A stretch of DNA of 45,491 nucleotides from Escherichia phage fEg-Eco06: sequence record PQ141284.1, one strand, 5' to 3'. The notes below the pieces were generated by a model. That model had not been told where the DNA came from. It made no database searches and saw only the letters and a list, made by a program, of their open reading frames with translations. Positions 1 through 45,491 of the stretch are shown in pieces (the first letter of the stretch is position 1; the number at the start of each line of letters is the position of its first letter). The position numbers and the translations under genes are program-made.

Positions 1-65
1 CCAAACGCAACAATAGAAGAGACTATTGCAGGAGATACAACAATACAAACACCAATAAAATTCAC

Positions 66-94
66 TTGCACACTGAGATAGAATAGGCTACTAT
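66..94 (+). promoter_or_regulatory. sigma70-like promoter, TTGCAC-N17-TACTATTCA family
   Basis: TTGCAC 66-71, 17-nt spacer, TACTAT 89-94. Same architecture at 11553-11581(-), 21098-21126(-) and 44443-44471(+). Confidence 0.5.
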
Positions 95-125
95 TCATTT
101 ACGCAAACGAGAGGAGAGACTGAAG

Positions 126-254
126 ATGAAAGATTATAGCGAAGTAACTTTGGGTGAGTTGCAGGACGAGTACGAAGATATGCTCTACCCGTTCATCTGC
201 GACGGAGATTACAACGGCGTTTATAACGGAGTGAGCGAAGAATATGAACAATAA
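126..254 (+). CDS. small acidic hypothetical protein (42 aa, below ORF-track cutoff)
   Basis: Hand translation gives MKDYSEVTLGELQDEYEDMLYPFICDGDYNGVYNGVSEEYEQ*. SD-like GAGAGGAGAG lies upstream of ATG 126. The ORF overlaps the next start. Confidence 0.4.
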   Translation: MKDYSEVTLGELQDEYEDMLYPFICDGDYNGVYNGVSEEYEQ

Positions 255-867
255 AAACGAAGTATTCGAGTACCTGATTGACCAGTTACGGCAGCAGGTA
301 AATAAGAAAGATGTCACCTCTTTCAATGTGGCTGTGCGGGTATCCGACCTTGATGAGGTCAAGCAGGTAATTCACAACCTACAGCAGCATATATCGGGTA
401 AGGATGACGAAATACGAGCGTTGAAGGACAGTTTACGGCAGCAGGAGGATAGCAACCCATACAAGCAACAGTGCGAAGACCTGGCGCATGAGGTGCAGTC
501 ACTTAAGAATCAGTTACGTGACGCGTCGGAGCTGGTGGCTGAGTTACAGAGCGAGTTACAACATCAGATTGACCTGGCGGCAGGCGTGTATAGATGGTCT
601 ACCGCGCATTTCGACGAGAAAGGTAAAGTCTTCAAGGTCGAGAGTGGGGTTAAGACAGAGCAATCCGGTTGCCGGAAGGAAGATACCCAGGGATGCGAGC
701 ATGATTGGGTGCTAGATGAAAAAGGGGACTACTTCATTTGCGCTAAATGCGGTAAGCAAGAATCGGAATTGAGCGATTGCCAACACGCTAATACCGTCGG
801 TTTGCGCAAAGGCTTTGCGCCGGGTTTTACTAAAAAGTGTCTTGATTGCGGGGCTAAACTGAAATGA
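244..867 (+). CDS. hypothetical protein, coiled-coil N-terminal part plus Cys-rich (CxxC) C-terminal zinc-ribbon-like part
   Basis: 207-aa ORF. Heptad-like charged region, then CAKCG...CLDCG pairs. Overlaps the downstream start. Confidence 0.65.
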   Translation: MNNKNEVFEYLIDQLRQQVNKKDVTSFNVAVRVSDLDEVKQVIHNLQQHISGKDDEIRALKDSLRQQEDSNPYKQQCEDLAHEVQSLKNQLRDASELVAELQSELQHQIDLAAGVYRWSTAHFDEKGKVFKVESGVKTEQSGCRKEDTQGCEHDWVLDEKGDYFICAKCGKQESELSDCQHANTVGLRKGFAPGFTKKCLDCGAKLK

Positions 868-1067
868 CCGGCATCTTATTTATCTGGGTACTGTCCGCAG
901 GCCAGATGCAACTAGCGGCATCAGAAACGTTTTACTCGATGGAGGCGTGCCAGTCAGCGGCACGCGCCGCTGAGAACGCGCACTTTCTGTTTCAGGGTGA
1001 CAAGCCCAACGATTCAGAGGTACGCGCTATCTGCTCACCTAAGCGACTTGGAAAACAGGAGAAGTGA
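864..1067 (+). CDS. small hypothetical protein with N-terminal hydrophobic/signal-like segment
   Basis: 67-aa ORF. ATGA overlap with the upstream stop. N-terminus is MTGILFIWVLSAGQMQLAAS. Confidence 0.55.
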   Translation: MTGILFIWVLSAGQMQLAASETFYSMEACQSAARAAENAHFLFQGDKPNDSEVRAICSPKRLGKQEK

Positions 1068-1351
1068 TTGTGGTACAGAGATATGAGTTTAGAGCTGTGT
1101 GTGTTAACTCGTGCCACCCGTATCATGAGCTGGTTAAGAGTGACGAAGGCGACTGGATAAGTTACGAAGATTACAAGGAACTGGACGACAGTTTCCAGGA
1201 CTACATAACCACTACGGATATGGAAATAGAGGGGCTTGTGTCAAGACTGGCAGAAGTTGAAGCCGAGTTACAGAAATACAAGGACCAGTTCCCGGATTAC
1301 GTCGAGTGCGCGAACTGTGGGTCAGTTACACATGTGGGAGGGGTGGAGTGA
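1064..1351 (+). CDS. hypothetical protein
   Basis: 95-aa ORF. GTG start overlaps the upstream TGA (GTGA), with AACAGGAGAA upstream. Confidence 0.55.
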   Translation: MIVVQRYEFRAVCVNSCHPYHELVKSDEGDWISYEDYKELDDSFQDYITTTDMEIEGLVSRLAEVEAELQKYKDQFPDYVECANCGSVTHVGGVE

Positions 1352-1353
1352 TT

Positions 1354-1584
1354 ATGGTTATTCGTAAAGGCTTTTATGAAGATGGTAATTTCGATAGTAA
1401 AGTAAATGGGGAGTACGTAAGCTACGAAGACTACGCGAAACTAGAAGCCAAACTTCTGGAAATAAAAGCAGCAGCCAGTTGTCTTGTGCGAGAAGCGAGT
1501 AAGGTGTATAGCGATTATAGTGACGTTATAGCGCCTGAGTTTGTAGACCAGCAAACCATATACGAACTAGGTATTCTGCTATGA
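1354..1584 (+). CDS. hypothetical protein
   Basis: ATG 1354 (MVIRKGF...) is preceded by GGAGTGA and lies just after the upstream stop at 1349-1351. The track ORF 1306..1584 was trimmed to this start. Confidence 0.55.
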   Translation: MVIRKGFYEDGNFDSKVNGEYVSYEDYAKLEAKLLEIKAAASCLVREASKVYSDYSDVIAPEFVDQQTIYELGILL

Positions 1585-1874
1585 GCCTCGCAACTGACAT
1601 CCTGAAACGAAGCGGCCTTGCGCCGCTGTCGCCGAGAGCGAACACCCGGATATACAAGCGTCGGGGCAACGCACTGTTCCCCGAGATTCAGGCCAGACGC
1701 AAAGCAGTCCGCGCCTGCGGATTCCAGAACGGGAAGGCTGTGAATCTCGGTGAGTTTAAAACAAAGGAACGTGCGGCTATCGCTAATCGGTTATTTAATT
1801 ACTGGAAATCGCTGGGTTATGAAGATATTCCGACGAAACCACAGAGACGACAATACATCTGGCGTCATAAATAA
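1581..1874 (+). CDS. putative AP2-like DNA-binding protein
   Basis: 97-aa ORF. GKAVNLGEFKTKERAAIANRLF resembles the AP2/ERF-type strand-helix motif (G-K-x-hydrophobic-x-L-G-x-F-x-T-x-E-x-A-A) seen in phage DNA-binding and HNH-associated domains. Confidence 0.45.
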   Translation: MSLATDILKRSGLAPLSPRANTRIYKRRGNALFPEIQARRKAVRACGFQNGKAVNLGEFKTKERAAIANRLFNYWKSLGYEDIPTKPQRRQYIWRHK

Positions 1875-1904
1875 ACCGTTATTAAGATAATTCCTAACCG
1901 TGCT

Positions 1905-1944
1905 ATCCTCCAGTTACTGCATACTTAATACGCACCTGGAGGAT
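1905..1944 (+). promoter_or_regulatory. RBS-sequestering hairpin upstream of holin gene
   Basis: ATCCTCCAG (1905-1913) is perfectly complementary to CTGGAGGAT (1936-1944), with a 22-nt loop. The 3' arm contains the SD GGAGGA, 6 nt upstream of the TTG start at 1950. Confidence 0.5.
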
Positions 1945-1949
1945 TCATC

Positions 1950-2258
1950 TTGGATAAATTTACTGAAACAGTGACAGGCTGGCTTCTCGCTGCCGCGCTA
2001 GCCGGAGGGGTAATCGGACTACGACAACATAAGTCCGTTATTTCTGGCCCCATCGACGGCTTCTGCTTTATTGCAACTGGCTTCACTTGCGCCGTATTCG
2101 GTGCACCTCTCGCGGCTCAATGGTTCGGTATTACCGGAGAGCGCGAGATAGCTGGCCTCGGATTCATCATCGCAATTCTCTGGATGCCCATCTATTCCCG
2201 TCTCTCCGGTATCGTCGCCGGAGAATACATCGCACGTCGAGGAGGCACAGATGAATGA
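1950..2258 (+). CDS. holin (multi-TMD membrane protein)
   Basis: 102 aa with about three hydrophobic segments and a charged C-terminus (ARRGGTDE). TTG start with strong SD. Lies just upstream of the endolysin. Confidence 0.65.
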   Translation: MDKFTETVTGWLLAAALAGGVIGLRQHKSVISGPIDGFCFIATGFTCAVFGAPLAAQWFGITGEREIAGLGFIIAILWMPIYSRLSGIVAGEYIARRGGTDE

Positions 2259-2523
2259 ATTATTCTGGTTCGGCGGTATGCTGGCAATCGGAGGCACATC
2301 GCTGTTTAATGTATATCACCCCAGCGTGGATGACGGATTATTTGGCCGTGTGCTTTATATTCTGACTGCTATTGTCTGCGCCGCCGGATGTATCCACCTG
2401 TTACAGGGCAGCATGTCGCCAACGCTGCCTGAGACATTAATCACATTAGTCGCGCTTCGCCAGATTCGCCAGGCGTGGCTGTCGTATGGAGGACATAAGC
2501 GTGTCTCGAAACATTTCAGATAA
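2251..2523 (+). CDS. second lysis-cassette membrane protein (holin/antiholin-like)
   Basis: 90 aa with 2-3 hydrophobic segments and a basic C-terminus. Overlaps both neighbours. Confidence 0.5.
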   Translation: MNELFWFGGMLAIGGTSLFNVYHPSVDDGLFGRVLYILTAIVCAAGCIHLLQGSMSPTLPETLITLVALRQIRQAWLSYGGHKRVSKHFR

Positions 2524-2986
2524 TGGGTTGCATTTCACCGCTGCGTTTGAGGGGTTCCGAGGTACTGCGTATCGTGCTACGCCGAACGAGAAGTACCTGA
2601 CTATCGGCTACGGTCACTACGGGCCAGACGTAACACCAGGTAAGACCATCACCCCGGGGCAAGGACTCCTGTTACTGAATCGCGACATGGCTAAGGCCGT
2701 AGCTGCGGTTGACGCAGCAGCACACCATTCATTAACACAGGCTCAGTTCGATGCGGTGTGTGACCTGGTATATAACGCTGGCGCCGGCGTGATTGCGGCT
2801 GCTACTGGTACAGGTAAGGCACTGCGTTCTGGTGATATCGAGACGCTGCGGGCTAAGCTGGCGCTGTTCATCAACCAGAACGGCAGACCACTACTCGGCC
2901 TGCGTCGCCGTACAGCAGGTCGCCTGGCGCTGTTCGACGGTAAACCGTGGCAAGAGGCTGAGGCTATTGGGAGAGCCGTTAAATGA
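2486..2986 (+). CDS. endolysin, T4-lysozyme-like (GH24) muramidase
   Basis: HFTAAFEGFRGTAYRATPNEKYLTIGYGH matches the GH24 catalytic-Glu region (E-G-x-x-x-x-A-Y...T-I-G-Y-G-H). An alternative GTG start at 2501 lies behind GGAGGA. Confidence 0.85.
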   Translation: MEDISVSRNISDNGLHFTAAFEGFRGTAYRATPNEKYLTIGYGHYGPDVTPGKTITPGQGLLLLNRDMAKAVAAVDAAAHHSLTQAQFDAVCDLVYNAGAGVIAAATGTGKALRSGDIETLRAKLALFINQNGRPLLGLRRRTAGRLALFDGKPWQEAEAIGRAVK

Positions 2987-3113
2987 TGGACGAATACGAA
3001 GGCATTTAGTAAAATTACTTCCACGCTGCTTGTGCTTGCATACTAAGCCCTGGTAAACCTGAAGCAGCAGCCCAAGCGGTGGAGACTGCGTAGGGTTCAG
3101 GGGCTTATGACCG

Positions 3114-3144
3114 AAACCCGGACCGCGAATCCGGGTTTTATTTT
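3114..3144 (+). terminator. rho-independent terminator after lysis cassette
   Basis: AAACCCGG (3114-3121) pairs with CCGGGTTT (3131-3138), followed by TTTTATTTT. Confidence 0.7.
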
Positions 3145-3149
3145 ACCAA

Positions 3150-3178
3150 TTGACACCTAAGACTAATCCGACGATACT
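3150..3178 (+). promoter_or_regulatory. sigma70-like promoter
   Basis: TTGACA 3150-3155, 17-nt spacer, GATACT 3173-3178. Confidence 0.5.
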
Positions 3179-3184
3179 TAAATC

Positions 3185-3250
3185 ACCTCCTGCTCCATCC
3201 CTCTGCTCTCCAGTTTTATCCCGGCCCTGACCCAGCCGGGATTTTTTTTT
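3185..3250 (+). ncRNA. candidate ~65-nt CU-rich small RNA with anti-Shine-Dalgarno 5' end
   Basis: Bounded by the promoter at 3150-3178 and a terminator: ATCCCGGC 3218-3225 pairs with GCCGGGAT 3235-3242, then T9. No ORF. The 5' region AUCACCUCCU equals the 16S rRNA 3'-end anti-SD. CCCUCU and CUCUCC follow. Confidence 0.35.
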
Positions 3251-3272
3251 ATCTATTTTCGGTAATGACTAG

Positions 3273-3301
3273 TTGACTATTACCCTCGACCCTATTATAT
3301 T
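3273..3301 (+). promoter_or_regulatory. sigma70-like promoter for the 3335-5349 operon
   Basis: TTGACT 3273-3278, 17-nt spacer, TATATT 3296-3301. Confidence 0.55.
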
Positions 3302-3334
3302 TACTCCATCGACAACGAGAACGGAGTAGAGAAG

Positions 3335-3532
3335 ATGAGTAACGTACCGACAATCGCAATAACCGAGGAACTTGAAGCCAAATGTATCGCATCAGTTATA
3401 GGGAATGGTTCGGTGGAAAAACTACAGATGAGGGCCGCTGCGGGCTACATACGCAGGGCTAATAGTGCGATGAATGATTCCTTACGTAAACGTTACCTCA
3501 TGAAAGCGTTAGAAATTCTGGAGAATAAGTAA
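3335..3532 (+). CDS. hypothetical protein
   Basis: 65-aa ORF with GGAGTAGAGAAG upstream. First gene after the promoter. Confidence 0.6.
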   Translation: MSNVPTIAITEELEAKCIASVIGNGSVEKLQMRAAAGYIRRANSAMNDSLRKRYLMKALEILENK

Positions 3533-3681
3533 TGAAAATCACAGATATTGAGGCATTCAAAGACGCACAACTGATGGCACGTATCGCCGTTAGTAACCTT
3601 AGCAACAGCATCCCGGCAGACGCGTTCTGGTTCGCTGCGATGCAGACACTTAAAGCAGCATATGCAGGAGAGAAGAAATGA
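3532..3681 (+). CDS. small hypothetical protein (49 aa, below track cutoff)
   Basis: Hand translation gives MKITDIEAFKDAQLMARIAVSNLSNSIPADAFWFAAMQTLKAAYAGEKK*. TAATG overlap upstream and ATGA overlap downstream. Confidence 0.5.
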   Translation: MKITDIEAFKDAQLMARIAVSNLSNSIPADAFWFAAMQTLKAAYAGEKK

Positions 3682-3875
3682 AAGTCAAAGCAGCTAAAAT
3701 TCTCTGGTTACCCGCCCTTGACTATGTGACAGAGGGTAAAGTGTATGACGTATACAACCCGAAAACTACTGGTTTTGGTTATATAGTTGCCGATGACGGC
3801 TGTGATATTTACATAGACTTTGGTAGCGATGAAGGTGATGGTTTCCACGGCGTTAAATGGGAGATTGTCGAATGA
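3678..3875 (+). CDS. hypothetical protein
   Basis: 65-aa ORF, translationally coupled on both sides. Confidence 0.6.
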   Translation: MKVKAAKILWLPALDYVTEGKVYDVYNPKTTGFGYIVADDGCDIYIDFGSDEGDGFHGVKWEIVE

Positions 3876-4030
3876 GCGAACAAACACCAATCAGCCAACC
3901 GTTACGAGTAGGCCGTAAAGTCAGTCACATCCCGTTCCCGACACGTGAAGAACTGATGAAACGTAACAGTTTCCCGGGGCCGGACAAGAACAAGTATCTC
4001 AATCGCATGTGGGGAGAGCGTAAAGAATGA
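3872..4030 (+). CDS. small hypothetical protein (52 aa, below track cutoff)
   Basis: Hand translation gives MSEQTPISQPLRVGRKVSHIPFPTREELMKRNSFPGPDKNKYLNRMWGERKE*. ATGA overlaps at both ends. Confidence 0.5.
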   Translation: MSEQTPISQPLRVGRKVSHIPFPTREELMKRNSFPGPDKNKYLNRMWGERKE

Positions 4031-4212
4031 CTGACCGCGAATATGAAAAGATGATGGTTGAGGCCGTTAACAGCGGCGTAGACATCGGACACGTGATGCG
4101 CGTCCTGAATACTAAAATCGCGGTAGCCGAGCAAATGGTCGAGTCGCTTTACGAGACGCGCCGTGAACTGATTAACCGCTTCAACCTGAACAAAGGTGAC
4201 ACCAATGCCTAA
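4027..4212 (+). CDS. hypothetical protein
   Basis: 61-aa ORF, coupled to its neighbours. Confidence 0.55.
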   Translation: MTDREYEKMMVEAVNSGVDIGHVMRVLNTKIAVAEQMVESLYETRRELINRFNLNKGDTNA

Positions 4213-4492
4213 AATCACAATCGCATCTCTCGAGCGCCGTATTCTGGTGCTTGAGTCGGAGAAACAGACGTTAGGCGGGCAACTGTCGATTAACGGTGAG
4301 TTTCAGCTGGAGGCGTTCCGTATACTCCTCGGCGTTATGAAGCAGGAACCCAGCGCATACGCAGGAGTGTTCCTTGACGAGGAAGGTTCGCAGACACTAA
4401 GTTACTACGCTACCGAAGAAGAATTAGCGTTCGACGGCCCCGCGGTATCTATCCCGCTGTTCGATAACTGGATGGTGTACGACTATGACTAA
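4205..4492 (+). CDS. hypothetical protein
   Basis: ATG 4205 (MPKITIASLE...) lies within track ORF 4196..4492 and overlaps the upstream stop. Confidence 0.55.
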   Translation: MPKITIASLERRILVLESEKQTLGGQLSINGEFQLEAFRILLGVMKQEPSAYAGVFLDEEGSQTLSYYATEEELAFDGPAVSIPLFDNWMVYDYD

Positions 4493-4670
4493 AGCGCCTG
4501 AACCAGTAGTTATCGATGGCGTCCTGTGGAAGCCATACTCGGTTTACCACATCGACGCCGACGGGAAGAAGTTTAGCTTCTACATTTTTGCAATTAGCCG
4601 TGAGCACGCCGCTTGTGTGGTTGACGATATTCGAGAAACGGCGTGGCTTGGTGATGAGATAGCGGGGTGA
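4485..4670 (+). CDS. hypothetical protein
   Basis: 61-aa ORF that overlaps the upstream end. Confidence 0.55.
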   Translation: MTKAPEPVVIDGVLWKPYSVYHIDADGKKFSFYIFAISREHAACVVDDIRETAWLGDEIAG

Positions 4671-4674
4671 GAGT

Positions 4675-4758
4675 ATGAGTCTCGAGGTGGTTATCGGTCT
4701 GGTGGGTCTTAGTTACTTCATTGGGCTGTTGGTTGGGTTTCTGTGGGGTAAATACTAA
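4675..4758 (+). CDS. tiny hydrophobic peptide (27 aa)
   Basis: Hand translation gives MSLEVVIGLVGLSYFIGLLVGFLWGKY*, a single TMD. GGGGTGAGAG lies upstream. TAATG coupling to the next ORF. Confidence 0.35.
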   Translation: MSLEVVIGLVGLSYFIGLLVGFLWGKY

Positions 4759-4928
4759 TGTTCAGTGACATTAACGCGGCAATCGAAGAAGCAATCTGGC
4801 GTCGCTACAACGGCGAGCAACAACGGCATTTCTGCCTGGTGCAACGCGGTAACATGATTGCCGTAGTGCAGGACCGCGATAACAAATATCCGAATGCGAT
4901 GTGGACAACGAGGAATTTTTTAGGATGA
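4758..4928 (+). CDS. small hypothetical protein (56 aa, below track cutoff)
   Basis: Hand translation gives MFSDINAAIEEAIWRRYNGEQQRHFCLVQRGNMIAVVQDRDNKYPNAMWTTRNFLG*. ATGA overlap with the next start at 4925. Confidence 0.45.
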   Translation: MFSDINAAIEEAIWRRYNGEQQRHFCLVQRGNMIAVVQDRDNKYPNAMWTTRNFLG

Positions 4929-5161
4929 TTACCAGCATTCCGAACCTGATTAAAGAATTCGGCACGATGGCCGAGACGTGCCGGCAAACCGGCATCAACG
5001 AAATGACGATTGCGAAGTACAGCAAAGACGTTGATTGCGAGCGCCACGTAATTTATAACAATCGTCTGATGACACATGTTAAGACAAGCCCGGTGTTATT
5101 CACGCGCCGAGGTATCACTAAAACTGAGCAACGCATTGCTAAAGGGGAGAGTGGGGAATGA
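4925..5161 (+). CDS. putative HTH DNA-binding protein
   Basis: MITSIPNLIKEFGTMAETCRQTGINEMTIAKYSK has a helix-turn-helix-like pattern. The start was chosen for its ATGA coupling; the track ORF begins at 4901. Confidence 0.45.
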   Translation: MITSIPNLIKEFGTMAETCRQTGINEMTIAKYSKDVDCERHVIYNNRLMTHVKTSPVLFTRRGITKTEQRIAKGESGE

Positions 5162-5349
5162 TTGAGATTTTGAGGGCTACGAATGTTGCTGGTGACCTGG
5201 TGTTTTGGCTGGCCTTTCTCGGTGTGCTGATAAAACAACCGACTCTGTTTAACAGTCTCCCTCGTTACCTGTGGTGGCCTATGTTTTTAGGCATGGGTGT
5301 ATCAGGCGTGGCAGGCATCCTTTTGTGGTTTTTCAAATGGGACTACTAA
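5158..5349 (+). CDS. small membrane protein (2 TMD)
   Basis: 63-aa ORF with two hydrophobic stretches. Confidence 0.5.
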   Translation: MIEILRATNVAGDLVFWLAFLGVLIKQPTLFNSLPRYLWWPMFLGMGVSGVAGILLWFFKWDY

Positions 5350-5442
5350 TCATCCCTAACGCCTGGGCCATTCCCGTAGCCAACGACCATTACGGCGGCG
5401 ACGGTAAAAGAGCGCAACGACACGGCCTATACAACTGATACA

Positions 5443-5465
5443 AGCCCTCTACGGAGGGCTTTTCT
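5443..5465 (+). terminator. rho-independent terminator
   Basis: AGCCCTC (5443-5449), loop TACG, GAGGGCT (5454-5460), then TTTCT. Confidence 0.6.
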
Positions 5466-5559
5466 GTACATCCCGCCCAATCCCCTTATATAATCTATTT
5501 AGACGCGTAGGGCGCGTCTGGTGCGCTCTGATGGTCAGACGCATATGCAAGGGGATTCT

Positions 5560-6069
5560 ATGAAGCTGAAACTTAAGCAGCCATCACCAGAGGTGGTGCA
5601 AGCTGCACATGAAGAAGCTGTTAGCGCAAACCGTCGCCGTAAACGACCGCGCGGTAAACAGAGCCTTTATCAATCATCCCGTAATTCCGCTGCGCTGTGG
5701 GACCCGGACTATTGCGACGAATTGATTCGTTTCTTTGACCGCACGTCGTGGGAGCTTGTGCCAACGTCTAAGGGTGATGAACGCCCACTGATTCAGGATA
5801 AGCCGCCGTCACTGGCCCGCTTCGCCTTACACATCGGCGTAACTATCCCGATAATTAAGCTGTGGCTGCGCGAGATTCCCGCATTTGCAGAAGCCTGGGA
5901 GACAGCACAGGCGCTGGAAGAGGCATACTTCACTGAAACGGGGGCCGCGGGCATCTCTGCTACGTTTGCTGCCGCGAAACTGGGCCTGAATAAAACAGTT
6001 GTCGCCGAAGAAGTACGCGACGAGCCAATCAGCGAAGTAACAATTAAGGTGGTGCCCGGTGAACGTTAA
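5560..6069 (+). CDS. terS: terminase small subunit
   Basis: Lies immediately upstream of and overlapping terL. Basic N-terminus, and an HTH-like segment PSLARFALHIGVTIPIIKLWLRE. ATG 5560 lies behind AAGGGGA; the track ORF starts at GTG 5521. Confidence 0.7.
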   Translation: MKLKLKQPSPEVVQAAHEEAVSANRRRKRPRGKQSLYQSSRNSAALWDPDYCDELIRFFDRTSWELVPTSKGDERPLIQDKPPSLARFALHIGVTIPIIKLWLREIPAFAEAWETAQALEEAYFTETGAAGISATFAAAKLGLNKTVVAEEVRDEPISEVTIKVVPGER

Positions 6070-7330
6070 TATCACGGCAACGGAGCCGCAAGGCGCGTTT
6101 CTCGGTATGCATTGCAAGTTTCCGGCATTCGTAGCTGGCTTCGGTACGGGTAAATCCGAAGTTATGTGCAACTCTGCACTACTCGACAGCATGGAAGGTG
6201 GTAGCGATTCTATCATCGCCATGTATGAGCCGACCTATGACCTGGTGCGCCTCATCCTTGCACCGCGTATGGAAGAAAAGCTCACCGACTGGGGTATCCG
6301 GTACAAATACAACAAGTCTGACAACATAATCTATACGTCTTCCGGACAATTTGGGGATTTTGTTCTGCGTACACTTGATAATCCAGCAAGAATCGTTGGC
6401 TACGAATCGTTTCGTGCGAAAATCGACGAGTTGGACACCCTTAACATGGAGCACGCCGAGCACGCGTGGAACAAAGTCATCGCCCGTAACCGCCAGTTGC
6501 CGCGGACATATAAACCTATTACACCGAAACCTGCTAATACCGTTTCCGTGTTCACTACCCCGGAAGGATTCCGTTTCGTACATGACCGCTGGGTAGTCAA
6601 AAAGAATCCAGGCTACGAGATGATTCAGGCGTCCACCCTGTCTAACCCGTTCCTGCCAGAAGATTATGTGCAGTCGTTACGCGACACATACCCAGGTCAG
6701 TTGATTGACGCCTACATCGACGGCAAGTTCGTAAACCTCACGTCCGGAACGGTATACTATGCTTACGACCGCAGGAAAAACAGCAGTCGCGAAACAATCA
6801 ATCCCGGCGAGACTCTGTATATTGGGCAGGACTTTAACGTAGGTCACATGGCGAGCACGGTTTACGTGCAACGCGGTAAGGTCTGGCACGCTGTTGCCGA
6901 GTTGGTTGATATGTTCGATACGCCTGACGTAGTGCGGGCCATAACTGAGCGATGGAAAAGTAAGGGCCACTATATCGTTATGTACCCGGACGCCAGCGGC
7001 AAAAACCGTAAAAGCAACAACGCCAGTACCTCAGACATCGCTCAGTTACAGCAGGCCGGTTTCGAAGTACGCGCCAAATCAACAAACCCGCCGGTTAAAG
7101 ACCGCGTATCAGCAATGAACAAGGCGCTTGAATCTGGTATGGTCATGATTAATGAGCAGGCATGCCCGGTTACGGCGCGATGCCTTGAGCAACAGGCTTA
7201 CGACAAGAACGGCGAACCGGATAAATCGGGTGGTGTGGACCACCAGAACGACGGGACCACATATCCTATCGCGTATGAAATGCCGATTCGCAAACCAGTT
7301 ATTAATGTCCCGGTGACTTTCGCACTTTAA
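6059..7330 (+). CDS. terL: terminase large subunit
   Basis: 423 aa. Walker A-like AGFGTGKSE near the N-terminus and an acidic nuclease-type C-terminal half. Position is between terS and portal. Confidence 0.85.
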   Translation: MNVNITATEPQGAFLGMHCKFPAFVAGFGTGKSEVMCNSALLDSMEGGSDSIIAMYEPTYDLVRLILAPRMEEKLTDWGIRYKYNKSDNIIYTSSGQFGDFVLRTLDNPARIVGYESFRAKIDELDTLNMEHAEHAWNKVIARNRQLPRTYKPITPKPANTVSVFTTPEGFRFVHDRWVVKKNPGYEMIQASTLSNPFLPEDYVQSLRDTYPGQLIDAYIDGKFVNLTSGTVYYAYDRRKNSSRETINPGETLYIGQDFNVGHMASTVYVQRGKVWHAVAELVDMFDTPDVVRAITERWKSKGHYIVMYPDASGKNRKSNNASTSDIAQLQQAGFEVRAKSTNPPVKDRVSAMNKALESGMVMINEQACPVTARCLEQQAYDKNGEPDKSGGVDHQNDGTTYPIAYEMPIRKPVINVPVTFAL

Positions 7331-7342
7331 GAGGATTATTCA

Positions 7343-8824
7343 ATGTTAACTATGAACGGTCATAATCAGGGTGTTAAGACAAAACACCGGGAATGGCTGC
7401 AGCACTTCAATAAATGGCAGAAGGTTCGCCATGCGCTGGAAGGCGACCTTATTCGCTATCTGCGCAACGTTGGGAAGAATGAGCCGGACCCGACCTACGC
7501 GGCACAGCGCCAGGAAGAATACGAGAACGGCGCTATCTGTTACAACTTCACCAAGAGAACGCTGGCGGGGATGGTCGGCAGTGTCATGCGCAAAGACCCT
7601 GAGCAAATTATCCCGCATGAACTGGAATACCTGTTGCACAACGCTGACGGTTCAGGCGTCTGGCTGTGGCAGCACGCGCAGGATACGTTAATGGAGATTA
7701 ACTCGATAGGACGTGGTGGGTTGCTGGTTGACGCCCCGGAGACTGCTGCCGCAACGGCAGCTGAACAGAACGCAGGGTTATTAAACCCGGTCATCGCATT
7801 CTACACCGCAGAGAACATCATCAACTGGCGACTGACCCGCGTCGGTTCTGTTAACCGTGTGACAATGGTCGTGTTGCGTGAAGTGTGGGAATACTCAGAA
7901 CCTGGAGCAGAGTTCGAAACTAAGTTCGGTGAACAGTACCGCGTCCTTGACCTGATTGATGGTCGCTACCGCCAGCGCATTTACCGTTTCGACGCCGAGG
8001 GCGGCGCTCAGGGCGAAGTAATCGAAATCTTCCCGGAACTCGGCGAACAGTTACGCGGCAAAATCCCGTTCACGTTCATTGGTGCAAGCAACAACGATGC
8101 AACCATTGACGATGCACCTTTGCTGCCGTTGGCTGAGCTTAATATTGGGCATTTCCGCAACAGTGCAGACAATGAGGAGTCCAGCTTCGTCGTAGGCCAG
8201 CCTACTCTGTTCATCGCCCCCGGTGAGAACATGAGCATGGAACAATGGAAAGAAGCCAACCCGCACGGAGTGCGTATGGGGTCACGTTCTGGCCATAACA
8301 TCGGTTACGGCGGCAATGCGTTTCTGGTCCAGGCCGGTGAGAACAACCTAGCCAAGCAGAACATGCTGGATAAAGAGAATCAGGCCATCCAGATTGGTGC
8401 GCAGCTTATCACCCCTACCCAGCAAATCACCGCTGAATCAGCCCGCCTGCAACGTGGTGCCGACACGTCCGTTATGGCGACAATTGCACGTAACGTAAGC
8501 ATGGCGTATACCGATGCGCTAAAGTGGGTTGCGGGTATGCTTGGGCTTAGTGACGGCACTGAAATTGAGTTCAAACTGAACATGGAGTTCTTCCTGCAAC
8601 CAATGACCGCCCAGGACCGCGCTCAGTGGATGGCGGATATTAACGCGGGCCTGTTACCGGCTACCGCTTACTATGCCGCGTTGCGTAAGGCGGGGGTAAC
8701 TGACTGGACAGACGAGGACATTCAGAACGCTATCGAGGATGCGCCGCTGCCGTTAGGTGCTGTTACTCAGGTGGCGGGGGAGATTCCGCAGTCGGCGCAG
8801 CAACAGGACACCACTCAGCCGTAA
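7343..8824 (+). CDS. portal protein
   Basis: 493 aa, directly after terL, with AAGAGGA SD and an acidic/Gln-rich C-terminus. Called from synteny and size. Confidence 0.75.
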   Translation: MLTMNGHNQGVKTKHREWLQHFNKWQKVRHALEGDLIRYLRNVGKNEPDPTYAAQRQEEYENGAICYNFTKRTLAGMVGSVMRKDPEQIIPHELEYLLHNADGSGVWLWQHAQDTLMEINSIGRGGLLVDAPETAAATAAEQNAGLLNPVIAFYTAENIINWRLTRVGSVNRVTMVVLREVWEYSEPGAEFETKFGEQYRVLDLIDGRYRQRIYRFDAEGGAQGEVIEIFPELGEQLRGKIPFTFIGASNNDATIDDAPLLPLAELNIGHFRNSADNEESSFVVGQPTLFIAPGENMSMEQWKEANPHGVRMGSRSGHNIGYGGNAFLVQAGENNLAKQNMLDKENQAIQIGAQLITPTQQITAESARLQRGADTSVMATIARNVSMAYTDALKWVAGMLGLSDGTEIEFKLNMEFFLQPMTAQDRAQWMADINAGLLPATAYYAALRKAGVTDWTDEDIQNAIEDAPLPLGAVTQVAGEIPQSAQQQDTTQP

Positions 8825-8834
8825 GTTCACATAT

Positions 8835-8855
8835 AGCCCCGAAAGGGGCTTTCTT
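8835..8855 (+). terminator. hairpin/terminator after portal
   Basis: AGCCCC, loop GAAA, GGGGCT, then TTCTT. Confidence 0.5.
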
Positions 8856-8860
8856 ATAGT

Positions 8861-10831
8861 ATGCTATTAACTTTAGTACCACAGGGTTTAACTATGAGCT
8901 TACTTACATCCCTCATCAGCCATCAGATATGGCTGCAACGCACCGCATCCGGTGAGGTGAAAGACCTCACACCGTTCATTCAGGAGATGCGGGATGAAAT
9001 TAAACGGCAGGTGCTGTTATTCGGTGACGACGGTCGTAGCACTGCGCGACTGAATAAATTGTTACGCGACCTTGAGGAAGCACTAACCGGACTTACGGGC
9101 GACTGGCAGACAAAGCTGACAGAAGACCTTAAGGAACTGGCGGCGTATGAGGCCGAGTGGAACGTAAAGACTCTGACCGCCAACGTTAACGCGGAATTTG
9201 TTACCCCTACCGCGGAACAGGTGTGGGCCGCTGCCGAGTTTCAGCCATTATCGTTGAGTGACAAGCCCGTTGATTTCACTAAGCTGATGGACGGCTGGGG
9301 TGAAACAGAAGTCGCGCGCCTGGTAACCGGCGTTAAGATGGGCTTTGTACAAGGCCAAACCACACGGCAGATTGTTAAGAACGTCGTAGGCGCTGGCGGA
9401 CTGGCGGACATCTCTGAGCGTAACGCGGCCACCGTAATCCGTACTGCACTGTCTCACGTATCCAACGAAGCACGTAACGAGACGTACCGCCAGAACGACG
9501 ACATCATCGAGAAATATGAGTGGGTGTCTACGCTGGACAGCCGTACCAGTACAACGTGTTTCACGGCTGAAACAGAATTAGCGCCCATCGCGGGGATGGA
9601 CGCGGTAATGCGCGGACTCTATTCAGGAAAAATCTTTACCATCGAACTTTCCAACGGCGAGAAGTTCAGTGGCACCCCGAAACACCCTGTACTCACGCAA
9701 TACGGATGGACTCCGCTTGATGAACTCGATCCAACTAAGCATGTCTTGTATACCACTGTTGACAAAGTGACTGTGCTCGAAACAGTGAAGAACATAAACA
9801 TGCCAGCCAGAGCGGATTATATTTTTAATACGCTCGCTGATTTCCCCATCAGGAAAATGGTAAGCACGAGTCCCGCGGCAACAGATTTCTATGGCGATGG
9901 AGTGGGACTCAATGGCAAAATCGACATTGTACGGGCCGATTGCAAACTGCGGAACTACGTCCACGCCAGCGGAATTAAACAATTCAAAAGCGAGGGTTTC
10001 AGTCTTATTCATAGCGCCGCTTTGCTGTCGGACGATAGCTCTGGCGATTTTCTCCTCCGGGGTGAATGTCCTGTGAGTGTGCCCGCGCTTAGCGAGGCCA
10101 AGTGTTTTGACCATAGAATAGAAAACTGTTTTGCTTACTTGGGTCCTTCTTATGCACTCAATAGGCGGGACGCCGGACTCGAACAATTCTATAGCCCTTT
10201 TTTGATTCAAAATGGTGTCGTTAGAAACCCAACCACGGGGTCGATCATGCATGAGTCCGAGCTTCTTGAGAAATGTTGTTACCGTGGTGGTAGTGACGCC
10301 GTAATTCTTGGCTATGATGCTGGCGGGAGTGCCATCTCGGTACAAAGAACAAATATCATCCGCATAAGCGTCGAGTTTAGAACGTGCCATGTTTATACCC
10401 TCTCTAGTAGTCAAGGATATTATACAGCAGGTAGTGCGATAGTCAAGAATTGCAGGGCCAGAGACGGGATGGCGTGGGAAATCGGTAAAGGTCCGATGCC
10501 CCCCGCCCATCCGAACTGTCGAAGTACCACTGCACCTGTAATCAGTTCGGAGTTCGACTTCCTGGATAAAGGCGCAAAACGCGCGGCTAAGGGTGCAGAA
10601 GGCGGCACTCAGGTAAGCGCAGACACCACATATTACGAGTTCCTGAAACAACAGCCCGCATGGTTTCAGGACCAGGCGCTCGGCCCGGTGCGAGGTAAGA
10701 TTTTCCGTAACAGCGGTATATCGCCGGAAGAGTTTCGCGTAATATCTGTAGATGGTTTCGGGAATCCGCTCACGCTTAAGCAGATGGCGGAACTCGATAA
10801 ACGTGTTGCTGATTATCTGAAAGGGGGATAA
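8861..10831 (+). CDS. head morphogenesis protein (Mu F / SPP1 gp7-like), intein-containing precursor
   Basis: 656-aa ORF. The extein halves join as ...EWVSTLDSRTSTT / CRARDGMAWEIGKGPMPPAHPNCRST, the Mu-F-type C-terminal motif. The predicted spliced product is 358 aa. An alternative start is ATG 8894. Confidence 0.75.
   Translation: MLLTLVPQGLTMSLLTSLISHQIWLQRTASGEVKDLTPFIQEMRDEIKRQVLLFGDDGRSTARLNKLLRDLEEALTGLTGDWQTKLTEDLKELAAYEAEWNVKTLTANVNAEFVTPTAEQVWAAAEFQPLSLSDKPVDFTKLMDGWGETEVARLVTGVKMGFVQGQTTRQIVKNVVGAGGLADISERNAATVIRTALSHVSNEARNETYRQNDDIIEKYEWVSTLDSRTSTTCFTAETELAPIAGMDAVMRGLYSGKIFTIELSNGEKFSGTPKHPVLTQYGWTPLDELDPTKHVLYTTVDKVTVLETVKNINMPARADYIFNTLADFPIRKMVSTSPAATDFYGDGVGLNGKIDIVRADCKLRNYVHASGIKQFKSEGFSLIHSAALLSDDSSGDFLLRGECPVSVPALSEAKCFDHRIENCFAYLGPSYALNRRDAGLEQFYSPFLIQNGVVRNPTTGSIMHESELLEKCCYRGGSDAVILGYDAGGSAISVQRTNIIRISVEFRTCHVYTLSSSQGYYTAGSAIVKNCRARDGMAWEIGKGPMPPAHPNCRSTTAPVISSEFDFLDKGAKRAAKGAEGGTQVSADTTYYEFLKQQPAWFQDQALGPVRGKIFRNSGISPEEFRVISVDGFGNPLTLKQMAELDKRVADYLKGG
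9623..10390 (-). CDS. putative homing endonuclease (two HTH motifs plus Vsr/DUF559-like PD-(D/E)XK domain) encoded antisense within the intein
   Basis: 255 aa from ATG 10390 (MARSKLDAYADD...). SD AGAGAGGG lies 7 nt upstream. HTH-like segments are GTPASIIAKNYGVTTTTVTTFLKKLGL and GVPPIECIRRTQVSKTVFYSMVKTLGL. The nuclease-like core is ETLAFELF...QFAIGPYNVDFAI..HSIAIEI...SGWHVYVL. Confidence 0.65.
   Translation of the reverse strand: MARSKLDAYADDICSLYRDGTPASIIAKNYGVTTTTVTTFLKKLGLMHDRPRGWVSNDTILNQKRAIELFESGVPPIECIRRTQVSKTVFYSMVKTLGLAKRGHTHRTFTPEEKIARAIVRQQSGAMNKTETLAFELFNSAGVDVVPQFAIGPYNVDFAIESHSIAIEICCRGTRAYHFPDGEISERIKNIIRSGWHVYVLHCFEHSHFVNSGIQDMLSWIEFIKRSPSVLREYRVFRGATELLAVGKFDGKDFS
10419..10446 (-). 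promoter_or_regulatory. near-consensus sigma70 promoter for the antisense endonuclease gene
   Basis: On the minus strand: TTGACT (10446-10441), 16-nt spacer, TATAAT (10424-10419). This lies 28 nt upstream of ATG 10390 and inside the intein C-terminal splicing-block codons. Confidence 0.65.
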
Positions 10832-11292
10832 TGATGGGCTTTTTCAAAGTAACTGATGTACCGTCGCGTCGCGTTGTCCAGTTTGCTCGCGTGTCTGGCT
10901 CCGGCGAGAACGTGGTGGCTATTGGGGACGAAAGTGTGCTGGGTACACCAGTAGACGATATGCCGTTTGCGGATAAAACCGGTATTGCGCTACCCGCGGC
11001 AGGGATGCTTTACGAGATTCCGTATCTGGCGGACGCAGGCGATGTGTATCTCTCTGTACAACCGAAAGACACAGAACTGACAGACGGCAGCGCGACTATC
11101 ACTGTCGAAGTTAAGGCCGGTAAAGCACCATACGCGCTGACCTGGTACAAAGACGGTAAGGAAGTGGTAAACGCCCCTGCAGAGGCTCTGTCTCTGACGG
11201 TTAACGCGGTGGGTGAATACTTCGTTAAAGTTACCGATGCCGATGGCGTAGAGGCCTTCAGTAAAGCGGCGAAGGTTATTAAGCCCGAATGA
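10831..11292 (+). CDS. Ig-like domain protein (possible capsid decoration/accessory protein)
   Basis: 153 aa. The C-terminal YALTWYKDGKEVVNAPAEALSLTVNAVGEYFVKVTDADG is an I-set/Big-type Ig signature. Confidence 0.6.
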   Translation: MMGFFKVTDVPSRRVVQFARVSGSGENVVAIGDESVLGTPVDDMPFADKTGIALPAAGMLYEIPYLADAGDVYLSVQPKDTELTDGSATITVEVKAGKAPYALTWYKDGKEVVNAPAEALSLTVNAVGEYFVKVTDADGVEAFSKAAKVIKPE

Positions 11293-11296
11293 TAAG

Positions 11297-11322
11297 AGGC
11301 CCCGTTATGGGGCCTTAGTTTT
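11297..11322. terminator. bidirectional rho-independent terminator
   Basis: AGGCCCC (11297-11303), loop GTTAT, GGGGCCT (11309-11315), then TAGTTTT. Lies between convergent genes. Confidence 0.65.
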
Positions 11323-11525
11323 CAACGGAATCTTGTGTTTAAATCCTGCTCATGGACAACCCTCAGAACAGTGTCATAATCCCCGTATCTTCCAGGTTCA
11401 AATATATCTAATGCCTTGTAAGCAGACATTGCGTCAGGGAAAACCTGCAGAACCTTTTTAACCCGGCACAAGTCACCGTCGAACTCTTCATCGAACTCTT
11501 GAACTACTTCGCAAATTGCATACAT
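11322..11525 (-). CDS. hypothetical protein
   Basis: 67-aa ORF with a perfect SD AGGAGGTGA upstream of ATG 11525 and its own promoter. Confidence 0.65.
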   Translation of the reverse strand: MYAICEVVQEFDEEFDGDLCRVKKVLQVFPDAMSAYKALDIFEPGRYGDYDTVLRVVHEQDLNTRFR

Positions 11526-11552
11526 TTTTCACCTCCTGTTTAAGTTAACTGA

Positions 11553-11581
11553 ATAGTACCCTATTATATTGGTGTGTGCAA
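11553..11581 (-). promoter_or_regulatory. promoter, TTGCAC-N17-TACTATTCA family
   Basis: On the minus strand: TTGCAC (11581-11576), 17 nt, TACTAT (11558-11553). Near-identical over ~35 nt to 21098-21126(-) and 44443-44471(+). Confidence 0.55.
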
Positions 11582-11603
11582 ACTATTTATTTACGTATTC
11601 CAG

Positions 11604-11634
11604 TTATTCCACTCAATTGTAAATGTTGGAATAA
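11604..11634. repeat. inverted repeat TTATTCCA-N15-TGGAATAA (operator-like)
   Basis: TTATTCCA at 11604-11611 and TGGAATAA at 11627-11634. ATGTTGGAATAA recurs at 12406-12417. Confidence 0.4.
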
Positions 11635-11647
11635 ACTATTCGAATAG

Positions 11648-11676
11648 TTGACTTTTCACTAAAAATGTGCTAAGCT
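11648..11676 (+). promoter_or_regulatory. sigma70-like promoter (candidate late promoter)
   Basis: TTGACT 11648-11653, 17-nt spacer, TAAGCT 11671-11676. Confidence 0.5.
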
Positions 11677-11682
11677 CCACCT

Positions 11683-11880
11683 GAGCTTGTGAAGTATGAA
11701 CAAGCGACCGCGGCGCGGGCAGGTAACGGAGCGGGACGTAAGTCCTGAGTGTAGTTACGCTGACGCGTTCGGAAGGGCCATACTCTATTGCTTGTGTAAA
11801 AAGTAACTGGTTTACTGAGATTACGCCGTTTCTATGTTTAAATGATAAGGACTAGCGCCCCGCTTTAAGGCGGGGCTTTA
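11683..11880 (+). ncRNA. ~200-nt noncoding leader / short terminated transcript upstream of late genes
   Basis: No ORF of 60 aa or more. Bounded by the promoter at 11648-11676 and the terminator at 11857-11880. An internal hairpin GCTTGT...ACAAGC lies at about 11686-11706. Confidence 0.35.
11857..11880 (+). terminator. rho-independent terminator/attenuator just upstream of Rz
   Basis: GCCCCGC (11857-11863), 6-nt loop, GCGGGGC (11870-11876), then TTTA. Confidence 0.5.
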
Positions 11881-11900
11881 CTTATCGAGAAAGGGGAAAC

Positions 11901-12287
11901 ATGAATCTTAAAGCAACTGTCGTGGCAGGAGCATGTTTCATCATCCTGGCTTACACACACGGCATCTACCAGTATCGCAGCGGCTGGAACGAAGGCCGGG
12001 CGAATCTCGTTTCGCAGCAACAGCAGAAAGTACAGGCTGAGTTAGCGAAGAAAACACAACGGCAGCAGCAGGATGAATCAAAGGCCGCCGCCGCCGACAA
12101 CGAAGGCAAGACGAAATCAGAGGTGATTACCCGTGAAGTCGTTAAGTACATTAAAACGCCTGGTCGCAGCGTGTGCACTTTTGACGATGCTCGCGTCCTG
12201 CTCAAGTCCCGCGCCGTCGCCAACGCCAATTCCATCTCCGGATACGACGATGATGCAGCCGCCGTGCAAGCTGGCGCCACCAAGTAG
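11901..12287 (+). CDS. Rz: i-spanin (Rz-like)
   Basis: 128 aa. N-terminal TMD (VVAGACFIILAYTHGIY), then a Gln/charged coiled-coil periplasmic domain. Contains or overlaps a lipoprotein ORF in another frame. Confidence 0.7.
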   Translation: MNLKATVVAGACFIILAYTHGIYQYRSGWNEGRANLVSQQQQKVQAELAKKTQRQQQDESKAAAADNEGKTKSEVITREVVKYIKTPGRSVCTFDDARVLLKSRAVANANSISGYDDDAAAVQAGATK

Positions 12288-12396
12288 TGACGCGGACGAG
12301 GATTTAGCTATCGACGTTCAGAACGCCGAATGCGTACGGCAACTGAGACTGAAAGTGTTCATGTTGCAGGATTACGTGAGGAATATTCTGGAATAG
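12133..12396 (+). CDS. Rz1: o-spanin (Rz1-like outer-membrane lipoprotein)
   Basis: Signal peptide with lipobox LTMLAS|C, followed by a Pro-rich mature region. Out of frame with Rz, overlapping it and extending beyond it. Confidence 0.7.
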   Translation: MKSLSTLKRLVAACALLTMLASCSSPAPSPTPIPSPDTTMMQPPCKLAPPSSDADEDLAIDVQNAECVRQLRLKVFMLQDYVRNILE

Positions 12397-12478
12397 TTGC
12401 CTTGCATGTTGGAATAATTTATTCTTGACATGTAAATCCGGGTGGCCCGGATTCCAACGTCCAGGGGACATACTGACT

Positions 12479-13183
12479 ATGAATCGTTTTTTACGTTATC
12501 CGTTCCAGGAAGAAGCTGGAGCAGAAGATAAAGCTGGTGGCGGTGACGCTCCTAAAATGTTCACCGCTGAAGAAGTTCAGGCGCTGATTGAGAAAGAAGT
12601 TGCCGGGCTTAAGGCCAATCAGGAAGCATTGCTGGCGGAGAAGAAAGAAGCCGCCCGTAAAGCAAAAGAGGCCGAAGAAGAACGGCAGCGTGCGCACCAG
12701 GAGGCGTTAAAGGCCGCCGGTAAGATGGACGAGTTTGAAAAGACGATTCGTAGCCAGTATGACCCGGTGTTAGCCGAGAAAGATGGCCGCATCTCCAAAA
12801 TGGCAGAGCGCATCCTCGGCAGCGAACGTAAAGCGGTGCTAGGCTCTTTCGCGGGTGACTTTATTACCCCGGAAGCAGTGGACATCCTTGCGCCGTTCGT
12901 TAAGACTGAGTTCGAAGGTGATGATGTGGTTACTAAGTTTGTCGGCGCAGACGGTAACGTAATCACGACTGACCCGGAACAGTTCCGCAAATACCTGCGA
13001 GAGCACAAAGCGTTTTCGCATTTGATTAAAGCAAATGCAGCTTCCGGCGGCGGGGCTTCCGGTAGCAAAGGCGGCGGGGCCGCACCAGCGTTTAAAGACA
13101 TGAGTGAAGCAGAGCGTATCGCTCTGTACGAATCGAACCCTGCCGAATTTGAACGGCAACTTAAAGCCCTGAGGAAAAAATAA
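12479..13183 (+). CDS. head scaffolding protein
   Basis: Highly charged, Ala/Glu/Lys-rich helical protein directly upstream of the major capsid gene. ATG 12479 is preferred to the track TTG 12425. Confidence 0.65.
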   Translation: MNRFLRYPFQEEAGAEDKAGGGDAPKMFTAEEVQALIEKEVAGLKANQEALLAEKKEAARKAKEAEEERQRAHQEALKAAGKMDEFEKTIRSQYDPVLAEKDGRISKMAERILGSERKAVLGSFAGDFITPEAVDILAPFVKTEFEGDDVVTKFVGADGNVITTDPEQFRKYLREHKAFSHLIKANAASGGGASGSKGGGAAPAFKDMSEAERIALYESNPAEFERQLKALRKK

Positions 13184-14232
13184 TGGCAATTACTACTATC
13201 GGCGATATCGTAACTGGTAAAGAATCGGTTATTCTGTCTTACATGACAGAGGACCCGGTAGAAAAAACTGCGTTCTTCCAGTCTGGTATCCTTACCCCGA
13301 CTCCGTACGCCGCTGCTATCGCTAACGGCCCGTCTAACAAAGCGGTCCTGCCGTACTGGAAAGCTATTGATACCTCTATCGAGCCGAACTACTCGAACGA
13401 CGTATATCAGGACGTCGCTACCCCGCGTAACGTGCAGACCGGCGAGATGAACGTTCGCGTAGCTTACCTGAACGAAGGTTTTGGCCAGGCAGACTTGACG
13501 GTAGAACTTACCAGCCAGAACCCGCTGCAATCTGTAGCGTCCCGTCTGGATAACTTCTGGCAGCGCCAGGCACAACGCCGTCTGATTGCTACCGCGCTCG
13601 GCCTGTACAATGACAACGTAGCGGCTACCGATGCATACCACGAGCAGAATGACATGGTGATCGACGTTTCCGCTACTATGGGCTTCGACTCCGGTGCGTT
13701 CATCGACGCTACCCAGACTATGGGTGACGCGCTGATGGGTAACGGCGGTGAAGTGCTGGGGGCTATCGCGATGCACAGCTTCGTTTATGCGCAGGCTCGT
13801 AAGCAGCAGCTTATCGACTTCATCCGTGATGCTGACAACAACACCATGTTCGCCACCTACCAGGGCTACCGCGTGATTGTTGACGACAGCATGACCGTAG
13901 TCGGCACTGGCCCGACCCGTAAGTTCATCTCCATCATCTTCGGCAACGGCGCTATCGGTTACGGTGAAGGTTCTCCGTCCAACCCGCTGGAATACGAGCG
14001 CGAAGCGTCCCGCGGCAACGGCGGCGGCGTTGAAACCCTGTGGACCCGTAAGACCTGGTTGCTACATCCGTTTGGTTACAGCTTCACCAGTGCAGTAATC
14101 ACTGGCAACGGCACCGAGACTACCCCGCGCTCTGCTTCCTGGCAGGACCTGGCGAACGCCTCCAACTGGAACCGTGTGGTTGACCGCAAGCACGTACCGA
14201 TTGCCTTCCTGGTAACTGGTGTCGGTGCTTAA
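13183..14232 (+). CDS. major capsid protein
   Basis: 349 aa. Follows the scaffold with a TAATG overlap and is followed by a strong terminator. Called from synteny and size. Confidence 0.8.
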   Translation: MAITTIGDIVTGKESVILSYMTEDPVEKTAFFQSGILTPTPYAAAIANGPSNKAVLPYWKAIDTSIEPNYSNDVYQDVATPRNVQTGEMNVRVAYLNEGFGQADLTVELTSQNPLQSVASRLDNFWQRQAQRRLIATALGLYNDNVAATDAYHEQNDMVIDVSATMGFDSGAFIDATQTMGDALMGNGGEVLGAIAMHSFVYAQARKQQLIDFIRDADNNTMFATYQGYRVIVDDSMTVVGTGPTRKFISIIFGNGAIGYGEGSPSNPLEYEREASRGNGGGVETLWTRKTWLLHPFGYSFTSAVITGNGTETTPRSASWQDLANASNWNRVVDRKHVPIAFLVTGVGA

Positions 14233-14248
14233 GGTTAAGCTATAATCG

Positions 14249-14272
14249 AGAGGGACTTCGGTCCCTCTTTTC
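14249..14272 (+). terminator. rho-independent terminator after capsid gene
   Basis: AGAGGGAC (14249-14256), loop TTCG, GTCCCTCT (14261-14268), then TTTT. Confidence 0.7.
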
Positions 14273-14291
14273 ATTTACTAAGAGGTAAATT

Positions 14292-14591
14292 ATGGCTAAG
14301 ACCGGAAAAGGCTTGCCGCGCAGCCTTCAGAATGTCGACTTCGGTGACTTTGATATCCCAGTCACGCCTGCTACTACCAGCGTAGTTGGTGGGGTTAGAA
14401 AGTCAGCTACTGTGGCTGCACCTGCGGCCATTACCGCCGCCGCCGGGGTGCAGTCCGCCGCGGCACCGACTAAGGAAGAGTTCGACGCCCTTGTAGCGGA
14501 GTACAACAAACTCCGAACCGATGTTACCGCGCTGCGCACTACCGTAGCAAATCTGTTGACTGCGCTTAAAAACGCAGGAACTGTAAGCTAA
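14292..14591 (+). CDS. hypothetical structural protein (Ala-rich, C-terminal coiled coil)
   Basis: 99-aa ORF with AAGAGG SD. C-terminal part reads EEFDALVAEYNKLRTDVTALRTTVANLLTALK. Confidence 0.55.
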   Translation: MAKTGKGLPRSLQNVDFGDFDIPVTPATTSVVGGVRKSATVAAPAAITAAAGVQSAAAPTKEEFDALVAEYNKLRTDVTALRTTVANLLTALKNAGTVS

Positions 14592-14603
14592 AGGAGCTTA
14601 AAA

Positions 14604-14945
14604 ATGGTTGATGTAATCAAACGTCGCATTACCGGTGTTTCAGCCGATACCGTAGGCGCTAAAATCGATATGGCAAATATCGCCCCCGCGTCTTTCTCAT
14701 CTGCGCTGGCGAGTACTACCTCAGTAACCGCAAGTGAAACTATGACGCTTACCGTAACCGTAACTGGCGGTCTGGAGCCATACTCCTACCAGTGGTACAA
14801 GAACAACAACGCTATCGCCGGGGCAAACGCTGCTCCCTATGTAAAGGCGTCTACTACTAGCGCAGATTCAGGCACGTATAAAGTGGTTGTTCACGATGTG
14901 TATGGTAATATTATCTCCAGCAGCACTGTAGCAACTGTGTCTTAA
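14604..14945 (+). CDS. Ig-like domain protein (possible decoration protein)
   Basis: 113 aa. YSYQWYKNNNAIAGANAAPYVKASTTSADSGTYKVVVHD is an I-set Ig signature. Confidence 0.6.
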   Translation: MVDVIKRRITGVSADTVGAKIDMANIAPASFSSALASTTSVTASETMTLTVTVTGGLEPYSYQWYKNNNAIAGANAAPYVKASTTSADSGTYKVVVHDVYGNIISSSTVATVS

Positions 14946-14981
14946 TACAACGGCCCTTCGGGGCCGTAATAAGGAAAGGTC

Positions 14982-15161
14982 ATGGCAGATAATTATGTAA
15001 TCCGCGAAAAGTACACCCACGTTGATATTGTTGATGGGCAGGTGATGCCAGTTCGCGGTGTTGTAGACGCGGATGAACTGGTTGCAACACAACCGGACAG
15101 CGAAGAAGCGCACAACAACGGCGGTGGTACTAAGCGTCGTCGCCGTAAGTCAGAGGAATAA
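14982..15161 (+). CDS. small hypothetical protein (59 aa, below track cutoff)
   Basis: Hand translation gives MADNYVIREKYTHVDIVDGQVMPVRGVVDADELVATQPDSEEAHNNGGGTKRRRRKSEE*, with AAGGAAAGG SD. Confidence 0.5.
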   Translation: MADNYVIREKYTHVDIVDGQVMPVRGVVDADELVATQPDSEEAHNNGGGTKRRRRKSEE

Positions 15162-15164
15162 TTT

Positions 15165-15677
15165 ATGCCGCTAATCGTGGAAGATGGGTCGATAGTACCT
15201 AACGCTGACAGTTACGTTAGTCTGGCTGACGCCCGCGCGTTAGCGGCTAATTATGGCCTGGAGCTACCGGAAGACGATACTGCCACCGAAGTAGCCTTGC
15301 GCAACGGCGCTACTTATGTCGGGCTTGCAGAACCGCAGATGTGCGGCCGCCGTGTGTCCGCCGAGCAGTCCCTGGCGTACCCACGTACGGGAACAACACT
15401 AAACGGCTTCACCGTAGCTGATAATGTTATCCCACCGCAGTTAATCCGGGCGCAGGTAATCGCCGCTGTTACGTATGGAGCGGGCACTGATGTTCGGGCT
15501 AACTCCGATGGACGTTCCGTGCAGACCGAGCGTGTAGAGTGTGCGGTAACAGTTACCTACTTCAACAACGGCAACAGCGGGGCCACAACCGCGATTACCG
15601 CCGCTGACGACGCCTTACGCCCGTTACTGTGTGGTGGTCTTAACAACGGCTTCTCATTTAATGTGTACCGGGGTTAA
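15165..15677 (+). CDS. head-tail connector/adaptor protein
   Basis: 170 aa. Called from its position between the capsid and neck genes. Confidence 0.45.
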   Translation: MPLIVEDGSIVPNADSYVSLADARALAANYGLELPEDDTATEVALRNGATYVGLAEPQMCGRRVSAEQSLAYPRTGTTLNGFTVADNVIPPQLIRAQVIAAVTYGAGTDVRANSDGRSVQTERVECAVTVTYFNNGNSGATTAITAADDALRPLLCGGLNNGFSFNVYRG

Positions 15678-15679
15678 AA

Positions 15680-16294
15680 ATGGCGAAGACTAAATCAGAG
15701 ATGTTTACTCTTATCGGCGCAAACCTCCCCGATAACACTACCGGGCTTATTACCCCAGCAGCGTTGCGCGAGGTAATGACACAGATGGCTGACTCACCTA
15801 TTTACGCCACTCCAGGTGTTAAAGAGGTTGAAGTTCTCCGCGCTGCGTCTACGGTAACCCAAGCGCCTACCGCGGTAGATACGGCATTGCAGTTAACTTT
15901 CGGTGCAGCTCAGGGTAGTGCATCCGACCCGGTAATGATTAATGCTGCGGGGCTGGTTACATTCAACACCGCCGGTAACTACGCCGTTCGCATCAAGTTA
16001 CAGGCAGGCCGCACAGGTGCCAGCGGAACGTCTATCCTGTTATCACGCATTCTTCTGAACGGTGCTCAGTACGGCTCACCTGCCGCCACGAAACTGGTAA
16101 GCGCGGACACCACAATCCCGATTGAATCTCGCGTTGTTATTAACCCAACAGCAGGCCAGACGTTTGCCGTTCAGATTATGCGGGATAGCGTCGGAACTAA
16201 CTTCGGTGGTGTATACCCGCAAGCGGCTACCGTAACCGCATGGGGTACAGCCCCGTCCGCGTTGCTGGTTATTTCGAGACTGGAGGCCGCCTGA
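15680..16294 (+). CDS. hypothetical structural protein
   Basis: 204-aa ORF in the structural operon. Confidence 0.5.
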   Translation: MAKTKSEMFTLIGANLPDNTTGLITPAALREVMTQMADSPIYATPGVKEVEVLRAASTVTQAPTAVDTALQLTFGAAQGSASDPVMINAAGLVTFNTAGNYAVRIKLQAGRTGASGTSILLSRILLNGAQYGSPAATKLVSADTTIPIESRVVINPTAGQTFAVQIMRDSVGTNFGGVYPQAATVTAWGTAPSALLVISRLEAA

Positions 16295-16653
16295 TGAGCA
16301 CAGCTTTCAGTAAACGTATGCAAGGCGTGGGTACACGCCTGCTAACCAAATTCAGCAGCACGGTATCTCTGTTTCGTGCTGGTTCGAAAGTGTGGGATGA
16401 AGTTCTCGGTGAGTACGTCTGGTCTGCGGATGAAGTGTTGCCGTTGAAAGCGGTTCCGGTTCCGGTTAATGCTGGACTGGTAAATGGTTCGACGATTCAG
16501 GCGGCCGACATGATTGTTAAAGCCGATTACAGCGTCGTTCCGAAGATGGAAGACAAGGTTCAGTTTAGCGGCGCGCAATGGTCTATCGTAGCTATCGAGA
16601 CGAAGATGGTTAACGATGATGTCGTGGCATATTTTATTCAGGTGAGAAAATGA
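16294..16653 (+). CDS. head closure / neck protein
   Basis: ATG 16294 lies behind GGAGG and overlaps the upstream TGA. Track ORF 16240..16653 was trimmed to this start. Confidence 0.45.
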   Translation: MSTAFSKRMQGVGTRLLTKFSSTVSLFRAGSKVWDEVLGEYVWSADEVLPLKAVPVPVNAGLVNGSTIQAADMIVKADYSVVPKMEDKVQFSGAQWSIVAIETKMVNDDVVAYFIQVRK

Positions 16654-17045
16654 GTTTCGCGCTTGATGTCTCTAAGTTCGTGGAAAAGGCGAAGAAGAAC
16701 CCTGAGAAGGTGATGCGTCAGGTGTCTATCAAGCTGTTTTCCGCTATTATAAAGGCGAGTCCGGTAGATACTGGTCGGTTTCGCATGAACTGGATGGCAT
16801 CTGGTGGTACTCCTGCTTCCGGGATTACGGATGCTACGGATAAATCAGGAAACACAGCAACCGGAAACGCTACAAGTTTCGTGCTGAAAGCCACCGACTG
16901 GCATGAGTTCACGCTGACAAATAACCTGCCGTATGCACAACGGCTGGAGTATGGCTGGTCGCAACAGGCCCCGCAAGGATTCGTCAGGACTAACGTGTCC
17001 CGCTTCCAGCAACTCATTAACGAAGAAGCTAGCAAGGTGAGATGA
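16650..17045 (+). CDS. HK97 gp10-like neck/tail-completion protein
   Basis: VDTGRFRMNW and NNLPYAQRLEYGWS match the HK97-gp10 family hallmarks (VDTG.LR...N..PYA..lEyG). Confidence 0.65.
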   Translation: MSFALDVSKFVEKAKKNPEKVMRQVSIKLFSAIIKASPVDTGRFRMNWMASGGTPASGITDATDKSGNTATGNATSFVLKATDWHEFTLTNNLPYAQRLEYGWSQQAPQGFVRTNVSRFQQLINEEASKVR

Positions 17046-17458
17046 TGGGCTACTTTGAGGACTTAACAAAAGCGTTTGATGTGCCGCTGGTAGCCTTCGG
17101 AACCACCAACGGCATCAAGGTAGCGCTTGAAAACATCGACGCGCCGACGTCAACAGATACGCCGTATCTGGCAAGTTACATGTTGCTGGCGGATACCGAG
17201 CAGGCTGACTTATTCTTCACGGAACAACGCGCCGGTGTCTATCAGATAGACATTAACTACGCATCGGTGAAAGGTAGCGCGCCAATCAATAAAATGGCAG
17301 ACTTACTTAACACGGCGTTTAAATCAGGTAAGTCATTTTCACGTAACGACATCTGCGCCGAGGTTCAATCGGTTAGCCTGGGGCCGCTGATTGTAGAAAA
17401 CGGATGGGCCAAAAGACCATTGTCAATTAACTTTATTGCATTCACCAAGAGGCTGTGA
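17042..17458 (+). CDS. tail terminator-like protein
   Basis: 138 aa. Lies immediately upstream of the major tail protein. Confidence 0.4.
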   Translation: MMGYFEDLTKAFDVPLVAFGTTNGIKVALENIDAPTSTDTPYLASYMLLADTEQADLFFTEQRAGVYQIDINYASVKGSAPINKMADLLNTAFKSGKSFSRNDICAEVQSVSLGPLIVENGWAKRPLSINFIAFTKRL

Positions 17459-17460
17459 AT

Positions 17461-18627
17461 ATGGCTACAACTCCTTTTAAGGGCGCGAATACCGCGCAAT
17501 TCTATGTGGCGGAAACTACCCCGGGCGTAACACCGGCTAACCCGGTATGGTCGCCACTGCGTAACACAGGCGGCGTTCCTGCCATTACCCGTGACACACT
17601 GACCTCCAACGAACTGGACGGCAGCCGCGAAACTACATCCATCCGCACCGGTAACAAGCAGGTTAGCGGTGAATATGCTATTGAGCTTAGCTCGAAAAGC
17701 CAGGATGACTGGCTAGCCGGGGCTTTAGGCTCTACGTGGCAGGCTGGCGTATCTCTGTCAGGGCTATCGATTACCGTCGCACCGGCTGGCAAGACGTTCA
17801 CACGTGCCACCGGCAGCTTTATCACTGACGGAGTTGGGGTAGGCGACCTGATTGCGTTTACCGATTTAACTGGCGATAATGCAAAACCATTTATTGTTAC
17901 TGCAGTAACGGCTACGGTTGTTACTGGTGCAGGCATCCAACACACCCTGACCACCGAGACAAAAACTAGTAAGGCTAAAACTGGCGACACGCTGGAAACC
18001 GGTAATACGTGTAAGACGTTCTCTATCCTTACCTGGTACAAAGGCCAGTGCGGCGGTACTGACGCGTACACGTTAACCAAAGGCGTGGAAGTTTCTGGTT
18101 TTACCATCGAACAGGCTGTTAACGCGATGGTAACTGGCAGCTTCCCATTCATCGGTCGCAGTCAGGAGATTCTCACCACGCCGCCGACCGGTTCCAACTT
18201 CTCATCTGTCACTTTTGGTGATGAGCCGTTTTCTTCGGTTGACGTTTCCGTGTTCGATGGTTCTACGCCGTTGCGATGCGACAGTCTGACTATCACCAAC
18301 GATAACAGCGCGTCCGCGCAGTTCGAACTTGGTAACACTAACGTAGCGTTTGTTGAGCGTAGCCGCGCGGCTAACACTTTCTCCATCTCCGGCAAGCTGT
18401 ACGACATGGCGATGATTCAGAAGTTTATCAACGAACAGCAGGTAGAGATTAACTCTATTCTGGCGGGGGTAAACGGGGCTATGTCTTTCAGTTTGAAACG
18501 CGCAGAGCTTACGGCGGTTACACCAGAGATTGGCGGACCTGAGTCAATCACTCAGTCCATTGAGGGGCAGGCCACCGGCAACCAGTACCAGTCGTCTATC
18601 GTAATTCAACGTATCACCTACGCATAA
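17461..18627 (+). CDS. major tail protein
   Basis: 388 aa from ATG 17461 behind AAGAGG. Lies upstream of the chaperone/tape-measure block and is followed by a strong terminator. Confidence 0.65.
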   Translation: MATTPFKGANTAQFYVAETTPGVTPANPVWSPLRNTGGVPAITRDTLTSNELDGSRETTSIRTGNKQVSGEYAIELSSKSQDDWLAGALGSTWQAGVSLSGLSITVAPAGKTFTRATGSFITDGVGVGDLIAFTDLTGDNAKPFIVTAVTATVVTGAGIQHTLTTETKTSKAKTGDTLETGNTCKTFSILTWYKGQCGGTDAYTLTKGVEVSGFTIEQAVNAMVTGSFPFIGRSQEILTTPPTGSNFSSVTFGDEPFSSVDVSVFDGSTPLRCDSLTITNDNSASAQFELGNTNVAFVERSRAANTFSISGKLYDMAMIQKFINEQQVEINSILAGVNGAMSFSLKRAELTAVTPEIGGPESITQSIEGQATGNQYQSSIVIQRITYA

Positions 18628-18631
18628 AACT

Positions 18632-18656
18632 AAGGCCCCTTTCGGGGCCTTTTTCT
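18632..18656. terminator. bidirectional rho-independent terminator
   Basis: AAGGCCCC, loop TTTC, GGGGCCTT, then TTTTC. The complement is also followed by T-rich sequence. Lies between convergent genes. Confidence 0.75.
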
Positions 18657-19210
18657 TACAAACCTAATTTTAAAGCAATGTCTATAACGTTCGATTTAAC
18701 GTCACCCGGTATGATGTAGGTGTCGTAATCTTTTACACCACTAACATCATACAGATAGCCACGGCTATCGCCGATGAACGTATAGCCGTCACGATGGAGG
18801 CGAACGATTTGCACGTCATGCCCTGCGGCGACGATAGGGGCAACTTCACTGGCGAATCCACCGTCGGACACTACAAAAACTTCGTCGCCGTCAGGCAAGT
18901 TTTCAGCAAGATACTTACCGAAATAATCATCGCCGAATACCGGTTTAATGAATTGCTCAGAAATGGCAATCATTAACTGGCGGCGGGACAACCCATTAAG
19001 AAAACCCTCGGGTTTTTCTTTCCGCGCCCGGTCGTCGTAGCCGTCGAGAAATTCGTGGTAAGCATCCTGGCCTAACGCTGCCAAAGCAATATTGAACATC
19101 GGATTCTTGAAACGGGTAGTTCCTTTCGCAAAGCCCATCTCTACCAGCGCCCTAGCAAGTGTGTCTTTCCCACAACCAGCAGGGCCATTAAGAATAATTA
19201 CCTTAGCCAT
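18656..19210 (-). CDS. P-loop kinase, dNMP-kinase-like
   Basis: The N-terminal MAKVIILNGPAGCGKDT is a Walker A motif. At 184 aa it is the size of small nucleotide kinases. Confidence 0.55.
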   Translation of the reverse strand: MAKVIILNGPAGCGKDTLARALVEMGFAKGTTRFKNPMFNIALAALGQDAYHEFLDGYDDRARKEKPEGFLNGLSRRQLMIAISEQFIKPVFGDDYFGKYLAENLPDGDEVFVVSDGGFASEVAPIVAAGHDVQIVRLHRDGYTFIGDSRGYLYDVSGVKDYDTYIIPGDVKSNVIDIALKLGL

Positions 19211-19698
19211 TACTTATCACTCCCGTGTGATTTTAAGTGTGTAGAGTCCCCGTTACAGTCGTACTCAGTGACCGCGTGTGTCGTGATTCCTAAGCCACGG
19301 AAATGCTTAATCACCGCGGGAGAGTCGTCGAATGCGCACAAGATTCTTTCCAGTCCGAAAGCACGCAACACCTCTTCTTTAATTACGATGTCTTTTCTGT
19401 TGTCGTGTTTGCTGCGCATGATTAGCGTGTCAAACCTAACGTTATTCTCTCGTAACCATTCGCGAGTCTCCTCCTCAGCGTCATCACTTCGCCCGGTAAG
19501 GATAATTATAGTAAGTCCGGAATGCCACAGTACGCTACACAAATGGATATTGTCGTATATCGGAGCGTCATCTTTGCAGGCCATGTTAAATGGCTTCCAC
19601 GCCCACGTTTCTCCGTAGTTATCTTTTGGTAACAGGTGTAAGCGATGGGTACCGTCGGCCAATGTCCCGTCTAAATCGAAAATTACAATATCTTTCAT
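19210..19698 (-). CDS. HAD-superfamily phosphatase (PNK-phosphatase / nucleotidase-like)
   Basis: MKDIVIFDLDGTLADGTHR carries the DxDGT motif I. ILTGRSD is motif II-like. Confidence 0.6.
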   Translation of the reverse strand: MKDIVIFDLDGTLADGTHRLHLLPKDNYGETWAWKPFNMACKDDAPIYDNIHLCSVLWHSGLTIIILTGRSDDAEEETREWLRENNVRFDTLIMRSKHDNRKDIVIKEEVLRAFGLERILCAFDDSPAVIKHFRGLGITTHAVTEYDCNGDSTHLKSHGSDK

Positions 19699-20825
19699 CC
19701 CAGCATCTCCGGTGAAATAGTTAAACGTGCGACCTCGCCATATTCGGCGCTATAAGTAATTACATTTGCACTGCGGCCCGACATCCATCCGCCGCGAGAG
19801 GCGTAGGCGTCTTTAGCCGCTAAGGTGCGGTGTTGCTCAACAATCATGTTACGGCTTTCTACAATCTTCTGGTGGTGCAGATGTCCTACGTGGGCGTAGC
19901 TGTAAACACTCTCGCCGAACGCTTTACGGAACTTGGCAATCATAACCGGTTCGATAGCGTCGAATCGTGCTTTATGCCCGTGATGGAAGAACAGCGTCGT
20001 TTTGCCGTGTTGCACCATCTTATAAACATCCGGCGACGTATCGACGAATACACGAGGCTCGTTGTCGTACAGTGTGCTGAACATCTCCGCCAGCCAAATC
20101 ATCCCGGATTCGTCGTGGTTCCCCTGAACTATAAGCAAGCGAACAGTTTTATGCTTAACCAGAGCCATATCAACAACACGGCGGACCATGCGAATCATGT
20201 AGCGGACAAGTTTCTGGTAACGCGTGTCGGCGTCAAGGACATGACCACTCGCCGGTGTAACGGCGTCAAGACTATCGAAGTGAGCTAAGTCGCCAAGAAG
20301 ATTAATAACCCCCGTACCTGCATCCGGTGCTTTCTGAAACGCAGCATCAAACCAACGAGAGAATAAGTCCTCCGCGATTTTCATATCCCAGTCGTCGCCG
20401 CTCTCGTCAGCCCAGGCTAACATACCGAGATGGAAATCAGACACGGTGTACAGGTTAAGCAGCTTGTCGTCACGTTTAGCCCGGGCGGCCTTAACTGGCG
20501 GAACGGGAGTAATCTCCGACTTCATGCCTTCGACTACGGCTTTCATCAACTCAACCTGACGTTCGGCATCGGTGTCTGTCTTAACCCACTGCAACTTAGT
20601 GTTACCGAACTCGTCCACCAGAGACGACGTGCCTTTAATCTTGTAGCCGTCTGGTACAAGGTGGCTTACGTCCCGCCCGTGGCCTACGCCTTTCTTAGCC
20701 AGCTTCGCTTTACGGATTCGGATAACGCGGTCTGAGATTCCGTATTTACGGGCGATATCGATATTCTTCATCCCGGCGTTCAATTCTTCCTGTAATTGCT
20801 CGTCGGTTATTTTCTTCTGGGCCAT
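19695..20825 (-). CDS. metallophosphoesterase with N-terminal HTH domain
   Basis: N-terminal NIDIARKYGISDRVIRIRKAKL is HTH-like. Calcineurin-like motifs DFHLGM, GDLAHFD, QGNHDE, HHGH and GHLHH follow. Confidence 0.6.
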   Translation of the reverse strand: MAQKKITDEQLQEELNAGMKNIDIARKYGISDRVIRIRKAKLAKKGVGHGRDVSHLVPDGYKIKGTSSLVDEFGNTKLQWVKTDTDAERQVELMKAVVEGMKSEITPVPPVKAARAKRDDKLLNLYTVSDFHLGMLAWADESGDDWDMKIAEDLFSRWFDAAFQKAPDAGTGVINLLGDLAHFDSLDAVTPASGHVLDADTRYQKLVRYMIRMVRRVVDMALVKHKTVRLLIVQGNHDESGMIWLAEMFSTLYDNEPRVFVDTSPDVYKMVQHGKTTLFFHHGHKARFDAIEPVMIAKFRKAFGESVYSYAHVGHLHHQKIVESRNMIVEQHRTLAAKDAYASRGGWMSGRSANVITYSAEYGEVARLTISPEMLG

Positions 20826-20863
20826 GCTTACTTCCTCGTGTTTAGGATTTGTCTTATAGTAGC

Positions 20864-21082
20864 CTACTTCTCTTTCACGTTCGAGTTACAAGCCCAGATT
20901 AAAATGAATACCCACGGCAACAGAATCCACCCGAGAAATAAGTTAGCCATGAATATCGCCAGCTTTGCTTTATGGTTACGCATATGTGCCACCAAAAACG
21001 GGATAAAATAAACGGCTACAAAAATAATTAAGAAGAACATAGTGATACCGGTCATAACATAACTCCTGATTTGAGATAACAT
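20864..21082 (-). CDS. superinfection-immunity-like small membrane protein
   Basis: 72 aa with 2 TMDs. YFIPFLVAHMRNHKAKLAIFMANLFLGWILLPWVFILIWA resembles the Imm_superinfect family pattern (F.P...A..R.H.....IF..N...GWT..GW...L.WA). Confidence 0.55.
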   Translation of the reverse strand: MLSQIRSYVMTGITMFFLIIFVAVYFIPFLVAHMRNHKAKLAIFMANLFLGWILLPWVFILIWACNSNVKEK

Positions 21083-21097
21083 CGTTGGTGTAAGTGA

Positions 21098-21126
21098 ATA
21101 GTACGCTATTATATTGGGGTGTGCAA
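21098..21126 (-). promoter_or_regulatory. promoter, TTGCAC-N17-TACTATTCA family, driving the leftward island
   Basis: On the minus strand: TTGCAC (21126-21121), 17 nt, TACTAT (21103-21098). Confidence 0.55.
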
Positions 21127-21233
21127 GTAGTGTGCTAGAATAATTTTGCGCCTAGTGTCGCACACGAAAAGCGGGTGGTTCCCGTCTGGCGCATTTCCTT
21201 TAACCAGTAACCTCTTAACCAAAGGATTAAAGA

Positions 21234-21650
21234 ATGAAACTTTCTGATTTTTATTACGAAGCGGAAGCCGAAAAGGGCGCACGTATGCCGATACCGCTAA
21301 AAGACGGTACTGATTCCGGGGAATGGCTTAATGTTGTTTCTCCTGAGGCGGACGTTGCCGTTAAGGCTATGCGCGCGTTCACCCTTGCATACCGGGCAGT
21401 ATTAGGGAAATTAAAACCGCTTCGTGATAAGTGCGAAGAGATGAAAGATTTCTCTGAATACAACCTGAAGATGGAAGACGCGGCGACGGACCTTAACCGT
21501 CAGTTAGCGATTGAATTGGTTAACGGGTGGAGTCTTGACGACGAATTCAATAAAGAGAATCTGAACACACTCCTGACGCAATATAAACGACTCGCGGAAC
21601 TTGTTGTTGTGTTTCATAACGAACAACTGCACCAGCTACAGGAAAAGTAG
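21234..21650 (+). CDS. tail assembly chaperone (gpG-like)
   Basis: 138 aa. Lies directly upstream of the tape measure gene and is followed by a start-less -1 frame ORF. Confidence 0.65.
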   Translation: MKLSDFYYEAEAEKGARMPIPLKDGTDSGEWLNVVSPEADVAVKAMRAFTLAYRAVLGKLKPLRDKCEEMKDFSEYNLKMEDAATDLNRQLAIELVNGWSLDDEFNKENLNTLLTQYKRLAELVVVFHNEQLHQLQEK

Positions 21651-22015
21651 ACGCGTTGCTCCAGTTCGCCCGTTGGAACTTCATAACCCGCCACAAACGG
21701 CGGGAATTTGACAGTATCGCCGATGGGCATAAAGCCGCGCTAATTGCTATGGGGGTTATGCAAGACGCGCCGGATGCAACGCAGGCCGCTGGGCCGGAAT
21801 GCCCCCCTGAGCTACTAACCACATTTGAGAAGTACAGGGAAATTAAATTCACCCGCCGAGTGGACGACGACGGCATCAAGATGTACCCGCGCGAGCAATT
21901 ACGATGGTCAGATTTAGTGGCGTACAGCACCGTTTCAGGCCAGAATATAGGGATGTTCGAATCCGACATCATCATGAGCTTAGACGCTATTTTCGAGGGT
22001 AGAAACGATGGCTGA
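21620..22015 (+). CDS. -1 frame extension of tail chaperone (gpGT-like frameshift product C-terminus)
   Basis: The -1 frame is open from 21620 to 22015, with no ATG/SD of its own (the track gives TTG 21656). It overlaps the end of the chaperone ORF. A GAA-AAG-TAG context lies at 21642-21650. Confidence 0.5.
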   Translation, partial: RTTAPATGKVDALLQFARWNFITRHKRREFDSIADGHKAALIAMGVMQDAPDATQAAGPECPPELLTTFEKYREIKFTRRVDDDGIKMYPREQLRWSDLVAYSTVSGQNIGMFESDIIMSLDAIFEGRNDG

Positions 22016-24347
22016 TGTAGCTAGTTTAGTAGTAAAAGTAACAGAGCAAGGCGCGAAAGCCACATCAGACCGTCTTGACAACCTTTCAAAGTCCGCAAAA
22101 GTAGCGGGGGCCGCCGTAGCAGGCCTTGCTTCTATCGTAGCGGCTACCGCGTATAAAGCTGCCCAAGAACTGGTTGACTCACAGCGGCAACTGGACAAGA
22201 TGTCCGCCAGTTTGAAGACCTTAACAGGAAGTACCCAAGGTGCTAAACAGGCGCTAAGTATCCTGCAAGATTTTGCCCGCGATACCCCATACGGACTGGA
22301 GCAGGCGGTGGAAGGCTTCCGTAAGCTGGTGGCCCTTGGCCTTACCCCATCCGAGGAGGCGTTGCGGTCCTACGGCAATACCGCATCGGCTATGGGCAAG
22401 GACCTTAATCAGATGATTGAGGCGGTAGCCGACGCCAGTACGTTTGAGTTCGAACGCCTAAAAGAATTCGGCATCAAAGCCAAGCAGAACAAAAACGACG
22501 TAGAGTTTACATTCCAGGGGACAACAACCGTAGTTAAGAAAAGCGCTGCCGATATTGAGCAGTATTTACTTAATATTGGTAACGTAAATTTTGCCGGTGC
22601 CATGGCGGACCAGGCCAACACCCTTAATGGCGCTATCGCGAGCGCCAGTGACTCATGGTCGCAGCTAAAAATGACGCTTGCCACCAGTCTTGATGTTGGC
22701 GCACTTGCGGAACCTATCAGGTATATCGATGACTTGATCCAGGAATTAAATGCGTCTGTTGCTTCCGGTGAATTAGCCGCTGAAATGCAGATGTGGGGCG
22801 ACATAGCGTCGGAAGTAGGAAGCGCTATCGAGATGTCATTCGACGCTGCGTTTGGCTTTGTTGGTGATGCCATCAACGGGCTTAATGAACTGTGGGATTT
22901 CAGCAGCAAGAGTATTACCGATAGCGGAGAACAAACGGCCACCACCATCGCTGAATCCGCCGCCGATGCTCTTGACTTCATCGCGGAAGAGTTCACCGCG
23001 ATGGAGAGATTCTTTGAAGATATGGTTAAAGGTGCTCAGGACGCTGGCCGTCTTGTACGCGCCGCTTTTACCCCCGGGGAATCAGTAGACGTAGCTAAAA
23101 ATATCAACTTCCAGCTTGGCATGGCTTTGGGTACCCAGCGCGATGTCGCCGACGTTACGCGTAAAAGTTTCCGCGAACAGGTAGAAGCTCAACAGGATAT
23201 TGTAGCGTTAAAACGCGCGGCGTATGACATCGATAAGGAGTCCGCAAAAGCTGAGGGGTTAAACAAATTTAAGGTAACCGAAACCGGCGGCGGTTCTGAC
23301 GATGACGGGTCAGCCGCAAAAGCCGCTAAGAAAGCAGCGGACGCGTTCGAGCGCCAGAAAAAGGCGGCGGAAGACTTCTACTATCAGTCAATCCATCTTA
23401 ATGATGACGTATTTCAGAAAATAGAAGCTAACCAGGAAGAGCAACTGTCTAAGTTGCAGGATTTTTATAGCAATAAGCTTCTTAGCGACCAACAGTACGA
23501 AAACGCCAAGACGCAGATTATGCTCTCTGCCGAACAGGCCCGCCAGGAAGAACTGGACAAGAAAAGGAAAGAAGCCCAGGAGAAGCAGCAGAAAGGTGAT
23601 GATTTCATGGCTCAGATTATGGGCCAGAACGCCACCGAGCTTGAGCTTCTGGATATTCAGGAACAGCAGAAACTGGCGGTAGCCGATAAGTACCGGGAAC
23701 AAGGTCTGATTAGCGAGAAGCAGTATCAGGCCGCGCTTAACGCCATCAACGAGCAGTACGCAACCAAGCGTGCCGACGCAACGGCAACAGCTTTCGGTAA
23801 CATGGCCTCAAACATCGGGTCTGCGTTGGGCGAGGCTTCTGGCGCGTATAAGGCATTCGCTATCGTACAGGCTACTATAGCCACGTACACCGCAGCTATT
23901 GAGGCATACAAGTCAACGGCGGCTATCCCTGTAGTCGGTCCGTTCCTGGCCCCAGTAGCCGCTGCTGCTGCTGTTGGGGCCGGTATGGCGCAGGTTTCCG
24001 CTATCAGGTCCGCGCGTGAACAGGGCGGTCAGTTATCAGCAGGACAGGCATCTACCATCGCCGAACGCGGTAAACCTGAGGTAATTATGCCGGCGGGGGC
24101 GTCGCGAGTACGCACCGCGCAACAAATGAAAGAGATTATGGGCCAAAACGGGTCTTCTTCCGGCCCATCTAATGTTACTATCGTAAACAACACGAGTTCG
24201 CAAATCGGCAACGTATCTACTGAACAGGATGATGAAGGGCGTCTGCGCATCATCATCGAGGAGCAGGTAGCTGCCTCTTTGCAGAACAGTAATAGTAAGA
24301 TTAGCAAGGCCCGCAAGGCCACAAGAAACGCGCCGGGGTTTAAATAA
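22008..24347 (+). CDS. tape measure protein
   Basis: 779 aa. Ala-rich and helical, with hydrophobic GAGMA stretches near the C-terminus. Position is after the chaperones. Confidence 0.85.
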   Translation: MADVASLVVKVTEQGAKATSDRLDNLSKSAKVAGAAVAGLASIVAATAYKAAQELVDSQRQLDKMSASLKTLTGSTQGAKQALSILQDFARDTPYGLEQAVEGFRKLVALGLTPSEEALRSYGNTASAMGKDLNQMIEAVADASTFEFERLKEFGIKAKQNKNDVEFTFQGTTTVVKKSAADIEQYLLNIGNVNFAGAMADQANTLNGAIASASDSWSQLKMTLATSLDVGALAEPIRYIDDLIQELNASVASGELAAEMQMWGDIASEVGSAIEMSFDAAFGFVGDAINGLNELWDFSSKSITDSGEQTATTIAESAADALDFIAEEFTAMERFFEDMVKGAQDAGRLVRAAFTPGESVDVAKNINFQLGMALGTQRDVADVTRKSFREQVEAQQDIVALKRAAYDIDKESAKAEGLNKFKVTETGGGSDDDGSAAKAAKKAADAFERQKKAAEDFYYQSIHLNDDVFQKIEANQEEQLSKLQDFYSNKLLSDQQYENAKTQIMLSAEQARQEELDKKRKEAQEKQQKGDDFMAQIMGQNATELELLDIQEQQKLAVADKYREQGLISEKQYQAALNAINEQYATKRADATATAFGNMASNIGSALGEASGAYKAFAIVQATIATYTAAIEAYKSTAAIPVVGPFLAPVAAAAAVGAGMAQVSAIRSAREQGGQLSAGQASTIAERGKPEVIMPAGASRVRTAQQMKEIMGQNGSSSGPSNVTIVNNTSSQIGNVSTEQDDEGRLRIIIEEQVAASLQNSNSKISKARKATRNAPGFK

Positions 24348-25744
24348 TGAGCGACTTATACTTTCCACGTAGCCTTAAGCCGGTGGTATCAAAAGGCTAC
24401 TCAATGACCAGACGTAACAACGTCTGGAGTGTAGATTTAGCCGGTGGCGGGGTGCGTCAGGGCCGTGACACGTATTACGACGTGTTCCCTGTTAGCGTAA
24501 CCCTGATTACATCCGCAATGGGGCGACAGGCGTTTCTGTCGTTCCTCGAAAAAGTAGACGGCGGTGCGTCAAGTTTCTGGATGGCGCACGACTTCGGCAT
24601 GGGCATTGAGGATTACCAGGTAACAATTACATCCACCATCGCGGAGTCCACCGAAGACGGCATTAACTGGACGATTACCTTCACGGCAACCGCCGAGAAA
24701 TCGCCGTTCCAGGACCAAGAGAACCAGTGCCTGATTAACAATCTTCCAGATTTGTACGGTTGTTACGGGGATTGTCTGGGTAGTTTCCTGAAAATATACG
24801 CGAACTACGAAACTACGTTCCCGCGCATCTGGAGCAATGAATGGCCTGCCGGGTATCCACCGATTAACCTTCTGGCGTCGACTCTTGATAGCCGCATTGT
24901 TTACGATGGGCCACAGGTTTACTACATCAACAGAAATGGCAATCTTGTGCAGTCCGCCGCCAATGAATGGCCTCTTACGTTCATTGATGGTGTTGCGGTC
25001 GGGCGTGTGCCGCCAGAATCCACATCCAGCAATATCCTGATTAAATCGTCGAAATTATCTGACGCATCGTGGGTTAAAACTAGAGCAACAGTGTCGGACG
25101 CAGTTGACGGATTTCTAAACGGCGGTACGTTCTCACTAGTCCCGACCCAGACAAACGACAGCCATCTCGTATATCAATCGGTGTCTTCCGCTTTTGCGGA
25201 GGGTGATGTATACACTCTCAGTTACGTTGCTAAGGCATATGGTTATAATTATGCGAGACTTCGCGCCGCTGATGATGCTGGGTTTATCGCGGATTGTGTT
25301 GCTAACTTATCGACAGGGGTTATTTACGCGGGCGCCCCCGGCAGCGATATAGCAGAGCTTGGCGATGGTTGGTATCGATTTACAGAAACGGTAGCTATAC
25401 GCCAGGGCGGCGCATCTTCTCTGCTTTTAGCGTCATGGGTGTACAACAACTCCGCTGTTGGTTCATTTGTCGGTGACGGGGTTAGTGGGATATTAGTGTG
25501 CGCGATGCAAATAGAAAAATCACCTTTTGCCACGTCGCCAATAGTAACAGAATCGTCACCGGTAACCCGAACGACGGCATCAGCAAAAGTAACCATGAAT
25601 GGCGCGACAAGCATTGACATTACCTACTCCGACGGCTCCGTGATAAACGTTCAGGCTGTTGACGGTTACGCCTCCATACCACAAGCGGATTCGGCGTGGG
25701 GTAGTAAATACATCACTCGTATTGATTTTAATGTGGACGGTTAA
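24347..25744 (+). CDS. distal/minor tail protein with C-terminal extension
   Basis: 465 aa. First gene after the tape measure gene, with an ATGA overlap. Confidence 0.55.
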   Translation: MSDLYFPRSLKPVVSKGYSMTRRNNVWSVDLAGGGVRQGRDTYYDVFPVSVTLITSAMGRQAFLSFLEKVDGGASSFWMAHDFGMGIEDYQVTITSTIAESTEDGINWTITFTATAEKSPFQDQENQCLINNLPDLYGCYGDCLGSFLKIYANYETTFPRIWSNEWPAGYPPINLLASTLDSRIVYDGPQVYYINRNGNLVQSAANEWPLTFIDGVAVGRVPPESTSSNILIKSSKLSDASWVKTRATVSDAVDGFLNGGTFSLVPTQTNDSHLVYQSVSSAFAEGDVYTLSYVAKAYGYNYARLRAADDAGFIADCVANLSTGVIYAGAPGSDIAELGDGWYRFTETVAIRQGGASSLLLASWVYNNSAVGSFVGDGVSGILVCAMQIEKSPFATSPIVTESSPVTRTTASAKVTMNGATSIDITYSDGSVINVQAVDGYASIPQADSAWGSKYITRIDFNVDG

Positions 25745-25747
25745 TTT

Positions 25748-26263
25748 ATGAGCCAGGAATCTGTAGAAGCCGCCTATCGCCGTAAGCTGGCCTCAAATCC
25801 CGACGGCGAGATGGACTACATCACGTTGCAAATCAGCCACCCGTTGCTGTCAAAGACGTACTATCTTGTGCGCGGGCTACAGGAACTTACGGCAACGCTG
25901 GAGACGGGAGAAACAATCACGTTCGAACCTACTCCTATGGAAGCGTCGGGTGCGGCTAACAACAGTGATATGGACCAGACGACGACATTTACTTTACCGG
26001 ATATTCTCAATCAACTTGACGATGAGATGGATAAAATCCCGATGAGCAATACCGAGTTGCCGAAGTTCGTCTTCCGCCGTTACGTCAGCACCGACCTGTC
26101 TTACCCGGCGGATGGCCCTGTCGTGTACGAGTTACAGGCCATCAACCAGGAGAAGGGCGAGTTCTCTGCGGATGTCGGTACACCTATGCTGAACCAACGA
26201 AGCACTGGTATACTGATGACACCTAAAGAGATACCGTTATTACGCGGCCTGTTGACTACATGA
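25748..26263 (+). CDS. minor tail protein (gpL-position, DUF1833-like)
   Basis: 171 aa. Called from synteny between the gpM-like and gpK-like genes. Confidence 0.5.
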   Translation: MSQESVEAAYRRKLASNPDGEMDYITLQISHPLLSKTYYLVRGLQELTATLETGETITFEPTPMEASGAANNSDMDQTTTFTLPDILNQLDDEMDKIPMSNTELPKFVFRRYVSTDLSYPADGPVVYELQAINQEKGEFSADVGTPMLNQRSTGILMTPKEIPLLRGLLTT

Positions 26264-26625
26264 ATATTAACGACTACACGGGAATACCTTACGACTTTCG
26301 CAAACGTAATTGCTGGCATCACGTGCGCATTGTCCGCGCGGATGCCGGGTTAGAAACCCCAGCGTTCGACGTTGCAAGCCCAACGGCGATTAACGAAGCG
26401 TTCGACGAAGGACATCGCAACACGAAGGGACTTACAAAAATTGATAAGCCTGAAAACTTCTGTGCGGTGCTTATGGGGTATCGCCGCGGCGGTCGTATCG
26501 TGTGGCACGCAGGAGTTTACTTCGACGGGATGGTGAGCCATTGCGAGCTTGCTTCCCGTCAGGTACGGCTTGACAGGCTGGCGGATCTCAGAGACACGTA
26601 CACGGAGATTGAATTTTGGCGATAA
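26260..26625 (+). CDS. tail tip assembly protein, NlpC/P60-like (gpK-position)
   Basis: 121 aa. FRKRNCWHHVR provides the Cys and a downstream WHAGVY provides the His of a papain-like pair. Confidence 0.5.
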   Translation: MNINDYTGIPYDFRKRNCWHHVRIVRADAGLETPAFDVASPTAINEAFDEGHRNTKGLTKIDKPENFCAVLMGYRRGGRIVWHAGVYFDGMVSHCELASRQVRLDRLADLRDTYTEIEFWR

Positions 26626-29183
26626 TCCTGCACTACACGCGAAACGCTGATGGCGCTTTCAACCGTACAAAACACGTCGGGATGCCGATGGAGTTTGTCG
26701 TTAACCGTATCCCGGACGGCGTTCCGGTACGCGTCTATCTTGGCGAGATTGGTGATGATACTGATGTTACAGACGACTTCGACGCGCTCAAAGACGAGGA
26801 CGCCGTGTACCACATTATTGAGGGCGCTGGCGGCGGCATTGGCGACGCCATCGGGAGTGTATTCAGTTTCATCCTTAAGCCAATCGCCAAATTGTTCGGG
26901 CTAAACACAGCGGCTAACGCTAATTATTCCGCTACCAACAATCAGGCTACGTCGCCTAACAACAGTCTTACTGACCGCTCGAACAAGCCACGTCCTTATG
27001 AACGTTCTTATGACATCTGCGGGACAGTGCAGACTATACCCAATGACCTGATGCAGACGTATAAGGTGTTTAACGCCACGGGGGCGCTTATTGAATATGC
27101 GTACTATGACGCCGGTCGAGGGTATCTGCATATTGAGGAAGACGGTGTAACTGAGGCAGATACCCGAATCAGCGAGATAACTGGCTCGTCGGTGACGGTG
27201 TATTCTCCTTACACTTCGCCGAATAACACCAGCACACCACAATTGCATATCGGCGACCCTATAGACCAGAAATTGTACGTTACATTTAAAAACGCCGATG
27301 TCGATGGCGCTGTTCTTCCCGCCCCTAATGATATCGCTATAGACGTGCAGGACTACACTGTCCAGCGGCAGGGAACAACCGGCGTTGTAGTAGGCGATGA
27401 CGCTGGTTTCGATGAGTTTTTGGCGGTCGGGGACCTGGCATACTTCGATAACGTATATGCGGATACAACCCCAGGGTCTTTGGGTAATGAGGTTAACCTG
27501 GACGGGAGGTACACGGTTCTTTCTGTTAGTGAAACGACCCTTATTGTGGACGTCAGTACAAATCAATCAATATGGAACCAGCTAGGGTCATCGGTGTGGT
27601 TTATAGGTGAAGAGGGTAACCATCTCATAGGTCCGGCGGACACTTACGCGGCTTCCCTCTCTGAATGGGCGTACATCACCCGCGGTACGGTCAACCGTGT
27701 TGTAGCCAATGTCGCCGCCAGCAACGGCATGTATAAATATAACGGCGATTATAACCGTGCCTCCGTTACGGTGGAACTGCAATACCAGATGGTGGACGAA
27801 TTGAAACAGCCCGTTGGTGGCATATTCACCGTGCAAGGCACTGTTACGGGGAGAAACACCGATTACACTGGTATTACCCTATACGGAAGCTTGCCTACCG
27901 CTTCCAGATTCCGCGCCCGTATGCGCCGTGTTTCCGATACTGATAAAGATTTTGAGGGTACTGTTAGCGACGAGGTTACTTTCACTAATCTGTACGGGCA
28001 GTCACTGGATACAACCCCGCACTACGGCAACCGCACTACTGTACACTGCGCTCGTAAACAAACCCCACGTGCCGCCGAGGTGTCAGAACCGGAACTGCGC
28101 ATGATTGCTACCGAGATGTGCTACAAATACTTAGGTAACGGCGTATTCGATACGGTAATGACACCGAACACTCAGGCCGTGCAGTCGCTAATCAGGCTGG
28201 CGCGTGACCCTGTGGTGGGTAATCTGGAACTGACAACGGCAAATATGGACAAGTTACTTGCCGTGCAGGAAGAAATTGAGTCGTATTTTGGCAGTGAATT
28301 AGCCGGGCAGTTCTGCTACACATTCGACGACTACGACACAACCATGCAAGACATCGTTCAGACCATCGCGGAAGCCGTGTTTTGTACGGCATACCGTAAA
28401 GGTGCTGATATTATGCTGCGATTCGACCGTCCTGTTGCGGGGCCTGAGATGGTTTTCACCCACCGCAGCAAAACGACCGGTACGGAGAAATGGACGCGCA
28501 CGTTCAACGATTCGACAACCTACGATAGCCTGTCGTTCTCGTACATTGACCCGGATACAAACGTACAGGAGACGATTTATATCCCGGAAGAACTCGGCGC
28601 GAACACCGAGGAGTACGAATCGAAGGGTGTACGTAACTATCAGCAAGCGTACTGGCTGGCGTGGCGTCGCTACCAGCGCAACACGTTAAGTAAAGTTGTC
28701 GTAGAGTTCGAAGCTACCGAAGAAGGCGCTCTCGCTACTCCCGGCGGCGTAATCAGCGTGGTTAAAGGTTCACGTATCGCGCCTCAGGATGGTTATGTTG
28801 TTGCCGTTAATGGGCTTACGCTGACACTGTCGCAACCTGTTACGTTTACCCCCGGCGATGACCACTCCATCATCCTCAAGAAGCGCGATGGCTCCGTGCA
28901 GAGTATTTCTGTTATCAAAGGAAGCCACGACCGCGAGGTGATTATGCTCTCCGCGCCGGAGGAGGCAATCTACACGGGGAATAGCGCACTAAAAACTGAG
29001 TTTTCATTCGGCAACGAAGCAAGGCATAATGCTCAGAAGATAGTTGTTTCTTCAATCGACCCCGGCGACGACCGCACGGTCAAGATTACTGGTTACAACT
29101 ATGACGACGGATTCTATAAATACGACGGCGTCGCGCCATACGGCAGCAGCTTCTCCGACGGATTCAGCAATGGTTTTAATTAA
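26616..29183 (+). CDS. central tail fibre / host specificity protein (gpJ-like) with gpI-like N-terminal segment
   Basis: 855 aa. The N-terminal ~95 aa end in GAGGGIGDAIGSVFSFILKPIAKLFG, a gpI-like Gly-rich hydrophobic tail. The rest is at the position of a J-type tip protein. Confidence 0.6.
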   Translation: MAIILHYTRNADGAFNRTKHVGMPMEFVVNRIPDGVPVRVYLGEIGDDTDVTDDFDALKDEDAVYHIIEGAGGGIGDAIGSVFSFILKPIAKLFGLNTAANANYSATNNQATSPNNSLTDRSNKPRPYERSYDICGTVQTIPNDLMQTYKVFNATGALIEYAYYDAGRGYLHIEEDGVTEADTRISEITGSSVTVYSPYTSPNNTSTPQLHIGDPIDQKLYVTFKNADVDGAVLPAPNDIAIDVQDYTVQRQGTTGVVVGDDAGFDEFLAVGDLAYFDNVYADTTPGSLGNEVNLDGRYTVLSVSETTLIVDVSTNQSIWNQLGSSVWFIGEEGNHLIGPADTYAASLSEWAYITRGTVNRVVANVAASNGMYKYNGDYNRASVTVELQYQMVDELKQPVGGIFTVQGTVTGRNTDYTGITLYGSLPTASRFRARMRRVSDTDKDFEGTVSDEVTFTNLYGQSLDTTPHYGNRTTVHCARKQTPRAAEVSEPELRMIATEMCYKYLGNGVFDTVMTPNTQAVQSLIRLARDPVVGNLELTTANMDKLLAVQEEIESYFGSELAGQFCYTFDDYDTTMQDIVQTIAEAVFCTAYRKGADIMLRFDRPVAGPEMVFTHRSKTTGTEKWTRTFNDSTTYDSLSFSYIDPDTNVQETIYIPEELGANTEEYESKGVRNYQQAYWLAWRRYQRNTLSKVVVEFEATEEGALATPGGVISVVKGSRIAPQDGYVVAVNGLTLTLSQPVTFTPGDDHSIILKKRDGSVQSISVIKGSHDREVIMLSAPEEAIYTGNSALKTEFSFGNEARHNAQKIVVSSIDPGDDRTVKITGYNYDDGFYKYDGVAPYGSSFSDGFSNGFN

Positions 29184-29195
29184 AGAGGACTCTAT

Positions 29196-31181
29196 ATGTC
29201 AAGCGGATGCGGTGACGTTTTAAGCCTGGCGGATTTACAGACCGCCAAGAAACATCAGATTTTCGAGGCCGAGGTTATCACTGGCAAATCCGGCGGTGTA
29301 GCTACGGGTGCAGACATTGATTACGCAACAAATCAGGTTACCGGGCAGACGCAGAAGACGCTTCCTGCCGTGTTGCGCGACGCGGGTTTTTCTCCGGTGT
29401 CATGGGATTTCTCCACAGGCGGCACGTTAACCGTTAACGACCGGGACAAGGTGGTGTATGACCCTGTTAGCGAAACATGGTACTCGTACGCAGGTACGTT
29501 ACCAGTTGTTGTCCCTGCATCGTTTAATCCAGTCGGTAACGCTAACTGGAAGCCGCAGACAGACCCAAATTTGCGTAATGATTTGGCGTCAAGTACCGCC
29601 GGTTTGGGGGCTTCACTGGTGTCTTTTTCCAACGGTAACACCGTTGAAACATTATCTGACGCGGACGGTGCCAAGAACATAGGCAGCGGCGAAAGGAGTT
29701 TGCTTGCACGTAACAATGATATTAAGCATTCAGGAGACTTCTCTACCCTGCAAGCTGCAGTAGATGCATCGTTACCGAAAAATGACTTACTTATTTCCCC
29801 TGGTGAATATACTGAAAAAGTTACTATTGGTAGCGCACAGTTAAAAGGCGTTGGTGGGGCTGTAGTACTAAAAACACCAGCAGACTTTACAAACACTGTT
29901 CAGGTTAATTTGTCGACGCCTCATTGGCAATTCCGCCATAGTGGCGGTTTTGCTATAGATGGTTCTGGTACAACCGGGGCCGTAGGTATTAGTTTTGACC
30001 CGTCAGACCAATATTCCGGACGTCATAATTTTAGTGATTTATACATACACAACATCAACAAGGCAATTCAGAAGCCTTCCGGGAACATCGGTAATACATG
30101 GAGAAATATTGGGGTATCTACGTGTGATTGGGGGTATTACGCGATTAGTGGCTCAGAGATGCATTGCGGGGCCGATACCCTCTACAATATCCACTTCGAC
30201 GGCATCTCCACCTATGCCGTCTACCTAAACGGCACTGTCGATAACGGCGGGATAGGCGGATGGTGGCTTAAAGACTCCATTATTGAGGCTTCCGGAGGCG
30301 GCGGGATATATTTAAAAAGCAAATCAGGTGACTGCCCTACATCTCCATGCGGGGTATCCAATGTATGGACGGAAGCGATTGCAACATCATCGGCTGTTCA
30401 GGTAGACGGCGTGGCGCAAAAACCGCGAGTTCTCAAGTTGGTAGACACCGCGATATTCTTTGCTGAGTATTCTTATCTCAACAACATCGAGCTATCCAAC
30501 TCCAACTTAGTAACTTATGGTTGCCGTTTTGACAACGCTGATGGTAATCAGGATATTGTAGTGGATGCACAAAGCACCATTGTAGCCCACGATGTGTATT
30601 TAAACGGCAGTTCTGGAAAGGACGTTATTGTAGAGTCTGTCGCGTCGCAATCCGCAACGGTAGCCACTACAAACTTGTCTCTGCGAGGAAATTTAACAAG
30701 GGGACGAGTGTTTAATACGCCGACGGGGAATAAGTTAAAAGCTATCACATTTGACTCAGGTAGCCATAATTTTTCTGGTAGCGGTACCGTTAACGGTTCG
30801 ACTGTATCTGACGGACTTCACGCCGCTACATGTACCGAATTTTCATTCCCTGGGTCCGGTTTATATGAAATGGTAGCGTCAAGAACGACACTTACATCCG
30901 GTAGATGGTACGTGTGGGGCGTCAACTCTCGCCTCCAATCAGGAACAGCAGATGTGAGTATAACGTCAGGTATTACTATGGGTAGCGTTTATACTAAGTC
31001 TGGTGAGTGGATTAGCACATTTGGGGTGGGTAAAGCTTCCGCTAACGGTACTGTAAGTCTGTACGTCTCTACTGCGGGAGGTTCAGGTGCTGTTATCAGA
31101 TTTAGCGACTTCTTCATCGCTGAGTTTACGACGCAGGCTCAGGCTTTAGCTTTCGCTAACTCCAGAATGTCGTTGGCTTAA
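29196..31181 (+). CDS. tailspike / receptor-binding protein with parallel beta-helix-like body
   Basis: 661 aa. The N-terminal module is MSSGCGDVLSLADLQTAKKHQIFEAEVITGKSGG. The body has repetitive short hydrophobic/Gly/Asn rungs (e.g. GISFDPSD..., YAVYLNG..., GGIYLKS...). It is the last gene of the tail operon. Confidence 0.65.
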   Translation: MSSGCGDVLSLADLQTAKKHQIFEAEVITGKSGGVATGADIDYATNQVTGQTQKTLPAVLRDAGFSPVSWDFSTGGTLTVNDRDKVVYDPVSETWYSYAGTLPVVVPASFNPVGNANWKPQTDPNLRNDLASSTAGLGASLVSFSNGNTVETLSDADGAKNIGSGERSLLARNNDIKHSGDFSTLQAAVDASLPKNDLLISPGEYTEKVTIGSAQLKGVGGAVVLKTPADFTNTVQVNLSTPHWQFRHSGGFAIDGSGTTGAVGISFDPSDQYSGRHNFSDLYIHNINKAIQKPSGNIGNTWRNIGVSTCDWGYYAISGSEMHCGADTLYNIHFDGISTYAVYLNGTVDNGGIGGWWLKDSIIEASGGGGIYLKSKSGDCPTSPCGVSNVWTEAIATSSAVQVDGVAQKPRVLKLVDTAIFFAEYSYLNNIELSNSNLVTYGCRFDNADGNQDIVVDAQSTIVAHDVYLNGSSGKDVIVESVASQSATVATTNLSLRGNLTRGRVFNTPTGNKLKAITFDSGSHNFSGSGTVNGSTVSDGLHAATCTEFSFPGSGLYEMVASRTTLTSGRWYVWGVNSRLQSGTADVSITSGITMGSVYTKSGEWISTFGVGKASANGTVSLYVSTAGGSGAVIRFSDFFIAEFTTQAQALAFANSRMSLA

Positions 31182-31185
31182 AACT

Positions 31186-31210
31186 AAGGCCCCAAACGGG
31201 GCCTTTTCTC
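31186..31210. terminator. bidirectional rho-independent terminator
   Basis: AAGGCCCC, loop AAAC, GGGGCCTT, then TTCTC. Lies between convergent operons. Confidence 0.7.
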
Positions 31211-31347
31211 TACTCTTCTGATAACTTCTCCAGTACAAACGCCAGTTGCGCATTAGCGGCGTCTCTTTGCTGGCGTAATCGTAGAACCTCTTCTTCAAGT
31301 TCCTTGATACGTTTTTGCAACGCCGGAATCGGGGCTGTGATGTTCAT
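31210..31347 (-). CDS. small coiled-coil protein (45 aa, below track cutoff)
   Basis: Hand translation gives MNITAPIPALQKRIKELEEEVLRLRQQRDAANAQLAFVLEKLSEE*. ATGA overlap with the upstream gene. Confidence 0.45.
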   Translation of the reverse strand: MNITAPIPALQKRIKELEEEVLRLRQQRDAANAQLAFVLEKLSEE

Positions 31348-31859
31348 TTGACAAATTTCCTCGCAAGATACGTTATTTCTTCTTCACAAAGTTCATCAAG
31401 GTCGTTAGATACAAATCCTCTGGTGAATGTTTTGCTGAACTTTAAGCCAGCTTTATCGTTGTCGCCAGCGCACACCCATTCATACGGCAAAAGTGACATT
31501 TGCTGCCGTAGGTCAGTTGGTATATTCGACCCAAGTGCGCTTACGGCATTGAACCCGCAATTCATCAAAGCAACAGCTTTAAATATGCTTTCGGTAACAA
31601 ATACTGTCCCACTTTCAGGAAGGTACTCCAACCCCCATAAGCAAGGTCTTGTTGTTCGGGTAAAATACCGCGCATCCTTTGGGTTCTTGCAGTTCTTTTC
31701 AGCATGTGGCTTGTAATGCTGGTACCCGCGTAGCTTACCGTCAAAGCCCCACAGGTAAAACGTAGCTACTCCAGGGCCTAAGACTACACGTAAACTGTCC
31801 GCGTCAAAACCTCGTGACAGCAGATGCGCCTTAAGTAGTAACTCCTCGCCATCCATCAT
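31344..31859 (-). CDS. Toprim-domain protein (primase-like)
   Basis: VFVTESIFKAVAL supplies the Toprim Glu and VCAGDNDKAG the DxD motif. Confidence 0.6.
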   Translation of the reverse strand: MMDGEELLLKAHLLSRGFDADSLRVVLGPGVATFYLWGFDGKLRGYQHYKPHAEKNCKNPKDARYFTRTTRPCLWGLEYLPESGTVFVTESIFKAVALMNCGFNAVSALGSNIPTDLRQQMSLLPYEWVCAGDNDKAGLKFSKTFTRGFVSNDLDELCEEEITYLARKFVK

Positions 31860-33280
31860 TTCTTACCTCGTCTCTTCATGTAATTAAGCAACTCTTCCTG
31901 TACCGATTTCTTCTCGTCAGTACGTGTGGTAACAACCTCGTCCAGCGTGTCTTTAGCGACGATGTGATAGAGGAACACCGGTCGCTCGTGCCCCGCTTGT
32001 TTCTGGCGGACCGGGCCTATACGCTCAACAACCTGCAAATAGTGCTCAAGGTTCCAGCCTTGCGAGATGAACGCCAGATGATGACCCCCGTCCTGTAAAT
32101 TCAAACCATGCCCGGCTGACGCAGGATGCACGCATAAAATCTCGATTTCCCCACGGTTCCACGCTTCCATCTGCTTATTACCCTTCGCACCTTTGGCAAA
32201 TGCCTGGGCCTGCGGGAATCGCTTAAGGATGCGCTCCAGTTCGTGCTTGAACTGATAGGCCACCAGTAACGGCGCGCCCTGTAACTCTTCCACAATGGAC
32301 TCCAGTGCGTCCAGTTTCGTGTCGTGCACTTTCTCCCAGTCTTTGGTTGCTTCGCCGTCAGGGCCAGATACATACACGGCACCGGAGGCAATCTGCAGAC
32401 ACTTCGACGTCTTCGCCGCTGCGTTAGCCGCTTCAACTTCTCCGCTCTCCAGTTCCGCGAATAACTTCTCCTCCATATCTATGTACGCCTGGCGCGCTTT
32501 CTTCGGCAGGTCGATTTCCACCGGTACGATAACAGGCGCTTCACAACCGAACCACTCGGCGGCGTCAATCGTCAGACTGATGTCCTTCATCTTCTGGTGA
32601 ATCTCGTTATCTGCACCAGGGCGGGCGTGATATTCACGTGCCATCGCAGATTTTCCTTTCTGTACCGAATTAAACCAGCGGTCGGTGAATGCTGTATACG
32701 ACGAACCTAGGCGCTCGCCAGCGTCGATAAACCAGTTCTGGCCCCACAAATCCTTGAGGCCGTTTGGTGACGGTGTACCAGTCAGGTTAATAAAACGCTT
32801 AACCCTTCCGAAAGCCACTTTACTAAGCGCCTTTGCACGCTTGCTACCACCTGAACGGCTGCGGAATGATTTAAGCTTCGTGCTTTCATCTGCAACGATA
32901 ACCGTAAAAGGCCAGTCGTCTTTGCCGTAGTAGTCAATCAGCCACTCGATAACCTCATAGTTCGTGCAAACCACGTTAGCATCTGACTCCAGCGCCGCGA
33001 TGCGGCGCTTCTCTGAACCAGTCGCATCTACAACACGCAGACATGGGAATTGCCATTTCTCTTGCTCTGCAGGCCACGTACCGGATGCAACACGCAACGG
33101 GGCGAGGATTAACACGCGGTCATCTTCTGTAAGCTGCCCGTTGCGAAACAGGCGATTAAGCACCCACATAGTTGAGGAGGTTTTGCCCCCTCCCATGCCG
33201 CACCAGATATTACAGCGCGGGTGTTGCAGCATGAACGAGGTCATGAGCTTCTGATATTCGCGCCTTTTAAACTTACTCAT
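31856..33280 (-). CDS. SNF2/DEAD-like helicase
   Basis: Walker A CGMGGGKTS, DExx box VIVADESTKLKS, and a helicase-C-like C-terminal half (HPASAGHGLNLQ). Confidence 0.8.
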   Translation of the reverse strand: MSKFKRREYQKLMTSFMLQHPRCNIWCGMGGGKTSSTMWVLNRLFRNGQLTEDDRVLILAPLRVASGTWPAEQEKWQFPCLRVVDATGSEKRRIAALESDANVVCTNYEVIEWLIDYYGKDDWPFTVIVADESTKLKSFRSRSGGSKRAKALSKVAFGRVKRFINLTGTPSPNGLKDLWGQNWFIDAGERLGSSYTAFTDRWFNSVQKGKSAMAREYHARPGADNEIHQKMKDISLTIDAAEWFGCEAPVIVPVEIDLPKKARQAYIDMEEKLFAELESGEVEAANAAAKTSKCLQIASGAVYVSGPDGEATKDWEKVHDTKLDALESIVEELQGAPLLVAYQFKHELERILKRFPQAQAFAKGAKGNKQMEAWNRGEIEILCVHPASAGHGLNLQDGGHHLAFISQGWNLEHYLQVVERIGPVRQKQAGHERPVFLYHIVAKDTLDEVVTTRTDEKKSVQEELLNYMKRRGKK

Positions 33281-34202
33281 TTACTGCCCCCATGAATGCC
33301 TTTATAAATTCAGCGGCTACTTGCGGGACGATGGCATTGCCATAACCGCGCAATCGTCCCACTCTGGCGGGTATCCCATTAGCCAGCGGGAATGTGCCGG
33401 GTTCAACTGGCCTGAATTTTCCATCCCGGCATCCGAGCCAGTCTGCCTCTGACCAGAAGCCGTGATGCGGATTGGTCGCGATATTTTCAGTCCCTGCTCC
33501 GTTGAGTAGTCCAGCCTGTCGAAAGTCCGGTCCTTTCCGTCCTTGCGAATCACTGTCTCTCCGCTCCCTCTGTAATCGTTCGCGGTCGGCGTCGCCCATG
33601 CCGTCATCGCGGCGGCCCACCCCAGTTTGTTCGGTTTCGTCCTGCCGTCTGTGCTGCGCATGTTCACGTCGTTTGTTATCAGTGATACTGCTGGCGTGGG
33701 CCAATCTATGCGCGCCGAAGAAAAGTCGGTCGCGTTTGTGCGGTGCGCCGACGCTACAAGCCGGGAGTACGGCAAACCCGACGGCGTAGTTTTCTCCTTC
33801 CAGGTGAGTTTGTAAATCGCACATCCACGATTTTGCAATTGCTGGCGCAACCTGCTCCCCAAAGAGGACTGGAGGGCAGCACTCGCTGATGAGGTCGAGG
33901 AACACAGGTGCGAGGTGTCTCGGGTCGAACTGTCCGAGTTGCTTTCCCGCTGCGCTAAACGGTTGGCAAGGCGGGCTTCCCGTCCAGAGAGGCGCATCTT
34001 CCGGAACTCCCGCAAGTCTGAGCGCGAGAGGCCAGCCGCCGATACCAGCGAAAAAATGACACTGGGTGAATCCGTCGAGGTCTTCTGGCTTAACTTCAGT
34101 AATGCTTCTTTCATCTACAACTCCAAAAGGTATGTGACCCTGTTTTATTAATTCACGCAGCCACGCGGCTGCGCCTTTATCCCATTCGTTGTAATAGTTC
34201 AT
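33273..34202 (-). CDS. DNA (cytosine-5)-methyltransferase
   Basis: Motif I FFAGIGGW, motif IV GSPPCQPFS, motif VI FGEQV, motif VIII APHKRDRLFF and motif X YGNAIVPQVA. The central region is highly charged. Confidence 0.8.
   Translation of the reverse strand: MNYYNEWDKGAAAWLRELIKQGHIPFGVVDERSITEVKPEDLDGFTQCHFFAGIGGWPLALRLAGVPEDAPLWTGSPPCQPFSAAGKQLGQFDPRHLAPVFLDLISECCPPVLFGEQVAPAIAKSWMCDLQTHLEGENYAVGFAVLPACSVGAPHKRDRLFFGAHRLAHASSITDNKRREHAQHRRQDETEQTGVGRRDDGMGDADRERLQRERRDSDSQGRKGPDFRQAGLLNGAGTENIATNPHHGFWSEADWLGCRDGKFRPVEPGTFPLANGIPARVGRLRGYGNAIVPQVAAEFIKAFMGAVNE
33317..34114 (-). CDS. overprinted alternative-frame ORF within the methyltransferase gene (WPTP / LMGYPPEW motif protein)
   Basis: 265 codons on the same strand in a different frame. 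GGAG lies 8 nt upstream of ATG 34114. The C-terminal ~190 aa read SAALQSSLGSRL...YKLTWKEKTTPSG...DWPTP...AWATPTANDYRGSG...LNPAHSRWLMGYPPEWDDC. Confidence 0.45.
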   Translation of the reverse strand: MKEALLKLSQKTSTDSPSVIFSLVSAAGLSRSDLREFRKMRLSGREARLANRLAQRESNSDSSTRDTSHLCSSTSSASAALQSSLGSRLRQQLQNRGCAIYKLTWKEKTTPSGLPYSRLVASAHRTNATDFSSARIDWPTPAVSLITNDVNMRSTDGRTKPNKLGWAAAMTAWATPTANDYRGSGETVIRKDGKDRTFDRLDYSTEQGLKISRPIRITASGQRQTGSDAGMENSGQLNPAHSRWLMGYPPEWDDCAVMAMPSSRK

Positions 34203-34390
34203 TTTGCCACCAGAACTAACTCTTTACGCCCGAACGCCGTAACGTTACCGGTTACATCTTCGATAACCAGTTTACCGTTCGACTCGACGTACACCGTATC
34301 AACGGCAACAGGCCGACGGGTCTTAACGTTGAAAATCATGTCGCCAGGTACGATGTCGCGTGCTGGTTTGCGGTCATATTCGTGTTTCAT
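34199..34390 (-). CDS. hypothetical protein
   Basis: 63-aa ORF with a promoter upstream. ATGA coupling to the methyltransferase gene. Confidence 0.55.
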   Translation of the reverse strand: MKHEYDRKPARDIVPGDMIFNVKTRRPVAVDTVYVESNGKLVIEDVTGNVTAFGRKELVLVAK

Positions 34391-34420
34391 TTCTCAATTC
34401 CTTATATTGTTGGTGTAGGA

Positions 34421-34708
34421 CTAACTATAATAGTTCGCTATTAGGGCGTCAACCTGTTTAAACGAACCAACGACAAAAACATTAGCACCACGCTTACGCA
34501 TCCGCTCGTGCTCCCGTAACTGGTGTGGATCCGGCTTCGTGCTTTCGTCTTTCTTTATCTCGACGAACCAGATGACGCCGCCGGGGAGAATTACCAGCAG
34601 GTCAGGGGCGCCGGAACGTCCTTCGTAGGAAAGTTTACGAACGAGGCCACCAATGGCCTCGAATCGGTCTTTTGCGTATTTCTGTATTTTGCCCTCAGGC
34701 GTACTCAT
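34421..34708 (-). CDS. VRR-NUC domain nuclease
   Basis: GAPDLLVILPGGVIWFVEIKK supplies the D...E-x-K of PD-(D/E)XK. ATG 34708 lies behind GAGGGG. Confidence 0.7.
   Translation of the reverse strand: MSTPEGKIQKYAKDRFEAIGGLVRKLSYEGRSGAPDLLVILPGGVIWFVEIKKDESTKPDPHQLREHERMRKRGANVFVVGSFKQVDALIANYYS
34424..34452 (-). promoter_or_regulatory. promoter, TTGAC(A/G)-N17-TATAGT family
   Basis: On the minus strand: TTGACG (34452-34447), 17 nt, TATAGT (34429-34424). Shares its AATAG...CTATTATAGTT core with 37842-37870 and 40764-40792. Confidence 0.55.
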
Positions 34709-34793
34709 CCACACACCCCTCACGTTTCGTATGCGCAATACCACAGCGCGGACAGATCCGGCGGTCTTCTTCGTAGAACCAGTAAATTTTCAT
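34695..34793 (-). CDS. tiny Cys-containing peptide (32 aa)
   Basis: Hand translation gives MKIYWFYEEDRRICPRCGIAHTKREGCVDEYA*. ATGA-coupled upstream and overlaps the VRR-NUC start. Confidence 0.3.
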   Translation of the reverse strand: MKIYWFYEEDRRICPRCGIAHTKREGCVDEYA

Positions 34794-34921
34794 TCCAGCA
34801 CCCACAGATAAATTGTTACTAACATACCTAATACGGCAACCATCATGCCGTATTGACCCTCGTGACAGTAGACACCGGCGGCGAATCCCGCCAGTACCGC
34901 AATAATCAGTTTACTTGGCAT
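34790..34921 (-). CDS. tiny membrane peptide (43 aa)
   Basis: Hand translation gives MPSKLIIAVLAGFAAGVYCHEGQYGMMVAVLGMLVTIYLWVLE*. Its start overlaps the polymerase stop. Confidence 0.35.
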   Translation of the reverse strand: MPSKLIIAVLAGFAAGVYCHEGQYGMMVAVLGMLVTIYLWVLE

Positions 34922-37094
34922 ATCGCTTCATCTCCGCACCTTCAGCTACAAGAGGGAACCCCTCCGCCCATTCCGGCAATTCGCACATCAACCGCTCAAG
35001 CTCTGCTACATTGTATTCCGGTGAATCTGGTGTCTCGCAGATAATCTCATCGTGTACGTGAAGTACAATCGGGTAGCCGTTTGCTTCTACGTTCAGCAGG
35101 GCATTAGCCAGCAAATCACGGCACAATGCCTGAGTGCAGTTTTCCACCAGTTTACCCGAGTAGGTGTACTGGAATCCCCACTGCCTGGTTAACTGATTTT
35201 CACCCTGATACTTGATGCGCACGTTAGTAGAAACTTTTCCGTCTTCGTCTGTCTCTTTTGACACGCTCAACCCGACGCCCGGGTATGACATAACGCGACC
35301 TGACGGCAACGTCATGCGCAACCACCAACCAGCGACTTTGTTGCCGTTGTTGTCTGTTTCTACGTTGCGAGAAAACTTAACCCCGCGAGGGCCAGCGGTG
35401 AACTCTTTCCCCGGATTACGGATTGCTGCCATAGCTGCGTCTTCAATATCACGCCAGAAAGCTACTGTTTCCGGGTGGGACTCCCGCCACATACGCTTAA
35501 TTGCGTCGCATGTACGCCAGACTTTCTTATCAAGAATATATGATGGTCGGTCATCCTTTTCACCCGGACGCGGTGGTCGCTTGGCTTCCTGAATACGCGC
35601 CCACTCGTACCCGCGCGCGGTAGCGGCCCAGATGTGGTCAGGGAAAGTCCCATCCATTGTTTTTGCCATATCTACAAGGTCAAGGCCGAGGTTCTTGGCG
35701 AACTGAACGAAAGCCCCGACACCCCCAGCGTACCCAAGCCCCAACTCACATGCTTTACCAATCTGGCGCAGGTCTTTACGTTCCTTCTTAATGTAATCTG
35801 GTTCCATGCCGAACATCTTGCCCGCCGTTACACAGTAAATATCCAGCCCGGCGCGGAACGTATCTAGCGCGGTTTCTTCGCCTGCCAGCCACGCAAGCCC
35901 GCGACCCTCAACGTTAGAGTAATCGGCGACGACAAACTTATGCCCAGCTTCCGGTATAATGCAGCTACGAACGGTAGATGCCGTCAGCTTGGCTACGTCA
36001 AATCGGCGGTGCGCCCGGCCCTTAAGTAACGCTGAAATGCCTTTATCCAGTTCATCATCGTGATAGTACCCACGCGCCAGGTTCTGTGGCTGGAAGCCTT
36101 TACCCGCGAACCGTAACGTACGCTTTGCCCCACCGTACTGGATACACCCGCGGCGTCGGTCGTCCGACGAGCGGCCTAACAGCAGCGGGTTATATTTCGT
36201 GGACGCTGTTGACGCGGCCCCGAGGCGCATTTCGATAATCGTGCGGGCGTCGTCAGGTAAATCATCATCGGCCAGCAGGTCATTCAGCGTCGACTTCTGT
36301 GCGTTGTGTATGCGGTGTGCGGGGGCCAGTTCACGTAGAATAGGCAGAAAGTCCTTACCGGTAAGCGAGCTGCCGTATTTACGTTGAGCTTCTTCCTGTA
36401 ACTGTGCCTTGTGCTTCTCTACGGCTTCAATCGCGGCTTCCGCCAGTGCGACGTCAACCTTAAATCCGCGGTCGTTGATTAACTGGTCAAGTTCCAGTAC
36501 ACGGTCTTCGAACTCGGAGTTACCCCAACGCGGCAGCTTATGGAAGACTTCACGCATCGCAGTGATGTCGCTCACGGCGTACCTGATGAACATCGCCCAC
36601 TCGTCAGGGTGAGTTTCTGCGGTGTAGCGGCGGATTTTGTAGTTCTTCGGCGTCGGTTTAGAGAAACGCTTAATCAGAGCCTTGCCGCGTTTATCTTTCG
36701 CGTTGTCTGCAGACACGCCCAGCACTTCGCACAGCGCATCAAGAGAACCCGGCAGCGCGTGACGGAACGCCCAAATCATAGTATCAATGGTGTTACTTAC
36801 CGGAATATCAAAGCCCCAGCAGTGTTGTTTCATGATTAGGCGATCGAAAAGTCCACCGTTGTGCCACACCATCTTGATGTGGCTGTTTGGCTTCACCAGA
36901 CGGCGTAACGCGCGGTGCAAATCCCCCGGCATGTCGCTGCCGTCGGTGCAGTCCCATACCTGTACAGGCTCGTCATCAAAAGCATAGGTGCAGATAAGCA
37001 CTTCTGTAGTTGGGTGTTCGGCGTAAGCGTATGAACCGACTTTCTTTAAATCGGCTTCGGAGAATGTTTCAAAGTCCAAGAACAGGTAACTCAT
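34911..37094 (-). CDS. family A DNA polymerase with 3'-5' exonuclease domain
   Basis: Exo I LDFETFS. Motif B-like KACELGLGYAGG. Motif C VLHVHDEIICE. 727 aa. Confidence 0.9.
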   Translation of the reverse strand: MSYLFLDFETFSEADLKKVGSYAYAEHPTTEVLICTYAFDDEPVQVWDCTDGSDMPGDLHRALRRLVKPNSHIKMVWHNGGLFDRLIMKQHCWGFDIPVSNTIDTMIWAFRHALPGSLDALCEVLGVSADNAKDKRGKALIKRFSKPTPKNYKIRRYTAETHPDEWAMFIRYAVSDITAMREVFHKLPRWGNSEFEDRVLELDQLINDRGFKVDVALAEAAIEAVEKHKAQLQEEAQRKYGSSLTGKDFLPILRELAPAHRIHNAQKSTLNDLLADDDLPDDARTIIEMRLGAASTASTKYNPLLLGRSSDDRRRGCIQYGGAKRTLRFAGKGFQPQNLARGYYHDDELDKGISALLKGRAHRRFDVAKLTASTVRSCIIPEAGHKFVVADYSNVEGRGLAWLAGEETALDTFRAGLDIYCVTAGKMFGMEPDYIKKERKDLRQIGKACELGLGYAGGVGAFVQFAKNLGLDLVDMAKTMDGTFPDHIWAATARGYEWARIQEAKRPPRPGEKDDRPSYILDKKVWRTCDAIKRMWRESHPETVAFWRDIEDAAMAAIRNPGKEFTAGPRGVKFSRNVETDNNGNKVAGWWLRMTLPSGRVMSYPGVGLSVSKETDEDGKVSTNVRIKYQGENQLTRQWGFQYTYSGKLVENCTQALCRDLLANALLNVEANGYPIVLHVHDEIICETPDSPEYNVAELERLMCELPEWAEGFPLVAEGAEMKRYAK

Positions 37095-37113
37095 TATTTT
37101 CGACCCTTAGTAA

Positions 37114-37133
37114 AAGGCCCAATGAAGGGCCTT
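37114..37133 (-). terminator. hairpin/attenuator between SSB-like gene and polymerase
   Basis: On the minus strand: AAGGCCC, 6-nt loop, GGGCCTT, then TTTAC. Confidence 0.4.
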
Positions 37134-37152
37134 AGTTAAACAGATTCAGATA

Positions 37153-37782
37153 TTAACCACGGCGACGACGTTCGCGGCGCGGTGCTTCATCTTCTTCGTC
37201 GTCTTCCAGGTCATTGACGCTCGCAGCGACTTTAGAACCGCCGAACGCTTTGCCTTCGCCAACGTATTTAATCGCCAGCAGGTTAACGCCGAGGACTTTG
37301 TATTTCTGGCTGAACCAGATTTCAGCGCTTACGTTAGCTAAGCATCCGCTGTAAACCTGTTCACCTTCAATCTGTTCGCCGTCTACATTGAAGTCCTGCT
37401 CTACCTGAGTCTCGCCTTTTTTAGAGGTTACAATCAGCGGTTGTTTCTGTGCCTTCGCTTTGAAGTAGAAGCCTTCCGGGAAGTCTTCAAACGGATTGTC
37501 GCGCTCAGCAATGTCTTTAATCGCGCATTTATCCATGTGCTTACCTTCGCCGTAGTTGGACTTCATCCACTTCTCGGCAGTGGCAGCACCTAATGCTTCT
37601 TCAACTACAGCATAAACAGTGTCGTAGAGTGCGTCGATTTGAGCATGGTCAGACGGCAGGATGATTGTCGCGCTGTACTGGCCTTTAGTGATTGAGCCAT
37701 CGTCGTTTTCACGGTCTTTTTCGCGTTCGAATACGTTAACCCATGCAGTGTTTACTTTACGCAGATTCAGTTTAATACCCAT
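37153..37782 (-). CDS. ssDNA-binding protein, DUF2815-like
   Basis: 209 aa. Lies between the DUF2800-like nuclease and PolA, the usual position of DUF2815. The C-terminal tail reads DLEDDEEDEAPRRERRRRG. Confidence 0.55.
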   Translation of the reverse strand: MGIKLNLRKVNTAWVNVFEREKDRENDDGSITKGQYSATIILPSDHAQIDALYDTVYAVVEEALGAATAEKWMKSNYGEGKHMDKCAIKDIAERDNPFEDFPEGFYFKAKAQKQPLIVTSKKGETQVEQDFNVDGEQIEGEQVYSGCLANVSAEIWFSQKYKVLGVNLLAIKYVGEGKAFGGSKVAASVNDLEDDEEDEAPRRERRRRG

Positions 37783-37841
37783 CGTGATTTCTCGCTTTTA
37801 AGTTTCAGTTTACTCCGGGATCTGCCCGGCCAGTGATTAGA

Positions 37842-37870
37842 ACTATAATAGCTAACTATTCATGTGTCAA
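37842..37870 (-). promoter_or_regulatory. promoter, TTGACA-N17-TATAGT family
   Basis: On the minus strand: TTGACA (37870-37865), 17 nt, TATAGT (37847-37842). Overlaps the 3' end of the upstream ORF. Confidence 0.55.
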
Positions 37871-38059
37871 ATAAAATTTTGCAATAGGGATTATGTTCTC
37901 GAAATTAAGCATATTGGCCGGTTCGAACTCATCCTCTACAGGGTAGTATCGCATCATGGTACCGTTCAAGAACGTGAACGATTCCGAGTGTAGATACCCA
38001 TCCCAGTGCCATACCATCAAAAAATCTTTATCAGTCGGCATTTCATTTACTTGAATCAT
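37856..38059 (-). CDS. hypothetical protein
   Basis: ATG 38059 (MIQVNEMPTDK...) lies behind GAGGAGG and overlaps the upstream TGA. Track ORF 37856..38089 was trimmed to this start. Confidence 0.55.
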   Translation of the reverse strand: MIQVNEMPTDKDFLMVWHWDGYLHSESFTFLNGTMMRYYPVEDEFEPANMLNFENIIPIAKFYLTHE

Positions 38060-39345
38060 TCTAAATCCTCCTCTGTAACTTGATTCCACTCAGGACGTTT
38101 GTCATCCGCCGTTGCGACGCATGGCGCACCGGGCTTACGGGTAATGAAGTCTTTCAGTTCTTCTTCCGGTACAATTTTAACCGCTTCGGTCGGTGTCATA
38201 AGAACTACCTTTTGCAGCATAGTACCGTACTTCTCGAATACTGCATCGGTATCTTTCCACGCACGATTACCCGGGCGTCCTTCAACCAGTTTATACCCCG
38301 GCACTTTCTTACCGGAATGTAACGCAGCAGCCATAGCTTTCTCAACCTTGTCGATGTGCTGGCGCAACAACGGCAACTTCTCATACTCAGCTACGAGTTG
38401 CTCTGGCGTAAGCTCAAGTGCAAAGTCGTCCTCCAGTTCTTCCGCCAGCCCCGCGTTAACGGTTTTTGTACGCGCTGCGCATTGTTCAGAGAACCGACAC
38501 CACTGACAACCATCTACCGACGGCTTGAAGTCCGACGCTTTCAGGTTCTTTTTACCCCGGAAATAGGCATCAAGAGCCAACAGCGCCCGTTTCTGTGCAA
38601 ACTTAGCGAACAGTTCCAGACCTTCAACCGAGATGTCCCACTCCGATGCACCGCCAGCGTACGGCTGGAAGATGACCAGTCGAACGGTTGTTATGCTATA
38701 ACGTCTCTTGAGTCGGCGATAAACGCCGAGAGCATAAAGCATAAGCTGCTTGTTTTCTTTCGCTTCGACACGATGCCGCCCGGTTTTCAGGTCGCAGATG
38801 ATAAGCATGTGTTCGTCGGTGTTAGCCAGTTCCTGTATGGCAACAAGGTCAGCAGTTCCGAACGTCTCCACAGTTTTAAAAACCCCGGCGTTGCCATCCC
38901 CCGGCTCCCCAGCAACACGAAACATATAGCCAGGATGCAATACCTCAGTAAGATTGACCCGCATTTCCAGCTTAGCGTAAGCCGCTACGTCGATAATCGC
39001 TTTGCAGTAGTCGGTGTACTTGCGCACCTGCTCAATCATGTCCGCCGTAATCAGTACAGCACCTTTCATCGGGCGGATTAGTGCCTTAATCTGGCCTTTG
39101 CCCTCATCCAGCACATAAGCGCCAACTTCACGCTCTAACGGCAACGCAGTTCCGCGAATATAGGCGTTGAGATGGACCTCAGCTATAGTGTGGCACGCAG
39201 TCCCTGTAACGGCGGCTTTACCGGACGTGTTAGGGATATCTTTTTCGCAGGCCAGGGATGCGGCACAACTCAGCCACTTTTTAGCGCCCGATGGCGACAG
39301 TAAGGCGTGAACATCATTATTGCCGCCGCGTTCCTTTAAAATCAT
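38056..39345 (-). CDS. PD-(D/E)XK exonuclease, DUF2800/Cas4-like
   Basis: Motifs ADLVAI...ICDLKTG, and a C-terminal Cys cluster CQWCRFSEQC. ATG 39345 is ATGA-coupled to the upstream gene. Confidence 0.7.
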   Translation of the reverse strand: MILKERGGNNDVHALLSPSGAKKWLSCAASLACEKDIPNTSGKAAVTGTACHTIAEVHLNAYIRGTALPLEREVGAYVLDEGKGQIKALIRPMKGAVLITADMIEQVRKYTDYCKAIIDVAAYAKLEMRVNLTEVLHPGYMFRVAGEPGDGNAGVFKTVETFGTADLVAIQELANTDEHMLIICDLKTGRHRVEAKENKQLMLYALGVYRRLKRRYSITTVRLVIFQPYAGGASEWDISVEGLELFAKFAQKRALLALDAYFRGKKNLKASDFKPSVDGCQWCRFSEQCAARTKTVNAGLAEELEDDFALELTPEQLVAEYEKLPLLRQHIDKVEKAMAAALHSGKKVPGYKLVEGRPGNRAWKDTDAVFEKYGTMLQKVVLMTPTEAVKIVPEEELKDFITRKPGAPCVATADDKRPEWNQVTEEDLE

Positions 39346-39614
39346 ACCCTGCTCTCCCACTGGTCAATTAAATGTCGTGTCTTATGGTCGCAGTGCATAG
39401 CCCACCCATACATCGACTCGAAGACATAAAAATCAGGTTTGGCGAATGTCGTGCGCTTAATCTGCGACACGTGACGGCATATATCTTTAGGTCGTGGTAC
39501 TTTGCCTAAGTACGCCATCTCTTCCATCAGGTGCGAACCGGACGGCGCACGCAACAGCCATAGCGCCTCTGTGTTATCCCGCCTGTCAACGGCGCGGTAG
39601 AGTTGGTAAATCAT
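39342..39614 (-). CDS. hypothetical protein
   Basis: 90-aa ORF, coupled on both sides. Confidence 0.55.
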   Translation of the reverse strand: MIYQLYRAVDRRDNTEALWLLRAPSGSHLMEEMAYLGKVPRPKDICRHVSQIKRTTFAKPDFYVFESMYGWAMHCDHKTRHLIDQWESRV

Positions 39615-39946
39615 TGCGCCTTCTCCTGCATTTTCAGAAAGACAATCATCGCGGCGCGTAGAGGGTTTTTACCGATTACGCATTCGTCTCCAACGTAAAT
39701 CATACTGGTGGCGTCTCCGGTAATACCGTCAATAACCGCATTATCCGGTAAAGCAATCCATTCTGAATTGGTAGCTACAATCGAGATGTTGTTACCGGTG
39801 ATAACAGGCCATGCGTCTTCCACGCGGTTGCAATAATCAACATCACCAGAAGCTAATTCCATCTGATGCCCTCGCGAAACATTGCCGTATAGTGCGCGAC
39901 TAACCCGTGCGTTAATTTCTATGTCTGTTAGATTTTCATATTTCAT
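39611..39946 (-). CDS. DUF2591/NinX-like protein
   Basis: MKYENLTDIEINARVSRAL...VDYCNRVEDAWPVI...KNPLRAAMIVFL follows the DUF2591 pattern as I recall it. Confidence 0.45.
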   Translation of the reverse strand: MKYENLTDIEINARVSRALYGNVSRGHQMELASGDVDYCNRVEDAWPVITGNNISIVATNSEWIALPDNAVIDGITGDATSMIYVGDECVIGKNPLRAAMIVFLKMQEKAQ

Positions 39947-39966
39947 AATTCCGACCCTCAGTTAAA

Positions 39967-39982
39967 GCGGCCCGAAGGCCGC
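39967..39982 (-). terminator. hairpin/terminator
   Basis: On the minus strand: GCGGCC, loop TTCG, GGCCGC, then TTTAAC. Confidence 0.45.
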
Positions 39983-39989
39983 GAGATAG

Positions 39990-40493
39990 TTATTCTTCTT
40001 CGAAATACTTGTTCTTGATTGCCGTCAGGCGTTCAAGGTACTCGGGCAGGTCTTCATCTTTAATCGCGGCAATCTTCATTTTCTTACCGGTGAACTCCTC
40101 CAGCAGTTCATCGGAATCGTCGCACGCAGCATCGCTAGGACCTTCGTTAATTGCATCGTCGATAGCCTGAATCTGGTCACGAAGAGACTGGTAATCGACC
40201 TCTTCTTTCTCTTCTTCTGGTTCTGGAGTCGGCTCCTCTACTTTAGCTTTACGCGGCTTGCGTTTCGGCTTCTCTTCTTCTTCTGCTGGTTTAGCGTCAA
40301 CGATGTCTTCACCTTCAACAGGGATTTCTTTTGTTGCTTCTTTTTCGCACTCAGCTACCGCTTCTTTGGTATACACTACCGTCTCTACTTCTAACGGCGC
40401 TGCAACTTGTGCTGACTGTTTCGCACTGTTCGCAGCAATCAGTTCATGTGCAACTACGAAACGTTCCAGTAATTTTAAGAATTGTTCTAACAT
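39990..40493 (-). CDS. highly acidic hypothetical protein
   Basis: 167 aa. Glu/Asp-rich with one Lys/Arg patch (KPKRKPRKAK). Confidence 0.6.
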   Translation of the reverse strand: MLEQFLKLLERFVVAHELIAANSAKQSAQVAAPLEVETVVYTKEAVAECEKEATKEIPVEGEDIVDAKPAEEEEKPKRKPRKAKVEEPTPEPEEEKEEVDYQSLRDQIQAIDDAINEGPSDAACDDSDELLEEFTGKKMKIAAIKDEDLPEYLERLTAIKNKYFEEE

Positions 40494-40515
40494 TTGTTTC
40501 TCCTGTTTATTTAGG

Positions 40516-40731
40516 TTACTCGCCGTCGCCTTCTGTAAGGCTATCGTCTATTAATTCAAATTTACCGTTTGAGTGTTGTATAGCTTCTTGCCCGCAATGG
40601 GCACAGACAATAAGTTTATCGAACCCATCAAACTCATCCCCCACCACGCAAGAAAGTACAAATTTATGTTTTGTACATACTTCTTGAGGTTCACCGAAAA
40701 TTGCGTGAAAACATCTCGCCACTACATTCAT
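40516..40731 (-). CDS. small zinc-ribbon-like protein
   Basis: 71 aa with Cys/His pairs (C..H...C...CAHCG). First gene behind the promoter at 40764-40792. Confidence 0.55.
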   Translation of the reverse strand: MNVVARCFHAIFGEPQEVCTKHKFVLSCVVGDEFDGFDKLIVCAHCGQEAIQHSNGKFELIDDSLTEGDGE

Positions 40732-40763
40732 CTTCTGTCTCTCCTCTCGTTTGGTATGGGTTA

Positions 40764-40792
40764 ACTATAATAGCGAACTATTCACATGTCAA
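40764..40792 (-). promoter_or_regulatory. promoter, TTGACA-N17-TATAGT family
   Basis: On the minus strand: TTGACA (40792-40787), 17 nt, TATAGT (40769-40764). Confidence 0.6.
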
Positions 40793-40816
40793 TGGGCTTT
40801 TCTAAAATAATTAATA

Positions 40817-40825
40817 TGGTACTAT
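40817..40825 (+). promoter_or_regulatory. candidate extended -10 promoter for XRE gene
   Basis: TGgTACTAT at 40817-40825. The -35 (CTTTTC) is poor. Divergent from the 40764-40792 promoter. Confidence 0.35.
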
Positions 40826-40856
40826 TCACATATTAACTGACTAAGGAGTAATTGAC

Positions 40857-41072
40857 ATGCAACCATCTGAACTAGGCATCCGTATGGAACAACGCCGTAA
40901 AGAACTCGGCATCTCCCAGCGCCGTCTGGCTGTCCTGACTGGCGTTTCTCAGGGCGCGATTAACCAACTGGCACTTGGAGTAACTCAGGACGTCCGCCCG
41001 GCGACGCTGTTTAAACTGGCGGAAGTGCTTGAAGTAGACGCCAAGTGGTTGGCGTTAGGTGAAGGGGCTTAA
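40857..41072 (+). CDS. XRE-family HTH transcriptional regulator (Cro/CI-like)
   Basis: RRKELGISQRRLAVLTGVSQGAINQLALG is a classic HTH_3 signature. AAGGAG SD. Confidence 0.8.
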   Translation: MQPSELGIRMEQRRKELGISQRRLAVLTGVSQGAINQLALGVTQDVRPATLFKLAEVLEVDAKWLALGEGA

Positions 41073-41088
41073 GCCCCTTTTCTTTTTA
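41062..41088. terminator. rho-independent terminator (bidirectional position)
   Basis: AAGGGGC, loop TTAA, GCCCCTT, then TTCTTTTT. The stop codon lies in the loop. Confidence 0.65.
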
Positions 41089-41283
41089 TTGCACCTTTAT
41101 CGGGTATCTTTTGCGAAACTTACCTAACCCGCAGTACACGCTGTAAGCCTCTGTGTAACTGAACACAACATGATACCCGCGCCCATAAGGAACTACGTTA
41201 AGAACTTCTACTACTTCGCCTCTGTGGTTGGTGTATTTATTACCTTTCAGTTCGTCGCTTACTTCTTTAAATTTACCGCTCAT
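41086..41283 (-). CDS. hypothetical protein
   Basis: 65-aa ORF. ATGA-coupled behind the GAGGAGG embedded in the primase-helicase 3' end. Confidence 0.55.
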   Translation of the reverse strand: MSGKFKEVSDELKGNKYTNHRGEVVEVLNVVPYGRGYHVVFSYTEAYSVYCGLGKFRKRYPIKVQ

Positions 41284-43547
41284 TCCAAATCCTCCTCTGT
41301 CACTGTCAACATTTCATTCGGTTCGTATATTGTCTTTGGAATCTTGTTATCAGTTATTCTGGTGTTCAGCCTGTAACGACCTGGGATTATCTGATTGTTT
41401 TCGTCAGTACCCGGAACAAGATACCCGGCCTCAACCATTTTCTTAATCTTCCCGCGTTCTATGGCTTCTTTGGAGTTAAACGCCTTTGCGTTGGGGTCTG
41501 ACTGTGCGAGCTTATTCGCCGCGGCGACTGTGATGCCTTCGTTGCCGTTGTAGGTTCCTTCCGCCAGTTCAAACGCCGCGAGTATCGTGGCCTCCGAACT
41601 GTTGACGGCGTTCTCTACGGTTTTACGTACATTTTCTTTACCTTCTTTCGTCAACCCTTCTTCCCGCTCTTTCTCCTCGTCAGTTTTGAACGGCTCGAAA
41701 CCCCACGGCATCAACACAAGCGCCTTGTGTGGTTCAGGCAGGTCCAGGTTTACGATTGTGCCGTATTCCTCTGTGCTACCCAGGAACTCAACCGCTCGGT
41801 ATTCTTTAGGCGGCGGCGCTTCACGGAACTGTACCGACTCCAGCACCATGCCAACCGTCTTCTGCTGAGGCCCGTGCTTGAATTTCGAGTGATATACGTT
41901 TATCTGACGGTCGGTTGCACGTTCGATTGTCAGTTCCACGTCAACACCCGCATACAGCGCCCCACTGCCGCGTGCTTTCTTTCCACCCTTCGGCGTATGG
42001 TGGACAACGCCTACTGCGGCTTTAGTTGCATCGCGTACTTCTTTCAGAATGGCGATAACTTTACCCATGCCGATTGCTGTTGATGAACTGTTCTCGTCGA
42101 ACTTATCAATCGTCAGTGCCAGGGTCTGGTTAAGGGTGTCGAACGCAACCATGCCAATTGGCTCGTCGCCAGCAGTTTCGCGCATTAACTTAATCAGGCT
42201 TTTAAGTTTGCCGACTTCGCCCATATCGATGACATGTACATAATCTTTACCTTCCTCGCCGTATTTAGCCGCGAGCGCATCAATACGTGTACGTGTGGCT
42301 GCCCCACCCTCGCCGTCGATATAGAAATGGTGACAACGCTGGGTGTCAGCCCCTGCAAACCGGTATCCGGCGGCGCTCAGGTACATCATCCCCAGCGTAT
42401 AGAATGATTTGTACGTGCCCGATTCTCCGACGATACCCCAGATACAATCCGACGGCATGTACCCCTCAACGACGAAATCAGCCTTTACCGGCTCCGGTAA
42501 CTCGTCCTCCTCTGAGTCCTCGTCGTCTTCCAGGTCGTCGAGGCTGCATGAGACAGATTCACGCGCCCCCCAACCGATGGCCTCTGCGACTTCACTGAAC
42601 GGCAGCCCGGTCGCATCGCACGCGTACTTCCACACCTCTTTCGGTGACAGGCCTTCTGTCGCCGTAATGTCTGTGTCGTGAATCATGGTTACGTTAGGCG
42701 CTTCGTATCCCTCGCGCGGGAAGCACAGCAGGAAGTCGTCCGGACGCGGCGTTGGGTCACTGTAGTTTTCAGCGTGTTCCGGTGTAGCTGGCATCTTAAG
42801 GCCGCGTGGTGTCATAACTCCGCCGTACTCGAACGCCAGCGCTTCGAACGCATCAGTAAACGCGGAGCGCAGTTCTTCCGGTATCTGGTAATCCGATGCG
42901 CTGCTCACCTCGTAATCCGGTATGCCTTCCAGTAACTCGTCCGGGTCAATCAGGTCGTTGCGACGCGACCAGATAACGGTAGAGCCGACCGGCGGCAGGT
43001 ACATCGGCTGGGACAGAGTGAACCCGCTGCGGTCAGCGCCCATGCCTTCGAAGAAGTGCTCCAGCAAGCCATGACGAACACGGATGATGTCGCCGCCTTC
43101 AACCGGGCGGCCCAGCGGCATGACGACGCGAAAGCGCGGTGACTCATCAGTATGTGATGCCGTGGTATACAGGCACATAACCTGACGGCTGCGCTTAACC
43201 AGGCGCACCGCTTCCTGGTACTCTTCCGGTGTTGCACTGTCGAAGTCCAGATACGCCAGCGACGATTTGCTCACAGACGCGTCACAGCGATAGAAGAAGC
43301 CTTTACGCGCTTGTTTAAAGCCACCGGTTTCCGGGTCTTTTACGGTGCTGTGCGCAGAGTCGCACGCGGCAGTAATATAGCCTGGCGCTGTCTTCGGGTT
43401 GATCCCGTCACGAACAGCATCGAGCGGCTGGATTAACTCTTTCAGGTCATCCAGTGTTGCCGTGTGTGTGGTTCTGACGTTTATATCCTTTTTCTCTGCC
43501 CGCGCGTTGCGACGTGACCACGAGTAGGATAAAATTACATCGGACAT
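41280..43547 (-). CDS. DNA primase/helicase (N-terminal primase-like domain plus RecA/DnaB-like P-loop ATPase)
   Basis: 755 aa. Walker A GIVGESGTYKSF, Walker B-like MVAFDTLNQ, and an acidic linker DDLEDDEDSEEDE. Confidence 0.7.
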   Translation of the reverse strand: MSDVILSYSWSRRNARAEKKDINVRTTHTATLDDLKELIQPLDAVRDGINPKTAPGYITAACDSAHSTVKDPETGGFKQARKGFFYRCDASVSKSSLAYLDFDSATPEEYQEAVRLVKRSRQVMCLYTTASHTDESPRFRVVMPLGRPVEGGDIIRVRHGLLEHFFEGMGADRSGFTLSQPMYLPPVGSTVIWSRRNDLIDPDELLEGIPDYEVSSASDYQIPEELRSAFTDAFEALAFEYGGVMTPRGLKMPATPEHAENYSDPTPRPDDFLLCFPREGYEAPNVTMIHDTDITATEGLSPKEVWKYACDATGLPFSEVAEAIGWGARESVSCSLDDLEDDEDSEEDELPEPVKADFVVEGYMPSDCIWGIVGESGTYKSFYTLGMMYLSAAGYRFAGADTQRCHHFYIDGEGGAATRTRIDALAAKYGEEGKDYVHVIDMGEVGKLKSLIKLMRETAGDEPIGMVAFDTLNQTLALTIDKFDENSSSTAIGMGKVIAILKEVRDATKAAVGVVHHTPKGGKKARGSGALYAGVDVELTIERATDRQINVYHSKFKHGPQQKTVGMVLESVQFREAPPPKEYRAVEFLGSTEEYGTIVNLDLPEPHKALVLMPWGFEPFKTDEEKEREEGLTKEGKENVRKTVENAVNSSEATILAAFELAEGTYNGNEGITVAAANKLAQSDPNAKAFNSKEAIERGKIKKMVEAGYLVPGTDENNQIIPGRYRLNTRITDNKIPKTIYEPNEMLTVTEEDLE

Positions 43548-43605
43548 GTTGTATTTCCTTCAGCAAGTAATTTGGCCTCGGCGTTCACCGCGTCGGGGCT
43601 TTCTT

Positions 43606-43839
43606 TTATTCCAGGTCTTCTAAAGTAGCTGTCATTCCGCGAACTTCAGCATCAGCGCTATATTTCCCACCAACGTTTTTCACGACACCGGATTTAACCA
43701 GCACCTTCAACGACCCTTCAATAATGGCTGAACTATAGTACTTAAAATAACTACGGCGCAAGTCGATAACACTGCATGACCCTTTTTTACGTGTTAACGA
43801 AACGACCGCCGTAAATACGCGTGACTGGAACTCTGTCAT
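43606..43839 (-). CDS. hypothetical small protein (possible winged-helix)
   Basis: 77-aa ORF, ATGA-coupled to the upstream HTH gene. Confidence 0.5.
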   Translation of the reverse strand: MTEFQSRVFTAVVSLTRKKGSCSVIDLRRSYFKYYSSAIIEGSLKVLVKSGVVKNVGGKYSADAEVRGMTATLEDLE

Positions 43840-44006
43840 TTCACATTCTCCTTAATCCACGCTTCCACTTTCTCTGGGTCAAACGTACCGGGCTGACGAC
43901 GGCCCATAATGCGAATACAGCAATCAGGGAACTTCCCACTCTTTAGCCAGTTATTCAGCGTTCGACGAGTAACCCCAATACGCTCAGCTACTTCATTCTG
44001 TGTCAT
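43836..44006 (-). CDS. small HTH DNA-binding protein (MerR/excisionase-like fold)
   Basis: MTQNEVAERIGVTRRTLNNWLKSGKFP. ATG 44006 lies behind GAGGG; the track gives TTG 44039. Confidence 0.6.
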   Translation of the reverse strand: MTQNEVAERIGVTRRTLNNWLKSGKFPDCCIRIMGRRQPGTFDPEKVEAWIKENVK

Positions 44007-44082
44007 TCTCAAACCCTCATTATCAGTTAACGAAACCAAGTATACATTGCGAATAATGGGAAATCAAACATAATCGCACCTA

Positions 44083-44111
44083 TTGACATTATGAAAATCT
44101 TCGTTTAAGGT
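44083..44111 (+). promoter_or_regulatory. sigma70-like promoter
   Basis: TTGACA 44083-44088, 17-nt spacer, TAAGGT 44106-44111. Confidence 0.45.
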
Positions 44112-44344
44112 GCTTCTATATCTTAGTTACTTTGATTCCTGTTCACCTTGTAATACCCGCTTGAAACGCAGCGGCGCCAAAGCGCCAGCGAAGTGTTAAG
44201 CGGCAGATTACTGAACATAAGAATTACCGTAACTTTCCTTCCGTAGTATCTCTGGTTGCCCTGGGCAAGTTCTATTCTCATCGGCAGCATATCTCTTAAG
44301 TATATGATAATTAAAAGTTTCTATAGTTGCCGTGAGCAATGTTG

Positions 44345-44403
44345 AGAGTACTTCACTCCGCTGGGGTGGGCTAACGCCCACCCACTGCGTTGCGTACTCT
44401 TTT
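44345..44403 (+). terminator. compound stem-loop / terminator-like structure
   Basis: The inner stem pairs GGGTGGGC (44364-44371) with GCCCACCC (44376-44383). The outer stem pairs AGAGTAC (44345-44351) with GTACTCT (44394-44400). TTT follows. Confidence 0.4.
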
Positions 44404-44442
44404 AAGAAACGAAAGAATCACAGCGGCAACGTAACTATTCTC

Positions 44443-44471
44443 TTGCACACCCCAACATAATAGGGTACTAT
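44443..44471 (+). promoter_or_regulatory. promoter, TTGCAC-N17-TACTATTCA family
   Basis: TTGCAC 44443-44448, 17 nt, TACTAT 44466-44471. Drives the rightward ORFs from 44506. Confidence 0.55.
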
Positions 44472-44505
44472 TCACTTATCGAAACGAGACAGAGGAGTGA
44501 GGGTT

Positions 44506-44697
44506 ATGTTTAAGAAGGGTCAGTTGGTTAAAACTAAACGCGGAGGGCAATATGTATTAGTGTTGCAGGACGAGAGCGAGTATGACGAGGATAATCTGGT
44601 TGACGTATGGGGTCTGGTAAGAAAGAAAACTGGGTTCGCCTCACGCGATAATTTAGAACTCATCGGCAACAATTTTAAATTCAAAGGGGCGAAGTGA
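44506..44697 (+). CDS. hypothetical protein
   Basis: ATG 44506 (MFKKGQLVKTKRGG...) lies behind AGAGGAGTGAGGG. Confidence 0.6.
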   Translation: MFKKGQLVKTKRGGQYVLVLQDESEYDEDNLVDVWGLVRKKTGFASRDNLELIGNNFKFKGAK

Positions 44698-44912
44698 TGA
44701 TTAAGGTGGAGATTAAATCGAAAGAGACAAAACAAACTGTAGCCAGTAAAGAATTCAACAGTGAATCCGAAATAGGTCCCTGGTTAAAACAGTACGTACA
44801 TTTGCAGACGGTTTATATCATTCTGACGAAGGCAAGTGGCGTTACCGTTTTACTAGAACCGGCATCGAATAATGATGCTTGTGCCGACGACTCTGAGGGA
44901 GGTTGCCGTTAA
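44694..44912 (+). CDS. hypothetical protein
   Basis: 72-aa ORF with an ATGA overlap upstream. Confidence 0.55.
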   Translation: MMIKVEIKSKETKQTVASKEFNSESEIGPWLKQYVHLQTVYIILTKASGVTVLLEPASNNDACADDSEGGCR

Positions 44913-45067
44913 TGAAAATTCGAATAACTGACCGCAGGCTTATAGATTTCGGTATCTCGGTAGGTGATGTTTTTCTGGCGTTCAGCAGCAACCATTATGG
45001 TTTTATGATTGAGTACAAAGGGTCATTATTGTTCGTGTATCGGGATGAATGCGAGGTTCTGGTATGA
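44912..45067 (+). CDS. small hypothetical protein (51 aa, below track cutoff)
   Basis: Hand translation gives MKIRITDRRLIDFGISVGDVFLAFSSNHYGFMIEYKGSLLFVYRDECEVLV*, with GAGGGAGG upstream. Confidence 0.5.
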   Translation: MKIRITDRRLIDFGISVGDVFLAFSSNHYGFMIEYKGSLLFVYRDECEVLV

Positions 45068-45223
45068 GAGAAGCATTCGAACGGGGCCATCGTCGAGGGT
45101 CTGCCGGTTAATAAGGGTTCGAAGAAAGAGTACCTGAACGTTAAGACGCGTCTCGCGTGGTGGGCGTGGAAAGCTGGTGCGAATGTAATGGCTGGCGCAT
45201 TTGAGAAGAGAGGCGATTTATGA
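45064..45223 (+). pseudogene. frameshifted small ORF (interrupted at a GGGG run)
   Basis: ATG 45064 gives MREAFERGHRRGSAG*. The next frame continues start-less as AIVEGLPVNKGSKKEYLNVKTRLAWWAWKAGANVMAGAFEKRGDL* and ends in an ATGA overlap with the next gene. Deleting one G of 45083-45086 restores a 52-aa ORF. Confidence 0.45.
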
Positions 45224-45408
45224 GCAAGTGGATTAAGTGTAGTGAGCGGATGCCGGAGCCTTATGAATACGTTCTTGTAACTGATTGTTTTGTTGGCTGT
45301 GAGGTTATGCGTGTTAATTCAGATGGCTACTGGGGGCCTGCAAAGAGTTTATATCACGGTGATATAACGCACTGGATGCCTCTACCAGAGCCGCCGTCGC
45401 TGGTGTAA
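45220..45408 (+). CDS. DUF551-like protein
   Basis: MSKWIKCSERMPEP...ITHWMPLPEPP matches the DUF551 pattern (WI...MP......THWMPLPEPP). Confidence 0.6.
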   Translation: MSKWIKCSERMPEPYEYVLVTDCFVGCEVMRVNSDGYWGPAKSLYHGDITHWMPLPEPPSLV

Positions 45409-45442
45409 CAGGTCAATAGGTTACTATTTGTCTTTGTGACTT

Positions 45443-45470
45443 ACGCTGCTGTGTAGCAGCGTATCATTTT
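45443..45470 (+). terminator. rho-independent terminator
   Basis: ACGCTGCT, loop GTGT, AGCAGCGT, then ATCATTTTT. Confidence 0.6.
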
Positions 45471-45491
45471 TCTCATTTTTGTTCTATTTCA

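Follow-up and report, generated by a model that had tools for sequence, protein, structure and literature searches.

Does the short gap between the lysis genes and the next operon of Escherichia phage fEg-Eco06 (PQ141284.1) encode an RNA of its own and, if so, what would that RNA do? We analyzed a 45,491-nt stretch of this phage (the window), which represents a Kagunavirus of the Guernseyvirinae and is 92-99% identical to Kagunavirus phages (K1G, K1ind, XY1 and Golestan). The Guernseyvirinae, to which both Jersey-like Salmonella phages and K1-type coliphages belong, are isolated in many places and find use in biocontrol and therapy cocktails, although the regulation of their genes has hardly been studied. 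The original prediction, made from the sequence of the window, proposed an autonomous promoter-terminator cassette that yields a ~65-nt CU-rich RNA starting with the anti-Shine-Dalgarno (anti-SD) sequence of 16S rRNA and occluding ribosome-binding sites. Terminator 1, promoter P1, an ORF-free CU-rich stretch, terminator 2 and promoter P2 all lay at the positions given there (Table 1), and ~10 small genes of unknown function follow the cassette. As detailed below, the interval is very probably a real, conserved and previously unannotated small-RNA gene.

Table 1. Positions of the cassette, its neighbours and the candidate target leaders in the window
Feature	Position	Strand	Description
Promoter and leader A, candidate target	66-128	+	TTGCAC-17-TACTAT; leader AACGAGAGGAGAGACUGAAGAUG; ATG 126
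Holin genes (two)	1950-2258, 2251-2523		Upstream of cassette
P22-type endolysin gene	2486-2986		Upstream of cassette
Terminator 1	3114-3144	+	AAACCCGGA-CCGCGAA-TCCGGGTTTTATTTT; outside the conserved cassette
Promoter P1	3150-3178	+	-35 TTGACA 3150-3155, 17-nt spacer, -10 GATACT 3173-3178; 10 of 12 consensus positions
Predicted ~65-nt small RNA	3185-~3249	+	Predicted +1 at A3185; 3' end in U tract
CU-rich single-stranded region	3185-3217	+	15 C, 12 U, 3 A, 3 G
Conserved blocks of CU-rich region	CUCCUG 3187-3192, CAUCCCUCU 3196-3204, GCUCUCC 3205-3211	+	Then UUUUA next to the hairpin
Terminator 2 (intrinsic)	3218-3250	+	Stem ATCCCGGC 3218-3225 / GCCGGGAT 3235-3242; loop CCUGACCCA; T run to 3250
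Promoter P2	3273-3301	+	TTGACT 3273-3278, 17 nt, TATATT 3296-3301
P2 and ~30-nt leader	3273-3337	+	Ends at first ATG 3335; same conserved module; candidate pairing partner
ORFs at positions of phage Jersey small and large terminase genes	5521-6069, 6059-7330
Portal gene	7343-8824
Mu-F-like head gene	8861-10831	+
Promoter and leader B, candidate target	40715-40792	-	TTGACA-17-TATAGT; leader AACGAGAGGAGAGACAGAAGAUG; ATG 40731

A consensus scan returned 6 promoter-like sites per 3 kb, against 2.9 expected, and the match of P1 alone was not beyond chance; the case for a real unit therefore came from comparison with relatives. Conservation of P1 was read from alignments of GenBank phages and of 40 non-redundant IMG/VR loci, which were concordant. 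Both hexamers and their 17-nt spacing were kept in every Guernseyvirinae locus reaching far enough upstream, with the single exception of locus L127. By contrast, the spacer was ~50% identical between the genera and wholly unrelated in locus L031, in which hexamers and spacing were still kept, and the 7-nt discriminator after the -10 differed among relatives (TAAATCA, AAACCTG and GGTGTCG). Sequence conservation started again, with CUCCUG, at the predicted +1, which is A in Kagunavirus and G in Jerseyvirus. Hexamers and spacing that are fixed, with a spacer and discriminator that vary, amount to promoter-type conservation and would fit a real small-RNA gene. The transcript had been expected to begin near 3184; the usual 7-nt distance from the -10 puts its probable start at A3185, and the Jerseyviruses have a purine (G) at the same distance.

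In L127 (IMGVR_UViG_3300015181_000003), the sole relative in which P1 is replaced, no -10 element is present, and TAGTTGACTACTCGCCTAAC is fused directly to ACCTCCTG, ~75 nt upstream of the pattern match at 1291 (matched reverse-complement strand). The CU-rich region and terminator of this contig are intact despite the missing -10.

Conservation in related phages had been named as a check on the original prediction, and it proved extensive. A 221-nt query recovered the cassette from 444 records of related E. coli and Salmonella phages, including ~325 Salmonella Jerseyviruses at 73-78% identity, and in most of the 444 the homology begins exactly at the first T of TTGACA. For comparison, 492 records carry a portal protein at least 60% identical to that of the window, with the next relatives dropping to 45%; the cassette is present in 444 of ~492 phage records at the level of the Guernseyvirinae. 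It was likewise found in all ~50 IMG/VR contigs recovered by a P2 pattern or a small RNA (sRNA) pattern: loci found through P2 all carry P1 and the terminator where enough upstream sequence is available, and another scan, with a pattern taken from the RNA, led to the same 41-45-kb contigs, L127 (P1 -10 absent) being the exception. Comparison of the window with phage Jersey gave ~75% identity over the cassette and ~67% over the RNA body (the 33 nt from P1 to the hairpin), whereas 4-fold degenerate sites in the genes for portal, large terminase and endolysin reached only 37-43%.

We built a covariance model from 24 homologues; it picked out a single copy in the window, at 94 bits, with no second one there, and likewise a single copy in Jersey, at 78 bits; nine pattern-selected bacterial control loci scored at most 23 bits. 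Searching 185,579 bacterial and archaeal genomes with a pattern for the CU block and terminator gave 67 matches in unrelated taxa, from which the nine control loci had been sampled; these look like chance and were discarded. No complete E. coli genome matched 3150-3340 in a blastn search, so the unit is not a prophage or host element. A 20-bit match to the model was also seen at 43544-43606, in and around the gap between two leftward genes. At this site (43507-43610, +), a promoter-like TTGCGA-17-TAAAAT is followed ~40 nt later by a terminator-like hairpin (43574-43600) with a T-rich tail, antisense to the ends of both genes.

In the records of phages Schulenburg and Snoke, the site of terminator 2 already carries the annotation 'terminator'; none of the relatives' records that we inspected annotates P1 or the RNA. 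We found no report of a Guernseyvirinae sRNA in the literature, and a 2025 review of phage sRNAs mentions no RNA from this group in its main text (PMC12197685). The Kagunavirus K1B4 carries the cassette (OQ696342.1, complement(15125..15189); 88 bits), and RNA-seq of its infection is available as gene-level data (PMC12645636) and as a public series (PRJNA939978 / PRJCA028359). From the conservation of the cassette, we consider it highly likely that a discrete transcript is made from it. If so, an sRNA present in ~90% of sequenced Guernseyvirinae would be among the few known from strictly virulent enterobacterial phages.

The predicted RNA has the anatomy of an sRNA that pairs with ribosome-binding sites, as proposed: the interval 3185-3251 is devoid of ATG, GTG and TTG, the RNA is CU-rich and its 5' end is single-stranded. 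Folding gave -13.8 kcal/mol, with the 5' 33 nt unpaired in both the MFE and centroid structures. Within this region, the blocks (C)CUCCUG, CAUCCCUCU and GCUCUCC or AGCUCC are conserved in both genera, with indels between the blocks. The 3' module consists of UUUUA, an 8-bp GC-rich stem and U8-9, and the U tail is 7-11 nt long in all homologues. Such a module, UUUUA followed by a GC-rich hairpin and U8-9, is typical of Hfq-binding enterobacterial sRNAs. The further features of this class are also found here: the promoter is conserved independently of its neighbours (the flanks are mosaic), a U/A stretch precedes a terminator with a U tail of at least 7, and the conserved seed is single-stranded.

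In the alignment of homologues, 91.7% of cells in the terminator 2 stem are paired. Covariation, another proposed check, amounted to one compensatory change between the genera (C-G to U-A), besides one G-U variant in locus L035; this counts as a single evolutionary event, compatible with an RNA structure without being strong evidence of one. The loop CUGACC is almost invariant among homologues, which is more than a plain terminator would require.

We then considered how the cassette is inherited. P2 and its leader are nearly invariant up to the ATG, though the first gene varies among phages, and the phage Jersey record lists P2 as a promoter. Variable flanking DNA meets the conserved part precisely at the P1 -35 on one side and at the ATG behind P2 on the other, indicating that P1, the RNA, the terminator, P2 and the leader move as one module. 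Within it, P1 and terminator 2 form a pair whose conservation, seen in two genera, is separate from that of P2, in line with the autonomy claimed for the unit. Upstream of TTGACA the DNA is variable, being the end of the endolysin gene, other genes or a ~160-bp insertion with terminator 1. K1H and the Jerseyviruses lack terminator 1, and their P1 -35 overlaps or abuts the stop codon of the endolysin gene, leaving terminator 2 as the first terminator after that gene; in these phages terminator 2 also ends the lysis operon, whose mRNA has the CU-rich sequence as its 3' end.

The ~160-bp insertion (2987-3149), which separates the endolysin stop from P1 in the window, contains a weak promoter-like site (2987-3015) in addition to terminator 1. 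It is found only in some Kagunaviruses (Schulenburg, Snoke, L013, L015, L027 and L054), is shorter in the Golestan type, matches no Rfam family and has a fold z-score of -1.3.

Portable promoter-leader modules recur in the window, at 66-128 (+), 3273-3337 (+), 40792-40729 (-), ~44440-44508 (+) and ~11580-11523 (-). Each is kept right up to the ATG and is followed by a different first gene in different phages; in other phages, for instance, a sliding-clamp or a methyltransferase gene comes after the 11525-type module. The leader motif AACGAGA..GGAG is common to four of the modules. We also noted a palindrome, AATAG-N4-CTATT, present in 8 copies in the window against 0.03 expected (82-95, 11552-11565, 21097-21110, 34429-34442, 37847-37860, 40769-40782, 44459-44472 and 45415-45428). 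Most copies overlap or abut a promoter -10, either in TTGCAC..TACTAT (82, 11552, 21097 and 44459) or in TTGACA..TATAGT (37847 and 40769), and P1 is without one. The palindrome may be the operator of a phage regulator or the signature of a promoter class.

Elsewhere in the window, the Mu-F-like head morphogenesis ORF (8861-10831, +) encodes 656 aa, compared with 347 aa in phage Jersey. Its extra ~300 aa gave a weak, sub-threshold intein-splicing match (20.6 bits; cut-off 35.8), and a 342-aa ORF with a weak HTH_7 match lies opposite (9623-10651, -); the enlargement may be an intein or homing-endonuclease insertion. At gathering thresholds, Rfam returned for the whole window only a match unrelated to the cassette, the int-alpA RNA motif (RF02996) at 21145-21209 (+; 36.6 bits, cut-off 35.8). 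This motif lies within a long 5' UTR that runs from a promoter-like site at ~21085-21115 to ATG 21234, the start of a gene in the tail-assembly-chaperone position by synteny with Jersey gp26.

The likeness to 16S rRNA, with which the RNA had been said to begin, holds in part. The 10-mer AUCACCUCCU (also written ATCACCTCCT) occurs once in the window, at 3182-3191, and is identical to the 3' end of 16S rRNA. However, this identity is confined to Kagunaviruses, two contigs of which carry ACUCCUUG at this position; the Jerseyviruses have GCUCCUG there. In addition, the first ~3 nt (AUC) are probably upstream of the start at 3185, which would leave ACCUCCU alone within the RNA. Of the 16S-like stretch and the CU-rich body, only CUCCU(G) and CAUCCCUCU are conserved across both genera.

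Next, we examined which messages the RNA might meet. The leader of the leftward gene starting at 11525 had been proposed as a target. This 67-aa ORF (11322-11525, -) does carry CAGGAGGTGA upstream of its ATG, a real complementarity of 8-10 nt, but at -14.7 kcal/mol it ranked only 50th by duplex energy among the 82 SD-bearing starts in the window, and the gene is present in only 22 records and its promoter-leader module in ~137, compared with 444 for the cassette. We therefore rejected it. The best genome-wide duplex matches, 38882-38921 and 32426-32465 (-), lie inside long coding genes and were treated as chance. Better placed are the promoter-proximal leaders sharing AACGAGA..GGAG..GAUG, namely A, P2, B and that at 44506, of which the CU-rich region reads as the antisense (CUCUCC/GGAGAG, UCUG/CAGA and CAUC/GAUG). 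These leaders rank 5, 9, 14 and 44 among the 82 starts; the start of the exonuclease gene (39345, -) ranks 2nd of 82, and its Jersey counterpart 4th of 69.

In the window, predicted duplexes of the RNA with the shared leaders had energies of -16 to -25 kcal/mol; for Jersey RNAs on Jersey leader A the range was -23 to -29 kcal/mol. Against same-composition shuffles, the window RNA gave -22.5 kcal/mol with the P2 leader (p=0.037), -24.7 kcal/mol with leader B (p=0.06; rank 9 of 82) and -16.2 kcal/mol with leader A (p=0.46), and the Jersey RNAs gave -26.5 to -28.9 kcal/mol with Jersey leader A, the gp57 translation-initiation region (p=0.004 and 0.0005), the leaders for these tests having been picked after seeing the data. 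Of 69 annotated translation-initiation regions, Jersey leader A pairs best with the Jersey RNA; in an unbiased best-of-genome test, 20% of same-composition shuffled RNAs found an equally good best target (p=0.2). Cofolding, which includes the costs of unfolding, gave net binding of -13 to -22 kcal/mol for leaders P2, A, B, Jersey A and Jersey P2, and every such duplex spans both SD and AUG. The RNA also varies together with leader A, Jerseyvirus AGCUCC facing GGAGCU and Kagunavirus CUCUCC facing GGAGAG. This covariation across genera is suggestive, but a clear advantage of own-genus over cross-genus pairs was seen only with the Jersey RNA.

These results bear on the claimed occlusion of ribosome-binding sites in two ways. 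Pairing with the SD-to-AUG segments of several phage leaders was found, and it beats shuffles in the Jerseyvirus, but it is borderline in the window. Moreover, any CU-rich RNA finds good SD partners; target specificity is weak and no single target stands out. Because such RNAs pair so readily with SDs (20% of shuffles as good), an occluding function can be called only plausible. Occlusion of ribosome-binding sites by the ~65-nt pyrimidine-rich RNA is nevertheless the best-supported mode of action, in which we place about even confidence on the sequence evidence, and the occluded sites would most probably be those of the phage's own first cistrons.

We envisage the following course of events. 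The host sigma-70 RNA polymerase would initiate at P1, at about A3185, and transcription would halt at the strong intrinsic terminator 2, releasing an RNA of ~65 nt. Its first ~33 nt would be unstructured and pyrimidine-rich, and its 3' end would have the form used by Hfq-binding enterobacterial sRNAs. The CU-rich region would then pair with purine-rich SD-to-AUG segments, CUCUCC or AGCUCC with GGAGAG or GGAGCU, CAUC with GAUG and the 5' (C)CUCCUG with CAGGAG(G), so that ribosome entry is blocked. Its likeliest partners would be the phage's own AACGAGA..GGAG..GAUG leaders (P2, A, B and 44506). Since P1 is an ordinary sigma-70 promoter, the RNA would build up from the onset of infection and lower the translation of the first cistrons; host mRNAs may also be targets. 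If true, the RNA and the shared promoter-leader modules would provide a testable model for the timing of early-gene translation.

Two other explanations were weighed first. Control could act in cis, transcripts from P1 stopping at terminator 2 until a condition or a phage factor triggers read-through into the P2 operon (small genes, terminase and structural genes), as in lambda pR'-6S-tR' with Q or in an attenuator; the short RNA would then be a by-product. Promoter, short transcript and terminator do stand directly upstream of an operon leading into terminase and head genes, P1, terminator and P2 are inherited as one module, and the terminator loop shows the conservation expected of a site recognised by a protein or an RNA. 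A putative boxA-like UGCUCU / GCUCCUUUA was also noted. However, the sequence downstream of +1 (Kagunavirus ACCTCCTGCTCC, Jerseyvirus GCTCCTGCTTATTC) contains no conserved -10-like pause element (TANNNT-like), the P1 spacer, where lambda Q would bind, is not conserved, and neither the Jersey annotation nor the Rfam searches showed a Q-, N- or put-like feature. We accordingly judged antitermination of the Q, N or put type unlikely. P2 is itself near-consensus, so its operon could be expressed without read-through, and the conservation of the CU-rich blocks would be left unexplained; control in cis as a whole appears rather unlikely. It is also unlikely that the interval merely punctuates two operons, with the hairpin as lysis-operon terminator, the T tract as an UP-like element for P2, a weak or fortuitous P1 and a CU stretch lacking RNA function. 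The position of terminator 2 directly after the endolysin gene in K1H and the Jerseyviruses, the retention of the rest of the cassette in L127, a T tract ~22-30 nt upstream of the P2 -35 and the chance-level match of P1 in a single sequence would all agree with this reading. It does not account for P1 hexamers and spacing that are invariant across two genera and L031, with its unrelated spacer, where neutral sites are ~40% identical, nor for the ~67% identity and conserved blocks of the 33 nt between P1 and the hairpin; moreover, the window has a lysis terminator of its own (3114-3144) and yet retains the whole cassette.

A further possibility keeps the RNA as the active product and dispenses with defined targets. 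As a decoy, it could imitate the 3' end of 16S rRNA and titrate strong SDs globally, or it could sequester S1 or Hfq as a sponge, biasing translation. The 16S identity in Kagunaviruses points this way, as do the many translation-initiation regions that pair about equally well, with no outstanding target, and the best sub-threshold Rfam likeness, which is to a Betaproteobacteria toxic sRNA family (25 bits). The 16S-identical stretch is not conserved in Jerseyviruses, however, and part of it is probably untranscribed; stoichiometric titration of SDs or S1 would demand very high copy numbers, and the phage's own mRNAs use the same SD types. We regard such a role as quite improbable, and its stricter form, in which an abundant phage-made mimic of the 16S 3' end competes with ribosomes for strong SDs throughout the cell, as very improbable; if true, the latter would mean that translation is reprogrammed during infection in an RNA-based shut-off of host or early genes.

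Finally, we compared the candidate with known RNAs. Rfam searched at E<=10 on 2980-3360 gave sub-threshold noise only, and the RNA is not a member of the CyaR, toxic-sRNA, oop or sar families. The best similarity was to RF02278 (Betaproteobacteria toxic small RNA), which likewise is short and has pyrimidine-rich motifs and a terminator hairpin; the match (3204-3249; 25 bits, E=0.005) reached half the gathering threshold of 50 bits, belongs to another host clade and was driven by hairpin and composition, and membership was rejected. Among phage RNAs, lambda oop, P22 sar and lambda 6S are similarly short transcripts (65-200 nt) with a constitutive promoter and a nearby terminator. Whereas oop and sar are cis-antisense to a gene on the opposite strand, there is no such gene at the cassette: no ORF of at least 30 aa lies opposite 3150-3248, and the sole minus-strand ORF nearby (3249-3392) is under P2 and the first gene. 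The sar model gave only a noise match, on terminator 1 (E=8.7). A Q-antitermination site gives rise to lambda 6S as its unmodified product; the layout of such a site (constitutive promoter, short terminated transcript, position upstream of a late or structural operon) is present here; the features of that system are not, as the alignments and the Jersey annotation contain no conserved pause element, conserved promoter spacer or annotated antiterminator.

Bacterial sRNAs and a phage regulatory strategy offer closer parallels. T4 RegB and RegA are phage products that inactivate early messages at GGAG-containing ribosome-binding sites; the analogy is functional only, as those are proteins and the effector proposed here is an RNA. 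sRNAs from mRNA 3' ends of the DapZ and MicL type have their own promoter and share the terminator of the operon. In K1H and the Jerseyviruses, the arrangement is alike, with the P1 -35 at the endolysin stop and an RNA that uses the operon's terminator, but the DapZ and MicL promoters lie inside coding sequence and are stress-regulated, whereas P1 is intergenic, consensus-like and in a phage. The conserved seed of CyaR (RyeE) contains the 16S-like CCACCUCCUUA. CyaR is a short Hfq-dependent sRNA with its own promoter and intrinsic terminator that represses its targets by SD pairing. Binding to the ompX SD has been shown (PMC11795201). CyaR gave no match to the cassette, either at its gathering score or at E<=10 on 2980-3360, and it differs in having its seed in a hairpin loop and in being chromosomal and CRP-regulated, compared with the linear 5' seed and virulent phage considered here. 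By analogy, the predicted RNA would thus be closest in mechanism to SD-pairing sRNAs such as CyaR and in placement to 3'-end sRNAs with a promoter of their own.

Follow-up and report, generated by a model that had tools for sequence, protein, structure and literature searches.

Full inteins with VSR-like homing endonucleases whose ORFs run anti-sense have been described by Gosselin, Arsenault and Gogarten (bioRxiv 10.1101/2025.01.02.630785), whose supplementary table lists the MuF inteins of the Gordonia phages Vivi2, Fosterous, Affeca and Angelicage as 'VSR -1 ORF'. The survey in that preprint is of PhagesDB actinobacteriophages only, and promoters, start codons and tests of selection on the antisense ORF are absent from its main text. 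The locus reported here, an intein in the MuF head gene of a Kagunavirus-like coliphage, was found to be related to these elements: in tblastn searches its antisense protein matched the antisense strand of the MuF genes of Vivi2, Fosterous and Affeca with E values of 4e-10 to 7e-12, the match to Vivi2 (7e-12) having 24-27% identity. Since these Gordonia homologues had already been published, the architecture is not new, and an earlier note on this DNA, which knew of no described intein built in this way, is to be corrected on this point. The coliphage locus and the Gordonia inteins share a contiguous class-1 intein in a MuF-like gene, a Vsr-like ORF that runs antisense to it and is codon-aligned (-1 frame), and a sense interior that is probably unstructured. 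They differ in the host, the Gordonia inteins belonging to actinobacteriophages and the present one to an E. coli Kagunavirus, and in the insertion site, TSTT/CRARD being located about 20 codons upstream of the Gordonia site HEVIN/CRC (the slash marks the point of insertion, here and below). A predicted near-consensus sigma-70 promoter moreover sets the coliphage copy apart from those of Gordonia, in which it is absent. The new points are the spread to phages of Gram-negative hosts, insertion at a second site, the predicted expression signals embedded in the intein and a relative that is free-standing.

Three further groups of elements resemble this locus in part. I-Bth0305I (PDB 3r3p; Taylor et al. 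2011, PMC3239194) is the prototype of the 'EDxHD' family of Vsr-like homing endonucleases, which possess N-terminal tandem HTH/NUMOD DNA-binding repeats; this trait is shared by the protein studied here, with its two helix-turn-helix (HTH) units, but the gene of I-Bth0305I lies on the sense strand of a group I intron, whereas the present gene is antisense within an intein. The 'fractured genes' (Dassa et al. 2009, PMC2677866) are split inteins with a free-standing gene for a Vsr-like or other endonuclease between the halves. In common with the present locus they have an intein within a phage gene and, housed in that intein, a self-contained gene for an endonuclease that brings along expression signals of its own (predicted ones in the present case), as well as the Vsr-like superfamily of that endonuclease, and this likeness supports a model in which free-standing endonuclease genes invade inteins. 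In fractured genes, however, the host frame is broken into two gene halves, both of which keep the parental orientation, and the intein halves are made separately and joined by trans-splicing, whereas the present locus has an unbroken host frame, which the antisense endonuclease gene overlaps codon for codon. A host frame split into two genes was found neither here nor in any of the relatives examined, in all of which a single plus-strand ORF (656 codons in the present phage) spans the intein.

Later papers trace anti-sense or out-of-frame LAGLIDADG endonucleases in inteins to Gorbalenya 1998, and place the endonuclease of the cyanobacterial DnaX intein (Gorbalenya 1998; Phillips et al., bioRxiv 10.64898/2026.09.14.751524) in another frame. 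Anti-sense LAGLIDADG inteins also occur in actinophage minor capsid genes. In these elements the endonuclease likewise lies outside the splicing frame, and dN/dS depends on the frame, with low values for that of the endonuclease and high values for that of the intein; the differences are that the enzymes are LAGLIDADG and not Vsr-like, that the DnaX ORF is described as lying in the +2 frame, and that other host genes are occupied.

The DNA analysed (the window) comprises the whole 45,491-nt stretch of Escherichia phage fEg-Eco06 (PQ141284.1), and the features of the locus are collected in Table 1; the coordinates that the earlier note had given for the minus ORF, the intein and the ATG at 10390 were all reproduced. 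It is considered probable that the element is a mobile class-1 MuF intein whose homing endonuclease, rather than being an in-frame domain, has its own gene of 255 codons, antisense to the intein and codon-aligned with it (-1).

Table 1. Features of the MuF locus, with coordinates in the window
Feature	Position	Strand	Basis or remark
MuF-like head-morphogenesis ORF, 656 aa	8861..10831	+	intein included in frame
N-extein of the MuF gene, end ...TLDSRTSTT	8861..9556	+	Phage_Mu_F, phrog_241; alignment with intein-less BEU33, 590B, Bas71
Class-1 intein, 298 aa, Cys1-Asn298	9557..10450	+	inserted precisely and in frame relative to Kagunavirus alleles that lack it
N-terminal splicing domain, blocks A and B	9557..9760	+	sense more conserved than antisense, 45/45 pairs
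Intein interior, in the sense frame a stop-free linker only	9761..10387	+	family and structure matches absent; sense omega in relatives
C-terminal splicing blocks F and G, HVYTLSSSQGYYTAGSAIVKN	10388..10450	+	codons double as antisense ATG, SD, -10 and -35
C-extein of MuF, start CRARDGMAWEIGKGPMPPAHPNCRSTT...	10451..10831	+	alignment
Antisense endonuclease gene, 255 codons and stop	9623..10390	-	codon-aligned with intein frame; homologues; AF2
Two helix-turn-helix units, residues 5-43 and 57-96	10103..10378	-	AF2 helices; HTH_7; 2lvs
Vsr-like nuclease domain, residues ~129-248	9647..10006	-	invariant E131, Q148, D157, E168
Predicted sigma-70-type promoter TTGACT-16-TATAAT	10419..10446	-	11/12 match; same element in L014, L015
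Shine-Dalgarno (SD) AGAGAGGG, 7 nt before ATG	10398..10405	-	its GAG is antisense of block F Leu CTC
Terminator-like hairpin, 20 nt past antisense stop, weak and tentative	9581..9603	-	consensus scan only
Near-identical tract: mobile unit with short co-conversion flanks	9530..10467	.	window against KMB36

The head gene matched Pfam Phage_Mu_F (8e-9) and phrog_241 (2.6e-147). Its intein begins with the Cys at 9557 and ends with the Asn at 10448-10450, followed by the +1 Cys, and the splicing residues are present (C1, T40-P-K-H43 of block B, N298 and the +1 Cys), the penultimate residue being Lys in place of the usual His. The comparison of intein-plus with intein-less homologues that the earlier note had called for showed a precise, in-frame insertion: 590B and Bas71 read TS(A/T)I/CR where the intein-plus alleles read TSTT/(298 aa)/CR. 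The BEU33 allele lacks the intein and one further codon; around the insertion site an intein-less allele (BEU33 or Bas71) has the sequence ...AGTACGATT/TGCAGGGCC.... The conserved residues, together with the viability of the carrier isolates (window, BEU35, KMB36), suggest that the intein is capable of protein splicing.

On the minus strand the ORF extends from the ATG at 10390-10388 to the stop codon at 9625-9623 and encodes a product of 255 amino acids, MARSKLD...KDFS. The CAT (His) codon of the plus frame is the ATG of the minus frame, so that both frames share the same triplets. The open frame reaches back to a TTG at 10651, and the ATG was taken as the start because it is conserved in the relatives. 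At all the loci examined the homologues lie antisense within MuF inteins. The protein, modelled with AF2 at a mean pLDDT of 88.5, has a complete Vsr-type nuclease fold preceded by two HTH units of three helices each; the existence of two such units, already surmised in the earlier note, was further borne out by Pfam HTH_7 (1.6e-4 in the window protein; 46 of 51 family members, best 5.5e-12) and by the match of the family profile to the tandem-HTH structure 2lvs (1.4e-7). The same profile matched 3r3p at 1.4e-5, the Pfam families MTES_1575 and DUF559 were recognised in 13 and 9 of the 51 members, respectively, and the Aaphi23 homologue matched I-Bth0305I itself (tblastn, 7e-4). Two strands of the model, E233-238 and E242-248, fall opposite the N-terminal splicing domain. 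What the antisense ORF encodes is a genuine protein under selection, composed of two HTH units and a nuclease domain similar to those of Vsr and I-Bth0305I.

Residues E131 (10000-9998), D157 (9922-9920) and E168 (9889-9887) were invariant in 51/51 family members, the acidic E168 occupying the 'x' position of the EDxHD motif. The general base H213 of I-Bth0305I aligned with Arg175 of the window protein (33 of the 51 members have Arg there, 13 have His), the position of the last Asp is taken by F204/E205 (Asp in 30/51), and His178 is located three residues from R175, within a variable loop. Owing to the Arg at the His position and the indistinct last Asp, the protein is named here Vsr-like and not a proven member of the EDxHD family. 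The former assignment to the Vsr/DUF559-type nucleases of the PD-(D/E)XK kind was upheld as regards the fold and the family matches, with the correction that the canonical His is lacking. The antisense protein is thus a putative nuclease, its mechanism and even its activity being uncertain on account of these two positions.

Selection on the two frames was assessed from omega in the sister clades of Salmonella and Gordonia, and in the window's own clade from identity comparisons and four polymorphisms. In the intein interior, Salmonella sam and SaI_NFG_5577 gave an omega of 0.95 for the sense and 0.17 for the antisense frame, with 55/9/25 differences at sense codon positions 1/2/3 and amino acid identities of 68% (sense) and 84% (antisense). 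The corresponding omega values of a Gordonia pair were 0.66 and 0.30, and the Gordonia exteins, used as controls, showed the opposite pattern (sense 0.03-0.11, antisense 1.9-3.2). When the frames were aligned independently, the antisense outscored the sense in the interior in 45/45 locus pairs, and the sense outscored the antisense in the N-terminal splicing domain in as many. Within the window's own clade, identity to L014 was 49% in the antisense and 30% in the sense frame, and 3/4 intein polymorphisms among near-identical coliphages were antisense-synonymous and sense-nonsynonymous. The proposal that the intein linker is the shadow of the antisense gene was supported: the only sense-frame constraint on about 210 interior codons of the intein is that the frame remain open, and about 45 codons of the N-terminal splicing domain, from 9626 on, are dual-coding, with the C-terminal tail of the antisense protein opposite.

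A codon count agreed with the earlier contention that the minus gene avoids TTA, CTA and TCA, none being present among its 255 codons (6.4 expected from 11 long ORFs of the window, P ~0.0015). At six divergent loci these triplets amounted to 0/1658 sense codons within the antisense ORFs and 75/2749 elsewhere in the host genes (Fisher 4e-16). In this six-locus count the value was zero even in genomes of 42-43% GC. In 79/79 IMG/VR loci (GC 35-74%), all of which were fetched by similarity to the antisense protein in a tighter subgroup alignment, the host-strand frame was open over the entire match and codon-aligned with the antisense frame, and the host-strand translation matched the intein profile. 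Codon-aligned shadow frames of 250-480 codons also occur elsewhere in the window, for instance that of 480 codons on the minus strand at 12619..14061, which overlies the scaffold and major-head genes and gave no family match. The length of the ORF was on this ground rejected as evidence, and the significance of the antisense gene rests instead on homology, selection and comparative data.

The window and KMB36 differ at 2 positions within the near-identical tract, outside which the divergence is about 11%. In the window, BEU35, KMB36 and Ec1-ASingh the inteins are 99.6-99.9% identical in exteins of 87-100% identity, and the near-identity stops within 18-28 nt of the intein ends. The intein is absent from BEU33, 590B and Bas71, the exteins of BEU33 being identical to those of the intein-plus BEU35. 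Such near-identity amid diverged exteins indicates recent homing; it could in principle also stem from ordinary recombination rather than from an endonuclease-driven event. The antisense family comprises 310 IMG/VR matches and 106 cultured phage records, with carriers among Salmonella, Klebsiella, Edwardsiella, Vibrio and Aggregatibacter phages. To judge from these sequences, inteins with an antisense endonuclease are a large and old family that extends beyond a few actinophages.

Acinetobacter phage BUCT629 (MZ712044, QZI85355) possesses a free-standing homologue beside an intein-less MuF gene. The protein is 32.5% identical over its full length to the antisense protein of the Aaphi23 type, and its gene, opposite in strand to MuF, has its end at the stop codon of the latter, some 50 nt away from CKC codons that match the common intein insertion site. 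The differences are that the intein is absent, the opposite strand is stop-rich, and the MuF gene is short and uninterrupted. The idea that the antisense C-terminal tail is a mere mirror of block B was set aside, the BUCT629 homologue retaining this tail without an intein.

The existence of long shadow frames without coding signal elsewhere in the window, and the fact that the C-terminal antisense motif REYRVFRG mirrors TPKHPVLT of intein block B, might suggest that the minus ORF is an unexpressed chance shadow, kept open by codon bias, with a similarity that only reflects conservation of the intein. This is very improbable in view of the matches to free-standing proteins in independent families of Pfam and PDB, which the antisense frame alone gives, the low antisense omega (0.17-0.30) against a nearly neutral sense frame with exteins behaving in the opposite way, the higher antisense scores in all interior comparisons, the lack of stop-generating codons, genomes of 42-43% GC included, and the confident AF2 model. 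It is also hardly credible that the intein is a canonical one with a divergent, unrecognised endonuclease or other domain in frame, the antisense ORF being secondary. A sense motif, (D/N)FHGD..DGE(I/V)E(I/V)V, does recur, but it mirrors the antisense nuclease core YN(L/V)DFA..VAVE(V/L), common to DUF559/Vsr proteins, and the frame that encodes it evolves at the sense omega of ~0.95 given above. The sense-family profile matched only solved HINT domains (PI-MtuI/RecA 1.5e-7, DnaB, PI-PkoII and RadA; positions 9-83), and the only Pfam family was Intein_splicing, recognised in 7/8 family members and in the window copy alone at 1.8e-4, which is under the gathering score. Searches of Pfam and PDB with the single sequence and with the profile found no LAGLIDADG, HNH or GIY-YIG domain in the sense interior, as the earlier note had maintained, and a single-sequence search of 5.8 billion protein clusters with the sense intein brought up no more than two relatives, both partial. 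The AF2 model of the sense intein presents the interior as coil (pLDDT ~20); built from 3 sequences only, it is poor throughout (mean 31) and, being uninformative, was dropped as proof of an unfolded interior.

An unlikely but more substantial alternative accepts the antisense protein as real and under selection, yet supposes that it no longer is, or never was, the mobilising nuclease of this intein: it could regulate by binding DNA, could have become a nicking enzyme or one altered in some other way, or could be directed as an endonuclease to another site, the intein serving only as a safe harbour. The replacement of the general base by Arg175 in the alignment and the indistinct final Asp of EDxHD would agree with this, as would the two HTH units being the best-scoring parts of the protein and the BUCT629 homologue, which implies that the protein can persist without the intein. 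On the other hand, the three acidic residues are invariant throughout the family and the Vsr-like fold is complete. Moreover, it is the intein of the Arg175 variant that has remained nearly identical across exteins diverged by up to 13%, with identity ending close to its borders, as expected for homing at this site, and each of the 79 IMG/VR homologues is located in an intein at a Cys codon of MuF.

If the separate gene on the opposite strand is the homing endonuclease of the intein, the host RNA polymerase would start a minus-strand transcript near 10412, independently of late plus-strand transcription, and the antisense protein would bind and cut the intein-less MuF gene of a co-infecting phage near the TS(x)x/CRARD codons. 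Recombinational repair would then copy the intein together with its gene, and the co-conversion tracts would be very short. In the late phase of infection, translation of the 656-aa precursor would continue across the shadow linker, and the intein would be spliced out by its HINT domain; by this read-through and splicing the head gene would be left unharmed. As to the origin of the element, a free-standing endonuclease gene beside MuF on the opposite strand probably joined the intein, or the reverse.

The signals from which this transcript would be expressed are located in the codons of the splicing blocks. The -35 (TTGACT, 10446-10441) and the -10 (TATAAT, 10424-10419) on the minus strand, with their 16-nt spacer and the SD 7 nt before the ATG, were present as the earlier note had described them; the 11/12 match is one of three in the 45-kb window on both strands, as against 0.62 in shuffles. 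The -35 lies antisense to the V-K codons beside the C-terminal splice junction and the -10 to the Y-Y codons of block G, and L014 and L015 have the element in the same place. In the family the -10 ends 28 nt ahead of the ATG, and a score of 10/12 or better was reached by 22/44 upstream regions, as compared with 0.7% of control windows (kinship ignored). The Leu of block F is CTC in 36/39 non-identical loci, against 9% of N-extein Leu codons (kinship ignored). A putative near-consensus sigma-70 promoter, an SD and an ATG are thus spelled by the antisense of the block F, block G and splice-junction codons, and this predicted arrangement is conserved across the family; the earlier suggestion of a promoter built into the C-terminal splicing block was supported. 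At the splice junction, V-S-N encoded by GTG TCA AAC yields TTGACA, and V-K-N encoded by GTC AAG AAT in the window yields TTGACT. It is possible, though somewhat less likely than not, that the endonuclease gene forms an early transcription unit of its own, with control elements selected within the C-terminal intein codons, and that the need for a promoter displaced the penultimate His by Ser or Lys. If true, splicing chemistry, transcription initiation and translation initiation would constrain the same ~60 nucleotides; such a triple constraint on the C-terminus was not found in the literature for any intein. The hairpin past the antisense stop codon stays tentative because such sites are no commoner in the region than in shuffles.

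How homing endonucleases came to reside in inteins is an old question, and the best intermediates at hand are elements whose endonuclease still has a gene to itself. The present system sits in a coliphage growing on E. coli, with a predicted promoter of the host type, and near-isogenic intein-plus and intein-minus phages exist (BEU35 and BEU33). As the triplets are shared, one sense-synonymous change of a Leu or Ser codon to TTA, CTA or TCA would kill the antisense gene and leave the head protein unchanged, which makes homing, splicing and the dual-coding constraints separately testable. Genes of this kind are systematically missed in annotation because gene callers omit ORFs that are fully nested antisense in a longer gene. 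A single-sequence search with the antisense protein, the sensitivity of which is limited by the word index, found 3 database proteins only; the few matches obtained with single sequences are explained by this index and by the rare calling of nested ORFs, and profile searches are needed to recover the family.

The window represents a Kagunavirus-like E. coli siphophage, whose MuF gene (98.8% identity between segment 8861..10831 and the MuF gene of phage BEU35) is interrupted by an intein with Cys1, the block B T40-P-K-H43, the C-terminal end ...HVYTLSSSQGYYTAGSAIVKN and a +1 Cys. Re-reading of the sequence showed that the earlier note had accurately described a codon-aligned minus-strand ORF within this intein, including the triplet at 10388-10390, which is CAT (His) in the intein frame and ATG on the opposite strand. 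The nested antisense ORF is a genuine observation.

Features of the intein-containing MuF gene, its antisense gene and the loci compared with them
Feature	Position	Strand	Basis
MuF/head-morphogenesis gene, 656 aa	8861..10831	+	Pfam Phage_Mu_F, phrog_241
Intein, 298 aa, interrupting MuF	9557..10450	+	Cys1, block B, C-terminal end, +1 Cys
Antisense ORF, 255 aa	ATG 10390, stop 9623	-	triplets common with intein frame
Putative promoter TTGACT, 16-nt spacer, TATAAT	10446-10441, 10424-10419	-	sequence match
Putative Shine-Dalgarno (SD) AGAGAGGG	7 nt upstream of ATG 10390	-	sequence match
Other near-consensus sigma-70 promoters, TTGACA-17-TATAGT, 11/12	40792 and 37870	-	consensus match
Head scaffolding gene under 480-codon frame	12425..13183		phrog_206
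Major head gene under 480-codon frame	13165..14232		phrog_247
Free-standing homologue, Acinetobacter phage BUCT629, MZ712044 (L100)	2001..2894	+	sequence homology
Related element, Salmonella phage vB_StyS-sam (L003), with sister Jerseyviruses L012, L013	2399..3208	+	intein and antisense gene at AHPN/CRSTT

How long the antisense frame stays open was discarded as proof of a gene, because across the scaffold and major-head genes (minus 12619..14061) a codon-aligned antisense frame runs 480 codons free of stops and gave no Pfam or PHROG match. This frame looks like a chance shadow ORF, and is both a handy negative control and a pitfall for gene callers. The ORF in the intein is a gene, on which five independent lines of evidence agree. 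A tblastn search with the antisense protein reached 75 phage records, all beneath MuF/head-morphogenesis genes, including Gordonia, Aggregatibacter/Haemophilus Aaphi23, Idiomarinaceae, Vibrio and Salmonella Jerseyvirus phages; every inspected locus had its match on the strand opposite MuF, in the codon-aligned frame, with 272-351 codons free of stops even where GC was 42-43%. The avoidance of TTA, CTA and TCA deduced in the earlier note is borne out by the sense codons, none of 1658 within these antisense ORFs and 75 of 2749 in the remainder of the same host genes (Fisher 4e-16). A scan of IMG/VR gave 310 matching stretches. The 79 loci retained, selected by their similarity to the antisense protein and spanning 35-74% GC, without exception had a host-strand frame that was codon-aligned, stayed open over the entire match and matched the intein profile.

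The window protein alone gave weak matches to HTH_7 and REase_MTES_1575. A profile search with this protein and eight relatives retrieved 51 proteins, and the family alignment, which has 51 rows including the window protein, contained HTH_7 matches in 46 rows (best 5.5e-12), MTES_1575 matches in 13 (3.7e-15) and DUF559 matches in nine. The 51-row profile reached the catalytic domain of I-Bth0305I (3r3p, 1.4e-5), the DUF559-like 3hrl and the tandem-HTH protein 2lvs (1.4e-7). The AlphaFold2 model (mean pLDDT 88.5) comprised a pair of HTH units, each of three helices, together with a nuclease core of alpha/beta type; Foldseek ranked 3r3p first. Moreover, tblastn with the Aaphi23-type antisense protein reached I-Bth0305I itself, a characterised intron endonuclease (Bacillus phage 0305phi8-36 ORF029, H130; 27% identity, residues 157-249, E 7e-4), which adds a direct sequence link to the structural one. 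For the antisense protein a Vsr-like fold and a pair of HTH units are thus shown, and both the HTH-like units and the Vsr/DUF559-type nuclease layout noticed earlier in the 255-aa sequence were recovered by homology and by fold. In the alignment to I-Bth0305I the Glu and the metal-binding Asp are kept as E131 and D157, which together with the extra acidic E168 are invariant in the family. The general-base His213 is replaced by Arg175 (33 of the 51 members have Arg, 13 have His), and the final Asp of EDxHD has no clear counterpart in the window protein; the chemistry may therefore differ from that of the EDxHD prototype. In the sense frame, the interior, i.e. the intein codons between the splicing blocks (9761..10387), contains nothing recognisable: single-sequence and profile searches matched only HINT domains, at positions 9-83, which agrees with the claim that an in-frame endonuclease domain is absent. 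An AF2 model of the sense intein was dropped as further evidence, since it was poor throughout.

The MuF intein DNA carries two overlapping coding functions. The comparison of the Salmonella phages sam and SaI_NFG_5577 over 184 interior codons showed 55, 9 and 25 differences at sense positions 1, 2 and 3, with an omega of 0.17 in the antisense and 0.95 in the sense frame and amino-acid identities of 84% and 68%, respectively; in the 20 C-terminal splicing codons all five differences fell at sense position 3. For the Gordonia phages Fosterous and Vivi2 the interior omega was 0.30 (antisense) and 0.66 (sense), and the pattern was reversed in the exteins (sense 0.03-0.11, antisense 1.9-3.2). When per-frame alignments were made separately for 10 loci, the antisense score exceeded the sense score in the interior of all 45 pairs (mean 199 vs 79), and the sense score exceeded the antisense score in the N-terminal splicing domain of all 45 (110 vs 39), a flip also seen column by column. 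Two metagenomic contigs of the window's own clade (L014, L015) have the insertion site of the window, with interior identities to it of 49% and 42% in the antisense and 30% and 33% in the sense frame.

The putative promoter, SD and start codon of the antisense gene are conserved, and those claimed for the window were all found on the minus strand. Promoter matches of at least 11/12 occur three times in the entire window, both strands considered (0.62 in shuffles), those at 40792 and 37870 being presumably early promoters of the phage. The antisense ATG mirrors the His codon of block F in almost all loci, and the SD core GAG mirrors the block F Leu codon. In codon-choice and promoter statistics, which ignore the shared ancestry of the loci, CTC encodes this Leu at 36 of the 39 non-identical loci below 0.60 GC (9% of N-extein Leu codons), and sigma-70 matches of at least 10/12 occur in 22 of 44 non-identical upstream regions (0.7% of control windows), ten of the 22 being a perfect TTGACA-18-TATAAT. 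In a wider set, 25 loci reach 10/12 or better, and in 22 of them the -10 ends exactly 28 nt upstream of the ATG. The -35 mirrors the final codons preceding the splice junction: V-S-N is written GTG TCA AAC, the penultimate Ser being TCA in 15 of 29 loci (background 16%), and in the window clade V-K-N is written GTC AAG AAT, which yields TTGACT with a 16-nt spacer, the same element being present in both contigs of that clade. The -10 mirrors the D-Y or Y-Y codons of block G, the pair GAT-TAT occurring in 13 of 19 loci (expected 21%). Strong promoters were found in 23 of 29 loci with a non-His penultimate residue vs one of eight with His (Fisher 0.001, GC <0.60). Although all these figures ignore shared ancestry, adjacent synonymous positions (Asn AAT/AAC, Cys TGC/TGT) differ from locus to locus in this set. 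The sigma-70 pattern is absent from high-GC (Gordonia-like) copies. Splicing, transcription and translation signals overlap unusually densely in this intein.

Host RNA polymerase would start a minus-strand transcript of the antisense gene at about 10412, and its product would recognise and cut intein-less MuF alleles of a co-infecting genome, the repair of which would copy the intein element across; the late plus-strand precursor would be translated through the shadow linker and then spliced. The earlier note's mechanistic reading of an antisense endonuclease in the MuF intein is supported in this form; cleavage and transcription themselves we infer.

The distribution of the intein bears a signature of recent transfer. 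As the comparison with intein-less relatives showed, it is common to four coliphages (the window, BEU35, KMB36 and Ec1-ASingh) at 99.6-99.9% nucleotide identity amid exteins 87-100% identical, and absent from the close relatives BEU33, 590B and Bas71 and most of 182 matching records; three of the four intein polymorphisms are antisense-synonymous and sense-non-synonymous. The near-identical tract shared with KMB36 runs from 9530 to 10467, i.e. from 27 nt before to 17 nt after the intein. This pattern is what recent homing with short co-conversion tracts would classically leave behind. Compared with BEU35, the window's N-extein is identical, one base differs inside the intein (10349) and identity is only 94% from 18 nt 3' of it (10468 onward). 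A recombination breakpoint thus lies immediately at the 3' flank, where homing that shuffles neighbouring markers would be expected to leave one. The exteins of BEU33 and BEU35 are 100% identical (0 differences in 1033 nt), and the two alleles differ by an 897-nt block consisting of the intein and one Thr codon (window 9553..10449). Since other intein-less alleles (TSTI/C or TSAI/C) keep the Thr-codon position, BEU33 seems to have lost the intein very recently and slightly imprecisely, unless the difference stems from assembly, both records carrying an UNVERIFIED flag.

The earlier note knew of no described intein with this architecture, but it has been published for the 'VSR -1 ORF' MuF-like minor capsid inteins of the Gordonia phages Vivi2, Fosterous, Affeca and Angelicage (Gosselin et al. 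2025, supplementary table, bioRxiv 10.1101/2025.01.02.630785); these are the Gordonia homologues recovered here by tblastn. The part of that preprint citing Gorbalenya 1998 and Gogarten 2002 indicates that LAGLIDADG HENs anti-sense or out-of-frame in inteins are an older observation. Frame-dependent dN/dS was reported for a DnaX intein (2026 preprint, bioRxiv 10.64898/2026.09.14.751524), and the fractured genes of Dassa et al. 2009 (PMC2677866) have a Vsr-like HEG between split-intein halves, the gene halves retaining the parent gene's orientation. The present intein belongs to a recently described, rare kind and is no new category. What is new is the wide spread of the family in phages of Gram-negative hosts (106 cultured records; 310 IMG/VR matches), a second MuF insertion site, TSTT/CRARD, about 20 codons upstream of the common HPN/CRC site, the strand-specific selection put into numbers, the putative promoter, SD and start codon embedded in splicing codons, and a free-standing relative adjoining an intein-less MuF gene in BUCT629. 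The system offers an E. coli-tractable model for the colonisation of inteins by endonuclease genes.

The BUCT629 homologue is 32.5% identical to the Aaphi23-type antisense protein and convergent with a 237-aa intein-less MuF gene, which it overlaps at the MuF stop codon. The strand opposite it is full of stops, and it keeps the C-terminal tail, which in intein-borne copies overlaps the intein block B; it may be ancestral to the intein arrangement or have escaped from it. Jerseyvirus phages carry a related intein and antisense gene at AHPN/CRSTT and an empty TSAV/CRARD site, so that, depending on the phage, one or the other of two related elements occupies MuF, at Cys codons some 20 residues from each other.

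The family's database proteins (P0001-P0051) come nearly all from contigs of about 1 kb, where the antisense ORF was called because the partial MuF gene is not callable. On two longer metagenome contigs (L008, L010) the gene caller gave the antisense ORF only, since MuF extends beyond the end of the contig. At these loci the annotation of phage genomes is mostly confined to the MuF gene. Guernseyvirinae papers report 'a large intein' in the capsid morphogenesis gene and leave the antisense gene unmentioned (Snoke, PMC6776784; UPWr_S1-5, PMC8425127; vKMB36, PMC11162368). The sam record leaves the antisense gene unannotated and has two hypothetical CDS within the intein region; the one checked, 2685..3086 (+), is in a different frame.

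Follow-up and report, generated by a model that had tools for sequence, protein, structure and literature searches.

The minor head gene of Escherichia phage fEg-Eco06 (PQ141284.1) carries an insert of 298 codons, which raises the question of what this insert encodes and how it moves among phages. The window, which is the whole stretch of 45,491 nucleotides analysed here, contains the ORF 8861..10831 on the plus strand, which is present in the ORF list as a single uninterrupted frame of 656 aa. Quite probably, the locus is a class-1 intein that carries a self-contained antisense homing endonuclease gene (HEG) and homes into intein-less alleles. The coordinates of its features are collected in Table 1.

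The host protein classifies as a Mu-F/SPP1-gp7-type minor head protein, with both family models above their curated cut-offs: Pfam Phage_Mu_F (PF04233) matches aa 159-236 with 36.6 bits (cut-off 29.6) and TIGR01641 matches with 45.3 bits (cut-off 39.65). PHROG 241 ('head morphogenesis') matches the N-extein (E 3e-147), and the gene is directly downstream of terminase and portal. The insertion point is located within the motif that is best conserved in the Mu-F family, immediately ahead of a conserved Cys. Empty alleles, which encode a protein of 358 aa, read LDSRTSTI and then CRARDG, while filled alleles read LDSRTSTT, 298 aa and CRARDG, and the 894 nt form a clean gap between the two that leaves the motif spacing unchanged. 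The translation of the 656-aa ORF and of the segment 9557-10450 (Cys1...TPKH...CHVYTL...AIVKN, Cys+1) is exactly as quoted in the initial annotation, which had proposed an intein with these boundaries in a protein of this type; in the alignment with intein-less homologues that it suggested, the sequences are not colinear and a clean gap of 298 codons is found, and the Mu-F motif that excision was expected to rebuild is seen in those homologues. An extra Thr in the filled allele, which is apparent in the comparison with BEU33, was rejected, since the spacing of normal empty alleles (TSTI then C) is identical; BEU33, whose junction reads AGTACT then TGC, is an exceptional empty allele with a one-codon deletion.

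Table 1. Features of the intein-bearing minor head locus, by position in the window
Feature	Coordinates	Strand	Basis
N-extein, Mu-F/SPP1-gp7-like minor head protein, 232 aa, ends ...LDSRTSTT	8861..9556	+	ORF list, Pfam, TIGRFAM, PHROG
Extein codons -2/-1, ACA ACG (Thr-Thr), co-travelling with the intein	9551..9556	+	junction comparison
Intein, 298 codons, Cys1 to Asn298, no stop in sense frame	9557..10450	+	translation, 894-nt gap, profiles
N-terminal splicing region, sense frame selected	9557..9739	+	codon-position divergence, sense amino-acid diversity < antisense
Cys1	9557-9559	+	translation
Terminator-like hairpin with T-rich tail, 20 nt past the HEG stop, weak	9571..9603	-	terminator scan
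HEG, 255 aa plus stop, within the intein	9623..10390	-	ORF list, homologues, fold
Block B, TPKHPVLT	9674-9697	+	aligns to TPDHKVLT of the Mtu RecA intein
Mirror region, HEG frame under purifying selection, intein frame merely stop-free	9740..10360	.	codon-position divergence
Vsr-like nuclease core, HEG aa 146-203	9782-9955	-	confident AlphaFold fold
HEG E168	9887-9889	-	nuclease core
HEG D157	9920-9922	-	nuclease core
Tandem HTH domains, HEG aa 5-96	10103-10378	-	confident AlphaFold fold
C-terminal splicing blocks F/G (CHVYTLSSSQGYYTAGSAIVKN), penultimate Lys297	10385..10450	+	alignment, C-terminal profile match to KlbA and CDC21 inteins
Shine-Dalgarno-like GAGAGGG, 7 nt upstream of ATG 10390	10398..10404	-	sequence
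Putative sigma-70-type HEG promoter, TTGACT, 16 nt, TATAAT (11/12)	10419..10446	-	promoter scan
Cys+1, first C-extein residue	10451-10453	+	translation
C-extein, Cys+1 RARDG...PPAHPNCR..., 126 aa plus stop	10451..10831	+	ORF list, comparison with empty alleles

The insert is rare among related phages. A blastn search of 50,697 phage records finds the minor head gene in 491, and only three of these (BEU35, vB-Eco-KMB36 and Ec1-ASingh) cover the insert, while about 488 lack it and align as two pieces on either side. The intein of the window differs from those of the three GenBank phages at 1-3 of 894 nt; the exteins of KMB36 and Ec1 differ from the window at ~75/696 nt and 40-48/381 nt, and the differences of BEU35 are confined to the C-extein (22/381 nt). 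Upstream of the element, identity is lost within 27 nt, and on its downstream side within ~17-41 nt. When five filled alleles are compared with six empty ones, the codons -2/-1, which accompany the intein, are ACG ATT or GCT ATT (Thr/Ala-Ile) in the empty alleles. Judged from these genome comparisons, the intein is real, is recently mobile and has spread horizontally. Estimation of dN/dS is impossible among the intein-bearing phages because only 1-3 sites differ, and more distant metagenomic relatives were used.

The HEG is in frame -1, which is the codon-aligned antisense frame, and its residue i is opposite intein residue 279-i. The putative promoter sits opposite intein residues GYYTAGSAIVKN and its -35 hexamer overlaps the Val-Lys-Asn codons. 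The same promoter hexamers are found at the identical position in the related loci L005, L006 and L057, the last of which scores 12/12, and the sequence GAGGG..TATAAAC ATG is kept in the same three loci. A terminator scan of the region gives three sites that resemble terminators, with 1.5 expected by chance, and the terminator call for the HEG is no better than chance. In L005, L006 and L057 the expression signals are conserved although the HEG proteins are only ~45-60% identical. A 342-aa ORF on the minus strand (9623..10651), which overlaps the intein segment, had been overlooked in the initial annotation.

The HEG protein is folded confidently by AlphaFold into HTH and Vsr-like domains, and the modelled nuclease is of the Vsr-type PD-(D/E)xK fold, as in I-Bth0305I. 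All 55 family sequences have D157, E168 and R187, and the two His of the motif GGxWH..GxH are present in 52 of them and missing from the window protein, P0001 and P0002. The clade of the window HEG has CCRGT... in place of this motif and retains D157, E168 and R187; its nuclease chemistry may be altered or impaired. Full-length homologues of the antisense protein have 53, 45 and 26% identity, 2483 clusters match the HEG at E <= 1e-10, and the family of HTH plus Vsr-like endonucleases comprises hundreds of clusters at 50% identity. The nuclease part of the HEG has no counterpart among the PHROGs families, and an NCBIfam search of the HEG gives nothing significant. Homologues in 18 GenBank phage records are always beneath a minor head or MuF gene on the other strand, and the antisense gene, which is left unannotated in all 18, is systematically overlooked by present phage annotation. 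By tblastn, the window HEG finds homologues in Vivi2, Fosterous, Affeca, Angelicage and Malisha (E 7e-12 to 4e-10), each under a MuF-like gene.

The missing histidines would also fit an endonuclease that is a dead passenger of a real splicing intein, with spread of the insert in Kagunavirus solely through ordinary homologous recombination during mixed infection, and the mosaic genomes of Kagunavirus, which have block-wise identities of 88-99%, are compatible with such a history. This is nevertheless improbable, because the HEG frame is under purifying selection among the window, L005 and L006, which also keep the variant motif IAIEICCRGT itself, and because the promoter and RBS are conserved. 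Moreover, in several different extein backgrounds the limits of the island of identity match those of the element to within tens of bases, an outcome that generalised recombination is not expected to give repeatedly.

The preferred reading, an intein that homes by means of its antisense endonuclease gene, also supposes that the intein splices. Among 30 aligned relatives, Cys1 is at least 90% conserved, T40 and H43 of block B (T40-P-K-H43) are invariant, as is Asn298, block F/G is conserved, and Cys+1 is conserved across the family. The penultimate residue is His in 25 of the 30 relatives, Lys in four and Gly in one. The Lys noted there in the initial annotation in place of His is borne out by the translation, and is common to close relatives, being found likewise in L005, L006, L041 and L057. 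A penultimate His is frequent in inteins, yet it is not required by all, and its loss slows Asn cyclisation in some of them.

The search of intein and Hint models, which had also been suggested, gives sub-threshold scores for the window intein by itself (21.8 bits with Pfam Intein_splicing, PF14890, cut-off 35.8; 17.8 bits with TIGR01445, cut-off 24.5), but the profile of the 30-member family matches the solved inteins Mtu RecA, KlbA, RadA, CDC21 and NrdJ-1, with both N- and C-terminal blocks represented among the matches and with E values from 3e-9, for Mtu RecA, to 1e-5, and all 30 members match PF14890 at E <= 0.01 (best 5.9e-14). By sequence, the segment is a class-1 intein with Hint-type blocks. 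An AlphaFold model of the 298-aa intein made without alignment has a pLDDT of 31 and is uninformative on order or disorder of its middle. A group I or group II intron is not supported, with no Rfam match in 9300-10700 at the gathering threshold.

It is very unlikely that the 656-aa protein does not splice and simply tolerates an insertion of 298 aa, or that the gene is effectively fractured and joined in trans. The non-canonical penultimate Lys could be taken in this sense, and related Vsr-like endonucleases are known from fractured genes, whose inteins are split (Dassa 2009, PMC2677866), but the gene is not fractured, because there is no stop in the sense frame here or in 44/45 related loci. 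Family-wide conservation of Cys1, Thr40/His43, Asn298 and Cys+1 also argues for splicing, as does the position of the insert inside the most conserved Mu-F motif, directly before the conserved Cys, and the intein-bearing phages are viable isolates (vKMB36, PMC11162368).

A splicing intein with an antisense endonuclease gene has two genes in one stretch of DNA, and the selected frame differs by region. According to codon positions, selection acts on the sense frame at the two ends of the intein (residues 1-61 and 268-298) and on the antisense frame between them (residues 62-267). Sense position 3 is more variable than position 1 in 9557..9739, while in the mirror region sense position 1, which corresponds to antisense position 3, varies most and antisense identity is higher than sense identity; in the middle, amino-acid identity among the window, L005 and L006 is 0.25-0.66 in the antisense frame versus 0.06-0.48 in the sense frame. 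With the sense-frame intein as query, 5.8 billion proteins yield only two partial matches, whereas the antisense frame gives hundreds, and the sense-frame middle matches no Pfam or PHROG model. This pattern of divergence identifies about two thirds of the intein as a mirror image of the antisense HEG, which is not selected in the sense frame. The earlier description of a 298-aa intein is right as to its boundaries and does not hold for ~9740-10360 as selected protein. These data point to ~200 residues per precursor that are an unselected mirror peptide, which would be tolerated only since it is spliced away. At its C terminus the HEG has a hairpin (aa 233-248) that mirrors block B, with an AlphaFold block-mean pLDDT of 82-92 for aa 221-250, and in this stretch the intein frame dominates selection.

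The precursor stays translatable because the HEG avoids the codons TTA, CTA and TCA, which are stops on the other strand. None of them is present in the window HEG (P ~7e-4 given the codon usage of the window) or in L005, L006 and L008, and they are absent from 44/45 further loci, compared with an overall share of 34% among control windows; at GC < 0.55, 10/10 HEGs are open versus 6% of control windows. Codon-aligned antisense frames are often open (39/3889 windows of 255 codons in the genes of this phage, and the 34% of control windows in mostly GC-rich related loci) and the sense frame has conserved motifs such as DF(H/Y)GDG, but a canonical intein with a central sense-frame domain (a new endonuclease or a linker) and a minus-strand ORF open by chance is extremely improbable, since those motifs exactly mirror the nuclease motif PVAVEV(F/W)GG.WH, sense position 1 is the most variable, the sense middle has next to no homologues, and the antisense protein has a confident fold and its own promoter and RBS.

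In the mechanism proposed for the intein and its antisense HEG, the plus strand would be translated into a 656-aa precursor with a class-1 intein (Cys1, Thr40/His43, Asn298, Cys+1), which would splice out to yield the 358-aa Mu-F-type protein. The intein has no in-frame endonuclease domain, and the gene on the minus strand inside it, which is provided with a putative sigma-70 promoter, an RBS and an ATG, encodes a 255-aa product that is predicted to have two HTH DNA-binding domains and a Vsr-like nuclease. Host RNA polymerase would express the nuclease, a step whose timing we infer as well. During co-infection, the nuclease would cut intein-less alleles, such as those of KMB35 and Bas71, near the junction of ...AGTACGATT and TGCAGG..., and repair off an intein-bearing genome would copy the intein, the HEG and the two adjacent extein codons.

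More tentatively, the family of HTH plus Vsr-like endonucleases is perhaps almost confined to the antisense strand of inteins in Mu-F-type head proteins of many bacterial phyla, and the two genes might have co-evolved as a two-strand element with reciprocal constraints. This suggestion is made because the family-wide C-terminal motif of the HEG, (R)(E/Q)YRV.(R/W)G, mirrors intein block B, the HEG start and promoter fall inside intein blocks F/G, the mirror peptide of every precursor would be tolerated only through its removal by splicing, and the penultimate Lys of the window clade looks imposed by the -35 hexamer (GTC AAG opposite CTT GAC); the position of the Lys codon within this antisense hexamer may be the reason for the Lys. 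The locus is a clear example from nature of two genes that share one stretch of DNA on opposite strands, and the consequences can be measured: three codons are avoided by one gene to keep the other readable, and the protein-splicing motifs contain a promoter.

An antisense HEG within an intein is a rare arrangement that has already been described, and the present gain over the published vKMB36 intein and the antisense VSR architecture of Gordonia phages is one of extension and mechanistic detail. Phage vB-Eco-KMB36 (OR525703; Arch Virol 2024, PMC11162368) is reported with a 'minor head protein with inserted intein', which is the same element at the same site, differing from the window at 2/894 nt, with exteins diverged by ~11%. 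The publication and the GenBank record give only a '900-bp intein', and the antisense endonuclease is neither mentioned nor annotated (PMC11162368). Gosselin, Arsenault and Gogarten (bioRxiv 10.1101/2025.01.02.630785) describe inteins in MuF-like minor capsid proteins of actinobacteriophages with an antisense VSR-like endonuclease ('VSR -1 ORF'); Gordonia phages are listed as 'minor capsid, MuF-like, VSR -1 ORF', with Vivi2, Fosterous, Affeca, Angelicage and Malisha in the supplementary table. A minor head protein is therefore not the unusual intein host that it was initially held to be, with precedents in vKMB36 (PMC11162368) and in these MuF-like proteins.

The actinobacteriophage MuF inteins share with the window the host family, a contiguous intein and a Vsr-like HEG in the codon-aligned antisense frame, but their HEGs have ~25-30% identity to the window HEG, which lacks their GGxWH..H histidines, and the window host is a coliphage. 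The consensus target listed for the Vivi2 intein cluster is ...HEVIN/CRC, the slash marking the insertion point (bioRxiv 10.1101/2025.01.02.630785). It is taken as the HPN/CRC site ('site b'), while the window intein is at D.RT.../C...DG ('site a'). The word 'promoter' is not found in the main text of the preprint, where 'stop codon' is mentioned twice, with no analysis of avoidance (bioRxiv 10.1101/2025.01.02.630785). The coliphage copy offers a tractable host and a natural near-isogenic pair, the intein-plus BEU35 and the intein-minus BEU33, which make splicing, homing and dual-coding constraints directly testable.

In fractured genes, which are mostly from phage, a free-standing Vsr-like HEG is located between the halves of split inteins (Dassa et al. 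2009, PMC2677866). As in the window, a free-standing gene of the Vsr superfamily with its own expression signals occupies the endonuclease-insertion region of the intein, but the fractured hosts are DNA-metabolism enzymes encoded by two ORFs and joined by trans-splicing, whereas the window has a minor head protein encoded by one continuous 656-aa ORF, without a split host. The locus supports the view that inteins gain mobility through capture of free-standing endonuclease genes. The gene for I-Bth0305I, of the EDxHD family, lies in a group I intron (Taylor et al. 2011, PMC3239194; PDB 3R3P), Vsr of E. coli (PDB 1CW0) is a repair enzyme, and the window protein is a HEG inside an intein, which differs from both by two extra N-terminal HTH domains and by the absence of the conserved histidines.

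Canonical inteins, such as Mtu RecA/PI-MtuI and PI-SceI, have in common with the window intein the blocks A, B, F and G, an insertion site in a conserved motif and the behaviour of a homing element. They have an in-frame LAGLIDADG or HNH endonuclease, whereas the window endonuclease is outside the intein polypeptide, whose ~200 central residues are a mirror translation free of selection. Endonuclease ORFs opposite a contiguous intein, as in the window, have also been described for the Synechocystis DnaX intein and for minor capsid inteins of actinophages (Gorbalenya 1998; Gogarten 2002; both cited in bioRxiv 10.1101/2025.01.02.630785); these antisense ORFs are of the LAGLIDADG type, which is a different nuclease superfamily.

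The best-supported mechanism for segment 9557-10450, and judging by sequence a quite probable one, combines an intein that would cis-splice out of the head protein precursor with an antisense homing endonuclease gene (HEG) that would be transcribed separately from it, the two travelling together by homing. Neither the intein nor the antisense architecture is new, since elements of this kind were recently described; the present one is a very clean, experimentally tractable example of a selfish element that codes on both strands.

The window is a circularly permuted Escherichia coli Kagunavirus (Guernseyvirinae) genome, whose nearest relative is phage BEU35. Both the ORF of 656 aa and the segment's translation agree exactly with the initial annotation, and the exteins match Phage_Mu_F and TIGR01641 (SPP1 gp7), both over the curated cut-offs. 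Only three of 491 phage records with this gene contain the segment (BEU35, vB-Eco-KMB36 and Ec1-ASingh), the remaining ones giving a two-piece alignment that flanks it; IMG/VR UViG_3300045988_006100 is a fifth filled copy. Ordinary empty alleles have 358 aa and read LDSRTS(T/A)I-CRARDG (hyphens mark junctions), while filled alleles read LDSRTSTT-(298 aa)-CRARDG. The insert thus amounts to 894 nt, cleanly in frame, and the Mu-F family motif is whole again once it is removed, which is the gap against intein-less homologues that the initial annotation had anticipated.

Coordinates of the head gene region and of the antisense gene with its putative signals
Feature	Position	Strand	Basis
Terminase large subunit	6059-7330		
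Portal	7343-8824		
Mu-F-type minor head protein ORF with intein, 656 aa	8861-10831		
Ig-like decoration protein	10831-11292		
Putative promoter TTGACT, 16 nt, TATAAT (11/12 matches)	10446-10419	-	sequence scan
Putative ribosome-binding site (RBS) GAGAGGG	7 nt ahead of HEG ATG 10390	-	sequence
HEG stop codon	9625-9623	-	

The window sequence alone scores below threshold for the Pfam and TIGRFAM intein models. Across an alignment of 30 sense-frame relatives (A3), from metagenomic and genomic loci, Cys1 (at least 90%), block B Thr40/His43, the F/G blocks and Asn298 are kept. The A3 profile matches solved inteins, with Mtu RecA at E 3e-9, next KlbA, RadA, CDC21, NrdJ-1, DnaX and DnaB, over the N-terminal and C-terminal blocks alike, and PF14890 is matched by 30 of 30 members. 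This profile and the clean insertion support the intein proposed at the outset; that reading was incomplete, as the ORF on the minus strand had been overlooked.

The sense ORF is a Mu-F-type protein in nearly all related loci, whose sources include Pseudomonas, Micromonospora, Chloroflexota, Planctomycetota, Bacteroidota, cyanobacteria, candidate phyla and others. Most have the intein at site b (HPN-C...THN-CRC), and the window and loci L005, L006, L026, L039 and L057 have it at site a (D.RT...-C...DG). Both sites directly precede a conserved Cys of one motif, D.RT...C...DG......PP.HPNC(R)(C/S) (loci L012-L054; window 9554-9556 and 10511-10516). Two Pseudomonas prophage homologues, L021 and L024, have exteins near those of the window, yet their intein is at the other site (HPN-C). 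Locus L011 (IMGVR_UViG_3300031576_000021; + 3341-4480, 2324-3127) has two inteins in one Mu-F-like ORF, at sites a and b, and the one at site a is accompanied by a separate antisense ORF of different architecture, with zinc-ribbon repeats and a DUF559/Vsr-like C-terminus (..EYRVGRFALDFAF..LALEVDGRYWH..).

The minus-strand ORF within the intein has a complete set of putative expression signals. The encoded protein, 255 aa long, aligns over its full length with homologues that are 53, 45 and 26% identical, and an exhaustive profile search retrieved 2483 clusters at E <= 1e-10, of which 303 also reach E <= 1e-30. The codons of the two frames align exactly in antisense, with HEG residue i facing intein residue 279-i and antisense position 3 pairing with sense position 1, so sense stops are possible only from HEG codons TTA, CTA and TCA. 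None of these occurs in the window HEG, which has 16 Leu and 19 Ser (P about 7e-4 under the phage's own codon usage), and the same antisense frame is open in only 39 of 3889 255-codon windows of the window's other genes. The three codons are likewise absent from the HEGs of L005, L006 and L008 and from 44 of 45 further HEG loci, retrieved by catalytic-core patterns and not by tail patterns. Control windows in genes neighbouring the 45 loci were open in 34% overall; at loci with GC below 0.55 (n=10), 6% of controls were open versus 10/10 HEG regions. Selection maintains the open sense frame. Among the 45 loci, the sole HEG homologue with such codons (L030, Thermoleophilia MAG, JAOPYQ010000041.1, locus 3501-4097) lacks a recognisable intein block B on the facing strand and may be a free-standing or decaying copy.

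Codon positions, compared between the window and L005 and L006 and later among 30 family members, differ along the intein. In residues 1-61 and 268-298 variation is highest at the third sense position, and conservation is higher in the sense protein. Residues 62-267 (window about 9740-10360) show the reverse: variation peaks at the first sense position and the antisense protein is the more conserved of the two, even though the sense protein was the basis of the alignment. The conserved sense motif (V)P..(A)EDF(H/Y)GDG simply mirrors PVAVEV(F/W)GG.WH of the nuclease, and the family-wide C-terminal HEG motif REYRV.(R/W)G mirrors intein block B, TP.HP(V/I)LT. The sense-frame middle of the intein has no match in Pfam or PHROG, and a search of 5.8 billion proteins with the sense-frame intein gave just two homologues, both partial.

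The promoter hexamers and RBS are position-conserved in four site-a lineages (window, L005, L006 and L057), which share only about 45-60% identity in their HEG proteins; the sequence between the -35 and -10 hexamers is variable across these lineages, and L057 has a perfect TTGACA-16-TATAAT. The non-canonical penultimate Lys of the intein may be a by-product of this antisense promoter, because the -35 hexamer sits opposite the Val-Lys-Asn codons (CTT GAC mirrored by GTC AAG) and cannot form in His-containing relatives; this hypothesis comes from a small clade and one independent case. A distant member with Val-Lys-Asn, L041, has TTTACT at the -35 position.

In the window-clade HEG, D157, E168 and R187 are retained and the family GGxWH..GxH is replaced by CCRGT..., a variant kept in 3/3 clade members. 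The main rival to co-movement by homing, that the endonuclease of this clade is no longer active, is improbable. The conserved promoter and RBS, the overlap of Lys and promoter, and the CCRGT active-site variant may be novel.

Evidence of recent mobility comes from the filled phages. The 894-nt insert of the window differs at 1, 2 and 3 positions from those of BEU35, KMB36 and Ec1, respectively, while the exteins of KMB36 and Ec1 depart from those of the window at about 75/696 N-extein and 40-48/381 C-extein positions; had the insert diverged along with its flanks, dozens of changes would be expected at free HEG third positions. Between extein backgrounds, upstream identity stops within 27 nt, and the KMB36 upstream flank is that of the BUCT789 empty allele, with ACGATT to ACAACG as sole change. 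The element therefore entered several extein backgrounds, at precisely one site, carrying two extein codons. This pattern is a signature of endonuclease-driven homing, from which we infer cleavage itself.

Phage BEU33 (L002/L056, OM632667) shares its exteins with filled BEU35, both differing from the window at the same positions, and lacks the intein. Its junction (window 9551-9556/10451) reads AGT ACT-TGC (TST-C) versus the normal empty AGT ACG ATT-TGC, a deletion of one codon precisely where the intein inserts, which could be a cleavage-resistant escape allele or imprecise intein loss. At C-extein positions 10468 and 10472 the window stands apart from every other allele examined, filled or empty (GGGATGGCG versus GGAATGACG; Ala for Thr in MAWEIG). 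From 10468 onward it differs from BEU35 at 22/381 C-extein positions, versus 0/696 in the N-extein; the sequences suggest a recombination breakpoint adjoining the intein in the window.

Free-standing Vsr-like endonuclease genes between split intein halves ('fractured genes') were described by Dassa et al. 2009 (PMC2677866), and I-Bth0305I was characterised by Taylor et al. 2011 (PMC3239194). Gosselin, Arsenault and Gogarten (bioRxiv 10.1101/2025.01.02.630785) reported contiguous actinobacteriophage inteins with antisense VSR-like endonucleases; in their supplementary table, Vivi2, Angelicage, Affeca, Fosterous and Malisha carry the label 'minor capsid, MuF-like, VSR -1 ORF'. The window element is a member of this family, because the same five phages are among the tblastn matches of its HEG. 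Other matches are Aaphi23, S1249, Idiomarinaceae phage 1N2-2 and a Vibrio phage, and in every matched record the sense gene alone is annotated. Unlike the actinophage inteins, that of the window is in a coliphage, at site a and not at their presumed site b, and has the active-site variant. We found no 'promoter' in the main text of the preprint, which mentions 'stop codon' twice, neither time as an avoidance analysis; the breadth across bacterial phyla and the promoter and codon-avoidance analyses are added here.

In protein P0243 (238 aa) of locus L058 (GCA_001292545.1, CYGL01006417.1), the final 40% or so of the window intein (100% identical) lies between an N-terminal segment and a C-terminus that are both unrelated; an assembly chimera is more probable here than a new insertion. 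A 385-aa open frame at 12619-13776 (-) overlaps ORFs 12425-13183 (+) and 13183-14232 (+), whose positions suggest the scaffold and major capsid genes; the frame has no match in Pfam, and its being open is most likely due to chance. Segment 21145-21209 (+) has a marginal Rfam match to int-alpA RNA (RF02996), at 36.6 bits versus a gathering score of 35.8.

Follow-up and report, generated by a model that had tools for sequence, protein, structure and literature searches.

A conserved, covarying RNA at the predicted transcription start of the structural-gene operon of a Kagunavirus-type phage

The spanin, scaffold, capsid, neck and tail genes of Escherichia phage fEg-Eco06 are preceded by a leader in which nt 11683–11794, as judged from the comparison of natural variants, are a real, conserved and covarying structured RNA (hereafter the module). 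Positions are those of the window, i.e. the whole stretch of 45,491 nt that was analysed (PQ141284.1). The module is apparently an RNA family not in Rfam and so far undescribed. As relatives employ it at their early promoter too, its role is probably in the elongation or the stability of transcripts. Our preferred reading, a tentative one with a probability of a little under two in five, is that it acts in cis as a modulator of transcription elongation or termination, similar to the put RNAs of phage HK022 in logic and not in ancestry. The Guernseyvirinae (Kagunavirus, Jerseyvirus) are among the most frequently isolated phages of E. coli and Salmonella, and are used for biocontrol, for therapy and as chassis in synthetic biology; the literature that could be searched contains neither a transcript map nor a report of a regulatory RNA for these phages. 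A covarying RNA fused to the start of a host-type promoter is a concrete handle on what drives and times capsid-gene expression, and the module is short enough for direct testing.

About 1 kb around the leader is 95–98% identical to the Kagunavirus phages SCS92, NTEC3 and Bas70-76, and from ~11530 on the window is ~96% identical to many Salmonella Jersey-like phages. The annotated relative Bas74 has the order terminase, portal, head-morphogenesis protein, Hoc-like protein, a small leftward gene, Rz/Rz1 spanins, scaffold, major head protein, neck and tail, and the window has the same order. By this homology the genes 3' of the leader are Rz/Rz1, scaffold, major head protein, neck and tail, in agreement with the late functions that the first-pass annotation gave to everything downstream. 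The element is the 5' leader of the Rz/Rz1-scaffold-capsid-neck-tail operon in a Kagunavirus-type (Guernseyvirinae) siphophage. The intergenic block (370 nt) shows 95–99.7% identity across 180 phage records, i.e. about the conservation of the flanking genes and not more. The promoter, ~200 nt devoid of a conserved ORF, the GCTTGT/ACAAGC hairpin and the GC-rich terminator are kept in ~180 Guernseyvirinae genomes. No tRNA or tmRNA was found. The operon begins with:

11893–11896 (+), GGGG, Shine-Dalgarno sequence of the i-spanin gene Rz (from the sequence)
11901 (+), ATG of Rz, i-spanin (from the sequence and homology to Bas74)

A bidirectional terminator lies 5' of the leader (11297–11315). No other promoter was found between it and Rz, and the scan gave no promoter-like site in 11880–11900, between the leader terminator and Rz. 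Read-through of 11857–11880 is thus required to make Rz, scaffold and capsid mRNA. A further strong terminator is located 3' of the capsid gene (14248–14269) and is followed by no phage-type promoter.

The leader would be transcribed from the following promoter, with a start inferred at ~11683.

11648–11676 (+), sigma-70-type promoter TTGACT, 17 nt, TGc-TAAGCT (sequence; 32-copy comparison)
11648–11653 (+), -35 element TTGACT (sequence)
11671–11676 (+), -10 element TAAGCT, preceded by TGc (extended -10; sequence)

The -35, the TG and the -10 are unchanged in 32 of 32 distinct copies from public genomes, while the spacer and the discriminator vary. The promoter had been described as strong: its position and conservation hold, its strength does not follow, as TAAGCT agrees with TATAAT at 3 of 6 positions only, which is why a generic sigma-70 scan omits the site. 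The extended promoter pattern occurs once in the window for 0.00 expected, the pattern itself being derived from the window sequence.

The structured RNA that follows is composed of these parts:

11683–11794 (+), structured RNA module, ~110 nt (covariance model R1, pair counts, RNAalifold)
11685–11690 / 11700–11705 (+), helix P1 (GCTTGT/ACAAGC)
11706–11708 (+), conserved unpaired GAC
11708–11710 / 11770–11772 (+), helix P2a
11712–11717 / 11764–11769 (+), helix P2b
11720–11722 / 11760–11762 (+), helix P3
11723–11727 / 11754–11758 (+), helix P4
11728–11732 (+), conserved unpaired GGAGC
11731–11732 / 11749–11750 (+), helix P4a, 2 bp
11733–11737 / 11742–11746 (+), helix P5, closed by a GUAA loop
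11747–11753 (+), conserved unpaired GAGUGUA
11773–11790 (+), conserved unpaired tail AAGGGCC...UCUAUUG

Read from its 5' side, the fold is a hairpin of 6 bp that begins 2 nt after the predicted 5' end, then a GAC linker, then an irregular rod of ~65 nt (P2a, P2b, P3, P4, P4a and P5). The hairpin had already been noticed in the first-pass annotation and turns out to be P1, at the 5' end of the covarying fold. Three regions are nearly invariant: the base of the rod (ACCGCGG.GCG / CGC.UUCGG), the internal loop (GNAGC / GAGYGUA) and the 3' tail (GGAAGGGCC...UCUAUUG). Between these regions the helices vary by compensatory changes, and all the hairpin loops are variable.

Folding and covariation across related phages had been proposed as a check of the region, and the covariation is strong. 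Covariance model R1 was built from 13 near-identical late copies and a hand-derived structure, then used to align all the variants, including a divergent form found at the equivalent place in most Jerseyviruses; the alignment is fitted to the model and hence biased toward the structure. Among 24 distinct sequences standard pairs occupy 96.8% of the cells, versus 32–45% when the partners are slid by 1–3 columns, and double-sided changes occur at 17 of 28 pairs. The covariation score is 0.469 versus 0.145 in shuffles (none of 500 shuffles reaches 0.469). RNAalifold, run freely on the model-guided alignment, recovers the same helices and adds a 2-bp helix within the internal loop, which itself covaries (GC, GU, AU). 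We used the model-guided alignment because MAFFT did not align the rod correctly once the variant types were mixed, and RNAalifold then returned a poor structure. The divergent Jerseyvirus member retains the fold with a different sequence (42.7 bits). Taken alone, the 203-nt leader has a single-sequence fold which is not unusually stable (z = -1.57); the evidence for structure is therefore comparative. A pseudoknot or alternative pairing of the P1 loop AGUAUG with a downstream CAUACU is possible in the window and favoured by RNAalifold on the late copies; we rejected it as a conserved feature, the pairing being broken without compensation in other late copies and in all early copies.

The early copies were reached through a distant BLAST match (83% identity), which led to the early region of other Kagunaviruses. 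About 43 of them carry there a second copy of the promoter and the next ~110 nt, downstream of a divergent AlpA-like HTH gene. Aligned with the window copy, these early copies show obvious compensatory changes. In 32 of 32 distinct copies the module begins at the predicted +1 of its own promoter, always at equal distance. What follows the module differs: the hairpins downstream of it are of at least three unrelated kinds (GCCCCGC, GGGTGGGC and GGTGCC), separated from it by a spacer of about 65–100 nt. At the late site of the window, 65 nt of spacer lie between the module and the GCCCCGC terminator. In the early leaders it is followed by the GGGTGGGC hairpin (inside AGAGTAC/GTACTCT-TTTT) or by a GGTGCC-TTCG-GGCACC hairpin with a T-rich tail. 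Furthermore a single module variant is found at both kinds of site, late in one phage and early in a second (L036, L005).

The window has an early leader of its own, in which the GGGTGGGC hairpin is preceded by a different promoter and a different RNA:

44083–44111, early promoter TTGACA-17-TAAGGT
44119–44306, module X, a different and very stable RNA before the GGGTGGGC hairpin

Module X is the common early form (368 records), and the early leader that contains it (44119–44410) folds with z = -5.4. Model R2 matches the apex of module X weakly (10.8 bits), and the two modules share the layout RAGC, GC hairpin, then AGCG(A/U)A, a hint that they may be of common descent. Since the late module serves unrelated hairpins, and the GGGTGGGC hairpin is served by either module, the action of the module, whatever it is, does not need pairing with a particular terminator. 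This modularity argues against an aptamer-terminator riboswitch and against a late-specific device.

BLAST, a pattern scan and the unfiltered covariance model all gave no second copy of the module in the window. No similar sequence was found in 5,426 E. coli complete genomes; one plasmid-labelled record matched the module and is probably a phage. Species-representative genomes gave chance matches only, apart from one mis-binned Kagunavirus contig, and in pattern scans of IMG/VR all the confirmed matches are on Guernseyvirinae-like contigs of 40–45 kb. A match in PQ561396, considered as a P4-like satellite, proved to be the early region of another Kagunavirus. The leaders of Serratia phage Otaku and Cornellvirus SP-031 were also rejected as members: they share CAUUCGGAA, GUAGUGAGC and GGAAGGGUC, and their model scores are at chance level. 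With Rfam 15, the best matches in the region 11500–12000 reached 14–17 bits versus thresholds of 35–75; the whole window and the early leader gave nothing relevant to the module, and the Jersey, Cornell, Serratia and type-B variants gave no match.

Between the module and Rz the leader contains a second group of features:

11802–11816 (+), small hairpin AGUAA / UUACU in the spacer between module and terminator (RNAalifold, 28 distinct late leaders)
11844–11886 (+), intrinsic-terminator-like hairpin with its base extension (terminator scan; variant comparison)
11857–11864 / 11869–11876 (+), GC stem of the terminator with a UUAA loop (7 G-C pairs and one G-U)
11877–11885 (+), U-tract UUUACUUAU of the terminator
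11844–11849 / 11881–11886 (+), base extension GAUAAG / CUUAUC of the terminator (predicted, showing no covariation)

The spacer hairpin keeps its stem while its loop varies (CTGG, CAGG, CGGG, CTTG). The pre-Rz hairpin is a GC-rich 8-bp stem-loop followed by TTTACTTAT, as is typical of intrinsic (Rho-independent) terminators, and 11857–11876 is the top terminator-like site in a 6-kb scan. It lies ~65 nt beyond the module and 20 nt before the Rz start. Its stem has one compensatory variant (GCCCTGC/GCAGGGC), its loop is variable and its U-tract invariant; the GC-rich terminator first proposed at 11857–11880 is present as a sequence feature. The hairpin keeps its position in three genera while the U-tract degrades from UUUACUUAU to UUAGCGUAU and UGUUACGAU. 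Because this tract is imperfect in the window and poorer still in Jersey- and Cornellvirus, the hairpin is likelier to attenuate leakily than to block tightly in the way of tR'. Three other resemblances were tried and dropped: a hammerhead-like CUGAUGA/GUC in the spacer (no Rfam support), the terminator as a type I-E CRISPR repeat (flanking handle lacking) and CUCUAUUG as a boxA-like sequence (too weak and too variable).

In the reading that we prefer, host RNA polymerase would start at ~11683 and part of the transcripts would stop at ~11880, giving an RNA of ~195 nt; the remaining transcripts would read through, and no other way for Rz, scaffold and capsid mRNA to arise is evident. The module would act in cis on the polymerase complex that has just made it: like HK022 put, it would bind near the RNA exit channel, to RNA polymerase itself or to a factor, and would raise read-through of the leader terminator and of later ones such as 14248–14269. 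Several observations point this way. The fusion to the promoter +1 is obligatory. The module heads operons that contain terminators, at late sites (~180 genomes) and at early ones (~43 Kagunaviruses), is indifferent to which terminator follows, and has been exchanged between the two kinds of site (L036, L005). Its conservation lies at the junction, the internal loop and the tail, as expected of a binding surface, and not in the hairpin loops. The Jerseyvirus form keeps the fold with another sequence at the equivalent place. Finally, read-through is needed ahead of Rz, and the terminator after the capsid gene has no phage-type promoter behind it.

Other observations weigh against a cis-acting modulator. 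A terminator placed right after the module has no obvious purpose if antitermination is constitutive, and an attenuator after the capsid gene is what one expects of a polymerase that is not resistant to termination. The early leaders have a second phage-type promoter between hairpin and first gene, and the unexceptional stability of the 203-nt leader is also unfavourable. Lastly there is no similarity of sequence or model to HK022 putL/putR.

The comparison with put was made on putL and putR read from NC_002166, guided by the cryo-EM paper (PMC9378689). In HK022 putL is fused to PL (PMC9378689), as the module is to its own promoter: in both cases a structured RNA comes directly after a phage promoter. 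Both have two stem-loop domains with a conserved junction, occur in more than one operon of one genome, and point into a long operon on their own strand whose terminators must be read through (here at 11857 and 14248), and in both no dedicated antiterminator protein is recognisable. They differ in size and shape, the module being ~110 nt with one short and one long domain, put ~70 nt with two similar stems. Antitermination by put works in cis, needs no phage protein and is lost when rpoC is mutated in the part that encodes the beta' zinc-binding domain. The put phages are temperate lambdoids, whereas the phage studied here is a virulent siphophage, for whose module we only infer a function. 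By eye, no motif is shared with the two stems of putL/putR or with their GAACGGC, GGAUGA and CAAUG segments, and models R1 and R2 gave no match on the HK022 put locus at E up to 10.

We know of one phage case of RNA-only antitermination, that of HK022 put. A bolder form of the cis-acting reading would make the module a second, evolutionarily independent class of RNA-only processive antiterminator, in which a nascent RNA would reprogram the RNA polymerase of E. coli or Salmonella at the early and structural-gene promoters of a virulent subfamily, carried as an exchangeable promoter-plus-RNA cassette. We hold this stronger claim to be doubtful. If the module is put-like, it would provide a second, unrelated RNA-only solution to antitermination to be compared with that of HK022.

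The first-pass annotation had also left room for a processive-antitermination RNA element or a stable non-coding RNA. Both ideas gain in plausibility from the conservation and covariation of the first ~110 nt. One rival reading is a stand-alone small RNA gene. According to it, possible if unlikely, an abundant RNA of ~195 nt would act in trans as a protein sponge, a decoy or a regulator, read-through into Rz being incidental or secondary. The unit indeed has its own promoter and a terminator-like 3' end, and its 5'-terminal and 3' hairpins would make a stable RNA. In the early leaders, a phage-type promoter TTGCAC-17-TACTAT stands between the leader hairpin and the first gene, so that the early genes do not need the unit; the early promoter-RNA-hairpin unit could, from its layout, be a self-contained gene. 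Such a gene fits poorly with the late operon, where Rz, scaffold and capsid are served by no other promoter, with the 65–100 nt inserted between module and hairpin, and with the poor U-tracts of Jersey- and Cornellvirus. Hairpin loops, the usual seeds, are not conserved. Complementarity to the rest of the phage is not above chance (only one 12-mer), and the 5,426 E. coli genomes hold nothing similar. If the RNA does act in trans, it would be a new phage sRNA directed at some host target.

A role in RNA processing or stability appears rather improbable. The rod would be a substrate of RNase III (or RNase E) and the 5' hairpin would protect the end, the two setting the half-life and the translation of the structural mRNA; the T7 R-sites and the lambda N leader are precedents. 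The rod of the module, with ~24 bp interrupted by an asymmetric internal loop, indeed has broadly the shape of the sites that RNase III cuts in T7. P1 begins 2 nt from the predicted 5' end. The module resembles the leader and intercistronic RNase III hairpins of T7 and the lambda N leader in being long and irregular, in having an internal loop and in recurring at several boundaries between transcription units of a single phage, and it is reused at several operon starts. A long-range pairing is predicted to cover part of the Rz ribosome-binding site; it shows no covariation. Unlike these RNase III hairpins, the module is always at the promoter +1 and carries single-stranded motifs that do not vary. 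A stabilising hairpin would not require sequence conservation, whereas here the junction, the internal loop and the tail hardly change, and the terminator would be left unexplained.

The layout had first been read as a counterpart of lambda pR'-6S-tR', and in its gross organisation it does resemble lambda pR'-qut-6S RNA-tR': a promoter, a predicted non-coding transcript of ~195 nt and a terminator directly before lysis (spanin) and head genes. Under such control a Q-like phage protein would load at the promoter and carry the polymerase past a tight terminator, the short RNA being a by-product like lambda 6S RNA. A candidate protein-binding site does adjoin the promoter:

11629–11641 (no strand), palindrome GAATA-AAC-TATTC, candidate regulator-binding site (sequence; self-complementary match)
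11636–11647 (no strand), second palindrome CTATTCGAATAG, overlapping GAATA-AAC-TATTC (sequence)

The specific analogy with Q is not supported, and we consider lambda-type control very unlikely. None of the 20 small or unknown proteins scanned against PHROGs and Pfam is of the Q or N family. The module also heads early operons (in ~43 phages), before any phage protein can be present. The ~20 nt transcribed first lack a conserved -10-like, sigma-dependent pause element; in place of the candidate AAGTAT (+10 to +15), the fPoEco01 and L151 variants have GATATC or GTTATC. Selection acts on the RNA fold, for which a Q-type system has no need, and the palindrome lies upstream of the -35 and not between -35 and -10.

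The conserved palindrome points to control at initiation. The palindrome GAATA-AAC-TATTC ends 6 nt 5' of the -35, its centre at about -48 from the predicted start, and GGAATA-N3-TATTC is found, likewise 6 nt before the -35, in the homologous promoters of Jerseyvirus Ent3 and Cornellvirus SP-031. GAATA-N3-TATTC is thus kept in three genera; it is present in the late copies and missing from the early ones. In Ent3 (TAGACT/TACGCT) and SP-031 (TGGATT/TAACCT) the promoter hexamers are weak. From the conserved palindrome and these weak -35 and -10 elements, the timing of the late promoter is probably set at initiation by a DNA-binding protein at the palindrome, separately from the RNA module. Another copy of the palindrome adjoins a TTGACA before the scaffold gene (12412–12430).

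A riboswitch, with the module as a small-molecule aptamer and the terminator as its expression platform, is highly improbable. Covarying stems and conserved nucleotides in junction and loops followed by a terminator are the classic signature of this class, but here ~65 nt separate the terminator from the module, no alternative pairing between the two is conserved, and directly 5' of the terminator there is no structure of the kind that a 'tug-of-war' design would need. The module turns up in leaders whose terminators are unrelated, one and the same hairpin can follow another module, and Rfam gives no aptamer match.

The chance that the region instead encodes a small protein is negligible. As first stated, it holds no ORF of 60 aa or more, and the longest on the + strand between promoter and Rz is the following:

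11696–11806 (+), ORF of 36 aa, 'hypothetical protein' in some relatives, judged not to be a gene (ORF list; variant comparison)

It has an ATG and is annotated in Bas74 and several other genomes, but neither its start codon nor its frame nor its length is conserved among relatives (ATG missing in 5 variants, frame cut to 9, 17, 19 or 22 aa in others), it has no Shine-Dalgarno sequence, its start codon sits in the P1 loop, and substitutions across it keep base pairs rather than codons. No conserved small ORF thus explains the region, and the 'hypothetical protein' annotated over the module in public genomes should be removed.

The regulatory layout around the leader includes a repeated element of 32 nt, TTGCACAC.CCAA.ATAATAG.GTACTATTCA, present three times in the window, with its core ATAATAGNNTACTATTCA seven times for 0.02 expected. 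PHIRE had identified it as the 'phage promoter' consensus of a related phage (PMC9825357), and its sequence can be read as TTGCAC-17-TACTAT, a promoter that contains an inverted repeat. An XRE-type HTH gene (40857–41072) has a copy on either side. The XRE-type protein is one of three candidate regulators in the window, the others being AlpA-like (43836–44009) and NinH-like (4901–5161).

The window also contains an int-alpA RNA motif (Rfam RF02996; 21145–21209, 36.6 bits). Like the module, it has its first nucleotide at about +1 of a promoter-like site with a TGn extension and stands immediately before an operon (that of the tail genes), and like the module leader it ends in a stem and a U-rich run; it differs from the module in that fold and sequence are unrelated. 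The presence of both in one phage indicates that structured RNAs have repeatedly been placed at operon starts.

Operon starts on both strands of the window carry a repeated promoter/operator element, at seven sites against 0.02 expected. Its copies are:

80-97, plus strand
11550-11581, minus strand
21095-21126, minus strand
37845-37862
40767-40784
40811-40828
44443-44474, plus strand

The core of this element (ATAATAGNNTACTATTCA) contains the inverted repeat AATAG-N4-CTATT, and its full form extends over 32 nt (TTGCACAC.CCAA.ATAATAG.GTACTATTCA). Two copies flank the gene 40857-41072, whose product, an XRE-type HTH protein, is the likely binder of the repeat. The element matches the PHIRE "phage promoter" consensus from fBC-Eco01 (PMC9825357); despite this label, an RNA polymerase gene is absent from these phages.

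The palindrome GAATA-AAC-TATTC (11629-11641), a candidate regulator-binding site upstream of the late promoter, has a second copy, found in the sequence between Rz1 and the scaffold gene:

12412-12430, plus strand, GAATA-ATT-TATTC adjoining a TTGACA hexamer

A hairpin (AATCCGGG/CCCGGATT) comes next, and no good -10 is visible after the TTGACA. This copy could serve as another regulated promoter, or as a binding site for the protein that would recognise the 11629-11641 palindrome.

Two other operon starts carry structured RNAs:

44083-44410, plus strand, early leader, promoter TTGACA-17-TAAGGT followed by a structured RNA
21145-21209 (region 21116-21209), plus strand, int-alpA RNA hit (RF02996; Rfam, 36.6 bits for a threshold of 35.8)

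The early-leader RNA (~290 nt) has a very stable fold (z = -5.4). Its parts are module X, a long hairpin of ~110 nt; a hairpin of UUGCCCUGGGCAA; and a terminator-like structure (AGAGUAC...GUACUCU-UUUU). Downstream of all three lie another promoter and then the first early gene. Module X, which matches nothing in Rfam, occurs in 368 records of phages; its apex is similar to that of the late module, the structured leader RNA preceding Rz. The 5' end of the int-alpA RNA is close to the start expected from a promoter-like site, TGc-TAGAAT, and the tail-chaperone and tape-measure genes are directly downstream. It adds a third case of a structured RNA heading an operon in fEg-Eco06.

Just upstream of Rz, the terminator hairpin is enclosed by a predicted pairing:

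11828-11900, plus strand, long-range pairing

GUUUCU (11828-11833) would pair with 11895-11900, just before the Rz ATG, and GAUAAG (11844-11849) with CUUAUC (11881-11886). In read-through mRNA this pairing would hide part of the ribosome-binding site of Rz; the sequence there is almost invariant, which leaves no scope for covariation.

Some short motifs of the late module (CAUUCGGAA, GUAGUGAGC and GGAAGGGUC) recur upstream of Rz-like genes, in the leaders of more distant Guernseyvirinae:

~1125-1195 of L158, Serratia phage Otaku
~989-1090 of L159, Cornellvirus SP-031

Their helix order differs from that of the late module, its covariance models score both at chance level, and in Otaku no hairpin separates the leader from the Rz-like gene.

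Inserted sequences were also observed:

18656-20825, minus strand, three-gene insert separating the major tail gene from the tail chaperones
8861-10831, plus strand, Mu-F-like head-morphogenesis gene (656 aa)
9623-10651, minus strand, ORF antisense to the head-morphogenesis insert (254-342 aa)

The three-gene insert encodes a P-loop kinase-like protein (AAA_18, weak match), a PNKP-type HAD phosphatase (4.5e-20) and a metallophosphoesterase-like protein (weak match). The set resembles a cassette for RNA or DNA end repair, which may counteract host nucleases. The head-morphogenesis protein has only 347 aa in the annotated Kagunavirus relative Bas74. Its in-frame insert gives a weak, sub-threshold match to an intein-splicing domain, and the antisense ORF, with its own promoter (TTGACT-16-TATAAT, 10446-10419), gives weak HTH_7 and PD-(D/E)xK restriction-endonuclease-like matches. 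One possibility is that this insert is an intein, with its homing endonuclease encoded on the opposite strand.
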